From Cenococcum geophilum (lineage: Eukaryota): 64,000 nucleotides of DNA. How positions within the stretch are numbered: position 1 is the first letter of the stretch; every line of letters starts with the position of its first letter. A program made the translations under genes and the position numbers. This document shows positions 1 through 64,000 of this stretch, in pieces. Location of the stretch: contig CP158635.1 of assembly GCA_050273025.1 (NCBI GenBank), forward strand, positions 16,616,001 to 16,680,000, read 5' to 3'. The notes below the pieces were generated by a model. That model searched no databases. It was not told the DNA's origin and saw only the letters and a program-made list of their open reading frames with translations.

Positions 1-65
1 TCCAGCTCTACCGCTCTACGTTAGATCTAAGGGGGTATATTGGCCACGGAGGTAGCTTTCAACCG

Positions 66-294
66 TATTACAATTGTCTTTAATGCCTAGTACCCTATAT
101 AAAGACTACCCTAGTGCTTACCCTCGTATTTCGTATATCTTAGTACGTATCTCTATTACCTATACCTCCCTCCTTTCCTATTCTAGCATCTTCCTCGTGT
201 ATATATAGACCCTTAAGAGCCACCTTAAATAGAACAGATCACTTGTACAATTCTATATCTCTACCTACCAGCCAGCTTAAGTTATTTCGTAATA
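66..294 (+). mobile_element. LTR-like sequence, possibly a solo LTR (RIP-mutated)
   Basis: The ends TATTACAA...TCGTAATA are a RIP version of TGTTACGA...TCGTAACA. There is an internal TATATATAG box. No TSD is visible. Confidence 0.45.
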
Positions 295-1059
295 CCTACC
301 TGGCTAAAATCTATCGCAGTTATATAAGGGGATATTGATTTTAACCGTATGATTGGGAGACGCAGGGCTATAAGGTCACTCTAGGGCTAGTTCTTAATGG
401 TTTTGCTAGTACCTAGCACTTAAATCTACTAAGGATTTGCCCTAAAGTGACCAGATATCCCTGACCGCAAGCCTATAGCTACAAAACTATCTAACTATAG
501 TAGTCGCACTAAGGCGGGTTTTTAGCGGTTTTGCTAGTTCCTAGCACCTGCTAAAGAATTGCCTTAAAGCGCTATCTATATATAATGCATACTAAGTGTA
601 AGGGATAGCGGGTAGGAAAAGCGAATTAGCTACGTAGTGACTGCGTTTAATATTCGCGAATATTGCAGGAGGTCTTAGTATTGTGCGTTACTAAGATGGA
701 CACTGCTAAGCAATATATAGACGCTAGTATATATTCTTTTCTAAGTTTTTATATATAGTTGCACGGGACAATATTTAAATTATCTTGTAAAGCCTGCTAT
801 ACCTTATATGGATTAATACTAATTATTATATATATCTACATACTTAGAGACTCCTAAGTTAAACTAGATAGTTAATATTATACTAAAGTAAGACAGTAGT
901 AAAACAAGTCCGATTTAGGTCGACAATATATAAATCGCCTTAAGCAGCTCTAGAATTAAACTTTGATTGATTTAAGGCATTCTACCTAGGAGCGTATAGA
1001 ATTTTTTTTGGAAGAACGCGGAATTTATAGTAAATCATGAAAAGATATACGCTAGGTAG

Positions 1060-2070
1060 TTGTACGAGCTGGATAATTATGCGAACTAGGTAACCGTGTA
1101 AGCTAGGTGGATAAGCGTAGCGCCCTCTAAACGTGTAGCCAGGATTTTAACGGATTTAGTGGCTGCGGCTTCGGTCCTACAAGCTGGGCGCTTATAGGAG
1201 CTAGGGGATCCTACGAGCTAGGTGATTGTACGAGTAGGGTGTTTAACCTAGCGCCTTCTAATTAACGCCTAGCGTGCAAATAGAATATTAATGGGTTTAG
1301 CAACTCCGGCTTCGATCCTGCGAGCTAGGCGATCCTACGAGCTGGGTAATCGTGCGAGCTAGGTAATCGTGCGAGCTAGGTAATCGTGCGAGCTGGATGC
1401 TCGTGGGAGCTAGGTAATCCTATAAGCTAGGTAATCTTGCGAGCTAGGTGATCCCGCGAGCTAGGTAATCCCGCGAGCTAGGTAATCCCGCGAGCTAGGT
1501 AATCCCGCGAGCTAGGTAATCCCGCAAGCTAGGTGATCCCGCGAGCTAGGTGATCCCGCGAGCTAGGTAATCCTACGAGCTAGGTGATCCCACAAGCTAG
1601 GTGATTCTATAAGCTAGGTAATTCCACGAGCTAGGTAATCCCGCGAGCTAGGTAATCTTGCGAGCTAGGTGATTCTACGAGCTAGGTGATCTTGCGAGCT
1701 AGGTGATTGTGCGAGCTAGGTAATTATGCGAACTAGGTGCTCGTGGGAGCCAGCCGATCCTATAAGCTAGGCGATTGTGTAAGCTGGGTGCCCGTAGGAG
1801 CTGGCCGATCCTACGAACTAGGTGGTCGTGCGAGCTAAGTGCTCGTGGGAGCTAGGCGCTTATAGGAGATTGTAAAAGCTAAGTAATCGTGATTTAGTGC
1901 CCTTTATTAACGCTTAGCTGCAAGCTAGTTAATCCTATAAGCTAGGTAATCGCGCGAGCTAGGCGATTATACGAGCTAGGTAATAATAGGGTCTAAGTGT
2001 AAGCCTGTCTTGCTGCCTTTATAAAGTTAAAAATAACCACTAGTAAATCGTGCGAGCTAGGTAATCCTAT
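1060..2070 (+). repeat. 17-bp tandem array (unit ~GAGCTAGGTAATCCCGC)
   Basis: About 32 contiguous copies at ~1321-1865, plus scattered copies at 1060-1240 and 1920-2070. Confidence 0.92.
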
Positions 2071-2139
2071 AAACTAGCTAGGAGGTGTAAAGAGATTTAA
2101 TACTAGCTAATTCCTCTATAACCTATAATTATAGTAAAT

Positions 2140-4809
2140 ATATTATAGGATAAAGCTATTTCTAGAGACCTACAGAAACACTTTCTCGGCACGGTAAAGA
2201 TTGCTCTACAGTATCTAAAATTTTACGGGCCTAAGGAAGAGCATCTTAATCTAGACCATATCTCTTATTTAGAAAAAGTTTTTAAATAGGATTGCGCTTG
2301 ACTTAATCTAGGGAATTACGTCCCTACGATTATTAACCCTACGGAATTTGATATGTTGGTCCAGAAATCTGGTACTAGAAAACACCTACTAAAACTACTT
2401 TACTAAGAACCACCGAGGCTCCCTATACAGAATAACACGTTTTTACTTTGCTTGTATAGCAGGCATCGCATTGCGGCAGCTTAGAATATGCTCTTCTTAG
2501 AGGATAGATAGTAGTGTGCTGACCTATATTTATTAGGTTTGTTTACAGCTTTATCTATGGTTAATTAATCTGATAGGGATAGGTATATCTAAGCGAACGG
2601 GGATATATATTTAAGAAAGGTACTTATACGCTCGAAAAGCTACCGACGGTAAAGTATACCAACTAGTCCGCTTCTATCAATCTTATAGGGATACGTTAGG
2701 CGAACAGAGATGGCTCCTTTGACTAAGTAACAACAAATAGGGTAAAGTTATAAACCGGATCTAACAACCTAAACATAAATGGTTAGGCCATGTAATAGAT
2801 ACGCTTTTGCCGTATATAGGGTTATGGGGGGACCTTAAACTTAGATATTTTTCTATAATATAGAGTTGGAAGTGCCTAGAGGTTTACTTCCTATAATTAA
2901 GATTTTTTAGTACATTACTTATAAATAATAGGAAATCTATTACTATATTAGGCATATACAGCGAGTTTGGAAATTTATTACCGATGATGACGAGTTAATA
3001 CTGCCTTTTCTTGGCGAGAGTATGGTCCGGAACCTATAATCCCTTATACTGTTAGTATGTTCTAATGATAAAAATCTGGTAATAATATTAGTAAACACCA
3101 GTTAGGTTTTTCCTAATATGCCAAATTTGCTACGCCCAAAGGTCTTAACTTAGTTACTTAAGGTACCGGGCATAATCTTAATATTTAAAACATTCTTTAA
3201 AGATTTAAAGTATCTTAAACCTGTAATAATAATCTTAAGGGGAATACTACCGCTGAACTATAAAGATTCTGTAAGAGAGATAATTACGCGTTGCTATATA
3301 GGCTTATCAGAGTACGACGGTTATTATTTAGTTTAATTTAGTCTAAATAGAGAGCGTTGTGTGCCAAACACCCCGGAATTACTTATCCGCTATCATTAAC
3401 TCTGCTTATACTCACTACGACATTTTCCTAGCATAACCAATATATCTCCATTAGTAGATAGAAGAAGTAAAAAGGATAACATCGAAAGCGGTAAAAAGAG
3501 CAATAACTCCGCTAGAAAGAGGGCTTAGTATAAGTTCGCGAGGCTAGCTAGTAATCTTAGGTTTAAGTTAAAGCCTATTAAGGAACTTCTAAGGGAAGAC
3601 CCTAACAAAGTAGAAATCTAGGTTTTCCTTTATAATCGGCGACCTAAAGAATTATACGAAATCAGTGACGAGGATTTTAAATCAGAGGTAGACCGCCAAC
3701 TGGAAGTGCTTTATGCCAAATTTAAGCGGCAAATACTCCTAGGCCCCACTCTCACTCTAAGCGTTGATTTTAGTAGTAAGCCTATTAATTGTAGATGCGG
3801 TAAACCGCTATAGGCTTCTCATGTCTCTAATAAGAACCTTTTATTCCTACCTATATTATATAGTGTGAATGATATAGTTAGTCCGAAAGCTATGCTTACA
3901 TCGTTCGTAGTTAAACGATTTATTTTCTTCTGCTTTTTTGGGCGGCAAGATATAAACGATTTCGACCTTTGGATAAAAGAGATGCAAGCACCTGCGTTAG
4001 AAGTGCCTAAAAGTGCTCATTTGGCTGGCTACGAGCAGCAGTAGAGCTACGAGCAGCAGTAGAGCCACGAGCAGCAGTAGAGCCACGAGCAGCAGCAGAG
4101 CCACGAGCAGCAGCAGAGCCACGAGCAGCAGCAAAGCCACGAGCAGTAGTAGAGCCACAAGTAGTAGCAGAGCTATAAGCAGCAGCAGAGCTACGAGCAG
4201 CAGCAAGGGAGCAATGAGCAAAGTTAAATAGGTCACCTTATGGTCTGGCGGCCTCCTAAAACTACTATAACAACTGCTTAAAGCGCCCTTTTTACTATCA
4301 AATCTCTATCTAATAAATATAAGATCACAAATCAGGTTGCTTTCTTTTAAATTATAACCTTAAAATATAGCAGGGTAGGGAACAATAGCTCTGCTATAAA
4401 AAATATAGCTTCCGAAATTGCAGACGGATATTTTAACAATAACTTTATTGGAGCGCCTTAGAAATTCAAATACGTTATTACGGACTTTCTACAGTTAATA
4501 GATATTATAGATATCTATAATAGAGCTAATTTAACAAACACGAATTTTCTGCGGGTTATTTTTATTCTAGACAGAGGATCTAAGTTACTAGATATACGGT
4601 TTCTTGGGAAGCCTTTTTCTCAATATATGGATCTATTTTATAGTGGTAAGGCTATAAAACGAAAAGTACTAAAGGACCAGCTATTAACTCCTAACAATTT
4701 TATAAGAAGCGTAAGACTTATCCAGTAAGAAATCCAACCTACGCTACCCCCTAAAACGCAGACTAGGCCCGAACTTCGCCCGTCTAACGAAGATTTGGAT
4801 GAAATTTAG
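2140..4809 (+). pseudogene. DUF3723 family protein (Starship auxiliary gene), RIP-inactivated
   Basis: Motifs FLGTVKI, CLYSRHRIAAA (=CLHGRHR), DR**CADLY (=DRWW.VDLY), ATDGKVYQLVRFY, EQRW and RCGKP. Short introns and many RIP stops are present. Confidence 0.8.
4027..4206 (+). repeat. 18-bp coding tandem repeat (~10 copies; HEQQQS in the DUF3723 frame)
   Basis: AGAGCCACGAGCAGCAGC units. They generate the spurious RATSSS and LLLVA ORFs in the track. Confidence 0.9.
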
Positions 4810-5449
4810 TGAGTGCGAATTCCTTGAATTGGGACATGGCGAAGGGAAAGCCGACTTTTATATCCATAGAGAAATATTACATTGCTAGAAATTTAAGTCG
4901 AGGATTTTAGTATAAGCGCTTAATTTTATCTAATTATTAACCTAAAGGGATTAAAGAATATATAATGTCGGCTTAAGTATCGTATTAGGATAGAGGCGTA
5001 AGCATAATAGGTTTACTAACATTACTATCTTCTTAGAAGTTTACTATAACTCTACATTTATATTATCTTTGCTACTAGTTTATATTTGCTAATCTCCCAA
5101 TTAGTAAACCTTATGGCGTCGCTCTATTAAACTTTTAACAACTACTGCGGCTATTTAGCAGAAGGGGTCTACAGCTCTACTCCCTGCCCAGCTGGATATA
5201 AAGATTGGGATCTATAATTAGCCAATTGACCAAAATTACACGATTTTAATTCTTCTTCCTTAATCGTCTTAAGAACGCACACCTCTTTATACGAGTTTAT
5301 GGCGGATAAGGCCTTATAAAGTATTTTATGCAATATATAGAGAATTTAAGCTCAGCAAGCATTATATTAGAATTTTAATCCTCTTTATTATAGTCTGGGG
5401 ATATAGCTGGGTAGGTTGGTAGTAGAAAGGTAGTGGCCGGCTAATTAAT

Positions 5450-8400
5450 TATGCTATTAGAAAAGAGTGACTAAAGACGCACGCAGCAATATAAAATAGA
5501 AAAATTCCATTCAGCCTAAAGATTAGCTTTTGTCCTAGAACCCGTTTCTGCTAATATAATTACCTATTCGTATAATAAGTGGTTGAAACTCCATAAGGAT
5601 CGTAATAAGTAGTTGATAACCTATAAGGGACGACTCTAAAAACTTATAGCCGATATAATGTACGCAGACACTCAGTATCCATCTTTACTCCTTTTTATCA
5701 GAAAGAAGAATAAAAAATAAGCACTAAGAGCTCTCTTTCCCACGATTAACTATAAACGGCGCAGTATTTAAGGTATAATTAGGCTAAATATCGACCCAAC
5801 TACCGCAGGCGCTGAAAATCCAATACTCTTCGCCGAGGCTAATCTAGAAAACCTTCCTATTAAACTTAGTGAAACAGCAGACTGCTGTTATAAGACTAAG
5901 CAGTACAGGCTTAACTAGGTTAGCGACTAATATCCTAAGCCTAAGACTGGAGATATGGTTAATAAAATCTACTTACTATTGCTTCTCCCCTTTACTAACG
6001 TCCTTTGCCTTTTCGCAGAGGATTTCTTAAGTTTAGAAGAGGTTTTAAATCTTCTTTATAGATGGGCAGAACGAGGCCAGGAATTGGTAATAAGTTGACT
6101 ATATATTATTATCATCGTTATACAAACAGTTAACTCTACGGACTTTATTAAGAGCCTACCAGACATATTAAAATCCTTCTCTAGCGTAACAATTATAGCC
6201 TTACTAGATGCTGTGGAAGTATCACTAACCACGCGCTACTTTCTACTTAAAGATGCTCTACTATAAGAGGCTAACTATACTTAATAAGCAAAAATTACTA
6301 AGCAGGCACTATTCTCCACAACTTACCTTTGAGCATTTTTCCATAAAGCGTTAATTTATTTCACTATAACTATAAATCTACCTTTTAGTTTCTTCCGTGC
6401 GTCTAGGGAAGGGAATAACATTGATAATCAGTTTTCCGCCCACCTAGGCTTATTCCTATAACTCTATTACCAGTATAAAGTCTCCCTTAATAACGCTACT
6501 ACGTATATTGCCTTAGCTATTCTTATAGATAGTTCTCCCCCTAGAATATATCGTAAGATTTTAAGACCCTTAATTCCTGCTAGTTACTAAATATATAAGG
6601 TTTTCATCCTAGAGCCCTTTTCCAAACTCTCTATTATGATTACTACTAAGCAGCATATCTTGAATAGTATTATCTTTAGCACCTATTAGCTTATAACTAG
6701 TGTCGCTTAATAGAGGATAATTTCGTAACTATGCTATCTAATTTAGATATAGATAACATCCCTTCTTCCTAGCTATACTGGCAGAATCTATAGGAACTTA
6801 AACAGAGCATTCCCTAACTAAAGTTAAATAGAACTTACCTATTCTGCCTTCGCAGAAAACTAGAACATACACTTATTTATAGACATTTAATGTATAATAT
6901 TTGCGTCCGTAGATACGGCACGCTGATATAAGGCATTAAATATCACTTTAAAGTCTCTAAGTGCATATTATGCCAATCTAAAGGGCCGCTAGGAGTAAAG
7001 CTCCTTCTATTAACTACTAGTACTCGTTTACTAGCGATTGACGGAGGCGGCGTCTGAGGAAAGCTATTACTACTAATACTGAGAAATCTAGAGCAAGTTT
7101 AGGACCTCCTATATCCCCTTTAGGATAATTTCGACTTCGCTCTAGGTACTAGTTTAGGTAGGGTTTAATTATATAATAATATAGAATAAACTAACTTCTA
7201 TAGGAGGTCTTACTGTTCTCTAGCTTTTCTAAATACGACAGAGCATCCAAAATTGCATTTTTATGTTTAAGACGCTAGCTAAACGAGTTTTCGCTATGCA
7301 GCGTCTTACTAGGCTTTTACTATACTTTTGTATGATTTCGTTTTTAGGTTTTTAGCTTACTAAAAGCCGTTCTAAGGTTGCTAAACTTAAGTTCTGTCTC
7401 AAAGATGCATTCGGAATAAATGACCGGCTATTCAATATAGTGAAGTTTGGGACGTCCGGTATAAAAGTTACTATAATAGCCACAACAATATCTAAGGGCG
7501 CGCTATGCATATTATTAAATTATAATGGCGTATTAGAACGTTGAAAAGATTGCGGTAAATTTAACCTAAGCTATTTAAACTCTGTCCTAATATATAGCTA
7601 GGTTATAAGCACGTTAGATTAACTAATCCTTATAATAAAGTATTAATATAGTAAGCGTGAGTTTCAATTATCTCATTTATATATATAGACTAACAATTTA
7701 TAGTGCATAAGCTACGTCTGCTACACCCATATACATTTAATATACTCTTACTTACTCTATTAAAGTTCTAACAGATTTATCTAGTATCTTTTTAGCCAAG
7801 TTTATCCCTATTGTCAGTTTTATTTAAGATAGGGGTGTTAGAAAGCATAATAACCCTATAGATCTAATCTATTAAAAGAGTTATATTGCCTTTAACGCGG
7901 ACCCTAATCTAACCGTATCTATTAGTTTAGGGTTTACTCAACAGCCTAGTTCCCCTAAAGCCCCGTCTATACAACATAGTTTTTAGAATAGTCCTATACC
8001 TCAGCTCCTAAGGTCGTTTGGGACTATACTAGTAGCTTAGAATAACCACGTTAAGCATTTAAATCGACTTAAGTCACTACTAGTAAATAAGGAAGCTCTA
8101 GGAAGCTACTTCCGGATTAATATACCCTTTAAATACCAGCCTACACTAAACAAGATAGGTAAGATAGCAGATCTTCGAAGGGAAACGCATCTATATCTTT
8201 AGTCACAACAACATATCCTTCTAGCCATTAAATAAGCACTACGGTCGGCCTCTTTCTTCTTTAAATTAAGCGAGATGCTAAGCTTTTAAGGGCGTTAGTA
8301 CGAATGTTGTGGATCTATACGTTGTTGGAGTCTAAATGCCCAAGCGCTAGTCTGCGATTTGGTATAAAAATTCCCGTCTACCCAGTTCTTAACTAATTAA

Positions 8401-8750
8401 AACACTAACTTAGGTAATCTAAATAAGGGTGATCTATATATAGATTGTAGAATCTACAATAAGGCCGTTAGATTCCCCGTCTATCACCTTAGTCAGAAAG
8501 TAACTATATACTTGCGGTTAAATTAGTTATACCGCCGGAAGATTAGTGGCTTTCCCAATTCAATTACTTGGTTTATTGAGCGATAAAGACTTAATGCCGA
8601 CTTTAGCGAACCCGGCCATTCTAACCCTAAGGAAGTCTTTCGTCGTAAGTGCGACTACTCCATCCTAAGTATTCCGACGCGAAAGAGGCCATTAGTACAC
8701 TTCGATAGAGACTTTCGCAAAAAATATCGTCAGAGTATCTTTACTTAGTT
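5450..8750 (+). pseudogene. Patatin-like phospholipase with long N-terminal extension (Starship-type PLP), RIP-inactivated
   Basis: N-terminal motifs QYPSLLLFI..K.ALRALFP and PILFAE. Oxyanion motif LLAIDGGGV*G (~7030-7060), FDFALGTSLG (GxSxG-like, ~7130-7160) and DRG (=DGG) followed by HNNP (~7830-7860). Confidence 0.85.
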
Positions 8751-8888
8751 AATATTATTTGCCTTTATAAGATAAGGCTAAAATATTATATTTTTATCAA
8801 AAGGCGAGGTTATACGTAGATATTAAATTTACTATTTTTAAATTCTCTATAGAGCTTTAACAGTAACTTATCTTTTGCCCATTACCTA

Positions 8889-9030
8889 ATTTATCCCTAG
8901 TATTATCCCCGGTATCATGCCCTGTATCATTCCCTATATTATACCCTGTATTATTCCCTATATTATACCCTGCATTATTCCCTGCATTATACCCTACATT
9001 ATCCCTTATATTATCCCCTGCATTATCCTA
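8889..9030 (+). repeat. 12-bp tandem repeat (~ATTATCCCCTGC, ~12 copies)
   Basis: Directly visible; it produces the spurious IIPC/IIPY ORF. Confidence 0.85.
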
Positions 9031-9449
9031 GTAGCACCACCCACCTACTTTACCTATCTACTTTACCCACTAACTTTACCTATCTACGCCTTACTAAGAG
9101 CAGTAGGTTGGATTATCTATGGGCAGTTCTTAGGTTATAAATAACTTACCGGAATTATAAGATTTATTTTAATGCTTATAGATATAAGTATTGCAACTTA
9201 TAACCGTAGTAGTATTTAATTTTTAGGTACTTACAACTCTACCTCAATCTCCCAAGTAATCCTCACGTTGTAATGAAGAACTTTGCCATATTCTTATGTC
9301 TAAATTATAAACGCGGCTGCCGAGGCCGTAGTAATTCTCTTAATATCCCTTGTAATAACTATATCATCCTTTATATATAACAAAAAGGCCTAACACAAAC
9401 CACTTTACCGGTTACGGTTTTAATGACCTTAGTGACTTTAACGGCTTTA

Positions 9450-10500
9450 GCAAATCCAACTACTTTAACCTCTTCAGCAGCATCTAATACTTCGCGCACA
9501 ACTTATTCAGCAATGAATTCGGCCTTTACTGCACTAGCTTCAGACATTTGGGAGTAAGTAACTTAATAACCCTATTAATACTGTGTTAATATAGGACAAC
9601 TAACGAATATTTAAGTCTTAATGTTAACGGAGAAGAAGGGAGTAAGACAAATTTGTAGGGCATTTAAATAAATGGCCTTTAAGATTCAATTGGGGCTATC
9701 TTTGGAATATATAGTAGTAGTTAAATGACGCTAGTAGTATTTCTCGCCTTGACATTATAAACTAACTAGAATTTAGCTGCACTATATTTAAAATAGTTCT
9801 AAGCTTACTACTATCTTATATTCTACGTCCTATAAATCAACGCGAAAACAGAGCTGGAAATTCAATGCCTAAGAGAATAGTGTTGAAATTTTAATGAATT
9901 AAAGATACCTTTTACGGTTATCTCCTGTGGCTAGTTAGGATTCACTGTAATTTTCTAATTCATACCTGCTCTTGGCTTCTTAAGCGCACAAATATAAACA
10001 TATTTAGATATCCTTGTCATACCGCTAGAGCTTAGCTAGAGATATAGCACTCTCTTATTTTTATTCTCTAGTACCCTCTCTAGTACCCTTTATTATCTAT
10101 CTTACTAAGACAAATATATTTTTTAGATGAACGCCTGACTTCTTAGGGTTAATATTATTAGGTTCCCCTCTTCCTCTTCCGGCGGACTACGCAATTCCCA
10201 TTATAGCGCCAAGATTCCGCATAGTGAGGTGTGATTCCCTGTTATTTATTTTCTTACAGTAGCTGTTTCCTGGATCGCTAATATCTTCCTCGGCCGGATT
10301 ATCATAGTCTGCTAATAATTCTTAAGGTATATTCGCAGACGAGATAAGCCTATAAATTGGGGCCTTTTCTAAGCCGTATTTAATTAGGTATTGTTTAGTT
10401 AAACTATATTTAGTTAAACTAAATAGTCGCCAGCCTTTAATAGCTATATCCGTTTCATCCTCTTCTAGCAATTAGTTTTGTATTTCTTTAGTAGAGGCCA
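9450..10500 (-). pseudogene. Hypothetical protein remnant (Starship cargo)
   Basis: From an ATG at ~10500 the frame reads MASTKEIQN*LLEEDETD...QYLIKYGLEKAPIYRL...GAIMGIA*S, broken only by RIP-type stops. The family is not recognised and the 3' end is uncertain. Confidence 0.4.
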
Positions 10501-10956
10501 TACTAAGTCTAACTAATAGTAAGATATGGATAAATTCGCGCGTATAGTTCGGGCTTTATATAAGTAGAGACCGCCTTTTTTTTAGCACCTATTACTTTTA
10601 AAACTTGATGGCTGTAAGAAAATGCCTGCCTCCTTGCTCTAACCTTAAATGGAAACTCGTCACCTTTTTCTAATTATAAAAGTCGTATCCTTTAGCCAAA
10701 TACGAGTGAACGGTTCTAGAAACGTTAACTAAGAAAGAGCGACAATGATAGAAACAGAGCAGTGGTATTAAGGTGCGAGTCATTTTTCTAGATAAATACA
10801 ATTTCATTCAAAACTATAAAAGATTACTACTATAAATAGATATATTCTAAGCCCGTATAATAACTATAATTTATAACCCTCTAGCAGTCTAAGCGAGATA
10901 GGTCACCCCTAGCATTACTTAAATACTAGGACTTGCAAATAATCAAAATAGGAGAC

Positions 10957-11607
10957 TTATTCGTCATTGTAATTGCTATACCCTTTATTACTTTCTACCC
11001 TCTTAATTACCTCATTAGCTAGCTCCTCTAGCGTCTCTACTTACTTCACCCTATATTTCTAACAAGTAAACTATATATTGGCCCACCTAAAATATCCCTT
11101 TAGATAACAAACCACTAACTTCTTATCCTTCGCGTACTCGCCAAGCTTTAGTAAGGATATCGGCGATATAGTATTCGGATTGAAGAATATGGTAATTACC
11201 GTGGCGCGCTTTAAGCCGTTGGACTCCTATTCGATTTGCCTCTATACTTCTTTATTAAGTTTATCTTGCGGTAGAGAACTATCCTAGTTATTACGCCGTA
11301 GGTTTAGAACTGTGATTTTACACGGCTTAAGGAGCTCTATAATATCCTTTTACTATTTTATCGCTTTACTACTTTCGATGCTACTAGTAAGGAAGACAGA
11401 TTTTCTAGTAATAGCACGTATGGACGGTATGGTTAGTGGCTAATAGATAATAAAGTTGGGGTGCTTATTTATAACGATAGGTTTAGCGGATTTTTTAGTA
11501 GGAGTCGTGATGCTTAGGGCGGTAGGCGTAGAGTCGGCGGGAATTCCGATAGGACTTAAAACGATCAAAATCGCAGCCAGTTCGGCGGGGATTTTAATAG
11601 GAGTCAT
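10957..11607 (-). pseudogene. Nucleoside 2-deoxyribosyltransferase-like (Nuc_deoxyri_tr2-type) protein, RIP-inactivated
   Basis: KSVFLTSSIE (=SVFLAGSIE), TVLNLRRNN*DSS (=LNPRRDDWDSS), QIE*E, FFNPNTISPISLLKLG (=SPISLLELG), KLVVCYLKGYFRWAN (=VCCP.GFWR.GN). Confidence 0.8.
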
Positions 11608-12764
11608 GGCGATTGAGGGCGTAGTGATAAACTAAAAGTTTGGGGATGACTTAGATATAAGGCAAGTTTGCGAAAGATAACTTAGATAAGAGTCTTGCCT
11701 ATTGGTTCTGTATAAAATAAAATAGTTTATAATAGTTTCTTCTACAAGAGCGTAGTGTACTTGCTTTATAGGCCTCTTCTTAGTAAGGAGATATGGAAAT
11801 CTGCCTTGGAATGGAAGGCTTAGATGCTAAAGTCGGCCTAGAAAGGAGAGAGTCTTAGAACGCGAGGCACTCCAGGCCCTATATATCTCTCCTACGCACT
11901 TAAAAAAGTGGCGTAAATCTAACTACTACTATAGCCCTATAACCATAGACCTTATACCGACCCACTCGGTCCGTTATCCCCTTAATCCACCTAATCTATA
12001 CCTAGTTACCCACCTAATCTACCTAATCCACCTAATCTACCTAATCCACCTATCCCTACTAATATCTTATGTGACGGCTAAGATATTCTATTAAACCCTA
12101 GATATAAAAGTTACCTTATATACTTCTATTAGCTGCTAATGTTTTTTAAACTTTATCTACGCAAATCCGATTGCCACCTACTACTATATATAGAGCTGCT
12201 AAACTGCGCTAAATTCTCAAAAAACTAAAGTAAGGCATATTCCTTAGCTTATGGCTAAATTAACTAATAGACATAGCCATAAACTCCTTATTAGAGTGGC
12301 CATGTTAACGACCCGTAAAAATAACCATTATAGCGCATTGCTACCCGCCCTTACTATTATTAAAATTATTCTTATAATTTTAAACAGCCTTGTAATTGTA
12401 ATGTAGTTAAACAGTATCTAGTAAAGGCGTAAGCCTAGGGAAAAGCGGGTAAATACTAAGTAAGGTATAGCAGACCCAAAATAACTCCTTTTTATACCGC
12501 ATTTCACTTAAGAAAAGGCTTATTTATATTTTAATTTTTAGGCTCCTCTTAATATATAAGTAATGGGGTATTTATTATATATAGAACTTCTATAGCAAAT
12601 GGATTTTTTATAGTAGATCCTATATAGATGCCTATATGATGTTTTGCTCCAGTTTAAGACCGGTATTTTTAGATAGATAGTAAAAATATCATTTTAGGAT
12701 ATAAAGCATTACATCTATTTATATATTAAATGGTGATATAACCTCTCCTTCCCTTATTCCCCTC

Positions 12765-12924
12765 TAGTGATCTTTTTTGACCGGAGTGGAGTAGATTTAA
12801 GCTCGAATTTACTCCACTTATAGTTTAACTTATTCCTAAATAGGATTAACACTTACCTATTAAGGCCAGTAGTCCACTCCACTCTACTCCACTTCAACTT
12901 TAACCTAGTTTAAAAAGATCACTA
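12765..12924. mobile_element. 160-bp MITE-like element
   Basis: Terminal inverted repeats TAGTGATCTTTTT...AAAAAGATCACTA and inverted subterminal GGAGT/ACTCC repeats. No TSD found. Confidence 0.6.
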
Positions 12925-15900
12925 TAAATATGATCTGCTATTGCTGCCTAATATAGTCCGTTTACTGGCTTCTTAAGATCTAACTGTTGTGCCTAGCTTT
13001 GCCTTATTAAGTGGCGAAGGCTCCCTTAAAACCTATAAATGGTCCTAAGACTAGAGCGGATGTATTTGCTTAGACTTGGTTGTATAGCCCTATACTAGCG
13101 TTTAAGGGGATATTTAACGAATTGCATTTTGTACGCAATCTAAAGTCTATAAATTTCCTCTACATTATCCATTTACTTCTTTTTCATCATTACAACCCTA
13201 TTCTACTATTGTAGGCTTTCTATAGCCTATAACCGACTACAATATAAGGTAATATATCGTATTGCTATACCTTTAAAAGAGAAAGAGATAATGGGAATAG
13301 CTCTGTCTACATGCTTTTTTAGGATATTTTTATGCAGTCATATTCCCGAAGCGCTTTGTTATCCCTAAGGTAGCTTAGCTAAAGCAGTTTCGGGCTAAGC
13401 CTGCCTTGGTAAGACTCCGCTAAGAGCGTAGGCGCCTTATAGTTCAATCTAGAGGACTATGTCCGTACGAAGGGGCTTATCCTACAACATATCCACATTT
13501 TAGGGCTGCCTATACCAAATTGTGTCAGATCTCTTTCCGTGGCTTAAAAGCTAACGAGTCTGCCTTAGCTCTAGGAGATTTTAGGTCTATATTGCCTTCG
13601 CTCTCGCCGAAGAGATATAGGTAGAATGTAATATCTAGCTGCAGTTAGGGCCGCAGTAAATGCATATCCTACGTCTTTGGGCTATTTTAGGACATACTTG
13701 CGTAATTTAAACGCCTCTAAGACCTATAATCTTTAGCCCTATACTACTTAACCCAGAATGCATGTGTCCTGCTGCGGATATCCGCTTCTAGATGTTATAC
13801 TTACCCTCTAACTGCTCCCTGTATAGCCCTAGCCCCTAAACTATATAGCTAGAGTTTCTTAGCTACGGAACCCTCTAAGCTTTTAATCTACGCACCTTTA
13901 GCAACTTTGTGACTTCTAGTCTACGCTTTCTTTTTAAAATACAGCCTCTAAACCCTAAAGTTTCCAACACTTAAGATGGATGCTATTGCGGATAATACTA
14001 GCCTAGTTTAAACTATGACCCCTTAGTCTAGCACAGTAGCGTATAATAGAGTAGCGTATATTTACCTTATACCTAATAGTCCTAAAGCCCCTAGAACTTT
14101 TACTGTAGTGCCCGTTGACAAGTCCAATTTAGAATCCGTTATTGAAGTCTGGAAGAAAAAGAAAACCATTTATAAAGTCTTCTCGCTCTGTATTCCGGGC
14201 GATAAGCTAGTACTTCTTATTAAATATGCCTTTTAAGGGAATACAGCCGAGTACATTAACGCCCTACAAATATTTTTATAATATTCTCTCTAATATATAG
14301 CAAAAGAAATCTAGATATGCTTTATGTCCTCTTAAAGCAATAGAATAATGACTAAGATTTTGACTAACTCTTAGCGGTCCGAATTCTAAAGGGACTCTAT
14401 AATTGGCTGATTATAAAAGCTTATTAACCGTCGGCACTCTAGTTAGATAGCTTTATATATAAATAACGTATTACATTCTATACCCAAAGCGAGGATATAA
14501 GTGTGGAATTTTTCTGTGCGGATATAAAGATCTATGCCAAGTCTAGTGAGTATCTGGAGATTTAGACTATACCTAAACTAAACGATAATATTATGCCAAA
14601 TCTAGAGTCTCTAGAGATTAAGACTATACCTAAACTAAACGATCTTAGAATTTATTCGAAATACCTTTTATCCAATTATGCACTTCTTTTTATTAGTTTA
14701 GTGGCCTTTATATTATTATAATTTATATTACTACATCTTGTTAAGTATAAAACTGTTGAGCATATTACGGTACTGGCAGAAAACGGTAGATTGCGGCAGA
14801 TTGCGGTTACGTAACTAGAGGATTATATAAAACTTTAAGCAGCGCTACTATTCTTCTCCTTTCCTTTCTCTAGCTTTAGATCCTCGTTAATAGACAATCT
14901 AATCGTATAGGCTTGCGTACGTCCTTCTTGCTATACTCGTGCCTTAATTAACTAAGTCGCTAGCGGAGTATAGAGCTGAGATATAAGTTCTAAAAGGGCT
15001 TAGCTTTAGTCCTTTACTAAGATATAAATTATCGCTTTAATAATTTTTAGAAGTAGATACTATGTTTATAATTATCACTTGGCGAGGCTAGTATAATACT
15101 GCAACTCCAAAACTAGCTGGTGCTATTACTGTAACACGTTTAAGTCTTAAGGAGAATATCCCTACTATAAAAGCTAGGAAGCCTAGCTTTAGAAAAAAAG
15201 GACTTATTTAAGGTGGCTCCGCTTTTTAGCATGCTGACCCTTAGATTTATTAGGCCCTTATAATATAAAGATACTAAGCTAAGGAAAAGGGGATCGGTAA
15301 TAGGGCGCTAAAGCGTGCCGCTAGTGCATGGGGCAGATGCAAATAGTATAGTAAACAATAGCTTGAAGATAAATAGGGTGGATGAGGTGGATAAGGTAGA
15401 GGTAGATAAGATTATATTATATAATGTTATATAAGGAAGATTATGGTTAAATGAGCCTAAAAGTATAGCACTACTTATAGATTTGCAAAATTAATTATGT
15501 AGTATTTTTTTTCTTTTAGAGTTATTAATTCTTATAATATAAAGGAAGCTTTTCTAATTACCAGCTTTATTAAACTGAAGAAACTTCCTATTAACCTAGT
15601 GCTAATTACTACTATATTAGGGTTAGATCAGGGGTGCCTGTAACTTATCTACCGTATATATATAGCCTTATTTTCCGCGTAAATTAATCTATATACGAGT
15701 TCGTTCCTAACCTAGGATTTTTAGTCAACACTTCTATTTTAATATGAGACTATTATACCTAATTAGTCCGTTTGCACTTGAAGCTCTAGGAGCCGCAAGT
15801 CTACACTATACTAAACGCAAAATAATAACCACTAAACAACAGGCACGAAATTCCTTAGGATTTGAAACCTCTTTTACTAACTCTATATAGAATATTTATA

Positions 15901-17199
15901 GCCTAATTAGACTCTATGCCTAGACAGAGCCTAACTGTTAAGGGGATATAGCTTGGACAGAATTTAATAACAACTTTTTCTCTTACAACGTTTTAAATTT
16001 TTATATATCCTAGAGTTTTATGCTTATCTATCGCGGTCTTCAAGGCCAGGAGCAGCTAGATATTTCCGTTACCCTTAACTTTGATACTTGGTCTGCGGAC
16101 AAAGATTAGTTGTCTATAAATGACTCGTCGTGCCGTTCTTTTGTATATAGTTACTATTATTTTAACGGAAGCACTGGTTGTACTAATACGCCAAATTTTA
16201 TATGTTACCGGCTGTGGATAAACCTAGGCCTTTTGAAACGCTAGGCTTTAAGCGGTGTATAAGAACGCAGGTATAGTTATAGGTCTACTTAAGCTTCTGG
16301 TTTTATACTTTGCTACTACTTCTAATCCTTCTTCCTTCCTAGATTATATAAAGTGCGTATTTATTGGCAACAAAATTTCGTGTACTCTATTTATCTTGTG
16401 TATTAGTTATGTACTATACATGGCCTTAAAATATAAAGTTCTTAGGCTCTACTAGTACCGTTCTATCTAGCGCTTCCTGCATCTATCCTGGTATGCCGTA
16501 GCTTTTGTATCGTCCTTCTTTGATAGTAAACTTTTAATACTAAATTTGGCTTTAATATTAATTCCAATACGGCCTTATATTGATATTGAATACTAATAAA
16601 AGGCCTGGTCTTTTGTATACTTATTAGTAGTTCGATTTTTAGTTATAGGGCTAGCCAATTTAGCCTTGTCTGGGATTTGACGAAAAATTGTTAGTATTTA
16701 ATACGCTATGTGCAGGAACCTATTTAAGAAACTTTATTGTAAGTTCTATATAGCCGCCTTTAACGAGGGAACTTAACGTTAGTACTAACCGTATCTTCCT
16801 AATAATGATATGTTCTGCTTATCTGGTGCCTTTATAAACCTAAGTAGAGTTTAATAAGCTAGGGTTTGCTAGTAGCCTAGGGGTTATTATAAACGGGCTG
16901 CCCCCCTCCCTGTTAGCTTCTCTATTGAGTGGCTATAAGCGAGCCAATAATAATATAATATTGTTTAATTTTTGGTGGGGTGCTGTGATGGCACGTATAA
17001 ATGCCTCTAAGATAAAGCTTGTGGATTGCGACTATCGAAGATACTAAGCCGAGGAGGGGACGTGTTTATATACGTGGGGGTCGTAAGAGAATTGACACGA
17101 TGCTCTTAATCACGAAAGGAAAAAGAAAGGAAATTCCGTAGACTGGTAGACTATATAAGTATATAAAGGAAATTAATTAGTTGCTATCCTTTATTCCCG

Positions 17200-18340
17200 C
17201 TACTAACCTATCTGCTACTATCTTCTTAATAATTGGCTAAGTCGCAACTCTATAATTGCTTGTCCGACTTAGAATCTTCTTAGGCGTGATTTATTTATTG
17301 TGCTGCCCCTGTCTAAAAGTATATAGCAGATATATAGCACTAAAATCCATCTCCTAGTCCTTCCGCGTTCTTCGGTTCTTAATGATAGTATTATAGTAGA
17401 TAATAGGATCCGTTGAATTAGTAGTAATAGGCTTGGGAGATGCGGTACTGTGTGTCCTAAAGAGGGCGTCCTTACTGTCCTGGAACTAGTGCGTTGGTAT
17501 AAATGCGTTCCGGTCTAGAATAAGGACTTTATTTGGAATACTAATAAGGCGCCCGGCGATTTGCGTTAGTAGTTACAAATTGAATTCCTAGGTGCTATTA
17601 AATATAGCTATCTGCTCGCGCACTATAAGTCTTATTAAGGCGCTATTCGGCTTTATTAAGAAAACTCCGTTATTAATTGTGCCGTTAATAGTGCCGTCCT
17701 CCTCTACGCCGCTGTACTGTCGTCTAGCGATAAAGGCAAACCCTGCGTTCTGCAGTGGAGTTAGGGACTTAAGCGGTATAACGTCCTAGTCTATGTAGAT
17801 ACCGCCAATCTTAGAGACCTCTTCCTAGCGTAGCACGTCTGACTTATACTGGATGGCTTTAATAGGCTTTATTATATTGGGGCCTATGAACTGCGGGACC
17901 CGGACGTAGTTAATTTAGAGGAGGTTCGGGAAGGTGGTGAAGACCTTATAAGTCCATATATTCCCCGTTTTAATAGCGGACTTAATTTCAGTTTAGTTAT
18001 AGTTGGTATAGAGGTAAATCTTAAACGGCTTAATATATATAACTAAGGCGTATAGGGATAGGAAGTACGCAAAGTGTATGTTAATCGTAGAATCTGAATC
18101 CCTCTTAATATATATATAGTGGACAATATTAGGAATATGCCTATGTATAGCGAGATATTATGTTGCGGCATCCTTAGCGGAAGGGTGTAGGAAGGAGGCT
18201 AGAGAGAGGAGAATAAGGATAGGGACGCCGATTTTAACGAATATCCATAACCGGGAGTAGAGGAATAGCGGAATGGGGTTGAGGGGAGCGTATCCTTTCT
18301 TATAGTGGAAGGGGTTAAGAGATTGCAGGAATTCTATTAT
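17200..18340 (-). pseudogene. Glycosyltransferase family 32 (DXD, OCH1-like) with N-terminal anchor, RIP-inactivated
   Basis: IPNIVHYIY, KSDVLR*EEV, GGIYID*DVIPLK (DxD), AGFAFIARRQ and INNGVFL. Confidence 0.82.
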
Positions 18341-20549
18341 TTTAAACCACCGATATCTAAAGAGCTAGAAAAAGAATAAGAACGCAAAAAGGAAAAAACC
18401 CTAAGTAGTGCAGGAAAGGATAAAAGATAGATTACTTAAGTAAAATTCCCTAATAGTTATATTAGACTGGAAAGCGTTAGGATAGATTTTATTATTATTG
18501 ACTGTTTTAAGTACGGTATAGCCTTTAAAGGTAATAATAGGGTAGTATTGGATATCCTTGTCTCTATCCTGCTTATTACCGTCCTACGTTATATTATACG
18601 TTCTTCTTCCTCGTTCTTATCCTCGTCCTACTAGCTAATGCTACTCCTTAGCGTTTAGTTAATGTTAATAACTTACTTAGCCTTATCGGCTTTACCTATG
18701 TTATCCACCTTACCCGTGTTATCTACCTTATCCGTGCCATTTACCTTACCCGCGTTATCTACCTTGGCTACACTAGCCATTAGTTAAGCGATTATTGGTA
18801 CCTCTAGCGGTCTTCCTCTAGAAATGATATAAAACTAGCTTATAAAGTTAGCTTAGTGAAACTAAGGACTATATTAATAAACTAGGTGCCGGCCTACCTA
18901 AATTTAGCCTTCCTTACGTGCCCCTACTCGCTTTTTTTATTCTACTTATTACCTTTCTTTTATATTAAAAGTCACGCTATATATTATGTTAACCTTATAG
19001 TACTTACGCTTCCCAAATCTACCAGCGTCTATTATATTCTTAGCTACTTGCCAAAACTAACTACTTCTAAAAGATGTAGCTAGATATGATGTGCTTAAAA
19101 GCAGCGTATATCGCTATAGCATGCGCCGGAATAGGATTGATAGGAATTGTCTTGGCAATAGTTACGGATAAGAGAAGAGAAAAGGCCGGAGCTTTTACTT
19201 TATAGGTTAGTATAAATAAGTCTAACTAGGTACCTTTAATTACTAATACTTATATTTAGTTTTTACCTCTGGAGTATAATTACTAAGTTCCTTGGAATAT
19301 AACGGTTGGAATAAAATACTTTTGTATAAATTATATAAACTATATAAATTATAAACTACTTCCTCTTTAAGTTTCCGAATTATTAGCTAGCCTGCTAATT
19401 TCCTATTCTTCTAATCACCTTAATTACCTAGATTACGCCTTAGCTAGACTCCTTTATAAGACAATTACGGGTTGCTTAATTATTAGTATAGTGCTTGCAT
19501 TTTACTATTAGTGCATTTTAGCGTTTATTCTCTCTAATTTATAAATACCATATAGGCAGGTTTGGGTTGGTAGAAAGAACTTATTCCTTGTTATCCTTTA
19601 TATAGTAAACGCAACTATATTCTATATTGTTTGCGCTTTCCCTTACTATATATTACACTCTGTATACTCTAACGCTTACTTACTGGGCTTGGATATTAGA
19701 ATGGAAATAGGGGATACTGCTTAATTCTGCTTAGGAGTACTCTATTTTGCACTTTATATAGTAACATTTATAAGCCTTACTTTATTATTAAACTAAAGGT
19801 AGAAAGGTAATTTATATTTACTATATTCCTTAATATATTAAGTCTATAATAATGTTGTTTTAGTAACGTTCTTAATTCCCCCACCGGTCTTAAATTTAAG
19901 AATTATCTTATCTGCGACTTTATTCTAAAGTAAGTCGATATATAAGTAGTTTATAGAGACCTATAGTTTGAATAACTGTAGCTATAGGAGGCCGAAGAGG
20001 TCTCCGTAATGCCATTAACTTAATATTTGACGAAGGTGCATCCCCATATGGAAACTTTGCAGTCGACTGTTTAGGTTGTCTTAGATTTTCCCTAATGGTG
20101 CTTACCTTGTCCGCTAATTCCCTTATTTGGTCGCGGGTCCATCCTATTATTGGTATCCCTAGGCATAGTTTCGTTGTTGGTTGCACTTTAGTGGCATTGT
20201 AAACTGTTACTAAACCGGCTAGTGTTATACGGTTAAGCCTAACTAACTTATAGCGAGGGCGTTCCGGGTTAGTAGGCGAGAGGTTATATAGTAATAATTT
20301 ACGATAAATAATGTGTGTTTTATTGTCTAATAAATGCCAGATTAATTATAAAGGAAAGAAGATATCTAGGTAAGAATTATATGTGCTTAAGTACATCCTA
20401 AACTCCCTATAACCCTTATAGTACGTTAATATGCAATATATGTGGTACGCGACCTGCGTGCCGTGTATATCCTATCTATGAATTTTTTTTTGACGATTTT
20501 GTATTATCTTATTGTTAAACGCTTAAAACGAAGCCGCCGTGAATACACC

Positions 20550-23000
20550 ACTATATAGGTCTAATTCCATAAAAAGTTCTATCTAAATTTAAACTCTGGA
20601 TATCCGAAGTCCAATTATAGGGGGGTGGAATTATGAGCTTCTAGCTATACGTATCCGCTTTATCTAAAATGGCAGCCATTATATCTTAAATATTAGTTTT
20701 ATTAGTGGCACAAATAATAAAGCTTATAAGGTAGAACATTATAAAGGGGTATTTTGCGTTTATATAGTAGTGGACGTAGTACTACCATATTCGCTCCGAC
20801 TAAGGTCTGTTAAACGGTATAGATCCCTAATAATAGACGTGTCCTTACCAGGTGCCGAAATTGAGCCCGGCCTTCCCTAGTCGTTTAATAGCCGGCATAG
20901 GCTAAGTATAGTAGTGGGTCTGAATAGAACCCTTAGCCATGAACGCATTTGGATGCTTCTCTTTAAAGGTCTCCGCAAATTTAACAAGATAATTAGGTGG
21001 AGGGAGTGCTCTATAGGATGTTGTGGACTCTAATAACTCTGGTGATTTTTCTCTAAAGTTGTATGGGAAGTATAGGTTAAGGCCTCTATCTATACCTTAA
21101 ATAACTAATAGCCGAGTTTAGGTAGGTCTGTATTCTAAATTAAGACTAATTATACCTCTTTTTTCTATATCCTAAACGATGTATATAATAAACCGATCTT
21201 TATCTCTAGTATAAGACTTCTTAAATTCGGACTAGCGACTTATAAGTAATCCTTTATTTAAGTCCTAAGACCTAAATCTATTTCCCTTATATTTAATATC
21301 CTAAGGGGGTAGGTATTCTAAATCAAAGGTATTCTATAGGGTTATTTCCTCCTAAAATATCTCCTAAACCGCAGGTGGTATTACGTCTTAAATAACTCTT
21401 CTGGCTAGTTGCCTTAGGGAGGGGTCGCTAATAAGTATTAGTAAAGCGTCCTAGATAATATTAAAAAGTGAGAACGGTAAGCTAGGTTGCTTATTAATGA
21501 TAATGAATTGCTAAGAGTCCACTACTAGCGGATTATATATTGAGTCTTTCCTTAGAGTATTTTTTATATCTTCTAAAGTAACCTTAGTTGTCTACTTAAC
21601 GTTCTTAAGTTCCTCCTCCGTTTTCGCTAAACGGCGCCGCCTGATAGGGGCATTGTCTTTAAACGGATAGACCGTGTTATTGGCGTTGGTTCCTTTATAG
21701 ATAATAAGTAATAGGTGGTCGGGTCGCTTTTGTAATTTATTTAGAAGCTGACGGGTTAACGAATTACCTATGGCTATCTATCCTATTATATAGTTTTGAT
21801 ACTAGACTTGCAAAACTAAACTATCTTTTAGGTTTGTGGAAAGTAGGAAGCTCTTATAGTTAACCTTATTAGAAGGTATAAAACTAAAATACACTGCAGT
21901 AGTATATTTAAGTAGAAGGCTTTCCGGGTCGCACTAATATTTATTATATAATCCTATTATTAATAGCTTGTAAATAGAGCTATAATCTTTAAAGCTTTTA
22001 TAGATGGTTAGAAGAGTCTAAGGAGTAAGGAGCTTTAGGAGCTATTGATAGAGTATGTCCTAATACGGCTTAGTCATTTTTAGGCCTTCTATATTGGATA
22101 GAATAACGCCGCCTAGGATTCTCGCATTCTTAAATTTAAGAGCGGCAAGCGTTTATGCCTAGATGGCGACCCTAAGATATTAAAGAGCATGTAGACGCCA
22201 TGCCTTCTTAAAGAAGTTAACGTAAGTCTCTACCTGGCTGGCGTAGAGACCTTTTAGGAATTTATTAATGCTTACTGCTCTAGTTGCCTACTTAAGCACC
22301 TTAGGGTCGCTTTTATTAAATACTATAATTTAAAACTAGCTACGTAGTATATCAGTACTACCATCCTTAGGCGTCGGAGGTCTTAGATCTAGACTTACAG
22401 CGCTACGCTCTGGTAGAGAGTTGTTAAGGTCTGGTACGATTTTATAAAGCTGACGGACGGTACTTGCGCAGAAGCCCGCGTAGAAATCCTTTAAAATTAT
22501 AACAGTGCTATTATTGGGGATGCTTTGGAGAGTGGTTAGCGTTACTATCTTTATCTTTAGAAGGTCAGTTTCGGCAAGGCTTGGCCCTAGGTATAATATT
22601 AGAAAGGAAGTACCTAATTGGGCTTTACTATACTTATGGCATAAAACCTACCTAGACTCCGGTTAGTAAAGGCCCGTATATCTTATTCCAGTTTTATAAT
22701 CCACTAAATATGGTTGGCGGTATTACTATTAGTCCTATAGAAGCGTACACTAATCTACCTTCTTAGATTAATAACTAAATATAACTTATCTACTTTCCGG
22801 TTAGCGGAGTTAAAATTAAGGGGCCCTTTAATATTATCGGCTTCCTGCTAAGCTTGCTTCTAGTTTATATTTAGAGACTTTATCTCCTTAAAATGATAAT
22901 TGCACTAGGCCTAACCTTCTATTAGAAGGACGGCATAGCAAGGCTAGTTGTTTTTAAGCGCATTATATCTTAGACCTTATACCTATAGGGATAAAGGTGG
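20550..23000 (-). pseudogene. Large fungal hypothetical protein remnant
   Basis: A long near-continuous frame with RIP stops: DFYAGFCASTVRQLY...VETYVNFFKKAW...LVKFAETFKEKHPNAFMAKG...PFNRP*SERIW. Function unknown. Confidence 0.5.
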
Positions 23001-26000
23001 CTTTAAGGACTAAAGTAATATTCTAGCTTATTATTAGTTACTGCGCCTACCTGAGCTTTAAGATGTATAAATGCGAAATTATAGGCTTATAGTAAATAAT
23101 TATAAAAAGCTAACGTTTAAGTCGATGTTATAAGTACGCCTAAGGAAAATAGCTACACCATAAATGCAAATTTGGATGGCGGGCGCTGTTAGCTTCCGGG
23201 TTGCTAGTATTACGGCATAGCTGCACTAGTTGCTTGCTAGATAGGCTATTTCTGCCTAAAATCTAAAGTATATCTATGGCTTTGCTTATACGTATCTATA
23301 GACAAAAGTATTATACTTAGAAAACATAAAACGCTAAAATAAGCTCTGTAATATAAGACGTCCCTATATATCTGTTATAGCTTAGTAGGAAATACAGCCG
23401 TAAGGGGTCGACGTCTATTCCACACTACTTGATGATAAGGGAGCTTAAAATCCGCTAATTGGCTTATCAAACGCAAAGCATTATAAGTATCCTAATATAT
23501 AGCACACCTACTTCCTATACTAGGTCTTAGGGTATACGAGAAGCACTAACTATATGTCCAGGGTATTGCAGGTAGGGAGCGGCTTAGCGCACCTTTATTT
23601 TAGTATTTTTTGGTAAGGAAAAGTGTGCAAGAGGTAGTAATATGCGAGAGGTGGTCTAAACTTAGTAATATAATTTTAGTTTACTGCGGAGACTAAAGCA
23701 CCTACTGACTAAATTATTGGCAGGGATATAAATACCGCAAAAGTGCAAACTGTTTAACTCCAATCCTATATATAAAGCGTCTTCTATAAACAAATAATAT
23801 ATTATAATAACTCCAAGGCTAAACACTAAAAGGCAGCTTGTTTATATCCTTTTCCGCTTATATTCCGTGATTTTATTTTCAGCCTCTTTAATATTGTTTA
23901 CCTATACACTCTAAAGTCTTATTCCGGCTTCTTTTAAGGCTCTTAATTTTTTATTTGGGTACGGTTTATGCCCTAGCCAGAGTCTAAGGACTCTAATAAA
24001 TAGTGGTATTAAGATAAAGTATGTTTAGGCGGCTTTACTACGCCATTATTTTCTTCTGCACTAGGATTATTATACCCTAAATTATTCTTGCATTCTGTGG
24101 CTGATAAGATACTCTGTTTATATTAGTGGGCTAATGAATGATAAAGCCACTCGGAAACCACTATTAACGTACCTATTTTACTACGTTAAAGGTATTATCT
24201 AAGCCTTTAGGCTTCGGGATAAACGGTATAGCTTAGCAATATTAGTAGTACCCTATTAAAGAGTTGGAAATAAGGCACACCTTAGTTAAATATAACGTGC
24301 TATCCCCTACCTTTACCTTTAAATTACTTACCGTTAATTATATATCCTACTCTTCTTGTATAACTTGTAGAAGAGCTAAATATAGGCTTTACTTAGCTTT
24401 GCCTAGAAAGCTAAGGCTTAAAGGCTAAGCCGATACACTAACTTAATAATATAACTGTTATATTATAAATACGTTAAGATACAACTATAGACGGGGCTTA
24501 ATCCCCTCTCTATCTATATTTGACCTTACTATACCTTTACACAATAGTTATATTAAAGACAATGGTTTATATTACCCTGTGTCTTCTAAGTATTCTAATA
24601 TAGCGATGTAGGTACGGCCGGTAAGGCGGTTATTTATAGCCTCTACCCCCCTTAATAAATTAATAGCTAAAAAATCTAGCCTAGGGCTAATATTACCTAG
24701 TTTAGGCTTTAAATTTAGCTGTCTAGCGAATAAGAACCAATATAATCCGTAATTAGGATATAGCATACATAGAGCCCTAAATTAAACTGTGGATTTTAAT
24801 TATATATACTTCCTTATTGCGTATAGGCCTAATAAGTATAATGATATCTTAAGGGCTTATCCTCTTACAGAAACTACCCCCTACTAGCAGTTACCGCATT
24901 GTTTGTCTACTAGCTTATATATCCTAACCCTCTTATAGGCACCGGTGGTAACTTCTAAATTTATAATACTGGTGCTGCTAGCTAAGCCACAATAGAATAT
25001 CCCTATGCTGGACTAGCTGCTTATATAACTAGGACCGCTTTATTTAAATATATATATCTAGTTCTCCGGCGCAATTCCTAGTAAGAAGGCATAGTACACT
25101 ACGGACCCCTAAAGTATAGAAAGGGTAATTAACGCTCTACTAAGCCTCCCTTACGTATAAGTCTTCCTCCGTTATAACCGTAGTTAATATAGCCTATAAT
25201 ATAAATATAAGCGTCTCCTATATTAATCCCCTTTTTAACCGGCCTCTATTCCTAGGACTTTTTTTATAACCTAGCGCGGCGCGCAAACCTACACTTTACT
25301 AAAGGTTTTGTAAGGAAGTAGTTTTGCCAGTATCTAATGTATATTAGAAAAAACATTATTGCGGTAATAGTTTAAGCCTCTTTTAGTTTATATGGTTGTG
25401 AAGGCTATAATAACATTACTTCTATAATCGTGGTGTAATTATTTTAAAATCTAATAGTAGAAGCTATGGGTAAGAGACTTTTTAGGATTACTTAACTGAA
25501 AAGAGCGAAGGAGACCCCTTACTATTACCAGCACTGCAATTACGCTAGTACTTCCCTTGCGCCAATATCTCCGCGCCCCTATTTTAGCCTATTTTAACGC
25601 TAAAATTTACTCCACGCCTGTGTCCTTAGTTGTTTAGCATAGCTATAAGTATACGGTTAATACCTAAACTCTAATAACTAAGTAAAGGATAGAGTTTACC
25701 CAAGAGATAATGTGTAAGTTAGGTTAAGTTATAAAACCTTTTTACTACCTCCTATTACTTATAGTATATAGGCAGACTATACCTTTATATATAATCCCAT
25801 TTTTAAGGCCCTGACATTACCGCATTAATAATACGCCTCGCGGCTACGCTATAGTAGCCCCTACCCTACCAAACTGGAGAAGGGTTTATATAATGCGTGC
25901 CCTTACTATACCCTAGAGGCGCAGCACCTAAGATAGACCGTTACGTGTAAGTATTATATCGGGCGGCGTATATCTGCATCCCTTAACCTAGAATATCCAC

Positions 26001-26513
26001 TGCCTTAAGGGAGAAGGTTATACGGCCTTTAGTTTAAATGACCTAAAGCAACTTTTACGGCCAAGGCTTACGAATTAGCTAAGCGGAACTATATATAAAG
26101 GTATTACTATTATAGGGGGAACGGAAGCCGGCGCGAGGCCTTAAAGCCTTAGCGATTTAGGATATGCCTTATATAGCATAATAGATAGTAGTGGGAGTAG
26201 TTAATTAGCTTATACTAAGGGCTCTAAAGGCTCTACTATATGGGTAGACGGCACAGAGCGTCTTATTTAGGCTTAGGAACCACCTAGGCTAAGTTTATCT
26301 TACGTGGTTAGATTAGGGGCTTAGCAACACAGAGCAGAAATCCTTAGTTAAGAACATTCCCTAATACTGCCCTATCTTTAAGCGGAAACCCACGTTATAT
26401 AGAATGGTAAGGAGTGGTATTTAAACCCCGGCGTTCGCACTTCTTAGATAAACCTATCTCCCTTCTTAGACAACCCTATCTCCTTTTAAATAAACCTACC
26501 ATATATATTAGCA

Positions 26514-27850
26514 ATGGATTATTCTAACTTCGAATATCCTCCTAAGTATTTCTCTATCTCTAAAGCCACTTATTTAAGGTTAGCATAGGTAGATTCTGTA
26601 CTTAATTCTACCGGTCCTATTCCTTTTATGTTTAAAGATACCTTTACGGGATTTAAAGCCGACAAAACTCTAAATAGAAAGACTTACGTAATTCCTATAA
26701 TATTTACTGCTAACAGCCTAGCAGCTATAGAGCTTATAAGCAAGTCCCCTATATCCCACCTAAAGCATTTCTTAATCAGTAGCGGGCAAGGCTTGGCTAT
26801 AACCGATTCTCTTAACCCTAAACCTTCTATTGACGAAATTATGCTAGAGGACGTTTAAGTATATAATACCTAATTTGAATAAATCTTCTGCTACTCTAGC
26901 TACTTCTCTAAAACGGCAAATACTTCTGTAATAATAGCTGGCCAAATAATAAAGGAGTTTGGATGGTATGTGCCTATGGAAGGTTCTAGCTCTAAAAACA
27001 CAACCGAGCTATATACTTATACTAATACCATAGAAGTTCACTCCGATGAAGGTAATATAACGTACGCTTTTCTATATTGGCCTTAATAAATGCTAACTAA
27101 AGTCTATAAAAGAGGAGTAGATAGATATAGAAGATTATAAGCAGCCAGGTAAACTTATCTAGCAGTAATACCTAGATTTAGAGCAAAACCTTAGGAACGA
27201 CTATTAAGGTTTATTTAGATTTTCTAAAGGTATACTAAAATATAAAAAGAGGTAAAAAGAGAATACTGTATATATGCTAACAATTACGTAAATTATCCAA
27301 TCCTTATTAAAGAGGATTTTAACGCTCCTATCCCTTTCGCGGAATCTCCTACACGCTAGAAGTCTCCTATACGCTAGAAGTCTCCTAGGGAGGTAAAGAA
27401 AACTACTACTCTAGACAGAGCTGGGCGGTTATAATATAGTAATTAGCTTGACCTAGAAGCTTTAAGACCTAAGATATAGTTAGAATGGGAGAAAGTACAG
27501 GAGGGCTGGATTTAGATAGAAGAAATTTTCCATAAATAAGGATGCCAAGCTTTACTAAAAAGCTTGCAAAAGTTTAAGAAGACTTTAGGAGAAGAATTAA
27601 AAACTATATACTCTTCTAGGGATTCTAGGCTTTGTAAATATCAACTTATAAAGCTCTAGAAGGGTATGCTATAAAGGTTAACCAAGAGCAACAAAACAAT
27701 TAGGAGGCCCGCTTGTAAGTATAGGGAGCTATTACATCGCCTAGCTAAGTATGAAAGTGTACTTTATTTAAGAGAGATATAGAATAGATCGAAGTTTATA
27801 CCCTATCCCTATATCCTTACTAAAAAGGTGGCAATAGCTATTACAACGTA
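26514..27850 (+). pseudogene. Hypothetical protein remnant with introns
   Basis: The frame MDYSNFEYPPKYF...FKDTFTGF...EFGWYVPMEG is followed by intron-like GT..AG segments. Family not recognised. Confidence 0.35.
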
Positions 27851-28029
27851 GCATTTAGGTAGCTTTTAGGTTTTTTATATTTACCTAAACAACTACTAAA
27901 CCAAATTCACCGGTTATATAATAATACATATATAGTATAAGCAGTCTCCGTTAATAGTAAGCCAACTTAAGTTAATATTGTCGGCCGAGAGTTAATTTAT
28001 TAAACTTTAGGAGTTGTATTAGTCCTTCC

Positions 28030-28893
28030 TAATAAATCATAGGTACCCTCGTCTCGCTCTCTAGTAAGGAGGCTGTGGTAATGTAGCTATACTTCTATCC
28101 TTAACTTCTTACTAGCTTTATAGTCGTGATCTTTAGAACACTAGTAATATAAATCTTGAAACTACGTGTATGCTATAAGTAAAGCCCGGGAATTTAGCTT
28201 AACCTAGCACTTACCAACTCTTTTTATTTGTTCGCGGCGTAGTAGGTTTATAATAGCCTTTTCCTATTTTGGGTGAAGTCGCGAGCCGAAACGAAGTGGC
28301 TTAAAGTTCTCTTTACGAAGAATGATGCCTTCTTTAAGTAATAGTTAAATAAAAGTAATCTTAACCGGGTTATATATAGCTGCCTTTTGTGTAAAGGGGT
28401 CTGGTCGTGCTCTAGTATCCTATAGTATATATATAATCTCTTTTTGGCCATAGGAAATGGCTGCGTTCAGTGGGATACGTCTATTAGTAGGCTTGACTTC
28501 GGCCCCATACTTGAGCAATAGTTTGACGATTTCTACGTTGCTTCTCCACGAAAGTTCTAAGAGCACGCTTTCGCCTTCTCTTAGCGCGTTAATGGGCGCG
28601 CCCCGTTCCAGTAGCAGGCGAACTACATCTACATAGCCTTCCTCCGCGGCCAATAGCAAGGGCTTGATAAGGTTGTTGACGTTAATAAACGGAACAGCCT
28701 TCTAAGCGGTGCTAGCCTACCTAAACTTCGCTGCCTAGTATATTGTGGAGCTGCTGTCGCGTTTATAAAGCTCATTATTTAATATACGGTAGAAGTGACG
28801 ACCTGTAATAACAAGAGCATTAACGTCGCATACGCGTTTAAGATACTCCGCTATTATGAGAATTAATTCGATGGTTAGATAAAGTATAGACAT
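28030..28893 (-). pseudogene. F-box-like plus ankyrin-repeat protein, RIP-inactivated
   Basis: N-terminal MSILYLTIELILIIAEYL...DVNAL...LY is F-box-like. Ankyrin repeats follow: PLLLAAEEGYVDVVRLLLERGAPIN, NVEIVKLLLKYGAEV and PLNAAISYGQKEII. Confidence 0.82.
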
Positions 28894-30351
28894 TTTTAAT
28901 AGTTAAGAGTGCTTTTTAAGGAATGGCAGGAGTGGGCTAGTTTTCCCCTCCTTTTAAGTCCTTAGAGTGTTAAGCTAAAGTTAGAACATTCGGTTGTTAG
29001 CGGCGTTATATACTGTTTTAGCCAACAATATCTAAACGCTTGTAATGGTTTATAGATAATTTCCCTTTAAGCGATAATTGTATACACGCTTACTTTAATA
29101 ATACTATTTATTTATATAATATACTCTCTTATATATATAAGAGATAAAGATTAAAACTAGCACCTAGCAGAAGATAGAGGGCTAAGGTATTGGTGGATAA
29201 AAGCTACTATTCCGAGCCATAGTTGCTTTCCTCCTCCTTATACTTTAGGTATACTCTATTCTCCTAATAGCATCTATTATAAAAGCTGTACTTTTAGTAG
29301 TCTACTATTAGTACTAACTCCCCTAACAAATACCCTCCCTTATACACCACGCATTTCTTTATTATTTTCGGGTAATGCTTTAGAAATCTCTTAACCTTAA
29401 CGTATTTCTTAAAAATCCTATCCGGCCATTAACATTCTAACTCTTTTTAATAGTCTTTAATCCTTCTTAGCATCTCTACCTTTTCCTTCGGTGCTAAACG
29501 CTTTAGCACCTACTTTTGTACTCTTTCTCTAATTAATATCATTATATATCCTGCTCTTTGCTACTTTATTCCCATAATATAATCTGCCGCATCTTAAGTA
29601 TCAATATTCTTAAAGATATTTATAATTAAATTATCCTCGCCGATTATTATAAACTTTTTAATGACTTTTCTATCTAAACTGTAGTAAATCACCCGGAGGT
29701 TCCACCTAGGCAATTCCTCTATTACCTCCACGGCCTTAATATATTTAGAAACTTTATTCGCAAGATTAAAAAGGCTAAAACTTATTTTAACCGTTAAAGA
29801 TACTAAAATTTAGCTTAGTGTAAATTTTAGAGTAATAACCAAACTAAATCTTATAGATTTGAGTTTGGGAGGCGATCTAGTAACTAAGGGATCCTTATAC
29901 GCGATGGGGACCGGGATAGATACGAAGGTAAAACGATAGAAATTACTTTTGTTTACCTTAAGGAGCTTACTAGATAGGTATAGAGGGCTGATAAGATATT
30001 TAGGGTTAATGGTATAGAAGAACAGAGCGATTTATACTCACGCTAATTGGATATAAAATGGCGAATTAGCCTATATAGGTAACTTATATTTAGACTAGAG
30101 GATTAGAGTGGATTTAACGCCAGTTTAAATAGATTACTAGAAGAATATGTTCACTAAGAGCACGGGAGCTTATTGACTTTAAACTTAACCTTTTAATAAC
30201 TAGGGGGGAACAAACGGATAACTTTTAGGGATGAAAAGGTCCGCCCTTAGGAAAAATAGGCCTGTAAGAAAGAATCTGTCTATATAAAGGAGCTAGTTAA
30301 GGAGAAAAAGTTAGTAGTGTAGGGTTGCTACAGTTTTGGGTGCCCTATTAG

Positions 30352-30851
30352 ATATTGTAGTTTTCTTATCTACTGCAACTTACTTCCGGATAAGAGCCTC
30401 CTATATTAAAATGTCGTCTTTATATACAAATTCGAATATAAATTGTATATAATTGTATGCGCAGTACTTTTTTTACTTAAAATATATAAAACTCTATTTC
30501 TTACTAGCCTCTCTATTACTAAGTCTTAATAGGTATCGCCTGCTTAAATTATAATCCTATTGAGCTAAAAGGACGGTGTAATGAGGGCGTAATAGGTAAA
30601 TACCGTACTTAATTATCCGACGAGCCTCCCCCCTTACTAGCTACACCCTGCCTAGCCGTAGTATAAGGCGACGCAGATCTACCGAATACAGTAGGAGGAA
30701 GCCTTAGGCTTATAGTAAAGAAATAGAGTTAATAAAGTATGCGTATATAATTATATTCGATTTATATTCGAATTTGTATATAAAGACGATATTTTAATAT
30801 GGGAGGCTCTTATATGGAAGCGAGTTGCAGTAGATAAGAAAACTATAATAT
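30352..30851. mobile_element. ~500-bp non-autonomous element with ~110-bp terminal inverted repeats
   Basis: 30352-~30465 is the reverse complement of ~30735-30851 (ATATTGTAGTTTTCTTATCTACTGCAAC... / ...GTTGCAGTAGATAAGAAAACTATAATAT). A TA TSD is possible. Confidence 0.8.
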
Positions 30852-33549
30852 TACCACTATACCTTATTTTAATGTCCCTTAAATTTCTTAGGCAATATAA
30901 TCCTAGAAATTTTAAGATTTGGGTGAAGTTTTCTATTTTATTGGATACCTCTTAGGGATAGCTATAGTTGTTAGCGAAACCGGCCTCTGCCTTGGGGCGC
31001 TGTTGGAAGTTTTCCTTTACTCTTAACTAAGGTCCGCTAAACTAAATTTGGTTAAGTGTTATATGCCTAGCTATAGGCGCCTGAACCGGCCTTACTATTA
31101 GCAACGTGTCCTTTTTAAGAGCTTTAAATACGTCTAAGAATAGGATTAAACTCGTAACTTTTTATCTTTAGCCATATATAGCTGAACCTTGCTACCTCGT
31201 AGTATGATATAATTCGCTCCGCTCCTAAATTATAATCTTATTTCTCTCTTACCGGCGTTGGGAATTAAATGATGGGGTTATGTACTTACTATATAGCGGG
31301 GCGACAGCGTCTGCAATTCCGCCCAACTTAAAACCCTAATAACGTTAGATAGAAGAGTACCGTCCGCGCTTATACTTGCTGATTGCATTATATATACTAT
31401 ATTCTATTACAGTCTTACAAACTATAAAATCACTAACACTGGGAATGAATGTTACTCTAGTAATTATTCCGCCTACCCCCTAGAGTCCACTGCCCGCAAA
31501 CAGCTTAGATACCTGCGTTCTTTATTATATAACAACCTTTAAAGAATCTGCTCCGTTTATTAGCCTCGTAATGGAATTTTACTAACATTACCACTTCGTT
31601 ATATTTATATAGCAGCTATATATTATACTCGACATAAATAGATAGTTTAAGAGAATGGACTCCTATATATTATAAAGGTATTATAAAGAGATATTACAAA
31701 ACGCGTGTATTATTTATTACAGGAATAATAGGCACGGCTCTTTGTATGCTGGCGCCTATAAACAACTCCAATTTCCTATAACTGCATAGCGCTAGTATAT
31801 AACTCGGCCACTTAATCCTATGCTATTATTATTACCGACACCTAACATCGCCAACACTCTTATCTTCACTTGATTCGAACTAGTAGAATGTCGCACCAAC
31901 TAGATTCTGCGCTCTATTATACAGTGTAGCGAGGTATAGAACTGGTATGGAAGATATCTCTTTGTATCCCAAATATCCTTTTTCCTCCTAGCTACTTATA
32001 GGTTGTGTTTCCATTTATAACACTTAATCCTTAAAAAGTAAGATAGTTATATAACTAGGCCTTTAAAAGCCTAACGAGTTAAAGACGTACGAAATCCTCT
32101 ACTTTCTATCCTTTCTAATGTTAACACTTTTGGGTTATATGTTTGTCTTCTCTTCCAAGTTTCCTTTTTAAAGCCATTTCCAGTACATTAAGTAAAAGGT
32201 ATAAGGCAGTGGACTAATGCGAGAAGTGGTATAAAGCTGACAAGTTAAAGAGCATTAAAAAAGCTATTATTGGTCATTTAGTGCTCTGTCTAGGCATTGA
32301 AGAGGCGAAAATAAAAGCTAAACTCCATTAGGCTGGTTTTATCTTTTATTAAAATTTATAAGTTGCTTTATATAGGAGACTAAGCATCCTAACAGAACAT
32401 CCACAGAAAACCGATCCTAAAATTATATATAAGGCCACTACTGGCTTTACTATCGGCTGCTATAAAGATAAGGATAGCAAACCACAACTAAGGGATCCGT
32501 ATGGGTATTTACGAAGTTAAAACCTTAATAGTAGACTCTACAAAGCTTAGTGGCACTAGGCCGGGGCAGGCTCGATTTAATAATTGAGATTTTAAACTCT
32601 TGTTTGGTAGAAGGGGCAGGTAGACAGTATAAGAGTACATATTTTTTAATCTTCGGTAGTTAAGGAATGCCAATTCTCAACCTTTTATAGTATATTATAA
32701 AGTTGGGTTCTTGTACGGCTGGGATTTTGCCCCGCCCATAAGCAGATCTCTTGGCGGTTGCCTTAGCGGACATATCTTAATAAGTAGGGGTTGACTTTTT
32801 AAGGTTGGTAAATAGAGAAAGTATAAGTAGAGAAAGTGGGCTGTGGTTAGCGTTGGGACTAATAACGGTAATAAGCTTGGCGTTATGGCGAATAAGCACC
32901 GCCGTATTTACTAATATTACTAACCATAGGCCCTTCCATTGGTCTTGCGCGCTGAATTTGGCTATAATGATGAGCAAAGGTTGTTTAGTGTGGCGGGGTT
33001 GCTAAGTTAACTTAAGAGCACCGAAATTCCCTAACCCTAACTAGTTCTTACGACTGTTGAACTTCGCGATACAGCCCAACTTATAGCATAATATACCCCT
33101 ATATCTATGTCACAGACCCCTTTAAAAGAACATTAGTATATAACACCGTTTCTTAGCTCTAGAGCTGGGAGTTAATCCGCTTTTGAAGCGGGGTATTGTA
33201 GGGTACTTAAGCTGAATCTATTATACGTGGCTAGGACTTAGTCGGATTTTAATAATTATCCTATTCCTGTTCTAGTTGCTTATCACCTTATAACTTTATA
33301 CTATTTCTATTACCTTTTTATTACCTATTAGTAATGTTGATTAAGTAGCAATGAGGTAACAGTTTCAAATCGACGTTAGTGTTAACGTTAGTCTTTATTA
33401 CCTATCTAGTGTATATAGTAAGGCTCTAGAGCCTCTTATAATAAGGCAGAGTTATTATTCTTTTTTATCTTTTGGTCTTCCGATTAACAGCACGTCACGT
33501 TTCCTGTTATATATATGCAAGTTGCGGATTTTTATAACCTACTTACCCT

Positions 33550-34055
33550 ATGTCCTTTAGCAGAAAGTAGTAATGTTAAACTATAACTCGTTATAAGACA
33601 GAATTAACTATTACTTTAAAAACTTGGCTTTGCTAGGCTAGGTTTTCCTTACAGCAGGTGCTTCTAAATCACGATCTAATATTAAAGGGCTAACGAAAGG
33701 AAATAAACGTCTTGCACTACTTGGTGATGCCGTTCTACGCCTTTATATACTTGATAAATAGTACCCAAGCGGAATAGATATAGGTATAGACATAATAAGA
33801 TAGGTAATATGTTTCTAATAAAATATAGAAAGTGGAGATAAACTAGTGAGGGACATTGGTATAAACGAAAAATTATATAAAATAGCGAAGGATTGGAATC
33901 TAAGAACATATTTAAAGGAAAATCCCTTGTAAAAAGGCGAGGAGCTAAAGACTGCACTTACTTCAACGGTTAAAGCCATCCTTGGCGCTATATAGGTTAA
34001 TTCTAAAAGAAATTTTGGGGCAGTATACTATACTGTAAAGAAATTCCAGTCCTGA
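33550..34055 (+). pseudogene. Small stand-alone RNase III domain protein, RIP-inactivated
   Basis: RINYYFKNLALL, signature GNKRLALLGDAVLRL, one probable intron, and TLTSTVKAILGAI*VNS-type motif (=VEAILGAIW.DS). Confidence 0.85.
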
Positions 34056-34289
34056 ATAATTTGTGTAAGGTATTTTATTTTAATAATATAGTTAGTTAAA
34101 CGGCCGCTTAACCCGCCTCCTCTAGTAGAGTTGCTTATAAAGAGGTACTTTAGTGGGTTGTTTATAGCTAATGACCGCTAACTATTGGCGAACTGTATTT
34201 ATCCCAAATATACTTTACTAATTCCTAAATAGGACGAATATGACCTCCTATAATACTATAAGAAAAAGAAAAAAACTAAGAGTAACGGA

Positions 34290-36775
34290 CTATGGGGTAT
34301 AAGTTAGTAGAGAAGCGCCATGCTCTATAAATATATAGTTTTTAAAATGCTTATATTTAAAGAGCATTATTCCTGATAAGCGGTAATATGGGTCTAAACA
34401 TGGGATTGGTTTATTCTGTTTAAAAAAACGAAGATATTGCCTCTTAATATATTCCCTTGCTTTACGCGGGCGATAGAAAAGGGTATATACTCCCGGCTTA
34501 TAGGCGTAGAAGAGATACTGTTGATTTATAATCTTTATAGGGCCCGGTTTAGGTTTGACCGTTAGCTCTAGACTTGGCTCTAGAGTAGGAAGGATGCCCT
34601 AATCACGATTACGGATGACCTTGCGCTTAACTGTAGGTTTTAGTACCCGGTATAGATTAAGTAAGGCTTTGATTGCGTTAATTCAATATTGGAAATTTTC
34701 TTATGTTGTAAAATTAGCTAGACGTTTATATAAGAGCTGAATGACGCGTTTTTGTTTGGGACTATGCTCTACTGGTTCTAGTTTTTACTCTTCCTCGCGT
34801 AGACTAACAGCCGATAGCGCAAGCTGTCGCCTTAAATCTTTGGTCTCGATTTTATTAAAAAATTTAAGCTATATTTCCTTCCGTTTCCCCCTTTTTAAGG
34901 CCTTCTTTTATTTTTCTAATTCTAATGCAGCTTGTGTATATAATTTATACTCTTTACTCCTAAGTGCCTATATATTTTTAAGAGTACTATATAGTTCCCT
35001 AGTTTCTTTAGATAAGGCATCGCGCTGCTAATGGAGCTCTACAACAAGTAGATAAGTCTTAAGAGAATCATTTGTTATATCTGTAACCGCTTTAGGAGCC
35101 TATAGGTTAATGTCCTAACCAATATGCGTTAGGGACTTTATAAGTACGTTAGCAAAAGGGCGGCCGAGAAAAGCAGCCTAAACGTTATATAAAATCCGCT
35201 CATTTATATAAGCCTAATAGACACCAGTATCTTTGTGACCTATAACCTGTTATAATTGAGCTTAGGTTACTATAGCGTTAACTGCTTTACCTATTCCTCG
35301 CCAAATATTATAGGGATTGAAGATTTGCATTATTCCGGCTATAAAGCCTAGCCGCTAAATATAGTAGAGGAAAGTATGGTAGGGTATAGGCTTATCTGAA
35401 GTTCCAATCCTATCTGCTGTTGTAATTGCTTGCCGAAATATTGGTTTATTTTCCCAGCTTTTCTTCTATCTTAAACGCGAGGTCGTTTGATGCGGGTTAA
35501 CTTAAACTATAAAAACCTGCTTAATAGTCTGGAATTTAAGTTTAAAGGCATTATCGAGAATTCCTAGGATAATTATATAAATTATTAGATTGAAGATTAG
35601 GTCGTTAACCTTGTAAAGACAAAATATCTTACTATATCCAATTTAGCATTCATTAAAGAGAAACTTGTTATATATGCCTTACCGTTTAGAATTCCGTCTA
35701 TACCCTTTAATAAATCGTAAATTAATCTCCATAGTAATAAGGTCCCGTTTAGCCCCCAGCTCTCGAATAAGGATAAGTATAACATATTTATAACACAAAG
35801 TGTTAATGGGTTCGTCCTTTTCCTCGGATCCTTCGCTAATTCCGTTATATTGGTTATCCATTTCACTATTATCTTCGTCTTTACCATTGTTATCCCTATC
35901 TCCATCGTTAATTTCGTCATCACTTATGCCATCTCCTACTCCCCTATCCTCATTATAGGTCTTAAGAGCGCATTAGGTTACCACTTTTGCATTTCTCTTT
36001 ATATAGACTAATACGCCTGGCCGAGATACTATATATGTATAGATAAGTATCAAAAATGCAAGTTGTAGACTCTGTCGCCCGTCTGGAAATGTAGAGGTAT
36101 TATAAGCCCAGTGATGATGTAAAACCCGAAAAATATCGTCAACATTTATTACTGGCTTTTCCTTGGTGGATGTGTTAAGCCTATTATTCTTAGTTAATGG
36201 TCCGTTGATATACTATAATAGTTAGCGGGATTTTATAAATATTTGAAGTGATTTCCATACGTTATTAATTTCTTTATTAACGTCTTTAGGCTAATCCTTC
36301 TTAGCATATTTTCGATAGAGCTGTCGCTAGTGTTTATATTTCTAATAAATACTAGTCCTTTTCCGTAATAGATAATTATCTACAATCCACTGAAGAAAAA
36401 TTTTAACGTTATGGTTTAAGGCATTCTTAAGAAGTTAAGTAGGGTGTTTTTTTGTATTCTCGCAGAACCTAAATAATAAGCTATAGAATTGCATTTTAGA
36501 TAAGAGCACTCTTACCTTAACCATCGTGTTGAAATTTTGTTTATATTATTCTTCGTTGCTAGTGAATGATTTTTCTTTATAAGACCTATCTTCTTGAATT
36601 CTTCGCGGAGTTTTTTATAATGCTCAGCCGAATATTTTGGCTGCGCTAGTGGCTTACGTCGTTAGATAGGCGGACGTTTAGGTATCCGTCTAGGTTTCTG
36701 CCTAAGTTTATGCCCATACTTACGCCTAGGTTTATGCCTTAGGCTTTCCTTTGGCTTGTTATGTGGGAAGGGCAT
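34290..36775 (-). pseudogene. DUF3435 tyrosine recombinase (Starship captain), RIP-inactivated
   Basis: Motifs KEKPVINVDD, HHHWAYNTSTFPDGRQSLQLAFL, SRPG, LCYKYV, INLRFIKG, PIFRQ, NIWRGIGKAVN (=RRG), QVIGH, Y*AY and V*AAFLGRP. There is a degenerate C-terminal zinc finger (FYRPRK...PCLDP...HFKN). Introns near the 5' end. Confidence 0.92.
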
Positions 36776-37299
36776 GTATTGATTTGGTTCCTGAAAAAGA
36801 GGGTATTGCTATAGCAATAGGGCGGGCGCGGAGTCCAACTTGTGAATTAAGGCGAGGCAGAGTAACAGGGTAAGTCGGGTAATAGCATAGAATTGTTAAT
36901 ACGATTAGCAAAATGGCGGAGAATATTAAGTAGGTATAGGAAAAGAACTAAAGTATGGGAAGAGAAAGAAGAGTGAACTAATGTGGTTGGTTAATAGAAG
37001 TAATGCCGAGTAGAAGGCTGTAGCGGGCGTGTTAAGCTTTATAGATGTCTAGGGGACGTTGAAAGCTAGGGAGGTCTATTATGACCGACTATAAGTCAGT
37101 AGGATGATAGATGACCCACTTTTTAGAATATAGGGCCGTCCTGGTAATAGGTGATTAAATATAGAAGTACACAGTTAGAAGTTTTGATGGGGGAGAGACA
37201 CTTCGCTTAGGCCTTAGCGCCTGGGACAAGCGCTGCTTAAAACAGCGAGCAAACCATCTGAAAATGGACGTCAGTGTCCCTAGACATAGAGTTATACTA

Positions 37300-38771
37300 G
37301 TAATAAGCAGCGCCTAGGAATTGACTATGGCAACACGTTCGCAAGCGTTGTTTAACCTAGTATATTTAAGCTACTAATAGCCCTAGTTGCCGTATATAAT
37401 CTAGAGTGCGAGTACTTAGATATAATTACGGCCTTCCTTAATAGGAAGCTTGACCGCAAGAATATCTATATTTAGCTGCTAAAAGGATACCGTTAGTATT
37501 AGAAGGACGGCGTTGCTCTTATAGGCCTACTACTTAAGGCTCTCTACGGTCTTAAGTAGGCCCTATGTCTTTGGTATAAGGAGCTTAAGAGCTTCTTTAT
37601 TACCCTTAAATATATGCCAATTCCAGCTAACCTATGCGTCTTCGTTAGTTAGTAAAGTGGCCAAATTATTATTATTTATGTTGATGATTTTATCTTGATT
37701 GGACGAGATATACGGATAATTAAACTCCTTAAAGAGGCACTTAGGAATAAGTACAAAGTAAGAGACTTAGGCCTAATTGCGTACTACCTAGGTATTCGAA
37801 TTATAAGGAACCGCTAGGCGCGATTAATTCGACTAGTATAGGACGCCTATATTAGGAAGATCCTATATACGTTCTATATAGAAGACTGCGCACCAGCCTC
37901 TATACTAATCTACCTATTTACGGTAGACTTTAAGCCACGCGAGCTTAAGGATTAAGCTCCGCCAGAGCTAGTAAAACGGTACTAATCGCTAATAGGCTCT
38001 CTATTGTATCTATATAATTAGACTTGGCCCGATATAGCCTAGGCTGTAGGGAAGCTCTGTTAGTTCCTATATAACCCTACCGAACTATATATAGACGCCG
38101 CGATATAGATACTCGCCTATTATATAGGGACGATTAACTTAGGTATAGAGTTTGGCTTACCCTAAGGGCAGCAGCTACCTCTAAAAGCCTTTGTTAAGGC
38201 GTTAGCTACGGACTATATTACCCCTAATTATAATAGGGAGTATAGCGGAAGCGTACTAGGTGATATACCTGACCTATAACTACACGGCTATAGTAATGCA
38301 GTGTTTGTAGATGCGGTTAATAGGAAGTTAACTTCTGGCTATATTTATAAGCTAGCGGGTGGCCTAGTTTTATATAAGTTAAGTAAGCAGTTAATTCTTA
38401 CAACCTCTACTATAGAGGCTGAGTACGTAGCGATAACGCATGCGGCTAAGGAGGCCTTATGGCTCTATCGATTGTTTATTAATTTGGGCTATACTAGAAA
38501 GGATCTACTACCAATATATCTGTATAGTGATAATTAACTAGCTATAAGCCTTGCTAAAAGCAACAACTACTACACGCGTATTAAGTACTTTAAGCTATAC
38601 TGGTACTATATTCGTAACAAGGTTTAAAGTGGCGTGATCTACCTATAGCACGTTCCTACGGGCAGTATAGTAGTAGACGGTCTTATAAAGCCACTGTTGA
38701 TGATTTAGTTTAGGAACTTTGTTAAGCAGCTAGGCCTTATTCAATGCGATATAGATATTAAACCTAAGTAG
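37300..38771 (+). mobile_element. Ty1/copia RT-RNase H region, 5'-truncated, RIP-mutated
   Basis: NKQRLGIDYGNTFASV, LDIITAFLN, LKALYGLK*A, IYVDDFIL, YYLGIRI, STIEAEYVA and VDGLIKPL. Confidence 0.93.
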
Positions 38772-39020
38772 GAAATTGTATATAGGTCGGCAAAACCTTA
38801 GAGGGTACGCTATTTAACGACTCTGACTAATACTAATGACTTTTAAATGGGGGATGGGAACGATATAGAGCTTATAATAGGTGATTGATTATAGCTTAGG
38901 GAGAGGTTAAATAGGACCTATAATACACTCGGAGGATTATAAGGTGTTTCTTTTATATATAAATAAGTTTAACACTAATTTAGGAAGGGTTTGCTTCTGT
39001 TTTAGTGGAGCACTGGGGGG

Positions 39021-39177
39021 TGTAATAATGGTACTGGAGGAGTCCTCTATATGCGTTTTCTGCTTATATAAGCAGAGTCCCTTCTTGTTCGGTCTCTGTA
39101 GCAACTACTTCAGTATCTGTAGTAGTTACTCTGGACCCTGTAGATATAGACCTATATTAAGGCCTATATTCCTTATA
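39021..39177 (+). repeat. Putative 3' LTR of the copia element
   Basis: A GGGGGG purine tract lies immediately before TGTAAT. The segment ends TTATA (RIP form of TTACA) and contains an internal TATATAA. Confidence 0.6.
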
Positions 39178-40248
39178 GTTAGATTCTATAGATTTATTCA
39201 TTTATTTATCCTTAGATTTAGTTCATTAATTACCAATTTGGAGGGATTCTCCTTGTTTCCTAGTTTCTGGTTTAGGGGTCGTTCGGTTGCAAAAGCGTTA
39301 GATTGAATCTGGAATAAGAACTCTGTTGATTAAATCTGGCTCTAGAAGCTCTCTATATAAGTGAGGTTGGTGTAGGCAATAGAGATATATAATAGGCAAC
39401 TAAAACAAAATAGGTAATAAGAACTGAGTGGTGAGACATAGAGTACTAAGTATTAAAGACAGTAGTAAGACGGTAGTGAGGAAATTTGATTCAGGTCAAC
39501 ACATTTACTAGCGCTCAGCCATCGCCGTCAAGCTTTGACGCCAGATGAAATTGATGCCACCATCCATTGCGGCCAAAGACCGTGAGGGTGCACGATAGAC
39601 TTCAGAACGGGAAGGCCCCAGGTCATTATGGCTCTCTGTGATTCACTGACTAAAGGAGGAAATATGGAAGGCAGGATCTCCGTAATCCCGCTAGATATTT
39701 GTCTTTGAAATGGTATTGAACTTCGAGTGCCATGTCGTATAACGCAATTAGTTTGTCGTGGAGGAAGGTTAGACCACCTTTGGAATACTCATCACCTGGT
39801 ACCAGAACTCGTAGAGGGCCAGACCCGGTTGTTCTTCACCGTCTTTTCCGGTAGAGATTACCGCATCCAGAACTAGAGGTAAGATGTCGAAGTGCCATGG
39901 GTCAGTGGAGATTCTTCTGTTTTATAATGCCATGATTGAGCTGTTTCATTGGCGTAGAATTGCTTCTCATCAGTGGCGTCCCACTTTGTTGGAAAACAAG
40001 CCCGCAACAATATCACGTGATGAGACTTGTGGGAGAAAGCTCTTGGCAGGAATCTGACCAATCAGACAACTTCGACCGGTGGTCGAAGTTCCTTGAAATC
40101 TCTTCAACCTTATCTCATGAATCAGACGCTCCGTAGTAGAATTTTGACCGAACTCAGTTAGATCAGCACGTGCACGGTTACGGGGCAGGCACTCCAGAAA
40201 ATCGCTTATATCTGCTCCCTATATTTTAAAATTCTTCAACGGAGCGTT

Positions 40249-40906
40249 TGAGAGCTTATGGGCGTCGCTTTGGTGAGAAATGAATATTTTAAAAATCAAA
40301 TTTTGTGTATTTCTACGAGCGACGTCCTAACCACGAGATTTATTATATATTTTATTGATGTAATAGATTCTTTAGGTAATCGTATCTATATATTTATAAA
40401 TTATAACCCCCTACTAAGAATACTAGGGGGCGAGATACATCGTCGCAGAACGTAAGTTAGATCCCTAAAATGAATGTTTATAGATTTTAACGAAAACTAA
40501 CCGACTACCTATATCTAACTTCCCATAAAATAAAGCTACAATATTGCTATAATATAGAGGCGATAGAGAAAATAGAGAGCTTTTAGCTTATAGTATTTTA
40601 GAAACGATTAGACGTAGAGAAGTACGTAAGGTATGGCAGTGAGGCAAGATTGCGACTAAATTATAACCAAATTGCGACAAAATACTGACCACAAATGCGA
40701 CCGACTGCCCATATCTAATATTTTATATAATATAGCTACGACGTCGTTTTTTGATGTAATAGGTAGAGAAGCTAAAGAGCTCCTACCTTATAGTATTTTT
40801 ATAATAAATAGACGTTGTAAAATAGTTAAGATACAGCAGTGAAAAAGGTGATTTTTGCAGCATTTTAACGCTGCATTCTCACCAAAGCGACGCCCATAAG
40901 CTCTCA
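40249..40906. mobile_element. ~660-bp non-autonomous TIR element
   Basis: Perfect 31-bp inverted repeats TGAGAGCTTATGGGCGTCGCTTTGGTGAGAA (40249-40279 / 40876-40906) enclose an AT-rich, RIP-like interior. No TSD found. Confidence 0.8.
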
Positions 40907-40997
40907 GACCCTCGGGGGAGAATTTCGTTGGTTAATAAGGAGCAGTATGCCCGCCCGTGCGCGTAGTGCACGTACCAACGCTCCCCCGAGGGTCTGA
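40904..40997. repeat. GC-rich fold-back
   Basis: Perfect 17-bp arms TCAGACCCTCGGGGGAG / CTCCCCCGAGGGTCTGA, plus an inner CGTTGGT/ACCAACG stem. Confidence 0.8.
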
Positions 40998-41432
40998 TTT
41001 ATGAGATAACTTCAACCACCTATATAGAAAATAAGCAATACACAGAGTTTTTAGCTACATAACCTCAATTCAACACACTTGATAGTCACTTCAGAAAGTT
41101 TGAGCGTTTGGAGGCCTTGCATGAAGAAACATGAGGAGTTTGAGTGTTTCTTAGTGTGCCTGGGTGGGCTTTTGGCAGTGGGCTTGCTTCGGCCGCTTGG
41201 GTTCCCTGGATTTTGTTCAGACCGTTCACGACAGCGGTGCGCTTGATACCTTCTCATTTACTAAACCTCTTTTCAAATTATGAAATGAAGCTCTTTTCTT
41301 AAGTCTAGTAAAGAATCTCTGATTCTAGCCTCACCAGTTGAAATCCCTCAATCTGAGGACTCCGCTTTAGACACCAACACGTTCTCTGACAAAGGTGGCC
41401 GCCATAAATGTGTCACCACAATGTAGGCAAGC

Positions 41433-42478
41433 TTAGAGTAGCTGGAAGCCTCCGTCCTCATCCTTCACGAACTCATTTCGGAAGAGCTCCTTCAGCTCAT
41501 CGAGTGCCAGATTCTTCAGGCTCTGCTCACAAGGTCCACATTCTACATGCTGTACGAAGGTGCTGAATAGCAGAAATCTTTCTTTACACTCACAGCAAAA
41601 GAAAGGCCGGGGGTTCTCTCCGTGGGCCTTTTTCAAATCTTTGCCATCATAGAGGTCAAAGAGATAGTCAGGATCGATAAATGAAACACCAAACCAGGAT
41701 GCTAGTAGCTTGTTGAGCTCCATTGTGTCAATGAGACAGGGACAAAACCCGGATTCAAGATGAAGTATCATACCAGAGGCAGTGCGGTAGGTGCCATCGC
41801 AGGCCCAACAGGCGATGTTGGTGGGTGCGTGTGTGAGCATGTGCTTTTGGTTCGTTAGCTTACTCACATAAATTACATCAGTTCAGCGGCTAGTCTTACC
41901 TGCTTGCGATTTTTGGCATTAAGACTGTGCACGCCGCAGAATTCACACCCAAAAGTAGCTGTCTTATGAGCGCGAGACTTGCTCAGTGATAGGAATAATT
42001 CTCCACATCCGCCACATTGAAAATGAATTGTCTTTAAATGAACGCTCAGTTCATAGTTGTCAATGCCGTCGAATTCGCAGTTCGGGATCATGCAGTGACG
42101 ATGTCGTGATGTTTTTTCCCAGTGTTTATCGCGCGCGGCCTGGCTGGAGAAACGCCGATTGCATGTTTTGCACCAGACGTGTTTGCTTGAATTGGAAAGG
42201 TGCCTCTTCAGACCAGAGGAGGAGTAGAATGTGATGAGGCAAAGCTTGCAGCTGTTCCTGTGACCAAAAGCATTCTCGATGTGATTTTGAAGCCCATTGC
42301 GGTCCTTGAAGGGTTTGCAGCATAGGGAGCACCAGAATTTGGACGCTCTCCTGGCGGAATTTTGCTGAATCGGTTGTGCTGACCCTGTATTAGGGTCAAA
42401 TATCTGGACGCTCGCTGTATCGCGATTGTTCCCCGACTGGGGAGAGAACCTAGAGCCCAAGAGGTTGTCTGACTCCAT
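41433..42478 (-). CDS. Multi-C2H2 zinc-finger protein (~329 aa); exons 42478-41900 and 41843-41433
   Basis: Repeated CxxC...F...L..H...H units and a TASGMILHLESG.C motif. A 56-bp GTAAGA...CTAAC...AAG intron joins the two track ORFs in frame. Confidence 0.85.
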
Positions 42479-43258
42479 CGATGTGCGTACGGAGAGTTTG
42501 TTTTGTCGATATTTGTCGCCGTGATGGCAGCAAAAAGGAATCTGTCATTTTTACGAGAGGAGAGCGAATTGTGGCCTGGAGTGAGTGAAGTGAAGTATGA
42601 ACAATATTGAAGCATAAGGTGAGTAGAGTTCAGGAAAGTCTATGTGGACTGAAGTAGCATCCTACTATCTAGTGATCTGTGCAATGGCAAAATGATAATT
42701 GGGCATCTCAACTTATTGGCTCTGCCCTTATCGATAACCTTAGGACGAATTTTACCAGGCGAAGATACACGAGGCCATATTTTTATTCTCGGAGCTAATA
42801 GACCATTGGTTACTTGAATACCCCAAGAGAGAGGGCCACACTGGCTTGGCAAGAGCAGTTACAGAAGTTTCTACATAATTTGTTACCCAAGGAGCTTGCC
42901 GTGCTTGGCTGGAAAGAAATGCATTTCGGTTAGAATGGAAGAAAGTGGGGTACTTGGTGGTCGAGGGCGGTGTTCTAGGCTTTTGCGGTGTTCTTCCGAT
43001 TATACTGTATGAGCGGGGAGAAAGAAAATCCCGACATGGCAGGAGCATCTTGTGCATGATTAGCCGCCGTGCAGTAGGAAGCCATACTGGCACCGACACC
43101 ACTTACACCTACGCCTGCTGCTGCGCCTGCGCCGCATAGCCGGCCATGCGCTCCCCTCGCAGCCTTTATTTGTCCCCTTCTTCATTTTTCTTCCATCGTT
43201 CCCGCCTGGGTCGGCTTTCTCATGACAGTCGTCTAGCACGCTATGCGTTGTAGCGTTA

Positions 43259-45656
43259 TCCCATGCATTGCTGGTAACGCTGCCGGGCACCGTGCACCGG
43301 AACAATGGTTGATCCGGCCCCGGAACACCAAATGTTTCGGTAGAGTAGTAAGCTGCACCAGCCTGTACACTAGCAATGTGGCCTAAAATACGCCTGCAGG
43401 CTTCTGAATTTTAAGCTACAGTAGTCCCAGCTATAGATCTTGCTAATATAACTTGTTTTAAGTGCTCTTCCCAACATTCACCTGTCTGACAAAGCGGTAT
43501 CTTACATAGCTCACATCCAAAGTTTGTCTGTGGTGTACGCCGAGGTGCATTAGGGCTTACTTCTTCCAAAGCTACCCTCCTCCTTTTCCTTCCAGCCGCT
43601 GCACACGCCGAGCAAGTCCTTTTCTTGCCTAGCTGAGTTGGTTTAGGCCCATGTGGCCCAATTTGGATATTATTAACTCTCATAGAGGGTGTACGGTCGT
43701 CCTTGCGGATTGGCTTTGCAGAAGAGTCAAAGAGGCCTTTAATCAAGCTTTCAAGAAACTTTCTATGCCCCCCCGTTTTTGTATGGCCGCCAAAGAAGGA
43801 TGAAAGCCTATAACAATTATAAAGGACTAGATTAAAAAGGAAGAACCAAAGAGGCTTCCACGTCTTCCTTTTTGCTCGTTGAGTCGAATAATATGAAGTT
43901 GTTTGGTCAAAGCGGTCTACCCCATTCATAAAATGATTATAGAGATCTATAAAAAGTGGAATTGGAAGAACCTTAACAGCTAAGTCCCCAAATACAAGCC
44001 TTGTACAGGCTGAATTAGTTGACGTCTTAGCAGGCCTTTTTCGTTCCCTCATAATAGATTCGCCTGGCCTAGCAACGGTACTAGCAAATAGAACAACCTG
44101 GGCGTCTTTCCAAGCTGCTTGTAACACTGTTTTATTCTTTGAGACGTCCCAATATAGCTCTCCCCACTGTAGATCGTCGGTGTGATATAATTTGATATTC
44201 ATGAGCTTTTGAGAGAAAGGCTCCTTAGTGCAATTAGGGGGCGGATCTTGGGCGGGGAACTGGGTGCTTTGGCTGAGAACCTCACTGTAAAACTGGCCAT
44301 TTTGTATAAGGTTTCCCGAGAGTCCCAAGGGCTCTTGCGATGGCTCCGGAGTAGGAAGATTCTGATGATCTTGGCTGGGATTTTGGCTGGAAACCTGGCT
44401 ATTTTGGCTGGAGTTCCCCATGTTCCCCGTAGCTGCGTTCTTCCTAGGGCGGCCCCTACGCCTTTTGACGACCCCTGACTGCTTTTTTGACTCCTTTCTA
44501 TCAAGATCCTCCTCACGCTTCGTACGTGACGTACGTACAGTTCCTGCAGCCCCTATTCCTTCGCGCCGAAGGCGTTCAAAAAGCTTTACAGAAGAGAAAA
44601 GGTTATCAACCCAAACTGTATGGCGATTTGGGCAGAAGCGCGGTTGCCCTTCTTGCTTCCTTAGCAAAAGATCTAGAACCACAGCCTCTGTAGGAGTAAA
44701 ACCCTCCTTCTTCGTCCAGTATGTATCCAGTTCGTACGGGCCTTGGCCCTTAGCATGAAATAGCCAGTCAAGTACGTAGCCCTCATTAGCTAGAATCCAT
44801 ATCTTAAACCCCTCTGGCGTCGGCTTGCTGGGTATATTTACTATCTCTTTTGCCCGGCCAGTAAACCTCTTAATAGACTCATCAATAGTAAGGTGGGTTC
44901 CTGGAGTGTAATAGCGATGACAAGCCTTTCGTAGATACTCAGAAACGTCCCAAATTCTTTCAAATGGAGTGGTAAATGTTGCTGATTGGCCCGGATCTTC
45001 GCAGTAGAGGTATTGATCAATAGCTAGGAACCGATCCTTAGAAATATATTGACCAATCGGATGTTGAGGGTTATATTCATCACCCTTTTTCCAATAGTCA
45101 ACGATAGCTGGTTCTTTGTGTAGCCCCATATAAATAAGGACCCCAAAGTATGCATACATCTCTGGCCTTGATGTATCCTTCCATAGGTATATTCGGGCCG
45201 TCTTTCGTAGCGAGCGTTTTTGTGGATTAGATTTTGCTCTGGCTGCATTAGCGTTGGTGTGGTATATAAGCAGATCCATTAATTCGTCCGTAAAGAATAA
45301 TCCAAAGAGCTTGCGTGTATCTGAATCGTCAAATCCGGGGGGTAGGTTAGGCTGTCCATCTGGGCAGTCATTATGGATTGGTAGAGGGTCGAAGTGGGGT
45401 AGGGATTGATTATTTGGCAGCTCCGGAACTTTAGTACCCTTTATAATCTTTGGATAATGTGTTGCAGGCACATAATCTTCATCATTTCCTTGCTTTTTAG
45501 GGTCTCTGGATGGCATATCTCTTGCTTATTTTGACGCAATTTGAATTATAATCAAGCTGCTGGGTACACGAAAAAACCGACTTTTGGTGTTCCGGGGCCG
45601 GATCAACCATTGTTCCGGTGCACGGTGCCCGGCAGCATTACCAGCAATGCATGGGA
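43259..45656 (-). mobile_element. Complete piggyBac-superfamily DNA transposon (2398 bp)
   Basis: 74-bp TIRs with one mismatch (43259-43332 / 45583-45656) begin TCCCATGC and enclose an intact transposase ORF. Confidence 0.93.
43411..45516 (-). CDS. piggyBac-type DDD transposase, 701 aa, intact
   Basis: LFFTDELMDLLIYHTN, TIDES, IPSKPTPEGFKIW, VWVDNLFSS, GTVR, YNHFMNGVDRFDQ, and a C-terminal Cys-rich domain CSAC...CELCKIPLC. Confidence 0.93.
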   Translation of the reverse strand: MPSRDPKKQGNDEDYVPATHYPKIIKGTKVPELPNNQSLPHFDPLPIHNDCPDGQPNLPPGFDDSDTRKLFGLFFTDELMDLLIYHTNANAARAKSNPQKRSLRKTARIYLWKDTSRPEMYAYFGVLIYMGLHKEPAIVDYWKKGDEYNPQHPIGQYISKDRFLAIDQYLYCEDPGQSATFTTPFERIWDVSEYLRKACHRYYTPGTHLTIDESIKRFTGRAKEIVNIPSKPTPEGFKIWILANEGYVLDWLFHAKGQGPYELDTYWTKKEGFTPTEAVVLDLLLRKQEGQPRFCPNRHTVWVDNLFSSVKLFERLRREGIGAAGTVRTSRTKREEDLDRKESKKQSGVVKRRRGRPRKNAATGNMGNSSQNSQVSSQNPSQDHQNLPTPEPSQEPLGLSGNLIQNGQFYSEVLSQSTQFPAQDPPPNCTKEPFSQKLMNIKLYHTDDLQWGELYWDVSKNKTVLQAAWKDAQVVLFASTVARPGESIMRERKRPAKTSTNSACTRLVFGDLAVKVLPIPLFIDLYNHFMNGVDRFDQTTSYYSTQRAKRKTWKPLWFFLFNLVLYNCYRLSSFFGGHTKTGGHRKFLESLIKGLFDSSAKPIRKDDRTPSMRVNNIQIGPHGPKPTQLGKKRTCSACAAAGRKRRRVALEEVSPNAPRRTPQTNFGCELCKIPLCQTGECWEEHLKQVILARSIAGTTVA

Positions 45657-45788
45657 TAGGGTTATATTCATCCCCGGCATTTTCCCCAGAGACATCTAGA
45701 TATGTCCGCCGCGGTCGCGCCAAAACTTGTGGCAGCAAACCGTGGTAACAGTGTTACTAGAGCTGGTGACAGTTCCCGTCAAGGAGAA

Positions 45789-47090
45789 ATGGCTTTCCCG
45801 CCCCCTCCACACCCCCATCGAACAGCAAAGCCTCACCTGAAACACCAGAAATACCAGAGACACCAAAGACACCAGAGACACCGGGGACCGCGAAATGCCA
45901 GTCCTGGCTCCTATCTAGGAAATGGCTACCCATTGCTGGAATTATTACTCTCCTGCTTATTGCCATCATCTGCGCTGTCGTCGCAACGCTCCTCCATCGA
46001 CGAGAAGTGACAAGAAAAACCCATACAACACCCTAGGGTTCGCTCCTTTTAATAAGCGCTCGAAACCAACTTCCCCAATCCCGCAATTCTAAAACACAAC
46101 GGCACCTGGTATGTCTTTGCAACAAACAATACTGCGGGCGTCCTCCACTAACCAGATAATAAGACAATGGCGGATTATGGCAAATCACACGTACAAATTG
46201 CCACGCCTTCAGACTTTGACACTTAGACGCTCCACAATTATATCGAAGACCTGTTACCCACGCTTGGAGACTGGGTTGCAATGGGTTGCTTGAATGTGTC
46301 AGAAGTCAACGCAACAATTCCGTTGAATGCGCCTGCAAATAACGTCAACTCTGCAAACCCAGCCCCCGGCCCAAACGTTTGGGCACTAGATCCCCCCCAA
46401 CGACCACCCGATGGCAAATTCGTACTATACTACTCCGCAACTGCAGCAAATGCCTCGCGAAATCATTGTGTCGATGCAGCTTTGCAGACGTGCCGCAGAG
46501 CCCTTACAGCCCGTTGCCCACTCCTCTTGCCTGTCCCACGGAGCTCGGTGAGCCATCGATCCATACCCTATCATTAGCATAGACGGCACAATATACGTGG
46601 CATACAAGGTTGATGGGAACAATTACGGTCATGGAGGTATCTGCGGAAATACAGTTCCGCCTTTGGTGGATACTCCGATCCTCCTTCAACGCCTGGCGGA
46701 AGATGCTATTACGCCTGTGAGACTGCCTGTCGATGTTATGGATCGCACGCGTGACGATGGCCCTCTTGTCGAAGCGCCGACGCTTGTACGGAGCGACGAG
46801 GGTGTGCATTTCCTCTTCTATGGCTCAGGGTGTACACGTATGCCGATTTATGACCTCGAGTATGCCACTAGCACGAAATCAATGGCCCATACAAGCGTGC
46901 CTCCGGACCGTTATTGATGACGGGGGATTGGGTCCTTCTAGCATCGGGCAGCGTATCTGTAAGGCGCGATGAGAGCCGATGGCGCATGGCGTTTCATGCA
47001 AGGGTCGTGACACCATTTGGTGGTGTAAGAGAAATGTTCACAGCAGCATCGATTTTGAATGGGACGACTGCCGCTTTTGACTGGTCTTAA
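45789..47090 (+). pseudogene. Glycoside hydrolase family 43 with N-terminal TM segment; disrupted
   Basis: [62 protein letters not shown] and MAFHA. In-frame TAA (46149) and TAG (46224) plus several frameshifts. Confidence 0.88.
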
Positions 47091-47261
47091 AAACGATCAA
47101 ACTTTGCATAGGGAACGGAGTTCTTGCAGCATTTAGCCCGGCGTCTAGAAGTTAATTGTATCTCTGACAATCTGGCATATTGGTTAATTATTTTTTCAGT
47201 AGTTCCATAATTTCGTTGACAATTGGTGCTATTTACTCTTTGCAGCATCAAAACATTACTA

Positions 47262-49013
47262 TCATGGTCGTCTTGATGTTTGAAAGGCTTGTAGAACAAG
47301 TGTTCGATCGTCGTCGTACAACTTCTGTCTTGCCTCTTCTTCCGCCTTTGCTATTCTACGGGCTTCACTCGAGAGCGTCTCCCATCGTTGTCTTTCTTTC
47401 TCTCTGCGTGAGTTTTCTCTCTGATCTCTCTCGCTAAGCCGTTGTTCGAATGATACGGGTGGTTCTACTGGTAGATGTCAACGAGTTATTCTCTTAGCCC
47501 TGGAGTTACTCTCCTTACCGTTATCTGAGCTGTCGAGATCTTTTGGCCCGAAGGCACGGGCCATCCAACTATTTACGCGTTCTTTTGACTGGTTGACCCT
47601 CTGTCCCACAGGCCCAAGAAGCACAATGCGATGAACATCTAACGTCTCTGACATCTCCGAACTAGAACATGTCAAGTCGTCTAGATGTTGGGTGAACACA
47701 TTCAGGGACTCAAGAGAGTCCTCACCAATGAGAACGTCAGCAACCAGGTCCTTCAAGACGTGGAGTTCAACCATTAAGACATTGCGGTACTGCCCGTTGT
47801 CGTCTCCATTCTTAGCCAATTCCAATGTACTGTTAGATGTAGAAGCATCTTCCGCATCGCTGCCAGGCGGTTGCTCTGATGGAAACCCTCCCCCGGAGAC
47901 GGGATCAGGAGAAATAATACCCATTTCAATACCGCAGGCACCAATATACAATTGTGCGCGCACCATTCCACATGTCTGACCAATGCTGCCGTCTGCAAAC
48001 ATAACATTCATCTCTTTTGGCTCAATGGAGAAGCCTCGTTGCTGTGCATAGGCTTTGGATATGAGATCCACCTCCGAGCCACTATCAGCAATAGCCTGAA
48101 CTTCTTCTCCATCTAAAGAACATAACAGTCGTTGTTTTTGCTTTCCAATAGCCCGAACTCGAAGCCACGGTGGGGCTGAAAGGGTAAGATTGACCAGCCT
48201 ATTGCGGTACTTTGTCAACGTCTGAGTCTTTTCCAGGAAGCTCATGCACATTATGAGAGGCGATGCTAATGTCCGAAAGACATAGAAAGTGCACAAAAGA
48301 TTCGAAGGTCCGAGGTGGGACTCTGTCCCAAAACCACAAGCGGACATAGTGCGTCCGCAGCAACTGACCACTTTTCCATTTGCCATCCTGAAAGCCCTCT
48401 CTTCGCTTTTCTCGATTTGCAGGCCCAGCTTCAAAGCCAGTTCTTGAGAAATTACATTCTCTTCACACCCGGTGTCCGGGCTTGCCATGACTGTAGCCTG
48501 GCTATCACCCATTTCGAAGGTTATGGGTAATCCCTTCCGCGTCGATACTTTCGGGATTATTCGGGCCTTAGGCCGCTCTGGATTAGGTGCAGAAATCTCA
48601 GTATCAGTCCTAAAAAGTTTTCAGAAACCGATGACTGAGTTTTCAAAAGATAGATCAGATTTAACTTACCATACATGGCTGCCAATCCCTTGGAGTCTTC
48701 CATTTCTCTCACAACCCAATTCGTATATTTCCGCGTCCAGTCCTCTAATGATTTCCATTGACTTGTCAATGGAAGCTCTGAATTTATTACCTTCACGCTG
48801 CCACCGGTTTATGCGATCAACTTCTGCTGCACGACGTCGCACTTTGGTATCGATCTTTTCACAAAGCTTGCACTTCTGGCCGACTGAGACCGTTTGCATT
48901 ATTAGCTTCATTCCGCACGTCTCTCCTATCCTGTACTCCCGATTGCAATGCTGTCGGAAGTGACCCCATTTCCAATCTCCACACACGAATCGGTACTGGT
49001 CGAAGAAACACAT
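47262..49013 (-). CDS. Fusion of a Cys-rich/helical N-terminal domain with two tandem retropepsin-like aspartic protease domains and a charged helical tail (~546 aa)
   Basis: Predicted exons 49013-48670, 48609-47519 and 47467-47262, with GTAAGT..TAG and GTAAGG..CAG introns that keep frame. Catalytic-type motifs ASPDTGCEENVIS and AIADSGSEVDLIS; flap-like MANGK and FADGS; VLIGED. Confidence 0.8.
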
Positions 49014-49572
49014 TGAAATACCTTTGCCGAAAACAAAGCCGTGATACAGGATTTATAGAATCCTACACAGACTAGGCGATACAGTTCAGCATTTGTATGC
49101 ATCCTCAATCGCGTTTACTCACCAATGCCTACAGACCTTAATCTTAATACACGCTCGCCCACCGTAAAGAATGGAAGAGTTATTGAAAGTGCAAGGCTCA
49201 AACTTGACATTAGAGAAAAGCAATACGGTTGATCTGGGAGTTCTGGGAGTTTTGGGGGATAAAACCACCAGGGAGCGACACATCCAGATTCTGTGCGGAC
49301 CAAGGCAGTGTCCCATACAGCCAATCTAATTTCATCTGTGTGCTCAGCCTTGCATAAACGGAACGGGCACCCGCATAGCTCGTAGCTCACGTGACTTAGA
49401 TTCTCCAATGAAACCTTGAAAACCCGGAACCATCCTGCAGGTTGACACGGGACATCAAGTGAATCTCGTGGCTGATAAGAAACCCCGGCAGATTTGCCTC
49501 GTATAAGCAATCAGACCGGTGAAGCAGAGAGCGTAAAAGTCCGTTTCAGCAGTTAAGAACATTCAGAAAGAT

Positions 49573-50656
49573 ATGGATATTGAAGCCACAGGCATGGCAC
49601 ATCATCACTTAACTGGGTTTCCTTCTCTTGCTGCGTTCATTGCCAGTGACCAGGACAAGACCGCAGCCATTTTCAAACGCTTCGATCGCTTAGCGGCTCG
49701 CAATCTACTGCATCTGCAGAGTGAACTTGCAGAGCTTCAAGCTAGACAGGACAAACTTGATCAGCAAGAACTGAGCAGGGATCTTCAATCAAAGCAGTGT
49801 TCCCGAAACTGGGCTGACTTCTGCACCGCAGCAGCGTCGGAAGCAAGGCAAAAGGAAAGAATGGAGTTAGCTCAGAACATCAGAGTTACTCTGAAAGAGT
49901 ACCGTAAGATACTCGGCAGCCAATGAAAAAAACCTCTCAGACTCGGAGACACTAACCGGGGCAGGGAAATCACTGCTATTCGAAAGCACTCTCGCCACCT
50001 TACCGCCACCTACGAAGAGAACCCTGGAAGCTTTTCGCTGGCACTTCTTCAATGGAGACCCTACCGGACCCGACAGCTTCCCGACACTTGGTGGTCACAG
50101 CTGTGACCTCTTTGACGATGCAGATGACCTCGTGGTCCTAAGAATGGCTGAGGACCAAGACCGGTTGACTACATTTGTTCAAAACCATTTGACGTTCCTT
50201 TTCCAGGCACGCTTCCATCGAATTATCAGGCTTCTCCCACGTAACTGACCAATTTGTAGACATATACCAGGAACGGCATGATTGCCTATGCCTCCGATCA
50301 ACGCATCGCACGATTTGTAGCCATATTAAGCATCATTATCGCCGCAGTGCTGCTCATCGGGGCTATTGTGAGCTTATACGTCGTCAAGTCACCAAACAAA
50401 AAATTGGGAATGATAGCCGCCTTCACTATCGTTTTTGCTAGTAGCATTGGGATTCTTACCAATGCGCGGAGAGCGGAGTTGTTTGCTGCCACAGCCGCGT
50501 AAGTAGCGCAAATATCTTCTGTCACTTATGTGCTTTTATCCTTAGAGAAAGTTTATAGTTGATAATTCGGCTCGCAGATATGCCGCGGTACTTGTAGTCT
50601 TTGTCAGTGGGAGTTTGGGTGGAAATGTAGGAAATTCAGGCACTTCGAAGACCTGA
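49573..50656 (+). CDS. DUF6594-like membrane protein (~296 aa, three C-terminal hydrophobic segments)
   Basis: Exons 49573-49903, 49965-50206, 50260-50498 and 50578-50656; the second intron is GC-AG. Motifs GFPSLAAFIASD, IFKRFDRLAARNLLHLQSEL, LKEY, DDLV and ELFAATAAYAAVLVVFV. Confidence 0.85.
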
Positions 50657-50899
50657 AGAGCAGTTTTTACTGGCCAGATGACGTCATATGCTAAAAAAAT
50701 CTCCACGCCGTTACTTGCTGTTAGCAACTTATTACTCCTAGGTTGTGCTATCTCACTGGACTTAACTTTTTAGCAATAAATAGGTGGTATATGTTAAAAT
50801 TTCGAGGTAACTTATGAACTAATAGCGTCCCTACAATCTATTCTATGCAGTAGCAAACCAACCACTTCACGGAAGAGTAGCAGGTTAACGTCTACTTCT

Positions 50900-51980
50900 A
50901 TGAGCACCCCACAGCCCCAATCTCCAGCCTATTTATTGTGTTCTTCACCGGATTCGCTAGTTGTCGTACAGTCGCCACTTGAAGATTCCACTACGTCGCC
51001 ATCTACATCTTCCGCCACAACCTCAGGAATTTCTGTCTCCAACCATGCTGGTATTTTCCCGCCAAACAGATTCCGGACTGCGACTCTATTCTTCTGATAT
51101 CGTTCTTTGGCCCATTTTGACCGTGTATCGAGTCAGGCGTTGTACCCGACTCTGCGAGATTTTTCTTCATTGGACCGCTATGAGGGTCTTGTCCGCCAGG
51201 GGGCTGTTCACGACTACTTGTACAGCTGACGAAAGTGGGGCACTGCAATCCTCGTGATAGTCATTTCCATTATTTTCACTGTATTTATCGTCTTCATTGC
51301 CTTCATTGCCTTCATTGCCTTCGTCTTTATCATATTCTCCCAGTAGAGGTGGCGTTAGGGACGGAGATGGAGAATCCAATGGAGATGGACAAAGAACAAT
51401 CCCTTTCTCGATATTTCCGATGGATTTTCGGCGTTGGTCTGCAACGCTAGGCGGTGGATACACCGAGAAAAGCCCAGATGAGAACCGGCTTTAACGTCTT
51501 CTCAACTCAAGCTTTCCGTCAGGGACGGAAACGTGCTCTGTCAGATCCTCAGTGGACAAAATTTCCTTTTGTGCCTCTTTGGGCAGCAGATCAGCTGTTT
51601 GCTGCGTATCGGTCGAAGAGAGCTTCGCCTTTGCTTTTCTCTCTTTAGCTGGTGGCTGCATTTTCAAGTTAGCATTGTCATCCTGGGTGCTCTTGCCTTT
51701 ATACAGCCTTTTGGTTCCTGTTTCCTTTGTCGATCGTTTGTTTTGGGTTCGTGGAGGGGTTTGTGCCAGAAATACTGTCTTCTGCGGGATGATTAGGAGG
51801 TTTAGCGTTCCTCTTAGGGCGTTCAGAATAATTAAGGGGTCGTTCAGTTGCAGCTTCAGATTGAATCTGAAGGCTTCGGAACAGAACCGATCTGAAGCTC
51901 AAATCTGATTCTGACGCGATCGTTCGGTCAAGCTGACGACTTTCTAGTCTGAAGCTCCTCCGGATCGGTAAGCGCGTCAA
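50900..51980 (-). pseudogene. Degenerate low-complexity coding remnant
   Basis: Overlapping partial ORFs with K/E/S/P-rich and EGN-repeat content, broken by stops and frameshifts. No family recognised. Confidence 0.3.
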
Positions 51981-52199
51981 ATTTGAAAGCTATACCGTAT
52001 GTAGTAGTTAAACTGAGGCCCTTGGTGTTAGTTTAATAAGGAGTTCGGAGCTCCTTATTTTAAATCCAGTTTAAATCTAAAGCCCAATTAACGACTGCTT
52101 GTAATGACGACTCCACGACACCCTAATCGCGACGCTATTTTAGTCGCGCTTGTATATATTTTATAACGTCCTTATCTTAACTCTCGCGATCGCGGTAAT

Positions 52200-53200
52200 A
52201 TTGCTTCCGCGCGGTGTTCGTACTTAGCATACTAATATACGGAGAGGCATGAGGTGGACGACGCAGTAGCTCTATGGCCATGAAGCACGACTTCTAAATA
52301 TCACCCGGATAAGGCCCGACGTGTTTAAGAAGCTCCTTAATTAGCTATAGGTGCACGGCGGCCTTAAGGATACAAAACTTCTATTAGCGGCTAAGAAGTT
52401 CAGAATATTCCTAATAATATTTAGTAATAATGCCTCGTATAAGTTACTAAGGTAACTTAGCACTTATCTATAACGATCTACTAGTAAGTATTTATTAGCT
52501 ACTAGCTAAACTCCCTATATTAATTTGCTGCCCTATAGAGCCATATATAAAGTCCTTTCTAGCCTTCTAAAATTATATCTAAAAGAGATTATAAATAACC
52601 CTAAATAATATCTTTTCTTTACTAATTGCATTAAGCCCTTAACGGTCTTATTTTCCTATTTCTATTAAGGGCGGCTATATAATATAGGCCTCCTAGCGCA
52701 GTAAGAAGGAGGATTAACGTAAAACGTATTTATAGCTATTAACTTCTAGTTAGATAAACTTCGTGTACGTTTTAGCTAAATAGGAGGGTATGGCCTATAA
52801 TAGTAGAGTAATTAGCTCTGCTAAAGTTAAAGGGTTTAAAGCCTTACCTAGTAAATACTACGTTATAAATACTAGGTACTCTAATATATCTATAACGCTT
52901 ACTCCTTACTATAGTATATAATATTATCTTTATAAATAGGTATAGGTAAATATAAAACCTTAAAATATAAAGGAGTTCTTTAATCTTTAATATACGGCGT
53001 TAAGGAATATAGTAGAGCGTATAATATATATTTTTAAGAATTGGTTTAGATTTTTTAAAGCTAGTAGGTGTAATATACGCTTTAATAATAGTTTATAACT
53101 TTATTAATATATATAATCTAGATAGCTTAGATAGCTTACTAATAGTAGAAGATAAAGAGATAAATAAGGAAAATAGGAGGCTTGTAAATAAGGAGAATAA
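52200..53200 (+). mobile_element. PIF/Harbinger transposase remnant, RIP-mutated
   Basis: FVYVLAK*EGMAYNSRV (=YVLAGWEGSAHDSRV), KYYVINTRY (=YYLADAGY), LTPY, and EFFNL*YTALRNIVER (=ELFNLRH..LRN.VER). Confidence 0.85.
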
Positions 53201-55079
53201 TATAAATAAGCAAATTTTCTAAGGAAAATTCCAAATTGCCGACTTATAGCCGGCAATTTTGTCCTTTTAAACCAAGTACTGCCCTACTACTGCCCTTTTA
53301 CTACCCTACCTGCCCTTTTACTGCTATACCTACCTTTTTACTACCCTGCTACTGCCCTACTACTACCCTACTACTACTGCTATTGCTACTATTGCTATAC
53401 TGTCCTATAGTAACACCTCTAGATATATAATATTAGTAGGTACCTCAGAGCTCTTGCTGCACCCGGCCTAAAAAGACTAAAACCAACTAAAAGAACCCTG
53501 AAAAACGCCTAGAGAATCCCCCTAAGATGCATGCATCGCAGGGGAGGCACACGTCGAACGACGGTGGTTTGTACTTGCGCGCGACCGCCAGAACCACGCC
53601 TAGCAATAGCCCTCCACAATAAAGATGGGTGAATACCACACTATAAAGCGGAAATACCTTTATTAAGAAAGCATCTAATAAAATATAAAGCTTATTAGAC
53701 GTGTTTAGTATCTAAAATTATAGGGGAGTAACTATTAGCTATAACGATTTAACGTAGCTAGTAGAATGGCTCCACCAGTTTAGTAAACCTTAGGCGCCCC
53801 TTTAGTAAACCCTTAATTAAATCCTCTAACGGCTAAGTAAAATTAAAAGTAAATAAAAACCCCCTTTACTAGCAAACCGCACCTAGGCCGCTATAGCTGC
53901 GCTTTTATAGTATAGGGAACTTAACCCCCTTAACATAATAACTGGGTATATAATTATAATATAATTAAATATAGAAAAAGCAAAGGGATTTAGGGGATAA
54001 TTAGAAATAGAAGTTCTTATAAAGATTTATAAAGAGGTCTATAACGCTGTTATAGTTTAATACCTTAAAAGTAGAGATATTAAAATTACCTTAAAGAACT
54101 AATAGGTAAAGGAACGAGCTATAAGGGTAGGGGATAGGCTAGGAGAATATATTGGTATAAAAGTACTCTATAAGAACTACCTAGTTAAAGTCCTAGTAGT
54201 TTTTATAAGCCTTAGGGTAGAAAAGGGACACTAGGTAGATAATAAAGTAATTATATAAGAGATAGTACGATAAATGGAACGCCTTATACTAGGATTTAAA
54301 ATCACCTAAATTTAATAGCTTTAGTAAGAAAATATAAACTAAGTAAATAATAAGAATAATAAGAGGATATAAGGGTTGCTAGAGACTTATTAGGGAGATA
54401 CTAAACAAATATATAGCTCCCTTATTATTAGTATATATATACTAGAAATGCAAAAACTCCTTATTTAAAAAGGAATAATTATAAACGGCCTTATATATAA
54501 TATAAGGCTCTATAACTATAGATTACGCCTAAAATAATACTATCGCTGTATATAATAGGGATACACCTAATCTATATATGCAGTATAGGTATACTATAGC
54601 TACTATACAGGTCCCTACAATATAAGATACTACTTAAATTAAGACTAAATAAAATGTATAAACTACTACTAAAGCATATATAAGGCGTAGGAGAGAGAAG
54701 ACTATATTAAATATAGGAGACGGAAGGTAAGGGCTTAATAGCTACGGGAATAACTGTACGCTAGGTTATATAAATAGAAATAATAAGTAATAAGCTAAGG
54801 GGGCGTAGGTGCCTTTTTAGCGTTCCCTACCTTTAATACTAAGGGGCTAGGCTAGCCTTCCCAAGCCTTAACGGGCTAAAAGTAATGCTATATAATATTA
54901 CTAGACTATATAGGGATATAAGGGTTATAGGGGATATAAGGGTTATAGGGGATATAAGGGTTATAGGGGATATAAGGGAGAGGACGCCCTATAGGAAGAC
55001 CCTTATAAATAGCTATAGTAAGCTTAAGACTAGGATAATTAAGAATTAGACTTAATGCGGTAAATATAATATTTATAGC

Positions 55080-57315
55080 TGTTACGGAAGTAGGCACGAG
55101 CTGGAATACAATATACTAAACAGGGTAGTAATTGAAGAAGGCTACGTACGTGTAACTATGCGTGGTTAATACAAAGACATTTGGATAAAGAAGAAGATTC
55201 TTTATGTGCCAGGTCGGGTATAAATAGGGGTTATAGGGGAACGTGCGTAGGTGTCTCGGGACGAACGTAAGCACGGGTTAAGAACGTTAAAACGCGCAGG
55301 GACGTGAGAACGTGTGAGTCCCGTGATAGTACCCCCCCCTTACTTCCGAGCTCCTGCGAGGCGTGTCGTGTATACAGAAAAAAACCTAATACGGGAAAAA
55401 AAATTCGTTAGCCCTTCTCCGCCCTTCTACGTCCTCCGTTACACAGGCTTCTCCAGTTCGGTCCTTCCATGTTTGATTGTTAGGCTACTAACTTATTAGG
55501 CCCAAAGCATAGCCTAGCTTCTATCGCCAGCTATACTTCTGTCCTCGCCGCTTGGAGACGCATTGCTGAAGCTTATATAGTCCCTTTCTCGCTTCTAGCA
55601 GCTCTACGGCCTTCCCTTCCTATACTCTAGGTCCCCCTAAAAAATTACCCCAATTTTTGGTCTAAAATGGGCGTTTTAGGCGGTATTTATCGGCCTAAAC
55701 GGCAGTATAGTACGGTCAGTACGGTGTTCGTGGTTGTGGTAAGGCATATTCTTGGCAGGTTCTTATCAGTGCGGTGCAGTATTCGTATCGTAGGCAGGTT
55801 CTTGTCGGTGGCAGTACGGTGCTAGCGTAGGTTCCGTAGGTATATCGGCACGGGATCTTATCAGATTCGGGTAGCAGTATGGTGCTAGCGACGTGTTCGG
55901 GTTCCGTAGGCGAATCGGCACGGAGCTTATCAGTTCATATGGTAGCAGTACGGTGCCAGCGACGGGGTCGTCTCGTAGGCATATCGGCACGAGGCTTGTC
56001 GGTTCGGGTAGGTAGCAGTACGATGCCAGCGACGGGTCGTCTCGTAGGCGTATCGGCACGAGGCTTGTCGGTTCGGGTAGCAGTACGGCTCGAAGCTTAT
56101 CAGTTCAGGTAGTAGCAGTACGGTGCCAGCGACGGGTTATCTCGTAGGCGTAACGGCACGAGGCTTATCGGTTCGGGCAGCAGTACGATGCAAGCGACAG
56201 GTTAAGGTATCCGAAGGCAGATCGGCACGGAGTCTTGTCAACAGGTTCGGGTAGCAGTACGATGCCAGCGACGGGTCGTCTCGTAAGCGTATCGGCACGA
56301 GGCTTGTCGGTTCGGGTAGCAGTACGATGCAAGCGACGGGCGGCTTAAGACAGTCTGGGCATCGGATGCGAATAGCTTCGGCGGCGGCAGTACGATGCTA
56401 GCGACAGATTCGGGCGGCTTAAGACAATTCGGGTATCAGATGCAGAGAGCTTCGGCAGCAGGTTCGGACGGTGGCAGTACGGTGCCAGCGACGGGTCGTC
56501 TCGTAGGCATATCGGCACGAGGCTTGTCGGTTCGGGTAGGTAGCAGTACGATGCCAGCGACGGGTCGTCTCGTAAGCGTATCGGCACGAGGCTTGTCGGT
56601 TCAGGCAGCAGTACGATGCAAGCGACGGGGTCGTAGGCGTATTGGCACGACGGGTTATCGGGGTCGTTTCGCAGGCGTATCGGCGCGAGGTCTTGTCGGT
56701 ACGTAGGGCAGTAACGGTGCAGGTCGGTAGGACAGCAGTACGATGCCAGCGCCGGGGTCGGGGTCGTCATGCAGTAGGATGCGAGCCATCAGGTCAAACC
56801 GAGGGGCAGTAACGTGCCTGTTCGTAAGCGGTAGCAGTAGGATGCAAGCCATCGAGGTCGCAGGCGTATCGGCGCGGTGTCTTGTCGGCAGGTCGTGATT
56901 CCACAGGCGTATTGGCGTGGTGTCTTGTCGTACCAGTTTAGAACCCCAGCGTCCTAGTCTACCCGCAGCCAGCAGCTCCTGTATCTACCCCGTAGGCGTA
57001 GAAAGGCATGCTCCGCGACCAGTAGCCTACAGGCCCGCCAGGTATAGAAAAGGGATCCAAATGTAGTGTCACGGAAGTAGGCACGAGCTGGAATACAATA
57101 TACTAAACAGGGTAGTAATTAAAGAAGGCTACGTACGCGTAACTATGCGTGGTTAATACAAAGACATTTGGATAAAGAAGAAGATTCTTCGTATGCTAGG
57201 TCGGGTATAAATAGGGGTTATAGGGGAACGTGCGTAGGTGTCTTGGGACGAACGTGAGCACGGGTCAAGAACGTTAAAACGCGCAGGGACGTGAGAACGT
57301 GTGAGTCCCGTAACA
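55080..57315 (-). mobile_element. Complete non-autonomous LTR retroelement (TRIM/LARD-like, 2236 bp)
   Basis: 249-bp LTRs at 55080-55328 and 57067-57315 (TG...CA-type ends) with a perfect 5-bp TSD ATAGC. A poly-G purine tract on the minus strand abuts the left LTR. The interior has no gag/pol. Confidence 0.93.
55800..56930. repeat. Internal array of two alternating hairpin motifs
   Basis: About 18 copies of GCAGTACGRTGC and about 13 copies of stem-AGGCGTATCGGC-stem, usually followed by CTTGTCGG. Confidence 0.88.
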
Positions 57316-57909
57316 ATAGCTAACTTTTAAAGGGTATATAGCTAACTAGTAAGAATAGGGGAAGAACTAAAGATAATAATAGATTTAAATATAAAAGCGC
57401 TAGTAAAAATATAAGATATAGGAATAGAAAGCTCTATATAAAATAAGTAGTAACTAGGGTATAGATATAAAAGATAGAAGTTTTAAATGTCCTAAAGAAA
57501 GTAAAAATAGAAGAAGTAAGGAATAAAGGAAAGGTAAAGGACCCTTACTAGGGGTCTGCCACCTATCTATTATATAGTATAACTACGGCAATGTAAATCA
57601 CTGTCTTATAAGGCCCTTACTAAACAGCCTAGACTTAGAGAAATACTATATCCTTACTATATAAGAGCCGTATTATAATGCCTATATATAATTAATATAC
57701 TACCCCTAAGAATTCTAGCTCCTATATAAACTAAAAGCAGCTATACGCGTATGCTTTATAATTAGTAAGGCTATTAGCCTGTCCTTATAGTTATAGTAGG
57801 CAGTTAACCTAGATATTATAGTTATAATAATCCAGATATATAGGGGACTGGTATAGATTATTAATATATATAACCCTAGGGTTAAAGGGGTCCTATAAAT
57901 AGAGAATAT

Positions 57910-59030
57910 TATAACGGCGCTATCGCACGTTACCTGCCAAATTCTGCCATATTCTGCTAACCTACAATTAGCTCGCCCAAAGCTAGCGCCTTAGCGGCTC
58001 ACCCTATATATTTATTTACACCGGTCCTAATAACCCCTTTTCCTTCTCCTTAGCTTAGTATCTTTGTAATATAGCATTCTATAAGCTTCGGTTTAGAGGC
58101 ATTTATATAAGCCGTAATATTATACTAAGCTCACCCTACCTTGCCTGGGAAGGCCTTAATAATATCCCACCCTAAAGAAACTTCGTCTGCAATAACGCAT
58201 TAACGCGCTATACTTAGATACTAAAATAACTCTATATTGCCTGGGAAGGCCTAGATAATATCCCACCTTATAAGCTAGATAGAACTAGACCTATACCCCT
58301 AGAATTAAAACTAAAGTATATAATACCAATAAACCTTAAGAAGCTAATAATGGCACCTAAAGTAAGCTTATTTAAGAGAGCTATCTCTACCTAAGAGGAA
58401 CCGGAGATCTAATTAGAATTAGAAATTAAAGATAATAATAACATCGTAAATATACGCGAGTAGATTTATGCCTTTATAGCTAGCTAGGAAGCCAATTGTC
58501 TTAAAGTAAGAAATATATAAGAGACCTTATAAGAGATCCTAGAAAGCCTTATAGCCCTATAAAATAGCCTAGCTTCCCCTTTTTAAAGCCCTAGCTAACC
58601 TGTTTACTCTACTAAATGCAATATACTAGGGAGTACGGATATAATAACGAAGTAATTAAAGTCCGTTAAGCTCTTTAACCCCCTACCACTATTTAACGGG
58701 ATAAACCCTACCTTTAAGAATTGGAGGATTTAAGTATAAGGAAAGCTCCGCGTTAACTATAACTACTTCCTTTCTAAAGAAGCTAAAATGCTCTACCTCT
58801 TTAGTTAAACTATAGGGGACGCCTAACGGCACCTTTAAGCTAAGTTTCAGGATAATTTCCCTATCTAATTTATATCTGTTAATAAGATAATATAGTACCT
58901 AGCGGCTATTTATATTAACCTAAATAAAGTACAGGATACCCGTTATAACTATAATTGCCTAATAATAAAACTAAACTAACCCTTTACTAAATTCTAGACT
59001 TAATTTTTACACTTTATAGGAGAAGGCTAG
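57910..59030 (+). mobile_element. Ty3/gypsy element: 5' LTR (57910-58119) and gag, interrupted
   Basis: LTR ends TATAACGGC...GCCGTAATA. The gag-like frame reads PLFNGINPTFKNWRI*V*GKLRVN...GDA*RHL. Confidence 0.75.
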
Positions 59031-61587
59031 TGTTACGGACGCTTTAAGTACGATGTTACGACTACTTAGAGAGGAGTTAAAAGAAGCTAGTTAGTTAATC
59101 TAGGCACGGTCTAGGATGGAGCCAATAGAGCTATGTGACGAGGAATAGTAACTAAGGTTATATAACATGCTATATATTAAATAAGAGGAATAAGAGGAAC
59201 TTACATACCTTATATATAAGACGTACATTACGTATAAGAAGGATTTTATAGGAGTACGGGTATGTATTTAAGGACCCTCAGTCCCTACCTAGATAGTTCC
59301 TTTCTTATAGTAATTCTTAGAATACAATTAGAGTTAATCTGTTAGGCAACCACTCTACTAGTTATTATTCCGTTATTAACTTCTTATACTTATATTTCCT
59401 ACACACCTAGCCTAATAATAGGACCTACCGTAGTTCTTGCTATAAGGTTCCGTTATATAATTACTACCTAGTTACGGTATTAATATAAGAAAGTTGAATA
59501 ACATGCCACCAAAAGCAGCCACCATAACGCTATTAACGGCGGCAACTACTTTAAGGTTAGATGACACCAGTATGGCAGATACTAACTTATAGCAACCTAT
59601 AACGGTCAGACAGTTATAAGAGGTAATTAATTAGTTAACAGCTAATAATACAGCGTTGGAAGAAAGGGTTAACGGGATTAGAGTAGTAAAGGTTAAGTTA
59701 CTATCAATTAAAAGATTCTTAGGAGAGAGATTAAAGCTTAAAGGATTCCTTACGCAAATACACTTTAAAGTAACGTAGGAAGGAGCTAAGCTACCAACAC
59801 CTATAGATCGAATAGCCTACGTAAGACTATTCCTGTTAGGAAGAGCACTTAAGTAGTTTAAGCCTTACCTTATAGAAATATAAACAAACAGAATAATAAC
59901 CACTAATTAGGAGGTGCGGTTTATATTCTTAAGCTAGGAAGGATTTATAGAGCGACTTATATAAATATTTAGAGACCTAGAGGCAGTAACCATAGCGGAA
60001 AGAAAACTCCAAGACATTACGCAACGAACTTTAGTAATTAAGTATATAATATAGTTCTAGACATTAGTAATATAAGTTAAGTAAAATAATAAGGCGCTTA
60101 TAGCATAATATAAGCAAGGACTTAAGGCTAAAGTCTAAGATATAATTATCCTAATGGAAGATACAGATACCCTACAGAATTTAATAGATTAGGTAATTAA
60201 GATTAACAATTAAATCTACCAAAGGGAATAGGCTAAAAAAGGTTAGAATAGAGTTTTATAGTTATATAAGACGTAGAGTATGTAACAACTAAAGCTAAGT
60301 TAGAAACTATAGTATAGCGCAGAGCTAATAGACCTAAGTAATACTAAAGAAGCCTATAAGAGATAGAGTAAAAAGCTATAAAAACCTAAAGGTTAAGGAT
60401 CTAGTAATTATAGGACTAAGGAGCAGAGGCTAAACTAGGGATCTTAGTAGTAGAAGACGTTTAGGCGGACTCTATAGCAAAGTTAATAGTTTAAAGACGG
60501 AGCTTATATAAATTATAGGAAATAAGGTTATTTTATAAGGGATTATAAAGATAGTTAGAGTTACTATATAATAAAGGGAACTAGACTAATAGCAGAAGAC
60601 ATATATATATAGAGGGATAATAGTATACTGCAAGGAATAAAGGAATGTTTAATTAAAAGTTTCGCGTTTTGTTATAACAACGCATACTAAATTTATAAAG
60701 ACGCTAAGTATAGTATAAGCTATTGGCTATAGGAGCTAAAATCCTTAAATTATAGGGGAACTAATAAACTAGTTTATAGATCGGATATTAAGGATAATAA
60801 ATTTAACGAAGGCGAAACATTTTATAACAACGAGGTAATAAGAGTAGCTTACTAGGAGCATATAGACCTCCAAGATGTTATACTAGAGGTAGAGAATAAT
60901 TCTACTATAGAACCGGGAATATTAGTAGGGATTAAGACCTACTAGATATAATATCTATCGCTTTATAAGACGTAAGAAAAGTAGGACAGTAAACTACTTC
61001 GGCACTTAATAAAGGCAAAAGGCTAAAGGCTTAAGATTCTTAAGATAAGTTAAAAGATAACTAAGATTCTTAAGATAAGATAAGGTAAGCTTAAGGACCT
61101 ATAACAGACAATAACCGATAAAGTAGAGTAGCGGCTTAGTTTAGCAATATACAAATAAGCTCGGGATAGAGTTTCCTACAGGTATAAGACTCTTAAGACG
61201 AGATAAGTAAGATTTAAGACTCTTAAGATAAGATAAGAACACTAAGTAAGCCTAATTGGACTAAGGCTAGAGTAAAGCTTAAGTTAGAAGCAAGCTTAGG
61301 ATTAAGAATCCTATGGAACTAAGACTTTAAGACACAAATAAGGACTATTAATAAGATTAGAGAATCTGCGGTATAAATAGTAACTAGACTAGGAGATAGG
61401 TATATAGACCCGGAAGACTTATTAGGGGAACGCAGTGTTTAGCCTAAAAATTAAAAAGTTAATACTAAGATTAAGAAGCAGGAAAACTTTAAGGATTTAT
61501 TAGTAAGACGTAAACTAAAAGAAACTATAGAGGAATTTAAGTAAAGAATTATCGCATAGTAAGAATAGAAACTAGATAAGAGATCTA
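59031..61587 (+). mobile_element. Second Ty3/gypsy element: 5' LTR (59031-59457) and gag region, interrupted
   Basis: LTR TGTTACGG...CCGTTATA. Gag reads MPPK...FLGERLKLKGFLTQI...GLKAKV*D, with a degenerate zinc knuckle at ~60500-60545. Confidence 0.8.
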
Positions 61588-64000
61588 TGTAACGGAACCT
61601 TGTAGCAAGAACTACGATGGGCTCGTTATTAGGCTAGGTGTGTAGGAAATGCAAGTACAAAAGTCAACAACGTAATAACAACTAGTGGAGTGGTTGCCTA
61701 ATAGATTAACTCTAATTATATTCTAAGAATTACTACAAGGAAAGGAACTATCTAGGTAGGGACTGTGGTCCTTTAAATATACATCTATACTCCTAAGAAA
61801 GTCGTTACTTTATTTACTCTATCTGCTCTATCTACTCTATTATAGATTATATAGATTATATAGATTATATAGATTATATTACGTGACCTAATTACTATTC
61901 CTCGTTATATAGTTCTATCGGCTCTATCCTAAACTATACCTAAATTAACTAACTAGCTTCTTCCGTCTCTTCTCTAAGTAGTTATAATATTATACTTAAA
62001 GCGTCCATAATACTATCTCCCTCCTCTTTATCTTCGTCCTTAAAGATTCCTAATATTTTTAAGTTGTTTACTAGAGGTATAATATCTGTCTAATTAATTT
62101 AGTTAATATCGTTACTTATAATACCTAAGGCTCCTTTATCCTCTTCTATAGTTTATTAATCTTATACTATTACTACGATACTATCTCTTAGTAAAATTAT
62201 ACCGTCTCTATATTCTCGTTATTTAAAAGAGGGGTTAGTCTATATTACGCTAGCAAGTCCTTTATCTTAATAACTATCCTCTTATTTAGAGTACACTAAA
62301 GCAAATATATAATTGTCCTATAATGTTTACTCTACTTCTAACGCTAAGTATGCGCGTTCTATAACTCTTAATAGTCTTTTAGTTCCCTAATTAATTTGTC
62401 TTAGGGTCTTATATTTAATCTACTGCTACGCGGCTAGATAACGAGCTATTAGTCGCTTTAGCTAAACTTTATTATTTTTAGGATACTAAGAGAGAGGCCG
62501 CTAATGCTTAATAATATACTCTAGACTCTCGTTTGGCTGCTTCCGCTTAGTTAATCCGTCTTAAGAAGGTGCGTAAGAAGGTGCGTTTTAAGGAGTAGAA
62601 ACTTATAGAATAAGGTTTATAGGAATTAGGTAATAAAAGAACGGACTTTCCTCTAATAGAGAAGGAAATAGATCTAAGTAGTTTAGTAACTGCTCTTTTT
62701 AGGTCCCCCTTAGGTAACTTATTCTTTAGCGATCCTTTTTTATTAATACTACCTAACCTAATCTCTTCTAATACTCTTATACCTTTTTTATAGCATTCTT
62801 TAAATTCTCTAATAGCTTCTAGGTAGTCTTAGTGTAGCCTATCTACTTAACCTTATACTATATTTTGTTGTTAATATTCTTATAATTAACGATCTTTAAT
62901 ACTTACTATTTGTCTTCTTCTTATCCTTTATACGTATCTGCTTTATAAACTAGTAGCTTAATATTCCTATATACTGGCTTTAGTATTGTAATATGCTATA
63001 TAGGGTAGATCTTTATTTTAGCTAGTAGGTTTAACTTAAACGTAACCGGTAAAATCTTCTACGTAATTTTAAAAGGTCCTAGTTTAACGTAGTCTAACTT
63101 TTTACTTAGTTGTTAACTCTTAAAATTTTTATATAGTAGCTATACTTTATCTCCCTCCTTAAGATCTAGTCCCTTAGATCTCTTAGCATTATAGTACTTT
63201 TTTATTCTTTCTTATACTTTCTTTACTAATTCCATAAGGTTTATATAAAGATTTATTAATATCTTTATTCTTTCTTTAGCTATACTACTCGTTTTCTTTA
63301 CTTGCCGTAGTAACAACAATATTCTTAGCTTATATCCGTAATTTGCCTTAAATAGTAATATACCTATTCCTTCTTAAGGTGTTATATTATATGCAAACTA
63401 TATAACTAGTAATAGTAATACCTAATTATTTTATGCGTGATTAATATAATGCCTTAGATACTGCTCTAGCGTCTAATTTAATCTTTCCGTTTAACCGTCT
63501 GTCTGCGGATAGTATGCGGTAAAAGTTACTACTTAAACTCCTTACTCTGCTAAGAATACTTTTTAGAATACTACTATAAATCTTAGATCTCTATCTAATA
63601 TAATTTTACTTAGTACTCTATATCTTATAAACACTTCTTTAATATAGATTCTAGCAATATCTTCTACTGATATTTCTTCCGTATAGGCTATAAAGTATCC
63701 CCACTTCGTAAGCTTGTCTATTATTACTAAGATTACGTTATAATCTTATCCGGTAATAGGATCTCTTAATTTTAGTAACTTAATAATAAAGTCCTATAAT
63801 ATAACCTCCTATAGTCTTTCTAGTGTTTTAATAAGTTATAGCCCTCTATACGGCTTATACCTTATTAGTTTATTCCTTTAGCAATTTAAATATTCCTTTA
63901 TAACTTTTCTAGCTATCCTTTAAATTCCGTTAATAATGTACTCCTTCTAAAGTCTTAACACTAAGCCTATAGCTCTATTATATCCTTAAGTTAGTCCCTT
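61588..64000 (-). mobile_element. Chromodomain-type Ty3/gypsy element of the same family, inverted: 3' LTR 61588-62012, integrase and chromodomain
   Basis: The LTR is the reverse complement of 59031-59457, with an adjacent purine tract on the minus strand. IIDKLTKWGYFI, PQTDG*TERLN*TLEQYLR, KLDYVKLGPF (GPY/F) and a chromo-like YKVK*IGY..T*. Confidence 0.88.

Follow-up and report, generated by a model that had tools for sequence, protein, structure and literature searches.

Several described systems join a protease with a membrane component in ways that invite comparison with the locus analysed here. In one of them, the transcription factor NRF1, which is tethered to the ER membrane, is activated by DDI2. 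The fungal C2H2 factors PacC/Rim101, together with Rim13 and membrane proteins, and Stp1/2, together with Ssy5 and Ssy1, are likewise activated by proteolysis. In these fungal routes the protease is a calpain-like or a serine enzyme with a gene of its own, and the genes of the PacC/Rim13 and Stp/Ssy5 routes are not known to be clustered. Fungal gasdermins, on the other hand, were found in a cluster with an S8 protease gene in 63% of cases (1187/1884) and with a CHAT protease gene in 19% (353), according to the available text of Clave et al. (2022; PMC8851545). HET-Q1/HET-Q2, a two-gene cluster for a protease and a membrane-acting protein with a long evolutionary association (PMC8851545, same text), thus resembles in its layout the gene pair described below.

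We analysed a 64,000-nucleotide stretch of the Cenococcum geophilum genome (contig CP158635.1; hereafter the window), in which gene A on the minus strand (47262-49013) and gene B on the plus strand (49573-50656) diverge from a 559-bp spacer (49014-49572) that holds the divergent promoters. The initial annotation had described two intact spliced genes diverging from this spacer, one for a tandem retropepsin and one for a DUF6594 protein. The coordinates and the structure are correct, and the domain calls were borne out by matches to PF13975/PF13650 and PF20237. The pair is located in a gene island at 41-52 kb with 46-52% GC, inside AT-rich repeat sequence of 30-40% GC. The left neighbour matched Pfam only with a weak GH43 fragment (E 0.0012, below the cut-off) spread across three frames, and its RNA showed no splice. 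This fits the pseudogene proposed earlier, and the region is nevertheless transcribed. The open reading frames at 50.8-52 kb gave no Pfam family above the cut-off and one weak SAXO5-like match (E 0.0049). The outer neighbours on both sides of the pair appear decayed.

Gene A, spliced by script, has three exons and 546 codons with a single terminal stop. Exon 1 (49013-48670, minus strand), with the ATG at 49013, encodes an N-terminal segment rich in Cys and His and, after it, a coiled coil. No Pfam family matched this exon, which is lineage-specific and conserved only in L001, L002, L004, L005 and L006 among 72 loci searched by tblastn. Intron 1 (48669-48610, minus strand, GT..AG) was seen as the CT..AC joint 48608>48669 (cut +1) in an X7 contig, and the Logan protein P0001 contains the spliced junction too. 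Exon 2 (48609-47519, minus strand) carries both retropepsin lobes. For intron 2 (47518-47468, minus strand), a splice was not seen in any RNA run and the support is solely by homology, in that P0005, P0006, P0007, P0010 and P0014 continue into the same tail. This tail, encoded by exon 3 (47467-47262, minus strand; stop codon 47264-47262), is charged and helical with a conserved DQREN motif, and was detected by tblastn in 20 loci. An N-terminal hydrophobic run is absent from A, whose only borderline hydrophobic window lies within lobe 1, in agreement with the earlier description of a protease without an evident signal peptide.

Judged from its sequence, A is a single-chain tandem retropepsin. 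Exon 2 matches PF13975 (2e-11) and PF13650 (6.3e-11) in Pfam, each over two stretches, and the two catalytic motifs are encoded on the minus strand by the DTG codons at 48476-48468 and the DSG codons at 48086-48078. Both catalytic Asp residues within the D[TS]G motifs of the two lobes are retained in all 167 relatives covering the sites. The hydrophobic-hydrophobic-Gly motif is L-I-G in lobe 2, whereas lobe 1 has I-M-C where Gly is expected; at this site, an alignment of 176 sequences (175 relatives and the window protein) has Gly in 142 and Cys in 11, including A itself. The model of the homologue P0005 (pLDDT 81.6) is a double psi-barrel matching tethered HIV-1 protease dimers (about 290 columns, TM 0.65-0.72 on the target) and Ddi1 domains. 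It also matches a putative endopeptidase from Bacteroides fragilis (9iy9, E 6.6e-7), and more weakly plasmepsin and BACE. An ESM Atlas search with A returned generic retroviral protease clusters only. The tandem-retropepsin family is large, with 1195 cluster representatives at E<=1e-30. We predict that A is a cytosolic, catalytically competent aspartic endopeptidase.

The nearest solved sequences to the lobes of A are the protease domains of DDI1/DDI2 (E about 2e-5), which like A are cytosolic aspartic proteases with the D[ST]G and hydrophobic-hydrophobic-Gly signatures, in keeping with the fold matches. However, DDI1/DDI2 form a homodimer of single protease domains, while A has two lobes in one chain, and the ubiquitin-like, HDD and, in fungi, UBA domains of DDI1/DDI2 were not found by Pfam in the window exons or in 25 long relatives of A. 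A differs from the tethered HIV-1 protease dimers in that its tandem fusion is natural and carries long inserts as well as helical extensions. Unlike pepsins, it has no signal peptide, propeptide or match to the Pfam A1 family.

Many relatives of A carry an additional module. In 13 of the 33 lineages, though not in the window, the protease is followed immediately, and on the same strand, by a zinc-finger module, and in L021 the protease and the zinc fingers share one uninterrupted open reading frame of 620 aa. This module is predicted to be a C-terminal three-finger C2H2 DNA-binding domain. The region L013:8346-8741 matched the PDB sequences of ZNF410 (2.1e-13), GLI (6.2e-13) and WT1 (1.4e-11) in a phmmer search, and P0156 exceeds the Pfam zf-C2H2 cut-off (25.7 versus 25.2 bits). 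Because of their atypical spacing, the fingers were missed by a strict C2H2 regular expression and were detected by tblastn and phmmer. No zinc-finger match was found in the window by tblastn at E<=0.01. A-type proteins thereby join protease and fingers, as the PacC and Stp routes join a C2H2 regulator, an endoprotease and a membrane component. Unlike the PacC/Stp regulators, A of the window has no C2H2 fingers, and the transcription-factor part of any model built on them is therefore not directly applicable here. The likeness to DDI1/DDI2 is in this respect a conceptual one, since both connect a retropepsin with a membrane protein and with a transcription factor, with the difference that the DNA-binding domain of A-type proteins, where present, sits on the protease itself and B has none.

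Gene B, also spliced by script, has four exons and 296 codons with a single terminal stop. Exon 1 (49573-49903, plus strand) encodes the start of the predicted cytosolic domain and the first arm of a long helical hairpin, and exon 2 (49965-50206) the second arm and a small beta element. Exon 3 (50260-50498) contributes the juxtamembrane linker together with the first two membrane helices and the beginning of helix 3, and exon 4 (50578-50656) completes helix 3 and adds a short tail before the stop codon. Exons 1, 2 and 3 matched PF20237 (DUF6594) with E-values of 4.9e-18, 4.1e-06 and 2.8e-18 and scores of 66.4, 27.3 and 67.1 bits, to be read against a cut-off of 30 bits that applies to the whole protein; within the profile of 238 positions they align to 1-85, 88-153 and 163-232, respectively. 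Close full-length relatives of B also carry PF20237, and no other Pfam family matched B above threshold. Hydropathy places three strong hydrophobic segments of B between about residues 204 and 288. The structure was taken from the model of P0022, which is 92% identical to B, with a helical hairpin at 38-121 and helices at 204-232, 236-257 and 262-284. The cytosolic domain would span residues 1-200, and the juxtamembrane linker near residues 195-199 is of low confidence. The hydropathy and this model both agree with the initial annotation, which had noted a helical N-terminus and three C-terminal hydrophobic segments. Foldseek returned no PDB match for the B model at E<=0.001, and VIA-align found generic helical hairpins only, the best with a Z of 8.7, within the noise range that VIA-align states for helical models. 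An ESM Atlas search with B gave no usable match after DUF6594 clusters were left out.

The linkage of the two genes was surveyed in 72 metagenome loci containing a relative of A. In 45 of them the region upstream of A contains a DUF6594 gene on the other strand, and in 44 of these 45 the first aligned codons are 175-1868 nt apart. When A was clustered at 85% identity, the pair was present in 26/28 informative lineages, and it was present in 17/18 lineages at 50% and in 11/11 at 40% identity. As a control, the 234 kb of sequence surveyed beyond the 3-kb upstream slot contained only three further DUF6594 genes. In five named genomes the two genes are immediate neighbours, judged by the consecutive numbering of their locus tags, gene ids or accessions. 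These are Decorospora, Neocucurbitaria, Plenodomus lindquistii, Monosporascus and Glutinoglossum, which cover Dothideomycetes, Sordariomycetes (Monosporascus) and Geoglossomycetes (Glutinoglossum). In Clohesyomyces and Zopfia the accessions of A and B are two apart on the same contig, and in Plenodomus tracheiphilus and Glonium both genes are on the same contig. The recurrent linkage of protease and DUF6594 genes foreseen in the initial annotation was thus found in these lineages and also among named genomes, which represent three classes. One exception comprises nine loci between L030 and L059 (JAABU contigs), with an intact A bearing zinc fingers and no B within 7-10 kb upstream; they are copies of a single genomic locus taken from several assemblies and do not form a repeat. 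Some of the JAABU copies are frameshifted, and a methyltransferase-like open reading frame lies upstream. In the other exception, L067, B is located 5.4 kb from a copy of A whose first lobe has lost its DTG, and the open reading frames between them matched no Pfam family. A third conserved gene was not found, as no other flanking family occurred in more than seven lineages, and those seven form one closely related group.

The pairwise identities of A and B correlate (r=0.86; none of 2000 permutations was as high), so that the two genes diverge together in the manner of a unit passed on vertically. B is well conserved, with a mean identity of 50% between lineages. The A and B exons of L001 and L002 share 94.9-100% identity with those of the window, and taken together their conservation equals or exceeds that of the flanks. 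This comparison covers three near-identical haplotypes only, and its pattern is the opposite of that of a het locus. We consider it probable that A and B form an ancient, vertically co-inherited divergent gene unit of the filamentous ascomycetes (leotiomyceta) with a conserved cellular function, and not a polymorphic death or allorecognition system. Since the head-to-head order has been kept across several classes of filamentous fungi, the two proteins probably act together.

A conserved bidirectional promoter alone can keep two unrelated genes together. The first alternative is accordingly one of co-regulation only, by a compact bidirectional promoter or by sense/antisense overlap, with products that never meet and serve different processes. 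Transcripts of the pair are relevant to this explanation. All introns of B were seen spliced in raw reads of X19, as well as in contigs: intron 1 by the joint 49903>49965 (8 reads in X19; also X1 and X7), intron 2 (50207-50259, plus strand) by the joint 50204>50258, whose two ambiguous letters correspond to GC..AG (8 reads in X19; also X1 and X2), and intron 3 by the GT..AG joint 50498>50578 (26 X19 reads). The transcript-derived P0022 shares the exon 2/3 junction. On the A side, a 5'UTR intron (49072-49122, minus strand) is joined as 49071>49123 (CT..AC) in X7, and transcripts in the direction of B start near 49306-49352 on the plus strand (12 X19 molecules at 49306; X7 record 15 at 49352). 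The transcript starts of the two genes, with the A 5'UTR extending beyond 49123, are therefore within about 150-200 bp of each other, as co-regulation would have it. In X19, which is the only stranded raw-read run and derives from a strain of 95-99% similarity, B is expressed, sense RNA of A is nearly absent and antisense RNA from the plus strand dominates over A. The antisense RNA fits an explanation by sense/antisense overlap, and the near absence of sense RNA speaks against the preferred unit, whose co-expression was not seen. Fused forms of A and B were not seen either, a point for co-regulation and against the preferred unit, with a protease domain in 0/120 relatives of B among the matches listed and DUF6594 in 0/25 long relatives of A. 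However, the gaps vary over the range given above, and no 7- or 8-mer across 24 spacers exceeded the maximum of shuffled controls. The variable gaps and the spacers without a shared motif indicate that a fixed promoter architecture is not what has been conserved. The missing motif counts against the preferred unit as well, as does the JAABU lineage with no B close upstream of A. Moreover, the arrangement persisted across three named classes while every other neighbour was lost. The correlated divergence of A and B does not discriminate here because it is expected under common descent. We regard co-regulation alone as possible, though rather unlikely.

The second alternative, put forward in the initial annotation, is a death or allorecognition module like HET-Q1/HET-Q2, in which B would be a latent membrane-damaging effector activated by A cleavage. 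The conserved position of a protease gene beside a membrane-protein gene, as with fungal gasdermins, is in line with this proposal, as are the amphipathic helical hairpin and hydrophobic helices modelled for B and the ankyrin-repeat fusions known from one case in each family (P0134 for B, P0165 for A). Nevertheless, the proteases of gasdermin clusters are S8 or CHAT enzymes and often NLR-like in the available text of PMC8851545, in contrast to A, which has only aspartic domains; Pfam found no S8, CHAT or NACHT/NB-ARC domain and no repeat sensor parts in A, and the 25 long relatives contain one ANK, one C2H2 and no NLR parts. The partner in those clusters has the gasdermin fold, to which the DUF6594 protein has no detectable likeness. 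Pfam returned no gasdermin family for B at E<=1, above threshold B is DUF6594 only, and its PDB fold matches are the generic hairpins; gasdermins were not among its Foldseek or VIA-align results, which does not suffice to exclude them. The het-Q alleles are idiomorphic, whereas the A-B pair is vertically co-inherited and B is strongly conserved. A fungal het locus would have highly divergent alleles or idiomorphs within a species and a patchy distribution. The three near-identical haplotypes show purifying selection rather than divergent alleles, and A and B co-diverge across lineages. The DNA-binding fingers on many relatives of the protease likewise suggest regulation rather than killing. 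The gasdermin-like reading found no support, and we consider it improbable. The idea of chance neighbours unrelated beyond this genome, for which the small island of higher GC and the decayed look of both outer neighbours might speak, is refuted by the same arrangement in 26/28 informative lineages and named genomes of three classes, and can practically be discarded.

A co-inherited unit with a conserved cellular function remains the preferred explanation, and its mechanism may be sketched as follows. The two lobes of A in one chain would imitate the homodimer of retroviral proteases or DDI1, flanked by helical extensions, to which many lineages, the window excepted, add the three-finger C2H2 domain. 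B would be a folded cytosolic domain built around the long helical hairpin and held at the membrane by its three C-terminal helices. The two proteins may share a pathway, for which membrane-linked regulated proteolysis or signalling is the likeliest candidate, with B as the membrane anchor or regulator of protease A, or as its substrate. In the lineages bearing zinc fingers, a cleavage step might free a nuclear regulator. A more specific and tentative proposal, which we hold to be rather unlikely, is an undescribed signalling route in which B would serve as the membrane sensor or anchor of a self-contained protease-transcription-factor protein and cleavage would release the finger part or, in lineages without fingers such as that of the window, another fragment. 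Such cleavage would be regulated and take place at the membrane, either in cis or in trans, and the released fragment would change gene expression, making the route a two-gene counterpart of NRF1/DDI2, PacC/Rim13 or Stp1/Ssy5.

In the literature searched, we found no mention of DUF6594 by name or accession (PF20237), none of six locus tags from relatives of B, and nothing joining the terms 'retropepsin' and 'Pezizomycotina'; in the available portion of a paper on fungal transposon co-option, PF13975 occurs only in a count. DUF6594 is a large fungal family of no known function, and the tandem retropepsins are also large in number and unstudied. The deep head-to-head pairing offers the first functional context for both families. 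It also yields a testable hypothesis, namely that the protease binds or cuts its membrane neighbour and thereby releases a zinc-finger regulator. If true, this would be a regulated-proteolysis pathway new to fungal cell biology and found in many ascomycetes, both plant-associated and saprotrophic.

Genes A and B lie intact and head-to-head inside an island of 46–52% GC at about 41–52 kb, in a window where GC is 30–40% over most of the length. Minus-strand gene A starts with an ATG at 49013 (exons 49013-48670, 48609-47519 and 47467-47262), and plus-strand gene B with one at 49573 (exons 49573-49903, 49965-50206, 50260-50498 and 50578-50656). Splicing by script at these coordinates gave 546 codons for A and 296 for B, each with a single terminal stop, and the spacer spans 49014-49572, exactly as the initial annotation had claimed for a spliced, uninterrupted pair. 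Pfam confirmed its domain calls, with two retropepsin-type stretches, PF13975 (2e-11) and PF13650 (6.3e-11), in exon 2 of A, and DUF6594 (PF20237) in exons 1-3 of B, covering profile positions 1-232 of 238. On either side of the island (1-41000 and 52000-64000), GC stays at 28–40% over long stretches, with a short block of 60% at 56-57 kb. Window segment 43260-45655 is missing from a related contig, L001, so close relatives differ in their insertions or deletions.

A and B are genuine genes, both intact and both transcribed. The window stretch or part of it is contained in 18 of the 24 public sequencing runs listed, eight of these 18 being recorded as RNA, and four runs were compared with window 46000-52000. 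All three introns of B were spliced, with 8, 8 and 26 raw reads in run X19 and also in contigs of runs X1, X2 and X7. Intron 2 of B (50207-50259) has a GC donor (GC..AG), and the same junction is found in the transcript-derived homologue P0022; the Glonium stellatum orthologue P0023, as publicly annotated, reads through this intron and is truncated. One X7 contig has intron 1 of gene A and a 5'UTR intron (49072-49122) spliced out, and the exon 1/2 junction is present in the Logan protein P0001, which is 100% identical to exon 2. The splice of A intron 2 was found in none of the four runs, and its model rests on homologues with a continuous tail. X19 is a stranded raw-read run from a strain 95–99% alike, with B as internal strand control; over gene A (window 47100-49400), essentially all of its RNA was antisense, on the plus strand, at a depth of 25-66, the sense depth being at most 0.9. 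This antisense RNA has its own GT..AG introns (48182>48236, 48182>48279, 48583>48651 and 48584>48648) and could represent either a regulatory antisense transcript or transcription reading through from the gene upstream. Because B was expressed with sense RNA of A nearly absent, there is no simple co-expression of A and B in this strain under this condition. The neighboring GH43-like remnant (46000-47100, plus strand) gave one weak Pfam fragment (E 0.0012) and has ORFs across three frames, between which no splice was detected in the four runs; its transcription nevertheless ranks among the highest in the region (depth up to 43 in X19), and an upstream intron (46108-46162) was spliced in all four.

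The A-B adjacency shows deep conservation, which is specific to this pair of genes. An alignment of A, used to scan metagenomes, yielded 72 loci, over whose six-frame fragments a DUF6594 profile was run. A DUF6594 gene was located upstream of A in 45 loci, on the opposite strand in all 45, with 175-1868 nt between the first aligned codons of A and B in 44 of them. Of the 27 other loci, 17 have less than 1.5 kb of sequence upstream, a single lineage on JAABU contigs accounts for nine, and one (L049) has the upstream space filled by its own 825-aa ORF. The recurrent linkage of DUF6594 and retropepsin genes that the initial annotation had asked about was found in 26 of 33 lineages (clusters of A at 85% identity), against two informative lineages without adjacent B (in one, B is at a distance of 5.4 kb; in the other there is none) and five uninformative ones; the corresponding numbers were 17, 1 and 2 of 20 clusters at 50% identity, and 11, 0 and 1 of 12 at 40%. 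The nine JAABU loci represent a single locus from several assemblies, with several copies frameshifted and one intact, and have no DUF6594 within 7-10 kb upstream of A; at L067, where B is the distant one, the first lobe of A has lost its DTG. In four cases, the top homologues of A and of B came from contigs of equal length. In named genomes, the accessions of A and B are consecutive in Decorospora and two apart in Clohesyomyces and Zopfia. Looking up 20 further A representatives revealed consecutive locus tags in Plenodomus lindquistii (NX059_006446, NX059_006447), Monosporascus sp. (DL765_007849, DL765_007850) and Glutinoglossum americanum (FGG08_003809, FGG08_003810), and adjacent gene ids in Neocucurbitaria sp. 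(089180 and 089170); Plenodomus tracheiphilus and Glonium stellatum have A and B on one contig. The named species with the pair belong to Dothideomycetes, Sordariomycetes and Geoglossomycetes.

No other flanking ORF family was common to more than seven lineages, and those seven are all close relatives within a single group, in which B is about 76–85% identical to named Alternaria proteins. Across the 234 kb of locus sequence beyond the 3-kb upstream slot, there are only three other DUF6594 genes. Downstream of the protease gene, two lineages have another DUF6594 gene as well, which is more divergent (L020:5112-5429, L046:5122-6167, L069:11116-12151). Across 24 lineages, the pairwise identities of A and B were correlated (r=0.86; 0 of 2000 permutations as high), and B was always more conserved than A (mean identity 50% vs 32%). 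The linkage counts, flank controls and identity correlation together indicate that the pair is old and co-inherited, and was kept adjacent while its surroundings were reshuffled.

At E<=1e-30, the large family of A is represented by 1195 clusters of 50% identity, and its closest solved proteins by sequence are DDI1/DDI2 protease domains (E ~2e-5). The model of the homologue P0005 (73% identical; pLDDT 81.6) has two beta-rich lobes, preceded by an N-terminal helical hairpin and followed by long C-terminal helices. In Foldseek, both lobes together matched HIV-1 protease dimers tethered into a single chain (TM 0.65-0.72 on the target) and 9iy9, a putative endopeptidase of Bacteroides fragilis; plasmepsin, BACE and single Ddi1 domains matched more weakly. 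In an alignment of 175 family members with the window protein, the catalytic Asp is kept in both lobes in 167/167 members covering both sites, which indicates that protease activity is under selection. No signal peptide-like run, in line with the initial annotation, and no credible membrane segment were found in the window protein.

Many relatives of A carry an additional C-terminal module. The annotated homologues P0014 (Decorospora) and P0144 (Truncatella) have C-terminal zinc fingers, and tblastn with these tails located the module in 30 loci, on the strand of A and directly 3' of it; these represent 13/33 lineages, including the JAABU lineage. One uninterrupted ORF of 620 aa (L021:2851-4713) contains both protease lobes and the fingers. 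The module matches solved C2H2 DNA-binding domains (ZNF410 2e-13, GLI 6e-13, WT1 1e-11), and P0156 is above the Pfam zf-C2H2 cut-off. In these relatives, a three-finger C2H2 DNA-binding domain follows the protease and its helical tail (e.g. L021:2851-4713, L013:7031-8741), giving a protease-transcription-factor fusion. The fingers are absent from the window protein and its closest relatives (L001-L006, L008), and in window A the module was lost or never present. Exon 1 of A (48670-49013, minus strand) encodes a Cys/His-rich segment with seven Cys, including a CxxC, and no Pfam family. This exon is kept only in L001, L002, L004, L005 and L006 and might encode a metal-binding domain specific to this lineage, having arisen in the absence of the zinc fingers.

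The initial annotation had described B as having a helical N-terminus and three C-terminal hydrophobic segments. This is consistent with the model of P0022 (pLDDT 75.7; 92% identity to the window protein), in which a long helical hairpin at 38-121 is accompanied by a small beta element, a low-confidence linker at 195-199 and three helices at 204-284; a fold search gave no solved-structure match beyond generic hairpins. Ankyrin repeats occur in one of 120 listed B relatives (Fusarium langsethiae P0134, 1211 aa) and in one of 25 long A relatives (Endocarpon pusillum P0165, 768 aa), with a protease domain in none of the former and DUF6594 in none of the latter. The two families independently gained the same kind of interaction domain.

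Comparison among relatives shows that protease A is catalytically conserved and that B is conserved. We consider it probable that they form a functional protease-partner unit. Membrane-linked regulated proteolysis or signaling best fits the combination of a predicted cytosolic protease, which in many lineages bears a DNA-binding domain, and a partner anchored in the membrane, with its coiled-coil domain in the cytosol. Pure co-regulation, with no protein-level link between A and B, is a rather unlikely alternative, kept open among other grounds by X19, in which B is present without sense A. That a transcription-factor fragment is released, as one version of the proteolytic reading has it, seems doubtful. 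The protease-gated cell-death or allorecognition module of the initial annotation is very improbable, as B has no detected likeness to gasdermin or other pore formers, S8, CHAT and NLR parts are absent from the pair, inheritance is vertical, and the coding exons of L001 and L002 are overall at least as conserved as their flanks, a weak indication from three haplotypes. S8 and CHAT, known partners of gasdermins in fungi, occur in clusters with 63% and 19% of 1884 genes according to excerpts of PMC8851545.

In the literature searched (supplementary files aside), there was no mention of DUF6594 or PF20237, no paper on retropepsin and Pezizomycotina together, and no mention of six locus tags from B relatives; a transposon co-option paper only lists PF13975 as a frequent domain. 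Both domain families are already catalogued, and the A-B pairing and the protease-zinc-finger architecture appear undescribed. In the favored protease-partner unit, B would anchor or regulate A, or alternatively A would cut B near the juxtamembrane linker; we infer that the two products act in one pathway.

Follow-up and report, generated by a model that had tools for sequence, protein, structure and literature searches.

A row of short, repeated hairpins in the window (the whole stretch of DNA analyzed here, 64,000 nucleotides long) raises the question of what carries these hairpins, on which strand they are read, whether their stems covary beyond chance and common descent, and which function such an array could have.

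Architecture and orientation of the carrier element

The element at 55080–57315 is a complete non-coding LTR retrotransposon of 2.2 kb. Such a carrier had been proposed by the initial annotation and is borne out by an LTR pair, a target-site duplication, and the absence of coding ORFs. The LTRs are 249 nt long each and identical at 237 of 249 positions, with all 12 differences being transitions. The copy at 57067–57315 shows the tips TGT...ACA, and the other one contains transitions at both tips. The element is flanked on both sides by the 5-bp target duplication ATAGC. All coordinates are summarized in Table 1. The tandem array of A-B units in the interior exhibits TRF periods of 65, 69, 100, and 170 and comprises the repeat families D1–D3, D5, and D10. 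Herein, the first two units are degenerate, and the units at 56315–56469 contain a different 49-nt module in place of B. The unique segment between the array and the polypurine tract is covered by the query I5 (window 55329–55800), which is 72–94% conserved in related loci.

The window element contains no ORF with a Pfam match, and its longest stop-to-stop frame amounts to 147 aa; scanning 6 of its 28 listed frames yields 0 Pfam families at E up to 0.1. The units of the array are 63, 71, 70, 65, 74, 68, and 87 nt long (and so on), a series that does not follow multiples of three, and therefore no reading frame is kept. In the related elements L014 and L030, the latter being 6.4 kb long, no Pfam family is found either. 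All 104 related loci together contain 12 ORFs of at least 200 aa, of which the 10 scanned are host genes or unidentified, with no Gag/Pol among them. An Rfam search with the window region and seven related loci gives no family at the gathering score and, for the window, only four weak and unrelated matches at E up to 10. Hence, the initial statement that a hammerhead core is absent holds and extends to every other Rfam family. It is extremely unlikely that the array is a decayed protein-coding repeat, an option the initial annotation had named as incompatible with its own reading, or a module of the ribozyme/retrozyme type: stop-free frames of up to 147 aa do span the array, but its unit lengths break the frame, and neither Pfam (six frames) nor Rfam (window region and seven loci) recognizes it. 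Judged by its sequence, the element is a non-autonomous LTR element with a hairpin-array interior and no gag/pol coding in the members scanned.

A helper (gag-pol) element is found neither in the 64-kb window nor in the 104 loci, and no LTR pair is present at 40–54 kb of the window. The ORFs of the window comprise a PiggyBac-like transposase, a C2H2 protein, a retropepsin-like ORF, and a DUF6594 protein.

The motifs had initially been read on the plus strand. This strand is probably wrong, since the polypurine tract, the pairing of self-primer and primer-binding site (PBS), the TATA spacing, and stranded reads all assign the sense RNA to the minus strand, which together argue strongly for this orientation. 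In every array-bearing LTR family, the left LTR is adjoined by a C-run, which is the polypurine tract of the minus strand. At most 6 nt from the right LTR edge, a complement of 9–10 nt is located in 22 of 35 elements, against an average of 5.3–6.0 in shuffles. These self-primer/PBS complements are represented by seven different sequences across the families and keep the same geometry. In the window element, a TATA motif lies 33 nt upstream of the predicted transcript start, and no TGG-type (tRNA-type) PBS adjoins either LTR in either orientation; tRNA genes for a comparison with the PBS are absent from the window and from 40 loci. In the stranded RNA run X21, first mates map almost only to the plus strand, which agrees with a minus-strand sense RNA provided that the library follows the usual convention. 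In silico, the element is thus predicted to be of the self-priming (Tf1-like) kind.

The plus-strand orientation was also considered and was dropped. In this orientation, 11 nt separate the preceding purine run from the edge of the right LTR, and the left LTR is not followed by any type of PBS. The minus strand accounts for polypurine tract, PBS, and TATA spacing in all families.

Table 1. Features of the element and of its hairpin array (window coordinates; orientation relative to the forward strand)
Feature	Position	Strand	Remarks
Target-site duplication ATAGC, left copy	55075–55079	.	Identical 5-mer on either side of element
LTR, 3' LTR in inferred sense orientation	55080–55328	-	249 nt; repeat family D4; TATA 55219–55226; copy of self-primer segment 55177–55186
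Polypurine tract	55332–55348	-	Read from sequence; sense CGGAAGTAAGGGGGGGG, then TAC, then LTR
Unique non-coding internal segment, sense 3' part	55349–55715	-	No Pfam-matching ORF
Tandem array of A-B units	55716–56936	-	Units of 63–130 nt each; TRF, repeat families, unit list
Motif A span, 15 copies	55811–56845	-	Matches at ≤1 mismatch; starts 55811, 55874, 55945, 56015, 56115, 56180, 56254, 56319, 56387, 56474, 56543, 56608, 56735, 56771, 56834
B hairpin 1	55833–55854	-	Plus strand TCCGT / loop AGGTATATCGGC / ACGGG
B hairpin 2	55903–55924	-	TCCGT / ACGGA; folds as hairpin on either strand
B hairpin 3	55972–55993	-	CTCGT / ACGAG
B hairpin 4	56041–56062	-	CTCGT / ACGAG; loop exact; fold computed
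B hairpin 5	56141–56162	-	CTCGT / ACGAG
B hairpin 6	56210–56231	-	TCCGA / ACGGA; A.A closing mismatch
B hairpin 7	56280–56301	-	CTCGT / ACGAG
B hairpin 8	56500–56521	-	CTCGT / ACGAG
B hairpin 9	56569–56590	-	CTCGT / ACGAG
B hairpin 10	56630–56651	-	GTCGT / ACGAC; transversion-type swap of outer pair; fold computed
B hairpin 11	56668–56689	-	TTCGC / GCGAG
B hairpin 12	56857–56878	-	GTCGC / GCGGT
B hairpin 13	56900–56921	-	TCCAC / GTGGT
Unique internal segment from PBS to array, sense 5' leader	56937–57054	-	Query I3, 81–99% conserved in related loci
Predicted self-priming-type PBS	57055–57064	-	Sense ACAUUUGGAU, 2 nt from LTR edge; exact 10-nt complement of 57164–57173
LTR, 5' LTR in inferred sense orientation	57067–57315	-	TGT...ACA; LTR comparison; TATA 57206–57213; predicted self-primer and transcript start 57173–57164
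Target-site duplication ATAGC, right copy	57316–57320	.	Pairs with left copy

Hairpins of the window and their relatives

The loop of the B hairpin was searched in the window as the pattern AGGCGTATCGGC with up to two mismatches. It gives 17 matches against 3.43 expected by chance, with no more than 9 in any of 100 shuffles. Fourteen matches fall within 55838–56916, all on the plus strand; as the one at 56161 belongs to a linker, 13 hairpins remain. On the minus strand, i.e., the inferred sense strand, the loop reads GCCGAUACGCCU. Motif A (GCAGTACGRTGC on the plus strand and GCAYCGUACUGC on the sense strand) has 15 matches with up to one mismatch, all within the array and against 0.14 expected, and 19 with up to two. 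The initial counts of about 13 B and 18 A copies are thus close to what is found (13 B and 15–19 A), and all seven hairpins quoted initially are present: CTCGT/ACGAG (56041), TCCGT/ACGGA (55903), GTCGT/ACGAC (56630), TCGC/GCGA (56669), and CCAC/GTGG (56901) for B, as well as TGGCA/TGCCA (56472) and TAGCA/TGCTA (55872) for A.

Across the 13 units of the window, 96.9% of the cells of the 5-bp B stem are paired, and four of the five stem pairs have changed on both sides. Taking B stem and A core together, 98.0% of cells pair, the covariation score is reached by 0 of 500 shuffles, and slid partners pair in 18–55%. By an approximate hand count, the stem is about three times as variable as the loop (30 of 130 stem cells off the majority versus about 12 of 156 loop cells). 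The loop may fold further into two base pairs closing a hexaloop; this extra pairing (G-C, C-G) is predicted on both strands, and the loop variants show no covariation in its support. Single B hairpins exhibit a modest stability (z from -1.1 to -3.0), and that of whole units is not unusual (z of -0.3 and -0.4).

For comparison, related copies were gathered from metagenome contigs and sequencing runs. The metagenome scan yields 104 related loci, some of which may be one insertion assembled twice, and 663 distinct B copies, which are distributed over at least five LTR families. The LTRs of these families are mutually unalignable. Common to them are only the LTR tips TGTNACGG...CCGTNACA, the G-rich polypurine tract, the position of self-primer and PBS, and the hairpins. 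Because the copies were collected via the loop pattern, the conservation of the loop outside the window is partly given by construction. The related elements measure 1.45–6.4 kb and contain from 1 to 14 or more B hairpins each. The locus L066 has an internal region of 193 nt with a single A-B unit; its PBS pairing is weak (7 nt), so it is to be seen as a lead only. Neither viral contigs nor prokaryotic genomes contain a match to the combined A and B pattern (0 matches each).

Motif A differs in its status. Its two perfect 5-bp examples are real, but its reading as a hairpin, as put forward initially, gains no support from covariation: in 581 distinct copies, covariation of the 3-bp core is absent, and a Watson–Crick pair occupies the fourth position in only 37% of these copies and in 28% of the least mutated subset. 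Motif A is, hence, a conserved sequence without covariation support.

Covariation of the B stem

Among the 663 distinct B copies, stem positions 1–5 are paired in 84–96%, and in the 129 least mutated copies, positions 1–4 are Watson–Crick in 88–93%. By mutual information, the pairs L5-R5, L4-R4, and L3-R3 rank first to third of 4186 column pairs. Pairing of the stem amounts to 85.8% versus 68.1% with shuffling (0/500), and the covariation score is 0.692 versus 0.09–0.24 for slid partners. Stem types were analyzed if they occur in at least three loci (n = 47). Fully paired are 26 of them, as compared with 7.8 (maximum 16) with shuffled arms; 13 of 47 are fully Watson–Crick and show all four kinds of pair at position 5, and transversion classes are found at positions 3 and 5 among the frequent types.

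The initial annotation had made its reading dependent on covariation that stays significant after accounting for repeat phylogeny. A null simulated on the tree reaches the observed value in 0 of 500 cases at positions 1, 4, and 5, in 4 of 500 at position 3, and in 50 of 500 at position 2, which hardly varies. Thus, the B stem exceeds this null at three to four of its five pairs; of 20 non-partner control pairs, none reaches 0 of 200. The covariation of the B stem exceeds chance, repeat phylogeny, and RIP-type transitions alone, and it survives every control run.

Close sister copies show 44 single versus 7 double changes in 39 contrasts and 194 versus 29 in 154 contrasts. Every double change from one Watson–Crick pair to another is herein a transition. 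As the changes between close copies are mostly one-sided, inserted copies are concluded to decay neutrally, which makes the sister contrasts little informative, and RIP could imitate part of the signal. The initial argument from transversion-type compensatory swaps, which RIP does not produce, holds for the deeper differences between unit types, which are the clean evidence for covariation, but not for close copies, where double changes are mostly transitions that RIP can mimic.

These observations also bear on a module without function, in which inverted repeats would stem from array growth, hairpin-templated mutation, or template switching during reverse transcription, with RIP converting C-G to T-A in both arms. 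The one-sided changes and transition-only double changes of close copies, the transitions at all 12 LTR differences, and the T.G and C.A intermediates common in low-GC copies would fit such an origin. It is nevertheless unlikely, as at least five families with no longer alignable LTRs have retained the module, the least mutated copies have the highest pairing, and the stem pairs outrank all column pairs of the same history and beat the tree-based null. The transversion classes at positions 3 and 5 and the low variability of the window loop (by the above hand count) likewise speak against it. A further alternative is that the array acts as double-stranded DNA, i.e., as a row of transcription-factor sites enhancing the LTR promoter. 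Each unit contains many CGG triplets, and tandem repeats are known inside plant LTR elements such as Retand, which is cited in PMC3248453. However, a DNA site keeps its sequence and not its complementarity, and here the arms change yet stay complementary, which makes this alternative very unlikely.

Proposed function and comparison with known systems

The family is transcribed. In RNA run X10, the depth of the element is 646–86609 as compared with 0–4.6 in its flanks, and these flanks are the deepest DNA in run X1. Several RNA runs show very high levels of this RNA; of 556 RNA reads from diverged relatives, 523 fit only in part. The 5-bp target-site duplications are also present at L014, L020, L026, and L038, the LTR identity of related elements is up to 99.5%, and contigs exist that join the flanks without the element (joints 55073>57318 and 55079>57328).

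The element is tentatively described as a young, transcribed, gene-less self-priming element with minus-strand sense, whose repeated hairpin most likely would be a packaging signal for the Gag of a helper; as a whole, this reading is given slightly less than an even chance. It retains the repeated functional RNA module suggested initially, with Gag packaging as the best candidate for its function. The array is located between PBS and polypurine tract, and its key module is the hairpin, a stem of 4–5 bp with free sequence and a fixed 12-nt loop. The signals shared between families (LTR tips, polypurine tract, self-primer/PBS position, and hairpins) would be the cis signals that trans-acting proteins must read. 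Herein, the hairpin may be recognized by a protein and presented in many copies on a C/A-rich and otherwise weakly structured RNA, and most likely would let the parasites enter the Gag of a helper element. Multiplication of the hairpin could give a higher avidity, and the diversity of the stems could let each copy keep folding locally. The position of the array just downstream of the PBS is compatible with such a role.

Alternatively, the hairpins could serve genome dimerization or reverse transcription instead of Gag recognition, either by kissing via the self-complementary GUAC of motif A or a 4–5-nt match of A loop and B loop, or as structures in the minus-strand cDNA, which equals the plus-strand sequence of the window. 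GTAC is indeed found in motif A of most copies (GTACGG in 283 and GTACGA in 76 of 581), isolated B hairpins are more stable on the plus strand (-7.9 to -13.9 kcal/mol versus -6.1 to -6.6 kcal/mol on the minus strand), and wobble counts at position 5 favor the plus strand (32 versus 2), whereas those at positions 1–4 pick no strand (19 versus 20). Against this stands that A and B loops are not linked by covariation, that the loop variants G5>A and C9>T co-occur no more than expected, and that the plus-strand fold of the whole array seldom shows the hairpins (mean B-stem probability 0.18, as compared with 0.41 on the minus strand). In addition, dimerization does not need thirteen copies. This alternative is, thus, seen as improbable.

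A similarly low probability is assigned to binding of a host factor instead of helper Gag, with the array acting as an export, stability, or localization element or as a sponge that blunts silencing by the host. Conserved loop, free stem, and repeated site are what is generally expected of protein-binding RNA sites, and the very high RNA abundance would be in line with it. However, no particular host protein is indicated, an Rfam match is absent, and sharing of the module tracks sharing of LTR tips and polypurine tract, which fits a helper-encoded reader better.

Beyond the single element, the families could form a guild of gene-less self-priming LTR retroelements, in which a portable, multiplied, aptamer-like hairpin is the complete Gag packaging signal, with evolvable copy number and stems that diversify under selection for independent folding of each copy. 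This extension of the packaging reading is possible but more doubtful. If true, the parasites would out-compete their helper and each other by the number of hairpins (1 to 14 or more), and a packaging signal would be defined for the first time in this group of fungal elements. Little is known about the way in which RNA is selected for packaging by LTR retrotransposons outside yeast and animals, and the 22-nt hairpin with its fixed loop is a candidate for such a signal. The hundreds of natural hairpin variants are a ready mutational scan of the stem, making the question directly testable. The system further suggests that protein-less LTR parasites can consist almost wholly of repeated cis signals and that one module can be acquired by several families of the same host, through convergence or exchange. 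It also exemplifies how genuine RNA covariation can be distinguished from pseudo-compensation caused by RIP in fungal repeats. A literature search, with most subscription journals and repeat databases outside its coverage, did not bring up an earlier account of such arrays of hairpins in non-coding LTR elements of fungi.

Among known systems, TRIM elements are very small with nearly no internal domain, and LARD elements measure several kb. The elements described here lie between and across both classes in size, and the window copy fits neither cleanly. The likeness to TRIM/LARD of plants and some animals consists of LTRs, a priming site, and a polypurine tract without gag or pol; in contrast, a single type of small covarying hairpin, repeated in tandem, makes up the internal domain here, a self-primer is predicted for priming, and the host is probably a fungus. 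TRIM/LARD are described as helper-dependent and are said to specify conserved RNA secondary structures (PMC7215508).

The self-priming Ty3-type elements used for comparison are Tf1/Tf2/Tj1, Maggy, Skippy, Cft-1, Boty, Grasshopper, and Afut1. Tf1 creates a 5-bp target duplication, as does the element in the window. As in Tf1-type elements, the PBS predicted in silico near the 5' LTR pairs with the element's own transcript start; unlike them, the element lacks Gag, protease, reverse transcriptase, and integrase, so that it is likened to them by self-primer and PBS and not by pol. Two sources describe the PBS of such elements by the 5' LTR as complementary to the start of their own transcript instead of to a tRNA (PMC4600332, PMC6934838). 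The RNA of mouse/rat VL30, a non-coding LTR retrotransposon, enters the particles of a helper retrovirus efficiently via a dimerization/packaging signal downstream of the 5' LTR (PMC4859993). VL30 differs by tRNA priming and a single purine-rich signal, as opposed to a hairpin present 3–14 times as the candidate signal here.

Retrozymes, to which the array had been compared initially, are likewise non-autonomous LTR elements carrying a structured RNA module, but the hammerhead ribozymes that define them are absent here. Plant Retand and the Ogre/Tat types resemble the element by a tandem array inside an LTR element with a copy number that varies between copies. Such plant arrays are sources of satellite DNA, and stem covariation has, to our knowledge, not been described for them. 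The operator hairpins of the phages MS2 and PP7 also consist of a short stem whose sequence is free and of a loop that is read by the coat protein; this likeness is a design analogy alone, with neither a sequence nor an evolutionary link. If the guild described above exists, the array would be the natural counterpart of engineered MS2-type arrays; in engineered MS2/PP7 arrays, stems and linkers are varied so that each copy keeps folding.

The carrier element and its relatives

The hairpin array is carried by a single complete non-coding LTR retrotransposon, set in older, heavily mutated repeats. The element region forms an island with a GC content of 0.47–0.60 within AT-rich DNA of 0.28–0.40, and its better-kept LTR shows TGT...ACA tips. 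The longest frame of the 1.7-kb interior has 147 aa, and no Pfam family was matched at E up to 0.1 by the six frames scanned out of 28 listed. Herein, the LTR pair, the duplicated ATAGC and the short frames bear out the non-coding LTR carrier proposed in the initial annotation. Contigs that run from flank to flank without the element (joints 55073>57318 and 55079>57328) were found in sequencing runs and fit its insertion; within the window, no further copy of the LTR or the interior occurs. The two LTRs differ at 12 positions, all of them transitions, which suggests light RIP-like mutation (C-to-T type repeat mutation) after insertion rather than ordinary drift. By context, about eight differences lie in CpA/TpG and four in CpG.

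Just left of the element (54913–54987), an 18-nt unit (GGGATATAA / GGGTTATAG) is present in six copies that overlap, being spaced at 9 nt. This flank is by far the deepest in DNA runs, with a summed depth of 90,000–433,000, and hence belongs to a very high-copy, RIP-like repeat. A GC-normal island (0.46–0.52) at 41000–52000 of the AT-rich window contains several frames with domain matches, and no LTR pair was found in it.

Features of the element and of the GC-normal island (window coordinates)
Feature	Position	Strand	Remark
C2H2 zinc-finger frame	41873-42544		
Frame with PiggyBac-type transposase domain	43411-45525	minus	704-aa frame
Retropepsin-like frame	47478-48620		
DUF6594 frames	49537-50248		two frames
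5-mer ATAGC	55075-55079 and 57316-57320		both flanks
Direct repeats (LTRs)	55080-55328 and 57067-57315		249 nt each
LTR-complementary match	57055-57064 with 57164-57173		10 nt
Predicted transcript start	57173	minus	33 nt below TATA
TATA	57213-57206	minus	

Relatives were collected as metagenome contigs matching one motif A followed by one B loop, a pattern that occurs in 104 metagenome loci and had no match in viral or prokaryotic collections. B copies in these loci number 690, of which 663 are distinct in their 72-nt context, and there are 581 distinct A copies; the same insertion may be assembled twice among some loci, and loop conservation beyond the window is partly built in by collecting copies via the loop pattern. 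In a run index, part of the element is present in 20 runs (seven on record as RNA) from 13 studies.

Thirty-five LTR-bounded elements, including that of the window, were delimited, none containing gag or pol. The carriers group into at least five LTR families: the window type (window, L020, L061; 1.58–2.29 kb; 5–14 B copies in nine classified copies), a second type starting with TGTGACGGCTCG (L014, L030; 1.45–6.4 kb; LTRs of 164–209 nt), its short variant (L026, L044; 1.5 kb), a third type (L013, L036, L039; 1.5–3.1 kb) and a fourth (L018; 2.1 kb). BLAST matches of the window LTR are confined to its own family. The families have in common the tips TGTNACGG...CCGTNACA, the polypurine tract (PPT), the hairpin modules and a primer pair at the same place; beyond these, no LTR sequence could be aligned between them. 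The B copy number ranges from 3 to 14 across elements, the highest LTR-pair identity is 99.5% (L014), and clean 5-bp target duplications are found for L014, L020, L026 and L038.

Longer families with extra repeated modules on B's strand are seen at L014 5150–5700 and in 53 other loci. The module GCTGC-AGGCRGA-GCAGC gives 198 matches in 53 loci and one with the core GGAGCAAAGCTCT gives 66 in 42 loci, both as plain counts; the outer arms of the latter read CTAGG/CCTAG or CAAGG/CCTTG, a transversion-type matched change. Locus L066 (1–760) consists of an LTR-like repeat, a 193-nt interior with one A-B unit, a second LTR-like repeat and another C-run. Its repeats share the first 69 nt only, the primer-binding site (PBS) pairs over 7 nt, and the locus may represent either a minimal member or a pair in nested or tandem arrangement. 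At L053 5860–6200, L078 2300–2650 and L072 1850–2300, two to five B units with A motifs lie beside a 21–29-nt T-run inside another repeat, which is bounded by 167–190-nt direct repeats whose tips differ (TTGG...CCAA or TGTTGG...) and may be a further carrier family.

Covariation of the B stem

Between 55835 and 56634, the periods given by Tandem Repeats Finder are 65, 69, 100 and 170. Anchored on motif A, the units measure 63, 71, 70, 65, 35, 65, 74, 65, 68, 87, 69, 65, 127... nt, an irregularity by which no reading frame is kept across the array. Together with the missing Pfam matches in the six scanned frames and the lack of any Rfam family, this practically excludes coding or ribozyme remnants; a decayed protein-coding repeat, which the initial annotation had considered, can be set aside, and its view that no hammerhead is present agrees with the Rfam check.

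The B loop (up to two mismatches) is matched 14 times in 55838–56916, on a single strand, with 3.4 matches expected for the whole window; one match is a linker, leaving 13 hairpins. Motif A gives 15 matches versus 0.14 expected. The earlier count of about 13 B copies stands, and every hairpin example quoted at the time lies where it had been placed. In two units, at 56337–56459, the B hairpin is replaced by another module of 49 nt (CGGGCGGCTTAAGAC...GCTTCGGC, 82% alike).

RNAalifold recovered the B stem from the 13 units, with two-sided changes at four of its five pairs. In these units 96.9% of B-stem cells are paired, and 98.0% when the A core is included; the covariation score of the latter structure was matched by none of 500 shuffles, and slid partners pair in 18–55%. 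An approximate hand count puts departures from the majority form at about 12 of 156 loop cells and about 30 of 130 stem cells.

Compensation can be mimicked by RIP, which acts C-to-T on both DNA strands and turns C-G into T-A via T.G or C.A, and many such intermediates are found in low-GC B copies. Pairing peaks in the least mutated copies: 129 units whose local GC is 0.55 or higher are 88–93% Watson-Crick at positions 1–4. Thirteen of the stem types found in three or more loci are fully Watson-Crick; in these, position 5 occurs as A-T, C-G, G-C and T-A and position 3 as C-G, T-A and A-T. These swaps cannot come from RIP, as had been argued earlier for transversion-type changes.

Since column pairs of one alignment share their history, ranking them by mutual information (MI) controls for common descent. 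Over 672 units and 4186 column pairs, the stem pairs L5-R5, L4-R4 and L3-R3 are the top three by corrected MI, with L1-R1 at rank 30 and L2-R2, a position that hardly varies, at 294; the remaining high-ranked pairs listed are all neighbouring columns, as from register shifts. For a tree null, stem columns were simulated independently on a FastTree tree, each with its own parsimony change count. With 228 high-GC units, the observed MI was reached in 0, 50, 4, 0 and 0 of 500 simulations at positions 1 to 5, respectively, and with all 672 units in 0 of 200 at positions 3, 4 and 5 and 1 of 200 at position 1. In the method control, a value of 0 of 200 did not occur for any of 20 non-partner stem pairs, among which 9 was the minimum. 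The B stem thus holds against repeat phylogeny at three to four of its five pairs, the point on which the initial annotation had made its reading depend.

An event-level set with one representative per stem type in at least two loci (80 rows) has 85.8% of cells paired against 68.1% when shuffled (0 of 500), and a covariation score of 0.692 against 0.352 shuffled and 0.09–0.24 slid. For stem types in at least three loci, 26 of 47 are fully paired, versus 7.8 (maximum 16) with shuffled arms. Counter to this, independent closest-sister contrasts are mostly one-sided (44 single versus 7 double in 39 contrasts; 194 versus 29 in 154), and their Watson-Crick to Watson-Crick doubles are all transitions. 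Unit pairs with exactly two stem differences have them at partner positions in 2 of 6 and 7 of 26 cases, chance being 11%. This pattern is read here as neutral decay of inserted copies, with constraint only on lineages still transposing. Because sister differences are one-sided, the covariation evidence lies in older differences between unit types.

Motif A, previously described as a short hairpin, receives no covariation support. Its core GCA...TGC is kept as sequence, 84–97% Watson-Crick with essentially one pair type per position. Of 581 copies, 37% have a Watson-Crick pair at the fourth position, where A.A, A.C and A-T are about equal, so that the two perfect examples quoted earlier are not representative. 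Motif A is a conserved motif and possibly a weak hairpin, whose pairing improves somewhat on the minus strand as A.C there turns into G.U.

Sense strand, priming and transcription

In every family, the left LTR is followed by a run of 7–9 C. Its minus-strand reading is a purine tract with a G-run at its end, abutting an LTR, a typical PPT. Near the right LTR, at a distance of 0–6 nt, lies an exact complement to an LTR-internal segment. It spans 9 nt or more in 22 of 35 elements, with shuffled controls averaging 5.3–6.0 and the opposite junction giving 5–8. The paired sequence is family-specific (ACATTTGGAT, ACATCTGGAT, ATATTTAGAT, ATACTAAGCT, ATATCAAGGT, TATCAAGAT, ACGTTCGGAC) and the geometry constant. 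In a published description, self-primed reverse transcription relies on a PBS complementary to the 5′ terminus of the mRNA made by the element itself, and the geometry seen here corresponds to this layout; the predicted transcript start follows from the self-primer pairing.

In the stranded RNA run X21, first mates map to the plus strand in every bin with depth except one (e.g., 88.1 versus 0); 523 of 556 reads match only partially, stemming from diverged relatives. Provided that X21 follows the convention of most stranded libraries, this placement denotes minus-strand RNA. A plus-strand orientation had been assumed initially and was dropped, as the PPT and PBS geometry across families favour minus. 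The sense strand is very probably the minus strand, as judged from these features rather than from observed RNA ends; the plus-strand reading of the motifs in the initial annotation is made improbable by the PPT, the self-primer pairing, the TATA spacing and the X21 reads.

The element family is transcribed. RNA run X10 covers the element at depths of 646–86609 and both flanks at 0–4.6, sums over contigs that are uninformative on the window copy itself, and in run X1 no DNA is more abundant than that of these flanks (90,000–433,000), which rules out DNA carry-over. One X10 contig tracks the LTR to 55326 and continues with 55 nt of unrelated sequence; it may stem from a solo LTR, another family with the same LTR or read-through.

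Wobble counts at stem positions 1–4 decide for neither strand (19 plus versus 20 minus), and those at position 5 favour plus (32 versus 2). Isolated B hairpins fold as drawn on both strands, with energies of −6.1 to −6.6 kcal/mol for the minus strand and −7.9 to −13.9 kcal/mol for the plus strand (z −1.1 to −3.0); whole units show no unusual stability (z −0.3 and −0.4). A partition-function fold of the entire array gives the 13 stems a mean probability of 0.41 on the minus strand, which is C/A-rich, and 0.18 on the plus strand, which is G/U-rich with many competing pairings. These predicted folds fit a sense RNA of weak structure on which the hairpins are displayed.

Candidate function and comparison with known systems

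For a gene-less LTR element, the requirements in cis are a promoter, a primer site, a PPT, tips recognised by integrase and a packaging signal for helper particles. With the first four accounted for, the hairpins are, by elimination, a candidate packaging (or packaging and dimerisation) signal. They lie just downstream of the PBS, where packaging signals usually sit, and their fixed 12-nt loop, free stem, many copies, weakly structured scaffold and variable copy number give them the look of a protein-recognition RNA site. Gag of a helper, a gag-pol element supplying proteins, would package the element RNA via the repeated B hairpins. This assignment is tentative and is given slightly less than an even chance; the remaining weight is shared by dimerisation or cDNA roles, a site for a host factor, a DNA-level enhancer formed by the array and hairpins without function. 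From the initial annotation, the B hairpin and the idea of a functional RNA module are retained; its strand and its motif A hairpin are not. As regards packaging, the single A-B unit of L066 hints, as a lead only given its weak PBS pairing, that one unit may suffice. Stem diversity may prevent mispairing between neighbouring copies and limit recombination. As a candidate packaging signal of a retrotransposon, the hairpins are compact and testable.

A multiplied covarying fixed-loop hairpin common to several gene-less self-priming families was not found in the literature, as far as covered and with repeat databases outside the search. Rfam gives no family match for the element, which is not a retrozyme. 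Tandem repeats within LTR elements are known in plants, as for Retand (PMC3248453, as a reference there). In structure, the element resembles TRIMs and LARDs, being a non-autonomous LTR retrotransposon, and these reportedly specify RNA structures that are conserved (PMC7215508). It is alike to the Tf1 group in priming and, in lifestyle, to VL30, a non-coding element described as being packaged via a signal near its 5′ LTR (PMC4859993).
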